5,555 nt of DNA from a virus. The notes under the pieces were generated by a model, which worked only from the letters and a program-made list of their open reading frames with translations, made no database searches and had not been told where the DNA came from. The position numbers were made by a program, and so were the translations under genes. Location: the UHGV virus genome UHGV-0338177; one strand, written 5' to 3'. This document shows, one piece after another, positions 1 to 5,555 of the stretch. Numbering within the stretch: the first letter of the stretch is position 1; each line of letters opens with the position of its first letter.

Positions 1-507
1 ATCGCCTATTTTCTTTAAAACATATTGAGAAACATAAGCCGCACACTTTCTCATACCACGAGAGTTCTCAACTTGTCTAAGTTTGATAAATCCATTATCC
101 CACTTTTGAGCAATAACATCACGGAAACTTTTATCAATGCCAAAAAGTAAAACATGATAATGAACGCGTTGTGTGCCGTTTTCGCCTCTCTCACCAGCAC
201 AGAAAAATTTAATTTTAGAATATCCAATAGAATCTAAGAACTTGCGAAAGCGCTTCATAAAAAGCTGAACATCAGAGTAATGAAATTCCATATCGTGATT
301 ATCTGATAATCGAGGCGCATAAGTTAAAGTAAGATGACAGACGGATGACCAATCGGTTGACTCCAAGGCCAAACGGTGAGACCATTGTCTCCCACGACGA
401 GCGCGACACAAAACACACTTATTGCAAGGGAAAATAGCATTATGAGCAACCGAAAAATAAGGCGATTGACAAATAAGCTTCTGAAGTTTGACAGGTGCGG
501 AGATCAT
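1..507 (-). CDS. VP4: Replication initiation protein VP4 (rolling-circle HUH endonuclease), N-terminal 169 codons. The ORF runs off the window at position 1 and probably continues at 5555 if the molecule is circular.
   Basis: My minus-strand translation from ATG 507..505 gives MISAPVKLQKLICQSPYFSVAHNAIFPCNKCVLCRARRGRQWSHRLALESTDWSSVCHLTLTYAPRLSDNHDMEFHYSDVQLFMKRFRKFLDSIGYSKIKFFCAGERGENGTQRVHYHVLLFGIDKSFRDVIAQKWDNGFIKLRQVENSRGMRKCAAYVSQYVLKKIGD. It contains RCR motif 1 (HLTLTY), motif 2 (HYHVLLF, the HUH motif) and motif 3 (YVSQYVLK, the same Y-x3-Y-x2-K spacing as the phiX174 gpA catalytic tyrosines YVAKYVNK). The N-terminal Cys-rich CxxC pattern and 'QLFMKRFRK' are typical of gokushovirus VP4. 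SD GGAGG lies 6 nt upstream (TAAGTGCGGAGGTTGTTGATG). The six-frame track missed this ORF because it has no stop inside the window. Confidence 0.9.
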   Translation of the reverse strand, partial: MISAPVKLQKLICQSPYFSVAHNAIFPCNKCVLCRARRGRQWSHRLALESTDWSSVCHLTLTYAPRLSDNHDMEFHYSDVQLFMKRFRKFLDSIGYSKIKFFCAGERGENGTQRVHYHVLLFGIDKSFRDVIAQKWDNGFIKLRQVENSRGMRKCAAYVSQYVLKKIGD

Positions 508-680
508 CAACAACCTCCGCACTTACCAAGGATAAGCCGAGCAAATGGAGAAGAAAAAATTACCGTCTTTTTCGACGAAGGCGTTTTTTTAATTTTCGTA
601 TAAGCCTTTTTATGTTTCGCCTCCTGCCACGTTTTCGAGTATGGTAAAAACCGAATGCCATTACGATTACCTCCTTTCAT
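507..680 (-). CDS. Small basic protein (57 aa). Putative DNA-binding/packaging protein, analogous to the gokushovirus ORF8/VP8 or the phiX J protein.
   Basis: ATG at 680..678 is preceded by GGAGA (GGAGAATAATTATG). Translation is MKGGNRNGIRFLPYSKTWQEAKHKKAYTKIKKTPSSKKTVIFSSPFARLILGKCGGC, which is Lys/Arg-rich. The stop TGA (509..507) overlaps the VP4 ATG (507..505) as TGATG, implying translational coupling. It starts 2 nt after the VP2 stop. Its position, immediately upstream of the Rep gene, matches the small basic DNA-binding gene of gokushoviruses. It falls below the length cutoff of the supplied ORF track. Confidence 0.5.
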   Translation of the reverse strand: MKGGNRNGIRFLPYSKTWQEAKHKKAYTKIKKTPSSKKTVIFSSPFARLILGKCGGC

Positions 681-682
681 AA

Positions 683-1588
683 TTATTCTCCAAATCCCAT
701 TTGCAAAGCTCTTTGATAAGCTTCTTCGCCAGCTTTTTGAATATCACTTTTATACTGCTTTCGTTGAACAGGAGACAAATTTTTGATGCGTGTCTTATCA
801 GCTAGCTTTTGTGTGGCACGTGGATTATAATCAAAAACCAGCATAGGAAATCCAGAGCTTTTAATATCCGCCAAATCATAAACAGAGCCATCAGCCAAAA
901 TAAGCCTATTCTTATAGACACGAGCACCAGCTACGCCAAGACCTTTATTCACAAGGGCTTCAATTATTTGAGTGCCTCCTTCGCTAAGAGAATCCATCCA
1001 AGACTGCTGAGCGTCTTTTTGTGTCAAAGTCAAGCCAAACTGAGAACCGTCAGCCGATAAATTCAAAATAGAATAAGGCGTATTTTCAACAGAAGTAAAA
1101 TCTTTCATTGAAAGAGCACCTAAAGACGACTTAGTCATTTTTGAAAAAGACGGAGCAGAGACAACAGATGAAGTCTTTGGCTTTTCAAGCGCTTTAATTT
1201 GAGCCTCTTTATATTTAGCTTCAGCATTATACATATTTGTCTGCGCTCTCATCATCTGACTTTGAGCGATAATTTGAGACATAGCAAGTCCAGCTTGCCC
1301 TACGGAATTAAGCGCATCACCAACTCCATTACCTCCAGCAGCTTGAAAAGAGGGGCTAAAACTCGCTGAATCTGCACCGAGACCATATATAGGATTAACT
1401 CCTGCACGCTTAGAATCACCAACACGCCAAGAAATACTATTTTGATAAAACTCTTTTTGTGCGTCGTAATTAGCTGCATTAGCTTTCTGCTGAGATCTAC
1501 GATTAGCCGAACCATTAAACCAACTTCCTAAACCACCAAATAAAGCGCTACCACCAGCAAATAATAAACTACCAGTCAAAGGATCCAT
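683..1588 (-). CDS. VP2: Minor capsid / DNA pilot protein VP2 (301 aa).
   Basis: The Gly-rich hydrophobic N-terminus (MDPLTGSLLFAGGSALFGGLGSWFNGS) is followed by a Gln/Asn/Ala-rich segment and the motif 'KRAGVNPIYGLGA'. This resembles the conserved 'AGLNP' region of gokushovirus VP2 pilot proteins, as does the Ala/Gln-rich coiled-coil-like middle. SD AGGAGA lies 4 nt upstream of the ATG (AGGAGATAATATG). The ATG is 1 nt after the stop of the upstream gene. Confidence 0.8.
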   Translation of the reverse strand: MDPLTGSLLFAGGSALFGGLGSWFNGSANRRSQQKANAANYDAQKEFYQNSISWRVGDSKRAGVNPIYGLGADSASFSPSFQAAGGNGVGDALNSVGQAGLAMSQIIAQSQMMRAQTNMYNAEAKYKEAQIKALEKPKTSSVVSAPSFSKMTKSSLGALSMKDFTSVENTPYSILNLSADGSQFGLTLTQKDAQQSWMDSLSEGGTQIIEALVNKGLGVAGARVYKNRLILADGSVYDLADIKSSGFPMLVFDYNPRATQKLADKTRIKNLSPVQRKQYKSDIQKAGEEAYQRALQMGFGE

Positions 1589-1589
1589 A

Positions 1590-2075
1590 TTATCTCCTAT
1601 TCTCTTTTTTACATTTTATAAATTTAGATATGTCGGTCCAGATGGCATTTTTAATTTTAAGACCTTTACCAGAAGTATTCCTCATAATCTCATCACGACG
1701 AACCGAACGAGACCGACATATCGACTTAGCAAACTTATCGAGTTTTTCACGCTCGGTAAGCTCTTGTGAAGTATTATACATTTTTTTGGTTAATGAAAAG
1801 CCTAAATTTAATTTTATTTTATCACGTAAAGAATTTAAGAACTTCGCGCGGCGTTTAGCCATATGATAAGAAACAAATTTACGAGGAGAGGAATGCCTAG
1901 TAACCTGTTGATAAAAATTTTTAAAAACAGGAGGAACTAAAAACATCTCAGGCTTTGATATTTTTCTCAAAGTCGTAATAGAACTTGAAACGATATTTTG
2001 GCGACTTCGTGGTTTTGAAGCACGCCTACGCCTCTTATTTCTAGCTTTTGAAAGGGATAAAAATCTTAAAACCAT
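1590..2075 (-). CDS. Highly basic 161-aa protein with a poly-Arg N-terminal region. Function unknown; candidate DNA-binding/condensing or scaffold-type virion protein.
   Basis: ATG 2075..2073 with SD AGGAG 5 nt upstream (CTAGGAGTTTCAATG). The protein MVLRFLSLSKARNKRRRRASKPRSRQN... is very rich in K/R throughout. It is tightly packed against VP2 (stop, 1 nt, start). I recognise no family motif. Confidence 0.55.
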   Translation of the reverse strand: MVLRFLSLSKARNKRRRRASKPRSRQNIVSSSITTLRKISKPEMFLVPPVFKNFYQQVTRHSSPRKFVSYHMAKRRAKFLNSLRDKIKLNLGFSLTKKMYNTSQELTEREKLDKFAKSICRSRSVRRDEIMRNTSGKGLKIKNAIWTDISKFIKCKKENRR

Positions 2076-2083
2076 TGAAACTC

Positions 2084-2101
2084 CTAGATGGTGTCATCTA
2101 G
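2084..2101. promoter_or_regulatory. Perfect 7-bp palindrome CTAGATG-GTGT-CATCTAG overlapping the SD of the 161-aa gene.
   Basis: Read directly: c2084..g2090 is the reverse complement of c2095..g2101, with a 4-nt loop. On the mRNA strand the stem ends ...CATCTAG|GAG, so the 3' arm covers the AG of the AGGAG SD. This fits a translational operator or protein-binding site. Confidence 0.4.
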
Positions 2102-2129
2102 CACATATTCATCAAGTCGGTGATATGTG

Positions 2130-2155
2130 CCGCAAAAATTTTACAATTTTTGCGG
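2130..2155. other. 11-bp perfect hairpin CCGCAAAAATT-TTAC-AATTTTTGCGG (GC clamp plus A5/T5 tract).
   Basis: Read directly: positions 2130..2140 are the reverse complement of 2145..2155, with a 4-nt loop. No flanking U-tract on either strand, so it is not a canonical intrinsic terminator. Confidence 0.6.
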
Positions 2156-2167
2156 AATAATGTCAAT

Positions 2168-2220
2168 GAAAAAACTTCGTTTTTTCTAAAAACTACCACA
2201 CCAAAACCGAGTTTTTAGAA
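2168..2220. other. Overlapping A/T-tract hairpins: GAAAAAAC-TTC-GTTTTTTC (2168..2186), and an 11-bp inverted repeat TTCTAAAAACT/AGTTTTTAGAA (2184..2194 and 2210..2220) with a 15-nt loop ACCACACCAAAACCG.
   Basis: Read directly; the arms are exact reverse complements. The two structures share bases, so they are alternative folds. Confidence 0.55.
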
Positions 2221-2278
2221 TTTCCAGCCTTAAAGGCGCTGAAATCGCAATAAATTTAAGGGGATTGTGTTACTTTAA

Positions 2279-2408
2279 GAGCGAGCCGCGTGCGTTGCAC
2301 ATAAAGCGTTCGTAAGGTGCGCTTTCAGCGCGATCCTTTCGCTCATCCAGCCGCGTCCTTGCGGCTGATTTGATGATGAGCGAACCCGTTTTTGTCAATA
2401 AAAACGGG
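2279..2408. other. GC-rich structured island in the intergenic region. It contains a small hairpin GCGCT-TTC-AGCGC (2319..2331), a compound hairpin (2338..2384) and an abutting hairpin CCCGTTTTT-GTCAAT-AAAAACGGG (2385..2408). In the compound hairpin the outer stem is TTCGCTCATC/GATGAGCGAA, the inner stem is CAGCCGC-GTCCTT-GCGGCTG, and there is a 7-nt bulge.
   Basis: Read directly. Hand-counted GC over about 110 nt (2279..2390) is roughly 59%, against a visibly AT-rich remainder of the genome. All stems are exact reverse complements. There are no flanking T-runs, so these are not classic terminators. The placement in the single large IGR parallels the complementary-strand origin / primosome-assembly hairpins of phiX174 and G4. 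Confidence 0.55.
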
Positions 2409-2409
2409 C

Positions 2410-2619
2410 TTATACGGGATTGTAGGGTAATTCTGGGAATAAAGAAGGTTGATCATCGATATATTCCCATTGAAATTTAAAAAAGAGTTCTTTGTCTGTT
2501 CGACAAGAACGAATAACTGCCTCAGTAAAAGAGGAATCTCCAGTCATCTCGTAAGGTTTCAACTTATAACTATGCCAGAGCTTACGCCAAGTCTTATAAT
2601 CTAAATCCCAAAGTATCAT
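2410..2619 (-). CDS. Hypothetical 69-aa Trp/Tyr/Phe-rich protein. The track gives an 89-aa version from an alternative GTG start at 2679.
   Basis: ATG 2619..2617 overlaps the TGA stop of the upstream 28-aa ORF as ATGA. Translation is MILWDLDYKTWRKLWHSYKLKPYEMTGDSSFTEAVIRSCRTDKELFFKFQWEYIDDQPSLFPELPYNPV. The stop TAA at 2412..2410 lies 1 nt before the 2408..2385 hairpin. I recognise no family. Confidence 0.4.
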   Translation of the reverse strand: MILWDLDYKTWRKLWHSYKLKPYEMTGDSSFTEAVIRSCRTDKELFFKFQWEYIDDQPSLFPELPYNPV

Positions 2620-2702
2620 ATAAGACCCTTGATGAGTTCCCAAATAGCATTGACAGCGCCAGTTAAAGCCGCGATCCACAAGCCTATGCGTTCCTTATTC
2701 AT
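2616..2702 (-). CDS. 28-aa hydrophobic peptide, probably a single-pass membrane peptide. Candidate lysis or accessory peptide.
   Basis: Strong SD AAAGGAGGTG 8 nt upstream of ATG 2702..2700 (GGATGAAAGGAGGTGATTATTATG), which sits 21 nt after the acidic gene's TAA. Translation is MNKERIGLWIAALTGAVNAIWELIKGLI: a charged N-terminus followed by about 19 hydrophobic residues. The stop TGA overlaps the ATG of the downstream 69-aa ORF (ATGA). It is too short for the supplied ORF track. Confidence 0.4.
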   Translation of the reverse strand: MNKERIGLWIAALTGAVNAIWELIKGLI

Positions 2703-2723
2703 AATAATCACCTCCTTTCATCC

Positions 2724-3188
2724 TTATTCAGTTCCTTTATCAGACGAATCTGATTTGACACCCACTTCTCGCGATTCACTCTCTTTGTGTGAGATTGTAT
2801 CGCCTTTATCCGAGTTTTTAGACTCGGACGCCAAAATACGAGATTCTTTGTCTCTATCGTAGTATTTACCTCTTCGATCGACGGTATCTCTATCTTTATC
2901 AACATAATACTCCTCCTCATCAAAATCGTCATCAATATACTCAACGCTTTCGTAGTCATATACACCACCACCGTGAAGTGTTTGAAACTCTTCATAAGTC
3001 ATCGAACCACGATTTATGCGGTCTAAAGCAGATGAAAGAGTATCGGGCGAATGAACGATATCGACAATACTCTTAGGGTCTAAATCCTCAGTAACGATAG
3101 GGCGAGGCGCAAAACAACCAGTGCGACCAACAGTAGCTTGAATTTCGAACAAGCCCTCAGCTTGTTTTTTCGTAATCTTTGATGGCAT
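2724..3188 (-). CDS. 154-aa acidic protein with an Asp/Glu/Tyr/Ser-rich low-complexity C-terminal tail. Candidate scaffolding-type (VP3-like) or DNA-mimic protein.
   Basis: ATG 3188..3186 with SD AAGGAG 9 nt upstream, 17 nt after the VP1 stop. The C-terminal half is ...YDYESVEYIDDDFDEEEYYVDKDRDTVDRRGKYYDRDKESRILASESKNSDKGDTISHKESESREVGVKSDSSDKGTE. It sits immediately downstream of VP1, where gokushoviruses place VP2/VP3, but it carries no recognisable VP3 motif. Confidence 0.55.
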   Translation of the reverse strand: MPSKITKKQAEGLFEIQATVGRTGCFAPRPIVTEDLDPKSIVDIVHSPDTLSSALDRINRGSMTYEEFQTLHGGGVYDYESVEYIDDDFDEEEYYVDKDRDTVDRRGKYYDRDKESRILASESKNSDKGDTISHKESESREVGVKSDSSDKGTE

Positions 3189-3207
3189 AATATGTAACTC
3201 CTTATCT

Positions 3208-5022
3208 TTATTTCAAAATATTTTTAGAACGCTTAGGAATTGGCCGATACGCAACAATGTTGTTTTGTAGCATTACGAGAAAAGCAGGTAAAGAAGAATC
3301 CGTAATAGCGAAAATGTCCTTACGAGGGTTCATTCTCATAAAAGAAGCATTTAAAACAGGAGCTTCAGCAAATTGTCGGCCCAAGTGCCAGAACGATAGG
3401 TCAGTTCTAAAATTTCCCGATAGTCTGCTCTCTTGGTGTCTATATTCGTTATAATTTCCATTGAGAGCATATCCAAATACCTTGTCCTTATTTGATTTGG
3501 TAGCATAAAGTTCTTGTTGAAAAATCTCTTGTGCACCGATGTTAGAAAATTCGTAAGTAAAATAGTCAAATCTACTTCGTTTAAGCCACGCTCTATCGAT
3601 ACCTTGAGTATAGATCGTTTCTGGCCGAATAGACGCGAGACCAATAATAATACCATGCTCAGGGCAAAAGTATTTAATGCGTCTCTGCCGAGCTTGTCCG
3701 ATTCCCATACCAGCCATACTTCCAAGTGGGGTTTGTCCTTGTGCGCCAGGACTAGTTTGTATGACCTCACTAATTTGTAATGGCGATTTATTGCCGCCGA
3801 GATACTCACTTTTGTTGAGTCGGCTATCACGAGGACGGACTCCGAACTCCATACGACAATAATCCTCATATTCTGCTCCATATTTCAAACTCCTTTCGTT
3901 GAAACGCTGATACGCAGAGGCAACACGTAAATCGCGTATATTGATAGCGCCCGCATTTTGATAATTTTGATTTATTGTGAATTCTAAATCATTTATGTTA
4001 AGGTTTTTTATTTGTGATACTTCTTTTACATAAGTAATTGTGTTGTTATTTCGCCTCATGCAGCTGGTGATTGGCGAAATATTTAAATCAATGTTACCTT
4101 TTAAGTATGGTGCGTTTGAATAATTCAACGGGTCTTTAAATTCGATTTTAGTAATAGGCACATAAAATTCAAAATTTGTATTTACAGGGCAAGTCGTAGA
4201 ATCTCCAAAATTTCCGTTTATTCCTCCTTCCGTTATTATTATTCTTATATATCCTTCCGTTATTCCCAACGCGATATTATTACTTATATCTATGCTTCTT
4301 ACACTCGTTTTCAGGCTATCTTGGCCTTTTTGAAGAGTGTTCGGCTCTAATATGATAAGTCCTAATTCTGTTGTCGTTGGTTTTATATTTGTCGGCGTTC
4401 CCGTTGTGTAGGTCGGTTTATAAATAGCGTATCCGCTGGTGTTTTGAGACGACGGAATTACTGGGACACTAACTTGAGCACCGCGTTGGGTAAATGGCTT
4501 CGCCTTTGTGAAGTAATCACGCTTCCAATGGACAGGGAGAAGATCCAAAGGCGTGGTAGTATCAACACCGTCAGAAGTCGAAAATTCAATATCTGCTTCA
4601 ATATCCTCAATTTTGTAATGGTCATTCCAAATTTTGCACATAGCACGAAAAGGCATAGCAGAAACTTCGATACCACCTTGTTTAATAGGAAAACCGAAAT
4701 AATCGGAAAGAGTGTTAGCTTCCCAACCATTTTCAGGCGATTTAACAACAGGATACGAAGGATTAGAAAGACCATCATCACCACCTGTAATAAATTCAGT
4801 CCAATTGTCCCATAATATGCGATACGGCACAAAATAGTATTGCGTAACCCAGTTTATCTGTGAAATCACAGGGGCAACCATAGGTTGTGCACGGAAAATA
4901 GCTTGGTTGGAGATACGAAAAATATCACCGGGCAAGCAATCCTGTATATAAAATGGGATAAGTTTGCCCATCTCCATGGTAGTATGATGTCTATGCGACA
5001 GATTAAATTTACTACGTTTCAT
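3208..5022 (-). CDS. VP1: Major capsid protein VP1 (F-protein family), 604 aa.
   Basis: The N-terminus MKRSKFNLSHRHHTTMEMGKLIPFYIQDCLPGDIF matches the conserved gokushovirus VP1 start (R-S-x-F-x-L-S-H ... M-G-x-L-x-P). The protein is long, with a Thr/Asn/Ile-rich hypervariable insertion (about residues 190-370) as in gokushovirus 'mushroom' loops. Excellent SD AAGGAGG 6 nt upstream of ATG 5022..5020. Confidence 0.95.
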   Translation of the reverse strand: MKRSKFNLSHRHHTTMEMGKLIPFYIQDCLPGDIFRISNQAIFRAQPMVAPVISQINWVTQYYFVPYRILWDNWTEFITGGDDGLSNPSYPVVKSPENGWEANTLSDYFGFPIKQGGIEVSAMPFRAMCKIWNDHYKIEDIEADIEFSTSDGVDTTTPLDLLPVHWKRDYFTKAKPFTQRGAQVSVPVIPSSQNTSGYAIYKPTYTTGTPTNIKPTTTELGLIILEPNTLQKGQDSLKTSVRSIDISNNIALGITEGYIRIIITEGGINGNFGDSTTCPVNTNFEFYVPITKIEFKDPLNYSNAPYLKGNIDLNISPITSCMRRNNNTITYVKEVSQIKNLNINDLEFTINQNYQNAGAINIRDLRVASAYQRFNERSLKYGAEYEDYCRMEFGVRPRDSRLNKSEYLGGNKSPLQISEVIQTSPGAQGQTPLGSMAGMGIGQARQRRIKYFCPEHGIIIGLASIRPETIYTQGIDRAWLKRSRFDYFTYEFSNIGAQEIFQQELYATKSNKDKVFGYALNGNYNEYRHQESRLSGNFRTDLSFWHLGRQFAEAPVLNASFMRMNPRKDIFAITDSSLPAFLVMLQNNIVAYRPIPKRSKNILK

Positions 5023-5048
5023 AAGGAACCTCCTTAATTTTTAGAAAA

Positions 5049-5555
5049 TTATAGCACTTTTTGGTAAATATTTGCAAAAAAACCACGATTATTTTTCATC
5101 TGTCTTAATTCAACTTGACGAGAATAAGTGTCAAACTTGGATTTACCGACAAATTCAACGGCACTTTGTATATGTCGCAAATAATCAAAATATAAAAAAT
5201 AATCAACAGTATTAGTCCAATCAATAACAGCTTCTGTTCCGTAGGGTCCAACTAACGAATACCTAGGATATAGAGGACGAAAAACGTTCGTTGAAAAAGT
5301 CTCATAAGTCGTTAAAATCTCCTCTAAAAACTCCTGTGTCTTAGCCTTCCAACGAGATTTCAACTCTTCGGAAATTCCTAATAGTTCAGCAATTTTCGTT
5401 TTAATATATCTATCAAGCCTCAAAACCTCACCTTGCCAAACAACTGGCTGAAAATCACCAAATTCTTGATAGTGAGCTAAAAAAGTTTCTTTAAATAATC
5501 GAATAGCAGCGCGAAGGCCTATGCCACGAGAACAGTGTTGAATTCCGTCTTTTCT
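5049..5555 (-). CDS. VP4: Replication initiation protein VP4, C-terminal 168 codons. The ORF is open to the window edge at 5555 and is in frame with the 1..507 part if the molecule is circular.
   Basis: My translation from 5555 is RKDGIQHCSRGIGLRAAIRLFKETFLAHYQEFGDFQPVVWQGEV(L)RLDRYIKTKIAELLGISEELKSRWKAKTQEFLEEILTTYETFSTNVFRPLYPRYSLVGPYGTEAVIDWTNTVDYFLYFDYLRHIQSAVEFVGKSKFDTYSRQVELRQMKNNRGFFANIYQKVL*. The track's 'M' at 5423 is actually a TTG codon; the frame stays open upstream to the window end. Codon phase at 5555 matches codon phase at 1. The 'SRGIG' segment after the catalytic Tyr motif is typical of microvirus Reps. Stop TAA at 5051..5049, 26 nt before the VP1 ATG. Confidence 0.7.
   Translation of the reverse strand, partial: RKDGIQHCSRGIGLRAAIRLFKETFLAHYQEFGDFQPVVWQGEVLRLDRYIKTKIAELLGISEELKSRWKAKTQEFLEEILTTYETFSTNVFRPLYPRYSLVGPYGTEAVIDWTNTVDYFLYFDYLRHIQSAVEFVGKSKFDTYSRQVELRQMKNNRGFFANIYQKVL

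Follow-up and report, generated by a model that had tools for sequence, protein, structure and literature searches.

The window, by which we mean the whole 5,555-nt stretch of DNA analysed here, carries all of its convincing open reading frames (ORFs) on the minus strand, in the order Rep, VP1, acidic p154, p28, p69, intergenic region (IGR), basic p161, VP2, p57/p33 and Rep again (Table 1). Apart from the IGR, no gap between genes exceeds 26 nt, and the plus-strand ORFs of 65–123 aa had no family match. A preliminary description of this DNA had placed all genes on one strand with a single IGR, as we find; the gene set proved richer than it had assumed, with small and overlapping genes. The gene order was identical in 13 related unit-length genomes, most of which had assembler-type terminal repeats, and the small genes are conserved among relatives. 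No tRNA or tmRNA was found in the window. An Rfam scan (E ≤ 1) returned RUF4 alone, within the p161 coding sequence; its 23.5 bits fell short of the gathering score of 55 (E = 0.22), and we treated it as chance.

Table 1. Features of the window, listed in the direction of the genes
Feature	Position	Strand	Remarks
Rep (VP4-like), N-terminal 169 codons	507..1	-	ATG 507..505; ends ...KKIGD
Rep, C-terminal 168 codons and stop (5051..5049)	5555..5049	-	in phase with 507..1
CTTGATAGATAT site	5417..5406		Rep-internal
VP1 major capsid protein, 604 aa	3208..5022	-	gokushovirus-type (F-protein fold family); Pfam, PHROG and PDB matches
Candidate overprinted ORF, 176 codons	3351..3881	-	+1 frame inside VP1; GAAAGGAG 8 nt before ATG
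p154	2724..3188	-	conserved N-terminal ~75 aa, then acidic tail; pI 4.6; clade-specific
p28, 28-aa hydrophobic peptide MNKERIGLWIAALTGAVNAIWELIKGLI	2616..2702	-	strong Shine-Dalgarno AAAGGAGGTGA
p69, accessory ORF	2410..2619	-	coupled to p28 by ATGA overlap
Sole intergenic region, 334 nt	2076..2409	.	strongly structured
Promoter-like TTGACA-17 nt-TAAAAT	2138..2166	-	11/12 matches; kept in close relatives
Three consecutive conserved hairpins A, B, C	2084..2155	-
Hairpin A	2155..2130	-	-10 box in loop and 3' arm
Hairpin B	2129..2102	-	ACTTGAT at 2117..2111 in loop
Hairpin C	2101..2084	-	adjoins Shine-Dalgarno of p161
p161	1590..2075	-	very basic, pI 11.6, 45 K+R; clade-specific; AGGAG Shine-Dalgarno
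VP2-like DNA pilot protein, 301 aa	683..1588	-	phrog_8693 1.1e-8; phrog_11693 3.8e-8
p57, Lys-rich 57-aa ORF	507..680	-	ends ...RLILGKCGGC
p33, 33-aa Arg-rich ORF MAFGFYHTRKRGRRR...	560..661	-	pI 12.0; AAAGGAGGT Shine-Dalgarno

The Rep gene runs across the ends of the window. As had been described earlier, the minus-strand frame that starts at 507 reaches position 1 in codon phase, and the frame that enters at 5555 (as RKDGIQHCSRGIG) is in the matching phase and stays open to ...QKVL (codons 5555..5052), with its stop 26 nt short of the start codon of VP1 (at 5022). The two halves therefore join in phase into the 337-aa product that had been predicted, a HUH rolling-circle Rep. Its motifs HLTLTY, HYHVLLF and YVSQYVLK all lie in the N-terminal part, inside a match to Pfam PF23343 REP_ORF2-G2P (residues 57–166, E = 1.4e-18); the HUH and YxxxYxxK motifs of the preliminary description are present in the latter two, and motif I is HLTLTY, not the literal FLTLT that it gave. 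The alignment of the Rep to phrog_942 (E = 3e-42) covers residues 21–244 and so crosses the 169/170 junction. It is also crossed by single tblastn alignments of the joined Rep, over residues 10–318 and 11–328, and by the alignment to the contiguous Rep ORF of the relative L005, which covers residues 1–337 at 80% identity with 1 gap. The Rep ATG shares 1 nt with the p57 stop and has a GGAGG Shine-Dalgarno 7 nt upstream.

VP1 matched Pfam Phage_F (PF02305, 9.3e-90) and phrog_514 (3.2e-138). Its best solved-structure matches were gokushovirus-type capsids (PDB 8des_A, 1e-70; 9cgm_A, 5e-50), and its match to the phiX-type F protein 9k3n_F was marginal (E = 1.6e-4). Alignments to the references fall into blocks at about residues 1–188 and 325–596, with a variable middle between them. 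VP2 has a Gly-rich, hydrophobic N-terminal segment and matched a chicken microvirus DNA pilot protein by blastp (4.7e-20); it had no match in Pfam.

Searches of Pfam and PHROGs and hhalign comparisons gave nothing informative for p154, p161, p69, p28, p57 and p33. AlphaFold2 models built on the clade alignments (mean pLDDT 57.5 and pTM 0.19 for p154; 62.0 and 0.23 for p161) were too poor to serve as the basis for a fold search. Since homologues of known function were not detectable for the accessory proteins, the functional map draws in part on position, and the functions assigned to p154, p161, p28, p57 and p33 are those that we infer. Based on its position and composition, p154 may have an internal scaffolding role, and p161, which has the conserved C-terminal motif RRDEIMR..GKGLKIKNA.W, may be internal or associated with DNA. 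The p28 peptide, present in 11 of 11 related genomes and under purifying selection, is a candidate membrane or lysis peptide. The p69 ORF is conserved in half of the other fully tabulated genomes (5/10); it is missing from L003, L004, L091, L094 and L107, and L089 has an unrelated 62-aa ORF at its position. An 89-aa, GTG-started form of p69 (2679..2410) in the mechanical ORF listing is unlikely, as it has no Shine-Dalgarno.

The basic ORFs p57 and p33 overlap in different frames. Changes in the C-terminal motif of p57 among relatives are mostly at third codon positions, and p33, present in 9 of 11 genomes, could from its composition and position be a J/ORF8-like DNA-packaging peptide. We considered a programmed -1 frameshift that would carry p33 into the p57 C-terminus; a perfect A_AAA_AAA heptamer is present in the window, but no A-run occurs in L003, L005, L007 and L089, and two overlapping ORFs are therefore preferred. 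The strong AGGAGG sites in the genome lead us to predict a host making use of Shine-Dalgarno sites, and so one outside the Bacteroidota.

The +1-frame ORF within VP1 is a candidate overprinted gene whose expression is unproven. All seven genomes whose VP1 is 69% identical or more have it open, and in seven more distant genomes it is closed. No +1 stops occur inside it, against 5–9 expected from synonymous shuffles, and the remainder of VP1 shows no such depletion. Synonymous variability is lowered at the ORF (0.32 vs 0.49), and in the ORF-bearing genomes alone a rare AGG codon goes into making its Shine-Dalgarno and ATG. On the other side, its L+R+S content of 31–33% is that usual for non-coding frames, the seven ORF-bearing genomes are a single lineage, and nothing informative was returned from Pfam, PHROGs or hhalign. 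That it is a real, recently evolved gene of the subclade, perhaps for a membrane or lysis protein like phiX174 E inside D, is in our judgement possible but rather doubtful.

Folded as single-stranded DNA of the gene-sense strand, the IGR reached -73.6 kcal/mol (z = -7.67). Across relatives its structure was paired in 95.8% of cells, against 31–51% in slid controls, with compensatory changes at 5 pairs. The GC-rich hairpins of its 5' part (about 2408..2182) occur in L107 as well, with compensatory changes; blastn with this GC-rich half found no match in phage and plasmid collections. The promoter-like site may be the start of a single genome-length transcript, and hairpins A–C are candidates for the complementary-strand origin and/or a 5'UTR element; the positions of the two origins and the use of the promoter are likewise what we infer. 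The heptamer ACTTGAT of the phiX nick site was considered as a Rep nick site and set aside, since its count is at chance (1 match vs 0.9 expected), leaving a positional lead only.

The best annotated relative is chicken microvirus mg8_102 (MN379650), with identities of 44% for VP1 (full length), 31% for Rep and 37% for VP2 (N-terminal half). With this genome and several unclassified gut microviruses (bajarodmic, Dipodfec, pig/fox Microviridae sp.) the window shares a layout of VP1, two hypothetical ORFs, DNA pilot protein and Rep, and in profile comparisons the two hypothetical ORFs weakly resembled p154 and p161 (E = 0.007 and 0.03). The genomes of the group are 4.7–4.9 kb, however, against 5,555 nt here, are annotated without p28 or p69 equivalents and without a large structured IGR, and have nucleotide similarity to the window in VP1 only (68–72%). 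In IMG/VR, the VP1 profile found no relatives above 43% identity and the Rep protein found none.

By its predicted gene content, a small circle with an F/VP1 capsid protein, a HUH Rep and a DNA pilot protein, the genome belongs to the Microviridae (order Petitvirales), and its length lies within the family range of about 3.5–8.3 kb (PMC9239249). The narrower label 'gokushovirus-like' of the preliminary description appears to fit only loosely. In its favour are the gokushovirus-type capsid and the VP4-VP1-VP2 core order, which the window retains (PMC3394797, PMC9239249). However, VP1 is just 30–34% identical to that of the Gokushovirinae Chp2 (AJ270057) and phiMH2K (AF306496) and 25–27% to that of SpV4, in two blocks, and the accessory order differs: Chp2 and phiMH2K have VP1-VP2-VP3, whereas the window has VP1-p154-p28-p69-IGR-p161-VP2, with three ORFs and the IGR between p161-VP2 and VP1. 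Neither the VP3 internal scaffold (Pfam Chlamy_scaf) nor VP5 had a Pfam or PHROG match among the ORFs even at E ≤ 10, and when the profiles of p154 and p161 were compared by hhalign with VP2, VP3, VP5 and ORF8 of Chp2/phiMH2K, the probabilities were at most 0.9%; functional analogues of VP3 and VP5 may still be present.

These differences raise the question of whether the genome is a complete microvirus outside the gokushoviruses, in a clade of its own, at subfamily or family level, of the gokushovirus-type suborder. Its closest annotated relatives have no classification, and in the portion of Table S1 of PMC9239249 that covers Families 1, 2 and 10–19 and at least part of Gokushovirinae A they are absent. 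Against a separate clade, the best solved-structure matches of VP1 are gokushovirus-type, and VP1 is 31–32% identical to those of two genomes labelled Family3_GokushovirinaeA, near the 30% family threshold of PMC9239249. We regard the chance of such a separate placement as even.

Under either placement the genome would be complete, and we are highly confident that the window is one unit-length circular genome of an uncultivated microvirus (Microviridae), opened at an arbitrary point of the Rep gene and written as the strand complementary to the coding one. Circularity was judged from assembly signatures and permuted contigs. Two SPAdes contigs from different samples, L001 and L002 (from ERZ1024471, coverage 39,328, and ERZ1024441, coverage 7.7), are each 5,610 nt long, that is, 5,555 nt plus an exact 55-nt terminal direct repeat of the kind the preliminary description had proposed to look for. 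Their breakpoints differ, both lying inside VP2, and the rotated window matched each with 0 mismatches over 5,555 nt. A linear contig from a third sample, L103, spans the 5555/1 junction and differs from the window by 1 mismatch over 3,481 nt. Two independent contigs of this form settle the circularity; the genome is complete and its Rep intact across the window ends, as had been suggested earlier.

A circle produced by the assembler, either as a chimera of two microviruses or by false closure on an internal repeat, is very improbable. Sample ERZ1024471 does also contain a related microvirus, L090, with VP1 56% identical, and mixed populations are therefore present. However, the identical circle with different breakpoints in two samples' assemblies and the stretch from the third assembly argue against this origin, as do the absence of internal repeats of at least 31 nt in the window and the genes being intact and collinear with those of relatives at 69–85% VP1 identity. 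Less probable still is that the window is a piece of an integrated prophage or larger replicon whose end phase match is coincidence or a tandem duplication: temperate microviruses exist (PMC9239249, PMC3091885), but each contig with this VP1 is of unit length plus a k-mer repeat, about 15 related contigs have no flanking host genes, no integrase was detected, the source contigs show a circle where a larger prophage or host context was looked for at the ends, and VP1 patterns and the conserved IGR block found no related sequence in 185,579 representative bacterial genomes, a scan limited to a few exact patterns that a diverged prophage could escape.

Taking the window as one complete circular microvirus genome, we propose the following life cycle. 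If the phage behaves like studied microviruses, it would package the gene-sense strand (the minus strand of the window). Once inside the cell, this DNA would be copied into its complementary strand by host enzymes, with priming probably on the hairpin-rich IGR. Transcription would then run from the promoter-like site in the IGR through p161, VP2, p57/p33, Rep, VP1, p154, p28 and p69. Rolling-circle replication would be driven by the Rep through a nick in the viral strand, sixty copies of VP1 would form a T=1 capsid, VP2 would act as the DNA pilot, and the Arg-rich peptide would be packaged along with the DNA.

As an object the genome is of an ordinary kind, and complete microviruses number in the tens of thousands. 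What it offers is a verified reference, correctly closed, for a clade with genomes of about 5.3–5.6 kb that was found in several public metagenome assemblies and whose annotated relatives reach no more than 44% VP1 identity. Conserved genes of this clade escape automatic callers or are left without a name, namely the putative 28-aa membrane peptide, the overlapping basic ORF pair and the possible VP1 overprint. To our knowledge, lysis and replication origins are still poorly understood outside phiX174-type phages, and these genes, together with the covarying IGR hairpins, are testable candidates for both. If the VP1-internal ORF is indeed a gene, it and p28 would be a first handle on host lysis by gokushovirus-type phages.

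The window has in common with the Gokushovirinae (Chp2, phiMH2K and the solved capsids 8des and 9cgm) a circular genome of about 4.5–5.5 kb with genes all on one strand, a VP1 with conserved N- and C-terminal blocks around a variable insertion, a Rep of about 335 aa with HUH motifs, and a putative small basic DNA-binding peptide upstream of Rep. As in that subfamily, families for a major spike (G) or an external scaffold (D) were not found among the ORFs. It differs in the extra conserved genes p154, p28, p69 and p161, and in that VP2 does not directly follow VP1. Unlike the Bullavirinae, the window lacks a G spike, a D scaffold and a long A protein. With these phiX174-type phages it nevertheless shares the replication logic of a HUH Rep with two catalytic tyrosines, the capsid fold family and, as candidates, an Arg/Lys-rich packaging peptide and overprinted genes, the E gene of phiX174 being read in the +1 frame of D (PMC9865509).

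The window was found to be a complete circular microvirus genome, a conclusion that is well supported and that bears out the preliminary description, in which Rep had been proposed to wrap around the window ends. The exact VP1 sequence was identified in two ENA contigs, each from its own sample: L001 (ERZ1024471 NODE_219, coverage 39,328) and L002 (ERZ1024441 NODE_432, coverage 7.7). Both are 5,610 nt long, and in both the first 55 nt recur unchanged as the last 55, as is typical when a circle has been assembled with k = 55. The breakpoints of the two contigs are at different positions, both within VP2, and after trimming of the repeat each was a rotated reverse complement of the window with 0 mismatches in 5,555 nt. 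A linear contig of 3,481 nt from a third sample (L103, ERZ1024473) runs from window position 1880 down via the 1/5555 junction to 3955, with one mismatch.

A larger prophage or host context, which had been named beforehand as a finding that would speak against a circle, was looked for and not found. No host DNA flanked the genome in any contig found, and no related sequence was detected in one genome per bacterial or archaeal species using VP1 peptide patterns and a conserved intergenic block, although these scans used exact patterns that a diverged prophage may escape. Together, the permuted contigs with their repeats, the lack of host flanks and the empty genome scans make it very unlikely that the window is a fragment of a prophage, and equally very unlikely that it is a chimera created by assembly.

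Read on the minus strand, positions 507 down to 1 gave 169 codons without a stop (MISAPVKLQK... to ...YVLKKIGD), and translation from 5555 in the continuing phase gave a further 168 codons (RKDGIQHCSRGIG...ANIYQKVL) up to a stop at 5051..5049, 26 nt ahead of the VP1 start. The coordinates, codon phase and lengths given for Rep in the preliminary description (169 + 168 = 337 aa; 26 nt to VP1) were therefore correct. All three rolling-circle motifs (HLTLTY, HYHVLLF and YVSQYVLK) are in the N-terminal part; the first had been read as FLTLT, and the motif is indeed present, but its residues are HLTLT. The Pfam REP_ORF2-G2P match (residues 57-166, E = 1.4e-18) encloses these motifs. An alignment of the joined protein over the 169/170 junction, which had been suggested as a check, was obtained with PHROG 942 (replication initiation protein; residues 21-244, E = 3e-42), by tblastn and with two related genomes. 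The tblastn search of GenBank phage records produced matches in 2,847 microvirus records, with single alignments reaching residues 10-318 and 11-328 in targets annotated as replication initiator protein. Uninterrupted ORFs in the related genomes L005 and L003 aligned with residues 1-337 (80% identity, one gap) and 1-332 (81% identity), respectively, and Rep is annotated as a single 337-aa gene in both L001 and L002.

The convincing genes are all on the minus strand and there is one intergenic region (IGR), as had been described, and the plus-strand ORFs (65-123 aa) had no family matches. Strong AGGAG/GGAGG ribosome-binding sites lie ahead of all genes, which suggests a host that uses Shine-Dalgarno sites, probably one outside the Bacteroidota. 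Thirteen related unit-length genomes (VP1 identity 47-85%) have an identical gene order, with unit sizes of ~5.3-5.6 kb once terminal repeats of 26-479 nt are trimmed. Several distinct members of the clade co-occur in single samples: ERZ1024471 also holds a second genome (L090, NODE_230), the VP1 proteins of the two being 56% identical, and at least five full-length contigs of the clade come from one NCBI metagenome assembly, GCA_001292545.1 (CYGL01: L003, L004, L093, L099 and L106). This co-occurrence indicates that related microviruses of the clade co-circulate.

Table. Features of the circular genome in window coordinates, minus-strand features being listed from high to low.
Feature	Position	Strand	Remarks
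Rep, 337 aa	507..1 joined to 5555..5049	minus	joined ORF
VP1, 604 aa	5022..3208	minus	Pfam Phage_F 9.3e-90; phrog_514 3.2e-138; solved capsid 8des_A 1e-70
Candidate overprinted ORF, 176 codons	3881..3351	minus	+1 frame of VP1; own Shine-Dalgarno site
p154	3188..2724	minus	acidic, pI 4.6
p28, 28 aa	2702..2616	minus	
p69	2619..2410	minus	
Intergenic region, 334 nt	2409..2076		
Promoter-like TTGACA-17-TAAAAT	2166..2138	minus	conserved
Three consecutive hairpins	2155..2084	minus	compensatory changes across relatives
p161	2075..1590	minus	pI 11.6
VP2-like DNA pilot protein	1588..683	minus	phrog_8693 1.1e-8; 4.7e-20 to annotated pilot protein
p57	680..507	minus	small basic ORF, overlaps p33
p33	661..560	minus	small basic ORF, overlaps p57

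Folded as gene-sense single-stranded DNA, the IGR had an energy of -73.6 kcal/mol versus -42.4 kcal/mol for shuffles (z = -7.67). No other non-coding sequence in the clade is as well conserved as its 3' 90 nt, in which the promoter-like site and the three hairpins lie. In the three-hairpin block 95.8% of cells were paired and five pairs had changed on both sides among six distinct sequences; partner-slid controls were 31-51% paired, and none of 500 shuffles matched the observed covariation. With six related sequences, we consider this covariation supportive of the predicted hairpins, not conclusive. In the middle hairpin, the loop contains ACTTGAT, the phiX174 nick-site heptamer, 41 nt 5' of the p161 start in six genomes; the window has one copy versus 0.9 expected by chance. 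Another candidate viral-strand origin lies within Rep at 5400-5417 (minus), where the codons for RLDRYIK read CTTGATAGATATATTAA, similar to the phiX174 origin core CTTGATATTAATAA. The sequence recurs at the same position in L003 and L005, and a more diverged form is in L089. The GC-rich 5' half of the IGR (2182-2409) is unlike that of most relatives, in which a canonical GC-stem-plus-T8 terminator stands. It is shared with the related genome L107 (744-1100), with compensatory stem changes, for example from CAGCCGC/GCGGCTG to CAGCAGC/GCTGCTG, and had no match in the phage collection, the plasmid collection or Rfam. We propose that a transcript of genome length would both end and begin in the IGR, and that the IGR would in addition be the complementary-strand origin, a role proposed for hairpins in other microviruses (PMC9865509).

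The small protein p28 (MNKERIGLWIAALTGAVNAIWELIKGLI) has a strong ribosome-binding site and was found in 11/11 genomes examined, despite having been overlooked by the gene caller on L001 and L002. Codon differences from L003 were synonymous at 15/24 and non-synonymous at only 2, and this synonymous excess makes p28 a clear case, at the level of codons, of a real coding gene under purifying selection. Its hydrophobic core (Kyte-Doolittle 1.55 across 17 residues) suggests a membrane peptide; a role in lysis would be a guess. The neighboring p69, which is linked to p28 through an ATGA overlap, is kept in some related genomes and deleted in others, and so is an accessory gene. Overlapping in different frames 5' of Rep, p33 and p57 both look to be coding: the Arg-rich p33 (33 aa) has its own ribosome-binding site in 9/11 genomes, and the Lys-rich p57 (57 aa) keeps a C-terminal ...RLILGKCGGC motif, with substitutions mostly at third codon positions. 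A frameshift fusing the two was rejected as the slippery run is not conserved among relatives. A 30-nt direct repeat (659-688 and 2700-2729, 80% identical) was likewise rejected as a mobile-element repeat, since it is simply the ATGAAAGGAGGT context around the ribosome-binding sites that p33/p57 and p28 have in common.

The ORF overprinted on VP1 is a candidate that we think rather unlikely to be a gene. In 7/7 genomes whose VP1 is 69% or more identical, the ORF is open at the corresponding position (172-181 codons), and it is closed in seven more distant genomes, in which the longest alternative-frame stretches were 27-109 codons where measured. Synonymous-codon shuffles of VP1 reached the ORF length with P = 0.0004 for the window, < 0.0002 for L003 and 0.03-0.07 for three others. 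There are 0 internal +1 stops versus 5.4-8.8 expected, the rest of VP1 not being depleted, and synonymous variability at invariant VP1 residues is 0.32 within the ORF versus 0.49 elsewhere. Against a codon-redraw null, the alternative-frame protein shows slightly more conservation (P about 0.002). The ribosome-binding site and ATG of the ORF are built from AGY for Ser, TAT for Tyr and the rare AGG for Arg within the motif ERSLKYG, a choice of codons seen in ORF-bearing genomes only. However, the seven ORF-bearing genomes are one lineage, so that shared ancestry inflates all of these counts, and the L+R+S content of the product (31-33%), which lies within the range given for non-coding frames (PMC9865509), counts against a gene.

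Homologues of p154 and p161 were limited to 32 and 17 clusters, respectively, among 5.8 billion, all inside the clade and none with a Pfam domain. Neither protein had an informative Pfam or PHROGs match even at E <= 10, and their profiles did not match VP2, VP3, VP5 or ORF8 of Chp2 and phiMH2K. Weak matches (E = 0.007 and 0.03) were obtained to two hypothetical proteins encoded at syntenic positions in Chicken microvirus mg8_102, and AlphaFold2 modelled p154 and p161 with low confidence (pLDDT 57.5 and 62.0, respectively). From position and composition, we infer that p154 may be a scaffold-like protein and p161 an internal DNA-associated protein; a VP3-like gene 3' of VP1 has been put forward for other microviruses (PMC3394797).

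On each feature testable from sequence the genome belongs to the Microviridae, and its capsid is of the gokushovirus type, with further solved-capsid matches to 9cgm_A (E = 5e-50) and the phiX-type F protein 9k3n_F (E = 1.6e-4). Assignment to the ICTV subfamily Gokushovirinae would be premature. The genome itself is a complete one of an ordinary kind for a phage; annotators of microviruses may take note of p28, the candidate ORF within VP1 and the IGR hairpins with their covariation. No homologues of VP3 or VP5 were detectable in the window, and no GenBank phage record covers more than 11% of it at the nucleotide level. The core order is VP4-VP1-VP2, which has been reported (PMC3394797, PMC9239249) for almost every microvirus outside the Pichovirinae. 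The identity of VP1 is 30-34% to that of Chp2 and phiMH2K, in which, unlike in this genome, VP2 directly follows VP1, and 25-27% to that of SpV4. The nearest annotated genome is that of Chicken microvirus mg8_102, with a VP1 identity of 44%.

Follow-up and report, generated by a model that had tools for sequence, protein, structure and literature searches.

A hairpin-dense intergenic island in the microvirus UHGV-0338177 as a candidate site of complementary-strand initiation

The only long intergenic region of the microvirus UHGV-0338177 opens with an island of closely packed hairpins that are non-coding, fold far beyond chance expectation and are maintained by compensatory substitutions in related genomes. 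We propose, with a probability that we put at somewhat under one half (about 45%), that this island is a DNA-level array of virion-strand hairpins that serves to initiate the complementary strand, much as the intergenic origins of G4 and phiX174 do. Elements of this kind are already known from these two phages, and the island is a reasonable candidate for the place where the host starts to copy the injected strand. The strand concerned, the action at the level of DNA and the priming function are what we infer here.

The window analyzed is the complete circular genome of 5,555 nt, in which every gene lies on the minus strand. The genome is contained in the source samples ERZ1024471, at about 39,000x, and ERZ1024441. 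In the Microviridae the virion strand is the sense strand, and the presence of a phiX-like ACTTGAT nick motif on the minus strand supports its identification as the virion strand. Because all the genes are on the minus strand, the relevant single strand, both mRNA and virion, is most probably complementary to the strand on which the original prediction was made. The sole intergenic region longer than 30 nt is a non-coding segment of 334 nt (2076-2409), and the island (2279-2408) constitutes its 5' half; in a circular genome with one-stranded genes and a single such region, non-coding cis functions are therefore to be expected there. The island adjoins the stop codon of a 69-aa ORF, the last gene of a Rep-VP1-154aa-28aa-69aa block, and its first hairpin begins 1 nt after that stop. 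The 69-aa ORF is conserved at the protein level in L005, L007, L010 and L015, and it is absent from L008, L075 and L001. The contrast between a GC-rich island and an AT-rich genome that was given in the original prediction is correct (54.6% for 2279-2408, 38.5% overall); its figure of 59% was too high, the best 100-nt window having 52%. A 42-aa ORF at 2270-2398 was rejected as coding, because 1-nt indels in L008 and L075 interrupt its frame and its start is unconserved. In this place annotation pipelines have left the DNA without a gene or have annotated a spurious ORF. The features of the region are collected in table 1.

Table 1. Features of the intergenic region of UHGV-0338177 and the genes that flank it, in the order of the minus strand
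Feature	Position	Strand	Description
69-aa ORF	2410..2619	-	Upstream of the island; true start ATG at 2619, not GTG at 2679
H1	2385..2408	-	Arms 2385-2393 with 2400-2408; sense CCCGTTTTT-ATTGAC-AAAAACGGG; from folding
H2	2338..2384	-	Two-tier hairpin; abuts H1 with zero spacer; from folding
H3	2319..2331	-	GCGC-TGAAA-GCGC, 5-nt loop; from folding and relatives
Motif GAACGCTTTAT	2301..2311	-	Unpaired, conserved, between H3 and H4; from sequence comparison
H4	2290..2300	-	Mini-hairpin GTGC-AAC-GCAC; from folding; fourth hairpin, missed in the original prediction
Motif GCGGCTCGCTC	2279..2289	-	Directly 3' of H4; from sequence comparison
Segment GCGATTTCAGCGC	2236..2248	-	Complementary to H3; alternative long-range helix closing a branched domain
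H6 and H7	2168..2218	-	CTAAAAACT/AGTTTTTAG and GAAAAAAC-GAA-GTTTTTTC; AT-rich; end of the exchangeable cassette
Promoter	2138..2166	-	Sigma-70-type, TTGACA-17-TAAAAT, 11/12 matches; faces the 161-aa gene
H8	2130..2155	-	CCGCAAAAAT-TGTAAA-ATTTTTGCGG; spans promoter spacer and -10 element
H9	2101..2130	-	GCACATAT/ATATGTGC; ACTTGATG (2110-2117) in the loop
H10	2084..2101	-	CTAGATG-ACAC-CATCTAG; adjoins the GGAG ribosome-binding site of the 161-aa gene on its 5' side
161-aa protein gene	1590..2075	-	Downstream; very K/R-rich product; sequence type tracks cassette type

The three abutting hairpins that had been described from the genome itself are all present, and every arm is perfectly complementary. 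When folded as DNA, the segment 2270-2420 reaches -39.9 kcal/mol on the plus strand (z = -5.7) and -37.5 kcal/mol on the minus strand (z = -4.9), and none of 200 dinucleotide shuffles attained either energy. The island was predicted to form the dominant secondary structures of the single-stranded genome, and this is borne out by folding the genome in sliding windows of 130 nt: the ten most stable windows all fall within 2026-2455, and the island reaches some -32 kcal/mol where the genome median is -10.5. For the entire intergenic region the folding z is -8.9. Sense and antisense energies are equal with either DNA or RNA parameters and reveal no thermodynamic strand asymmetry; hence the strand assignment rests on four wobble events and on the composition of the loops.

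The most elaborate element is H2, whose outer stem TTCGCTCATC/GATGAGCGAA (2338-2347 with 2375-2384) and inner stem CAGCCGC/GCGGCTG (2348-2354 with 2361-2367, loop AAGGAC) are separated by a one-sided bulge of 7 nt on the 5' side, ATCAAAT, with a conserved core TCAAA. One pair of the inner stem is changed in a compensatory way, from C:G to A:T in L075, and a single A-to-G change in the outer stem of L008 yields a T·G pair on the sense strand only. In H1 there are three compensatory pairs relative to L075 (CCCCGATTT/AAATCGGGG) and the loop is variable. H3 was compared across relatives by structure-aware alignment, which restores the hairpin that a pairwise MAFFT alignment had made to appear broken by an indel artefact; its form in L008 and L075 is GCGC-GAAA-GCGC, containing the mini-hairpin octamer GCGAAAGC. 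The same two relatives have GTGC-GAA-GCAC at H4, of which the stem is invariant and the loop variable. In the minimum free energy fold of the whole intergenic region 2236-2248 is paired with 2319-2331, a complementarity also found in L008 and L075, and H6 and H7 each have one compensatory pair with respect to these two genomes.

Downstream of the exchangeable part there is a more constant segment. The promoter is conserved in L008 and in the closer relatives with a different cassette (type B, below). H8 undergoes a C:G to A:T covariation in both cassette types, and, with a 5' arm located before the expected start of transcription, it is a hairpin that the promoter's own transcript cannot contain; in L008 it has one terminal A·C mismatch, opposite in strand direction to the wobble changes. 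H9 has one compensatory pair, is conserved in all relatives and matches other GenBank microviruses; the ACTTGATG of its loop, which may be compared with AACTTG^ATATT at 4306 in the phiX174 viral-strand origin, is a putative Rep nick site and would thus mark the viral-strand origin. H10 covaries in L010. A weak promoter-like site on the plus strand (GTGATA-16-TACAAT, 2120-2147) is directed into the cassette.

Three sequences, UHGV-0338177 and the two diverged relatives L008 and L075, make up what we call type A; they carry the same cassette with varying loops and spacers. Conservation of compensatory pairs in homologous genomes had been set beforehand as the test by which the prediction would stand or fall, and such pairs occur: four inside the island, together with one G·T, and eight over the whole region. 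Between UHGV-0338177 and L008 only 1 of 68 stem positions differs, versus 17 of 62 unpaired positions (p = 1e-5), and all eight stem differences from L075 fall in four compensatory pairs. Over 10 helices 99.1% of cells are paired and 8 pairs are changed on both sides, a result matched by none of 500 shuffles. Where only one side of a stem has changed, the result is a G·T on the sense strand (one case in type A and three in type B). Particular loops, the bulge and the spacers are also conserved within a type over an overall DNA divergence of about 25%. As judged from this pattern of substitution, selection is acting on the pairing.

The closer VP1 relatives have, at the same site, the non-homologous type B cassette. 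This begins with a canonical terminator (a hairpin and T9) right after the stop, followed by five other covarying hairpins before the next promoter, and it also has an intrinsic terminator oriented for antisense transcripts. L012 has the same layout as type B, with a hairpin array beyond its terminator. At least four unrelated cassette types occupy this site in related genomes, and the boundaries of mosaicism coincide with the cassette edges. Some small elements nonetheless recur. A 13-mer, GAACGCTTTATGT, is identical in L012 despite its different cassette type; variants of GAACGCTTTAT exist in L008, L075 and type B, with a reverse-complement copy in L020 and L023; H4 has a covarying counterpart in type B (GCAC-GAA-GTGC or GCCC-GAA-GGGC); and GCGGCT comes after a GAA mini-hairpin in type A, type B and L012. 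These intergenic regions contain 13 C-G-closed GNA/GNNA mini-hairpins on the sense strand and none on the antisense strand, a density 8.6 times that of the rest of the genomes. One shared sub-element is inverted in L020, L023 and L009, which is awkward for a strictly strand-specific recognition of that motif.

Database searches revealed no copies of the island. There was no match to the island among GenBank phages by megablast of the whole genome or by blastn of the intergenic region (50,697 phage records), the blastn matches being limited to the conserved part with the putative viral origin and the ribosome-binding site in other microviruses; blastn against plasmids was likewise negative. In IMG/VR the clade is absent, with no close relative or copy detected by single-protein and profile scans with VP1 or by a pattern scan for hairpin 2. 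One exact pattern, the outer stem of H2, had 29 matches in GTDB genomes, none with the inner hairpin or the flanks, all in genomes of 54-74% GC, in Ilumatobacteraceae repeat arrays or coding DNA. As far as this one exact-pattern scan of bacterial genomes goes, an origin of the island as a host-derived insertion, the other outcome on which the original prediction had been staked, is not supported. The composite motif GAACGCTTTATG-N8-18-GCGGCT was discarded: its 19 matches in IMG/VR approximate the chance estimate and lie in what looks like unrelated coding-type sequence, mostly of larger phage contigs, with no hairpin. ARAGORN identified no tRNA or tmRNA. The best similarities to the dif sites of E. 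coli, B. subtilis and V. cholerae (17-18 of 28) equal those of shuffled controls, and none is in the island.

How might such a structure function? The island would be the first module of a hairpin-dense non-coding cassette, extending on the minus strand from 2409 to about 2167, bounded on one side by the last gene of the Rep-capsid block and on the other by the conserved segment with the promoter and putative viral origin. In the injected virion strand it could fold into the back-to-back and very stable H1, the bulged two-tier H2, H3 and H4. Because the single-stranded gaps between these hairpins are at most 18 nt, SSB would be unable to coat the region. The structured DNA, together with unpaired motifs (the TCAAA of the bulge, GAACGCTTTAT and GCGGCTC), would then be the place where complementary-strand synthesis is started by the host's priming machinery, be it primase, a PriA-type primosome or RNA polymerase. 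Such a system would operate in the manner of the intergenic origins of G4 and phiX174 and of the single-strand origins that rolling-circle plasmids carry, and the island may additionally form the 3' end of the upstream transcript. Action at the level of DNA is favored by the hairpin arrays that type B and L012 have beyond a terminator, by the covariation of H8 despite the position of its 5' arm and by the confinement of the GNA/GNNA mini-hairpins to the sense strand; C-G-closed mini-hairpins of this type mark ssDNA priming sites in G4, St-1, alpha3 and RSF1010 ssiA (PMC13037366). The real complementary-strand origin could, on the other hand, be H8-H10, which are conserved across all cassette types.

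The resemblance is greatest to G4, whose complementary-strand origin, like those of St-1, alpha3 and phiK, is recognised directly by the DnaG primase. In G4 three hairpins follow gene F directly on its 3' side, with an annotated primer and origin, and in both cases there are abutting virion-strand hairpins, intergenic, just past the stop of a structural gene and without a U-tract; the fold of the G4 region (z = -4.7) is similar in significance to that of the island (z = -4.9 to -5.7). The octamer GCGAAAGC is located at the G4 primase site (PMC13037366, and the G4 sequence itself), where it forms the tip of hairpin I, and it recurs in H3 of L008 and L075. The mini-hairpin motif at the priming hairpin of such origins is of the GCGNNAGC type (PMC13037366), and the GCGC-TGAAA-GCGC of H3 in UHGV-0338177 does not fit it. 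Unlike G4, no CTG is found in the single-stranded flank 3' of H3 or H4; the host is probably not an enterobacterium and its primase may prefer another triplet. The minus-strand CTGs of the island are at 2326-2328, the stem-loop junction of H3, and at 2348-2350, in the stem of H2. The island also differs in having four hairpins, one of them bulged and two-tier, and blastn (50,697 phage records) revealed no sequence homology to it in the ori(-) of G4, St-1 or alpha3. The predicted complementary-strand origin is kept here as a candidate: its position agrees with that of the G4 and phiX174 origins and its pairs covary, and it lacks the CTG start site and the sequence homology.

With phiX174, whose origin shares its intergenic position with that of G4 and is non-homologous to it, a relation like that of types A and B, the resemblances are at the level of motifs, since there is no alignable similarity (blastn) between its F-G region and the island. 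The phiX174 pas, the PriA/n' site of this region, is a fork-like hairpin (PMC5778457), and the branched H2, in which a 7-nt one-sided bulge lies between stacked helices, is broadly of the same type. In phiX174 a GAA mini-hairpin precedes GCGG (GCGAAGC-GCGG), which is comparable with GTGCGAAGCAC-GCGG in L008 and L075. The closest look-alike of the phiX174 F-G hairpin AGCGGTAAAAAT/ATTTTTGCCGCT is H8, outside the island, which resembles it more than any island element does. The ssoA/U/T/W origins of rolling-circle plasmids, and the minus origin of filamentous phages primed by RNA polymerase, are likewise long (150-300 nt), strand-specific, hairpin-rich and non-coding, and they lie at a distance from the Rep nick site and pass as modules between otherwise related replicons, which agrees with the exchange of types A and B. 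The island differs from them in having no CS-6 (TAGCGW occurs only at 981, 3306 and 4425, and nowhere in 2076-2409), no plasmid match and no promoter-like duplex recognised in its hairpins. Among microviruses, the reekeekee- and roodoodooviruses have clade-conserved intergenic hairpins with compensatory substitutions that were proposed as negative-strand initiation sites (PMC9865509). Those belong to another clade, have other sequences and number one or two, in contrast to the approximately ten hairpins in 334 nt, and at least two interchangeable cassette types, described here.

The island occupies exactly the position of the type B terminator, a fact that speaks against the priming reading and makes a role at the 3' end of the transcript the natural and main alternative. 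It would then be a non-canonical terminator of the hairpin cluster kind, or a block to 3'-to-5' exonucleases that stabilizes the upstream message, and we regard this as rather unlikely, although far from negligible. Like intrinsic terminators, these GC-rich hairpins come right after a stop, and in type B a textbook one does stand at the equivalent place; the one-sided changes are G·U-compatible on the mRNA-sense strand, GAAA tetraloops are stable in RNA too, and clusters of hairpins without U-tracts have reportedly been put forward as terminators. However, no hairpin of the island is followed by a U-tract on either strand, as had been noted from the outset, and a terminator scan of 1900-2800 on both strands found no site, with L008 likewise negative. 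Four hairpins and conserved unpaired motifs over 130 nt exceed what protection of a 3' end needs. Because the arrays of type B and L012 lie beyond a terminator, termination does not explain them, and H8 covaries although the promoter's own transcript cannot form it. Moreover, the C-G-closed GAA triloop is a stability motif of DNA rather than RNA (PMC13037366). An RNA of another sort, either a cis-acting structured RNA that belongs to a known class or a small plus-strand RNA antisense to the genes, is the least probable of the explanations that we considered. The weak plus-strand promoter-like site and the antisense-oriented terminator of type B could be cited in its favor, but type A has no plus-strand terminator, the antisense -35 is unconserved, an antisense RNA would have A·C mismatches where the stems have changed on one side, and the purine-rich GNA/GNRA loops are confined to the sense strand. 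Rfam 15 gave no match for the genome in E-value mode or for five relatives in gathering mode, the best matches overlapping the island (E 8.8-9.1) being far below the gathering score, and thus a structured RNA of known family is not supported.

It is unlikely that the region has no single specific function, being instead a palindrome-rich and recombination-prone spacer in which any stable structure suffices, or a small mobile or selfish insert. Hairpins or cruciforms might insulate two transcription units or pause replication, and the many unrelated cassettes at one site with mosaic boundaries at their edges, the equal folding energy of the two strands and the presence of one sub-element in both orientations would all suit such a spacer. 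Against it stand the compensatory stem changes within a type and the conservation there of loops, bulge and spacers; and there are no copies in the rest of the genome, in GTDB (by the one exact pattern), in plasmids or in GenBank phages, and no terminal repeats or target duplications at the cassette. Slightly less probable still is a binding platform for the basic 161-aa protein, for condensation, packaging or regulation, with cassette and protein exchanged as a matched pair. This protein forms two groups, with about 50% identity between them and 64-79% within the alpha group, to which P0122, P0123 and P0124 belong; alpha accompanies type A (UHGV-0338177, L008 and L075) and beta type B, and the VP1 phylogeny cuts across this division. 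Choosing a genome by its alpha homologue correctly predicted the third type A cassette, and the conserved unpaired TCAAA bulge, GAACGCTTTAT and GCGGCTC suggest sequence-specific contacts. Yet the loci are adjacent, so that their co-inheritance may be linkage in one recombination block, and the protein was assigned to no family or fold. K/R-rich proteins, phiX174 J for example, bind to DNA without specificity, and we know of no microvirus whose packaging needs a pac site apart from the origin; the packaging signal and attenuator of the original prediction found no specific support. A more speculative version, to which we give little credence, is that the cassettes are interchangeable specificity modules whose cognate 161-aa protein recognises its own hairpins on the single strand and either recruits priming or nucleates packaging. 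If true, a cognate pair of protein and hairpin origin swapped by recombination would be undescribed for the Microviridae.

Uncultured microviruses are among the most abundant phages of gut and environmental viromes. To our knowledge, the conversion of their ssDNA to duplex is essentially uncharted outside the phiX174 and G4 group. The present clade offers a compact test system: a single intergenic region, at least two non-homologous cassettes that share one site while their backgrounds are near-isogenic, clear covariation in several helices and DNA mini-hairpin motifs like that of the G4 primase site. If the cassettes are not origins, they still illustrate cleanly how a DNA or RNA structure under selection can escape annotation pipelines. 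If they are complementary-strand origins, their exchange would parallel that of the single-strand-origin cassettes in rolling-circle plasmids and might have a bearing on host range.

The window comprises an entire circular microvirus genome of 5,555 nt, since the Rep open reading frame (ORF) runs across its ends and two ENA contigs identical to it carry a 55-nt terminal overlap. The minus strand, hereafter the sense strand, carries all of the genes and, apart from the 334-nt region preceding the gene of a 161-aa protein, every intergenic gap is shorter than 30 nt. The 69-aa ORF, which occurs in some relatives only and was overlooked by the gene callers in the source contigs, overlaps the 28-aa peptide gene by ATGA. 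Contigs L003 and L004 (ENA ERZ1024471 and ERZ1024441) represent the same genome from two samples, one at ~39,000x according to the contig name, an occurrence that points to either a viral bloom or virome enrichment. Another microvirus, the distant L013, came from the same sample.

Genes and intergenic elements, in window coordinates unless a contig is named
Feature	Position	Strand	Remarks
Rep	522..1 + 5555..5052	minus	Wrapping ORF
Major capsid VP1	5022..3208	minus	Pfam Phage_F, E = 9e-90
154-aa ORF	after VP1 in gene order	minus	
28-aa hydrophobic peptide gene	within 2616-2702	minus	MNKERIGLWIAALTGAVNAIWELIKGLI; conserved
69-aa ORF	2410-2619	minus	Real start ATG at 2619; GTG at 2679 in ORF list spurious
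Intergenic region	2409..2076		334 nt, between 69-aa ORF and 161-aa gene
Hairpins H1, H2, H3	2385-2408, 2338-2384, 2319-2331		H2 two-tier
Mini-hairpin H4	2290-2300		GTGC-AAC-GCAC
Composite element	2279-2311; L012:4090-4135; L020 about 3560-3610; L009 intergenic region		
Sigma-70-type promoter	within 2130-2166	minus	TTGACA-17-TAAAAT; spacer and -10 embedded in H8
Hairpin H8	within 2130-2166	minus	CCGCAAAAAT/ATTTTTGCGG; covarying, spans -10 element
Hairpin H9	2101-2130	minus	GCACATAT/ATATGTGC; loop contains ACTTGATG
Hairpin H10		minus	Adjoins ribosome-binding site of downstream gene
161-aa protein gene	1590-2075	minus	Very basic
Pilot protein VP2	after 161-aa gene	minus	PHROGs match
57-aa basic ORF	after VP2	minus	

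The original prediction described three hairpins with perfectly complementary arms in a GC-rich island at 2279-2408, and these are present (H1 to H3), together with a fourth, H4, inside the same interval; its GC figure of 59% was too high, the measured content being 54.6% (genome 38.5%). Folded as DNA, 2270-2420 reaches -39.9 kcal/mol on the plus strand (z = -5.7) and -37.5 on the minus strand (z = -4.9), stabilities matched by 0/200 shuffles, and the sense strand of the entire intergenic region gives z = -8.9. When 130-nt segments were scanned along the genome, the ten most stable all fell within 2026-2455, the island lying at about -32 kcal/mol against a genome median of -10.5. The GCGC arms of H3 have an alternative partner at 2236-2248. 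The predicted lack of a U-tract also held, a terminator scan finding no terminator-like site on either strand; with the same negative result in the relative L008, an intrinsic terminator was rejected.

The clade was found neither among GenBank phages (best VP1 identity 44%) nor in IMG/VR; ENA, Logan and NCBI metagenome assemblies contain it, and 13 distinct genomes or contigs were retrieved in addition to the two identical contigs. In all retrieved relatives a long non-coding region occupies the corresponding position. Its final ~90 nt, with the promoter, H8, H9 and H10, are common to the window, L008, L075 and the type-B genomes, and partly to L012, whereas the 250 nt preceding the -35 form a cassette with unrelated versions: type A in the window, L008 and L075, type B in eight genomes, and further types in L009, in L012 and in L020/L023. 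Cassette identity to the window is only 16-35% in L001, whose VP1 is 85% identical, versus 73-86% in L008 (VP1 about 70%); cassette type is discordant with the VP1 phylogeny. It is concordant with the 161-aa protein, which, used as bait, recovered the third type-A genome as predicted. This protein (homologues P0121-P0137) is extremely K/R-rich, matches nothing in Pfam or PHROG, and forms two sequence groups that follow cassette type, unlike the VP1 phylogeny. A composite element (GAACGCTTTATG, a mini-hairpin and GCGGCTC) is common to otherwise unalignable cassette types, its order being permuted in L012, whereas L020, L023 and L009 have its reverse complement on their sense strand.

Compensatory pair conservation, whose absence had been set beforehand as the refuting test, is present in these relatives. 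Among the three type-A sequences, the window and L008 differ at 1/68 stem positions versus 17/62 in loops, bulges and spacers (Fisher p = 1e-5), the sole stem change giving T·G on the sense strand. Against L075 there are 8 stem differences, all within 4 compensatory pairs: three in H1 (CCCGTTTTT/AAAAACGGG versus CCCCGATTT/AAATCGGGG) and one in H2, within its inner stem (CAGCCGC/GCGGCTG versus CAGCAGC/GCTGCTG). The stems of H3 and H4 are kept while their loops vary (TGAAA versus GAAA; AAC versus GAA). Over ten intergenic helices, counted on the stems alone, concatenated through artificial linkers since loop indels had been misplaced by MAFFT, 99.1% of cells are paired and 8 pairs show double changes, a result equalled by 0/500 shuffles; register-shifted controls collapse. 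Type B adds 12 compensatory pairs across seven sequences. The structure of the island is real and selected, and it belongs to an exchangeable non-coding cassette.

Other identities were rejected. One-nucleotide indels among type-A sequences rule out coding, no Rfam family matched, a search excluded a tRNA, motif searches excluded a dif-like site and ssoA, and no match occurred in plasmids. A host-derived insertion, the other refuting condition, was not detected when GTDB was scanned once, with the outer stem of H2 as the pattern; this matched unrelated high-GC repeats and coding DNA only. These matches (L046-L074, e.g. L065:3923-4086) include palindromic repeat arrays (…GCGATGAGCGA…GGGTTCGCTCATCGC…) in several Ilumatobacteraceae MAGs that look like CRISPR-like or REP-like repeats unrelated to this phage.

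The Microviridae package the mRNA-sense strand and all genes here are on the minus strand, so the relevant single strand is the reverse complement of the one originally read. The phiX174-like nick motif ACTTGAT on the minus strand agrees with this assignment, which is nonetheless weak, strand and DNA-versus-RNA evidence being thinner than that for pairing. Where only one side of a stem has changed, the outcome on the sense strand is G·T in one case in type A and in three in type B, against one terminal A·C in the opposite direction (H8 of L008). Mini-hairpins closed by C-G with GNA or GNNA loops number 13 on the sense and 0 on the antisense strand of these intergenic regions (about six independent cases, many copies being inherited), their density being 8.6 times the value elsewhere in the genomes. 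Folding energy shows no strand difference.

In the shared segment, the H9 loop ACTTGATG is, by its resemblance to the phiX174 Rep cut site (AACTTG^ATATT; origin annotated at 4306), a likely viral-strand origin. It would be located not inside the Rep gene but in the 5' UTR of the gene for the 161-aa protein, and the H9 region is the only intergenic part with blastn matches in other GenBank microviruses. H8 is closely similar to the intergenic F-G hairpin of phiX174 (AGCGGTAAAAAT/ATTTTTGCCGCT) and could itself be a complementary-strand origin or single-strand promoter.

The best-supported mechanism, to which we give a probability of about 0.45, is a hairpin array on virion-strand DNA that would keep SSB off and serve as a site for complementary-strand initiation. 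The array may additionally supply the upstream mRNA with its 3' end; a role purely as such an RNA element is the main rival, and an unlikely one. Three observations speak for DNA as the level at which these structures act. In type B, as in L012 by sequence and fold, the stop codon is followed by a canonical terminator, and the other conserved hairpins come after it but ahead of the next promoter. Covariation of H8 is seen in both types, although its 5' arm precedes the expected transcription start. Mini-hairpins with a GAA triloop or the sequence GCGAAAGC are unusually stable in DNA and are found at the primase sites of G4, St-1 and alpha3 and also in ssiA of RSF1010 (PMC13037366).

The remaining rivals are lesser ones. 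A platform bound by the basic 161-aa protein would fit its co-inheritance with the cassette, and a non-specific structural spacer has to be set beside the compensatory pairs. An antisense RNA has to be set beside the sense-strand bias of the mini-hairpins. Type B has convergent intrinsic terminators (L005:3294-3420 and the equivalent region, seven loci aligned), the sense one directly after the stop codon and the other antisense-oriented, with A7-9 ahead of its hairpin on the sense strand; the latter hints at antisense transcription, or at primer RNA made by RNA polymerase entering from the promoter side.

Initiation of the complementary strand at the array has partial parallels. G4 has three hairpins from just after gene F, its annotated primer and origin adjoining hairpin I with the tip GCGAAAGC; L008 and L075 share this octamer, in H3, whereas the window is without it and has no CTG 3' of the hairpin and no sequence homology to G4. 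A fork-like hairpin forms the pas of phiX174 (PMC5778457); H2 is branched and bulged, but it is H8, outside the island, that most resembles the phiX174 hairpin. Conserved intergenic hairpins with compensatory changes in other uncultured microviruses have been proposed as minus-strand origins, their function being unproven (PMC9865509). Cassette exchange is reminiscent of rolling-circle plasmids, whose single-strand origins are exchangeable, and the complementary-strand origins of G4 and phiX174 are non-homologous although they occupy one intergenic position, as is the case here for the type A and type B cassettes. The microvirus genomes compared here are recombinant mosaics.

Follow-up and report, generated by a model that had tools for sequence, protein, structure and literature searches.

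The stretch of DNA analyzed here (5,555 nucleotides, called the window below) carries, directly after the gene of a VP3-like protein, a 28-codon ORF that, to judge from its relatives, is a real protein-coding core gene of an uncultivated microvirus clade and is under strong purifying selection. We will argue that its product is a membrane-acting helix which packs through a face of small residues, with host lysis or egress as the most likely consequence, a reading to which we assign a probability of roughly 0.45.

The window is a whole circular microvirus genome, written as the reverse complement of the coding strand. The minus strand carries all the genes (Table 1), and the 342-codon Rep frame closes across the junction once the window ends are joined. 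The same sequence is present in two 5,610-base ENA contigs, one of them with a coverage of ~39,000x, which consist of the 5,555 bases and a 55-base terminal repeat. The gene order is VP1-VP3-peptide-ORF69-IGR-p161-VP2-basic protein-Rep, where IGR stands for the intergenic region. In the classified gokushoviruses phiMH2K and Chp2, the order is instead VP1-VP2-VP3-...-Rep, and the closest capsid protein (VP1) among the GenBank phages, from unclassified chicken microviruses, is 44% identical. Because of the differing synteny and this low identity, the genome is better regarded as that of an unclassified microvirus than as that of a gokushovirus, the label used in the sequence-only reading. The acidic 154-aa product assigned as VP3-like has no Pfam or PHROG match.

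Shine-Dalgarno (SD) sequences precede all genes of the genome, which argues against a Bacteroidota host without naming the host. Scans of the GTDB genomes with peptide patterns and by VP1 alignment found neither a host nor a prophage. Another option considered was a Mollicute host with genetic code 4, and this was ruled out, every long ORF being intact under table 11; the local G+C content across 1800-3000 is 31-48%.

The region containing the peptide ORF had been described as the only one that should be non-coding. The segment from VP3 to the large gene that follows does not fit this description; the real intergenic region is 2076-2409. It harbors the top sigma-70-like site of the genome, a consensus match (TTGACA-17-TAAAAT, 2166..2138 on the minus strand). 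The two perfect hairpins that come directly after the ORF69 stop were not flagged by a simple terminator scan; they probably mark the end of the transcription unit bearing the peptide. From the promoter match and the hairpins, the peptide and ORF69 would be located at the promoter-distal end of a genome-length transcript.

Table 1. Features of the window; positions count from its first letter, and the genes are read on the minus strand.
Feature	Position	Strand	Basis or remarks
VP1 capsid protein	5022 to 3208	minus	Phage_F 9e-90; PHROG 514 3e-138
ORF176, 176 codons, +1 frame of VP1	3881 to 3351	minus	AAAGGAG SD and ATG
VP3-like protein, acidic, 154 aa, scaffold position, upstream neighbour of the peptide	2724..3188	minus	position and conservation only
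SD of the peptide gene, AAAGGAGGTGA	2708..2718	minus	5 nt before the peptide ATG; 8 nt counted from the GGAGG core
28-aa peptide CDS, MNKERIGLWIAALTGAVNAIWELIKGLI	2616..2702, stop included	minus	ORF translation and comparison of relatives
ATGA stop/start overlap of the peptide with ORF69 (ATG 2619..2617)	2616..2619	minus	
ORF69 (MILWDLDYKTWRKLW...)	2410..2619	minus	accessory; plausibly coupled to the peptide
Two perfect hairpins directly after the ORF69 stop (9-bp stem, 2385-2408; 10-bp stem, 2338-2384)	2338..2408	minus	
Intergenic region, 334 nt	2409 to 2076		between ORF69 and p161
p161, basic, 161 aa	2075 to 1590	minus	
VP2 pilot protein	1588 to 683	minus	PHROG pilot families
Small basic-protein locus	680 to 507	minus	
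Rep	507 to 1, wrapping to 5555 to 5049	minus	PF23343; 342 codons

The peptide ORF starts at an ATG at 2702 on the minus strand and ends with a TGA stop at 2616-2618, giving the 28-aa product MNKERIGLWIAALTGAVNAIWELIKGLI. ORF and strong SD were thus found as the sequence-only reading had described them, and so was the spacer of 8 nt, provided that it is counted from the GGAGG core. The gene is free-standing, between VP3 and ORF69, and its SD, AAAGGAGGTGA, begins 5 nt past the stop codon of the VP3-like gene (2724-2726). This SD is the longest anti-16S match in the genome, with 11 nt compared to 8 nt for VP1. The 10-mer AAGGAGGTGA occurs twice in the window when up to one mismatch is allowed, to be compared with 0.21 occurrences expected from shuffles. 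It is kept in every relative of the close group defined below, while AAAGGAG or GGAG is found in the distant group.

The anticipated link of the stop codon to a second ORF was also recovered, in the form of an ATGA overlap with the 69-codon ORF69, seen in the window genome and in the relatives L005, L007 and L010. Since ORF69 is essentially without an SD of its own, the best match being AAGG, its translation is plausibly coupled to that of the peptide through this overlap.

It is important to point out that the peptide ORF, taken alone, is not beyond chance. In this AT-rich genome, a six-frame count of stop-to-stop segments with lengths of 25-60 aa gives 78, of which 14 score at least as high as the peptide on the Kyte-Doolittle scale, and it is the comparative data that give the ORF its significance.

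Relatives were gathered by means of a graded capsid series (a VP1 search of a large protein collection) and a degenerate-pattern scan of metagenome contigs, leading to complete or near-complete genomes. A nucleotide search revealed no close relatives of the genome among the GenBank phages, and IMG/VR, scanned with VP1, with VP3 and with two degenerate back-translated patterns of the peptide, gave no match. The peptide gene is represented by 16 distinct nucleotide versions, and the ORF is intact in all of the related sequences (16/16), the intact frame extending to genomes with a VP1 that is ~51-60% identical.

The close group consists of ten genomes whose VP1 is 68-85% identical to that of the window. 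Its peptide consensus is MNKERIGLWIAALTGA[VI]NAIWEL[IVF]KGLI. Of the 27 positions that follow Met1, 25 have the same residue throughout, with 1-4 synonymous codons for each; only residues 17 (I/V) and 24 (I/V/F) vary. Over these 27 codons, variable sites number 5, 0 and 24 at the first, second and third codon positions, respectively (chi-square p=6e-8), and of the five changes at first positions, three are synonymous, leaving a Leu or an Arg in place. The mean amino-acid identity is 0.956, compared to a third-position identity of 0.545, and the peptide ORF has, against the window, pN values of 0.016-0.073 and pS values of 0.64-0.98. It is because the residues are near-invariant while the synonymous sites vary that the ORF can be taken as a real gene under purifying selection. 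Within the close group, the peptides are 93-100% identical, to be compared with 68-85% for VP1, 71-82% for VP3, 43-81% for VP2 and 32-70% for p161. The degree of conservation is about equal to that of the VP1 jelly-roll core, with a pairwise amino-acid identity of 0.89-0.93.

In the distant group, with a VP1 51-69% identical to that of the window, the peptide has 31-32 residues, for example MPESTKAKISLWITAITGAIGTIWECLKNLL, MMSSSLKERISLWITAITGAVCGLWEILKGVL and MNQSTKERVSLWITAICGAIGTLWEMIKNLI. The elements K, L-W-I, A, G-A, W-E and K are invariant across both groups.

These data bear on two explanations in which the peptide itself would have no function. One is that the ORF lies by chance where the nucleotide sequence itself is conserved, for example as an origin, as a packaging signal or as an RNA structure; the vicinity of the intergenic region and the frequency of hydrophobic ORFs by chance in this genome could be invoked in its favor. 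The sequence-only reading had itself raised the case that only the nucleotide structure is conserved among related genomes. The opposite was found, namely conserved amino acids with synonymous sites near saturation. Third positions are nearly saturated, second positions never change, the frame is kept in all the relatives, and Rfam gives no match. We consider this explanation to be extremely improbable. The conservation cannot stem from an overlapping gene either, because ORF69 is absent or reordered in relatives and the synonymous sites are so close to saturation.

The other explanation is that the ORF is only a leader that delivers ribosomes to ORF69, as could be suggested by the ATGA overlap and by ORF69 being without an SD. 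ORF69 is 67-79% identical in eight relatives, but it is missing from at least five others (L003, L004, L008, L012 and L014), and two further loci have no usable match. At least five genomes without ORF69 have an intact peptide, and in the distant group the order is reversed, such that the peptide comes downstream of ORF69. Since it persists where ORF69 is deleted, and since its amino-acid sequence is under strong purifying selection, the peptide is not just a leader, an option that we find very improbable. On the basis of the comparisons, both explanations are effectively excluded.

The gene is rarely annotated. Gene callers report the ORF in only a few of the relatives' contigs and not in the source contigs of the window, and an exact look-up among 15 billion proteins returned three called versions only, none of which is named.

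We now consider the properties of the product. In the AlphaFold2 model of the 31-aa form, residues 3-30 make up a single straight helix that is uninterrupted and does not fold back into a hairpin (pLDDT 87). Over the best stretch of 19 residues, the Kyte-Doolittle values average 1.61, which is at the classical threshold, and the summed Hessa scale amounts to +3.4 kcal/mol, which is unfavourable for insertion. The transmembrane hydrophobicity of the peptide would accordingly be called borderline. The sequence-only reading had described the product as transmembrane-like, with about 19 hydrophobic residues following a charged head. A hydrophobic stretch is indeed there, but the propensity for insertion is only borderline and the stretch is not a clean run, being broken by N18, E22 and K25. 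The hydrophobicity is close to that of the hydrophobic domain of MS2 L and far below that of phiX174 E.

On a helical wheel, G7, A11, T14, G15, N18, E22 and K25 fall on one face. G7, A11, G15 and A19 form a small-xxx-small register, and S, T, G or A occupies these places in the distant group. W9, W21, E22 and K25 are invariant, and the two tryptophans are 12 residues apart.

The peptide has no significant family match in Pfam, PHROGs or NCBIfam. Its sole PHROG match is marginal (E=0.18) and of unknown function, and a PDB sequence search yielded designed Kelch repeats only, which we take as noise. With NCBIfam NF041473 (DinQ-like DqlB), the score is 13.4 bits (E=0.053). This is far below the cut-off of 35 bits, and membership among the DinQ-like type I toxins was therefore rejected as a mere resemblance. 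For ORF69, AlphaFold2 gives four short helices with moderate confidence (pLDDT 68), and the model has no fold match in the PDB.

In the mechanism that we propose, ribosomes would pass from the peptide gene, which has the strongest SD in the genome, into the optional ORF69 via the ATGA overlap. The peptide would insert in the host cytoplasmic membrane with its short charged head, NKER, on the cytoplasmic side. The helix would then expose a face of small and polar residues (G7-A11-G15-A19, T14, N18, E22 and K25), with bulky aliphatics elsewhere. This small face could pack tightly against other copies of the peptide to give a pore, as in the case of TisB or a pinholin. Alternatively, it could pack against a conserved host membrane protein, and the peptide would be an inhibitor, like phiX174 E or LysM. 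The outcome would be host lysis or egress.

We infer lysis or egress because it is the one essential microvirus function for which there is no recognisable gene here: searches of Pfam, PHROG and NCBIfam detected no peptidase, amidase, lysozyme or phiX174 E homologue in any ORF of the genome. Gokushovirus genomes have been reported to be without an identified lysis gene or peptidoglycan-synthesis inhibitor (PMC7062461), and peptidases occur only sporadically according to a study from which overprinted genes were explicitly left out (PMC9239249). Lysis by microviruses outside the phiX174 group is an acknowledged gap (PMC7062461, PMC9239249).

Relatives that do not have the peptide carry other SD-preceded small hydrophobic ORFs in the same post-VP3 gap. 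These are unrelated to it and are conserved with synonymous variation, examples being MKKN[KR]LCYIGLYTLGIVLCVCGVLGFGLLLYKS[IL]F and MLEYLFL[ML]AFF.... In L004 and L014, an additional strongly hydrophobic ORF is located beside the peptide. Lysis cassettes typically show this pattern, in which one small membrane protein takes the position of another that is unrelated to it. A lysis role of the peptide is consistent with the data.

A number of observations speak against the lysis model. N, E and K are found inside the helix, with the Hessa sum given above, and equal hydrophobicity is common in random frames (14/78). The near-total invariance, with no I/L/V swaps at most positions, is unusual for fast-evolving single-gene lysis proteins, and would be just as much expected of a subunit that packs tightly within a viral assembly. 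The very strong SD argues against an E-type inhibitor, which is needed in small amounts, while it would suit a pore-former. The overprinted ORF in VP1 discussed below is an alternative lysis candidate, and phiMH2K, Chp2 and SpV4 have no homologue of the peptide.

The same helix and membrane features are also expected of a non-lytic membrane accessory protein like phiX174 K, which could be a replication or assembly anchor, an aid to VP2 in DNA delivery, or a factor for superinfection exclusion. A stoichiometric partner would suit the core-gene conservation and the strongest SD, the gene adjoins different structural genes depending on the lineage (after VP3, after VP2, or ATGA-coupled to VP1 in L032), and lysis could be supplied by the separate overprinted ORF. 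However, phiX174 K is dispensable, whereas the peptide is kept in every clade member, and a gene for superinfection exclusion is not normally so constrained. We consider a non-lytic membrane role to be possible but rather unlikely.

A different possibility is that the helix is soluble, with no place in the membrane, and contributes as a subunit to the capsid, the scaffold or the pilot complex; its hydrophobic surface would then be a protein-protein interface. In the close group, invariance extends to all faces of the helix, the conservation equals that of the VP1 jelly-roll core, and the transmembrane propensity is only borderline. Moreover, an exhaustive phmmer search with the 31-aa form against 1.84 billion representatives returned, apart from its own 30-aa cluster, a single match, an ankyrin-repeat helix pair (E=1e-4); we have treated this as a chance resemblance and not as membership. 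Against a subunit stand the AlphaFold2 model, which is a straight helix and not a hairpin, the low likelihood that a lone 28-residue hydrophobic helix is soluble, and the clearly transmembrane character of the other peptides at the same locus in relatives. This alternative is therefore judged improbable. The toxin or anti-defence function brought up in the sequence-only reading fits poorly with a core gene that is so constrained.

It is instructive to compare the membrane helix proposed here with known systems. Like phiX174 E, the MraY inhibitor of the Bullavirinae that lyses the cell without a muralytic enzyme, the peptide comes from a microvirus, is small and would form a membrane helix. In E, a specific helix face touches a conserved membrane target, and the same arrangement would explain the residue-level conservation of the peptide. 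The differences are nevertheless considerable: E has 91 aa compared to 28, the sequences are dissimilar, with no match in Pfam or PHROG, and E is overprinted in a scaffold gene while the peptide gene is free-standing with a very strong SD. E depends on MraY and SlyD and has an essential proline in its transmembrane helix, while the peptide has no proline.

The lysis peptides of ssRNA phages are the smallest known lysis effectors, and include MS2 L, AP205 L (35 aa) and LysM of phage M (37 aa), whose target is MurJ (PMC12506998). They resemble the peptide in size class and in being moderately hydrophobic, and they likewise have a charged head with a single hydrophobic helix after it. They belong, however, to another virus realm, and the L-type Leu-Ser motif is absent from the peptide. 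The lysis genes of ssRNA phages also undergo rapid de novo turnover (PMC7693330), and the conservation of the peptide is far above what this implies.

phiX174 K and phiMH2K OrfN, the latter annotated as 'similar to phiX174 E and K proteins', are likewise small hydrophobic microvirus proteins with an unproven or accessory role, but they have 56-109 aa, are overprinted in other genes and show no homology to the peptide. The bacterial type I toxins TisB (29 aa) and DinQ (27 aa) have the same length, a single amphipathic membrane helix and few charged residues, and act by an oligomeric pore and depolarisation. The peptide differs from them in being a viral core gene product with a strong SD that is not repressed by antisense RNA. 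Holins and pinholins of dsDNA phages, finally, are small, reside in the membrane and build up to many copies; their unrelated families swap at a fixed locus, and their hole is lined by helix faces of the glycine-zipper small-xxx-small type. In contrast to these, the peptide has one short helix with no charged C-terminal tail beyond K25, and the genome contains no endolysin gene.

The peptide is also not confined to the close and distant groups. We define the KERIxLW family as peptides of 26-32 aa with the head K-[EA]-[RKQ]-[IV]-x-L-W-[ILV]-[AT]-A-[IL]-[TSC] and an acidic residue near position 22, encoded by an SD-preceded free-standing ORF in a microvirus, and the present peptide falls within this definition. 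An hmmsearch with the clade profile over 1,257 ORF segments of eight GenBank relatives gave as top match UPW41629.1 of Peromfec virus RodF8_37 (E=4e-4), a 29-aa protein with the sequence MKAQITLWVTAISAFIMSILDTLEKIGVL that is labelled 'hypothetical protein'. A tblastn search with this sequence led to another two records of its own small group and to no others, one of the two being bajarodmic virus 497 (MKERITLWLTAISAFLMSVVDLLAKVGIL). These homologues are from rodent-faeces microviruses in GenBank, and the VP1 proteins of the Peromfec viruses and of bajarodmic virus 497 are 32-34% identical to that of the window. The gene is located there in one of two places, the gap from VP2 to Rep or the gap from Rep to VP1, and in the latter it has an ATGA overlap onto VP1. 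A 26-aa SD-preceded ORF in two chicken microviruses, MKEKVIMWLGWIVAACEAVVNFLGTV, which is unannotated, is suggestive of a further member (E=0.023).

No KERIxLW homologue was found in the canonical gokushoviruses phiMH2K, Chp2 and SpV4. A tblastn search of the GenBank phages with the clade peptides produced no true matches, and a concatenated 180-aa query made from six family members gave no match at E<=10. KERIxLW is an old, newly defined peptide family scattered patchily over deeply diverged microviruses.

A more far-reaching proposal is that a large group of non-phiX microviruses relies for lysis on the KERIxLW peptide, which would be their missing effector and would be smaller than any single-gene lysis protein known so far; we regard this as possible, although doubtful. 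If true, the effector would be free-standing, abundantly translated and conserved residue for residue, unlike the fast-evolving overprinted lysis genes. Its conservation would come either from the small face locking onto a conserved host membrane enzyme of cell-wall synthesis, or from a defined pore. The peptide is a concrete lysis candidate that can be synthesised, having 28 residues and natural variants that map the tolerated substitutions. Should the peptide be a lysis effector, its target would open a new way into antibacterial design, and the peptide would be a ready-made minimal 'protein antibiotic' scaffold pointing to its own target.

The rival lysis candidate mentioned above is the product of ORF176, arranged in VP1 as phiX174 E is in D. 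In 8/8 tested genomes of the close group, the frame is open over 177-189 codons; in the distant group it is closed. The ORF is longer than in 2,998 of 3,000 synonymous-codon shuffles of VP1. In the close group, the synonymous diversity of VP1 drops from 0.45-0.47 to 0.31 over ORF176 (p=8e-8), whereas there is no such drop in the distant group (0.51 vs 0.53, p=0.41). ORF176 thus looks like a clade-specific overprinted gene. Its product has a weakly hydrophobic segment only and no family match.

Other hydrophobic ORFs in alternate frames of Rep and VP2, and an N-terminal one in VP1 (4458-4832), are not consistently open in relatives and are not regarded as genes, a judgement that leaves aside a 71-aa ORF within VP2. 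Annotation, on the other hand, systematically misses short genes with a strong SD, as seen for the peptide, the small hydrophobic ORFs and the overprinted capsid ORF, and for this reason the 'limited gene repertoire' of microviruses may in part be an artefact of gene calling. A further missed short gene of this kind, also preceded by an SD, encodes a 33-residue arginine-rich protein of DNA-binding type.

The gap that follows VP3, the scaffold-position gene, was found to carry other small strongly hydrophobic ORFs in related microviruses (see table). Besides the family of the 28-aa peptide there are at least two more, MLE[FY]... and MKKN[KR]LCYIGLY..., each of which is conserved from genome to genome and shows synonymous changes. 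The three GenBank records concerned (L025, L027 and L028) annotate none of these ORFs, and of the two metagenome contigs, L014 has its ORF called and L004 has one uncalled.

Homologues of the 28-aa peptide itself were also located elsewhere, in the VP2-Rep gap and in the Rep-VP1 gap, the second of them overlapping VP1 through an ATGA. The different positions in these two genomes, L031 and L032, imply that the peptide gene has changed its place in the genome as microviruses evolved. Outside the family, a phmmer search against 1.84 billion representatives gave no match beyond one ankyrin repeat (residues 295-315 of the ankyrin-repeat protein P0122, TPLWVAAQNGHVDTIRVLAKLG, E=1e-4), and the pattern LWIAA..G....I..L.K.G of the peptide does resemble the ankyrin helix-turn-helix consensus. 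This resemblance is probably due to chance, since AF2 predicts a straight helix for the peptide.

The genome holds a rival candidate for the lysis role, a 176-codon ORF overprinted on the capsid gene VP1. All eight close relatives tested have this frame open, in distant relatives it is closed, and 2,998 of 3,000 codon shuffles gave a shorter ORF. The synonymous diversity of VP1 falls from 0.45-0.47 to 0.31 at this location, and does so only in the clade that has the ORF. No family match was found for the product, which is probably that of a real overlapping gene. Elsewhere in VP1, pairwise amino-acid identity is 0.25-0.57 in the hypervariable insertion, compared with 0.9 or more in its flanks, and the insertion is presumably a surface loop that decides host recognition.

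The ORF that overlaps the end of the peptide gene, ORF69, is an accessory gene. Its identity is 67-79% among the relatives that possess it, and it has been deleted in at least five others (L003, L004, L008, L012 and L014), with an ATGA remnant left at the site in L003; in the distant group it lies upstream of the peptide. The AF2 model consists of four short helices (pLDDT 68), for which a fold comparison with the PDB returned no match.

Beyond ORF69 lies the true intergenic region, a possible site for an origin, a promoter or a terminator. Parts of it are conserved in relatives at the nucleotide level, as judged from a recurring pseudo-ORF, '...RKNCKIFAAH..DLM..C'; an Rfam search of the region gave no match.

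Features of the window and of related genomes
Feature	Genome	Coordinates	Strand	Remarks
176-codon ORF overprinted on VP1	window	3351-3881	-	+1 frame of VP1; ATG; AAAGGAG Shine-Dalgarno sequence
Hypervariable insertion in VP1	window	3940-4480	-	VP1 codons about 181-360
Small strongly hydrophobic ORF	L004	4805-4903		post-VP3 gap; Shine-Dalgarno sequence ahead
Small strongly hydrophobic ORF	L014	3675-3764		as above
Two small strongly hydrophobic ORFs	L025	2240-2347 and 2357-2431		as above, both
Small strongly hydrophobic ORF	L027	2357-2434		as above
Small strongly hydrophobic ORF	L028	2237-2344		as above
True intergenic region	window	2076-2409		several perfect inverted repeats and a sigma-70-like site
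Perfect inverted repeat	window	2130-2155		11-bp stem; intergenic region
Perfect inverted repeat	window	2184-2220		11-bp stem; intergenic region
Perfect inverted repeat	window	2338-2384		10-bp stem; intergenic region
Perfect inverted repeat	window	2385-2408		9-bp stem; intergenic region
Sigma-70-like site	window	2166..2138	-	genome's best; 11/12 consensus matches; intergenic region
Peptide homologue	L031	4023-4112		
Peptide homologue	L032	4723 wrapping to 4		
33-aa arginine-rich ORF	window	560-661	-	MAFGFYHTRKRGRRRNIKRLIRKLKKRLRRKRR; preceded by AAGGAGGTAA
71-aa alternate-frame ORF	window	1300-1515	-	inside VP2; has hydrophobic stretch
ORF69	window	2410-2619	-	accessory gene

Two further small ORFs concern VP2, the pilot protein gene, and its surroundings. 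The product of the 33-aa arginine-rich ORF looks like a J/VP8-type DNA-binding protein, and the 5-nt spacing from AAGGAGGTAA to this ORF is identical to that before the 28-aa peptide. Its head, MAFGFYHTRKR, is kept together with the Shine-Dalgarno sequence in most relatives, the counterparts in L009, L013 and L018 having a shorter head, M[KR]W[FY]HTR; in L014 and L015 the ORF was looked for and none was found. Gene callers choose an overlapping 57-aa frame (507-680) instead, which could be a spurious call or could encode an additional product. In most close relatives the putative 71-aa ORF inside VP2 stays open for 68-78 codons, and its identity is 60-68%.
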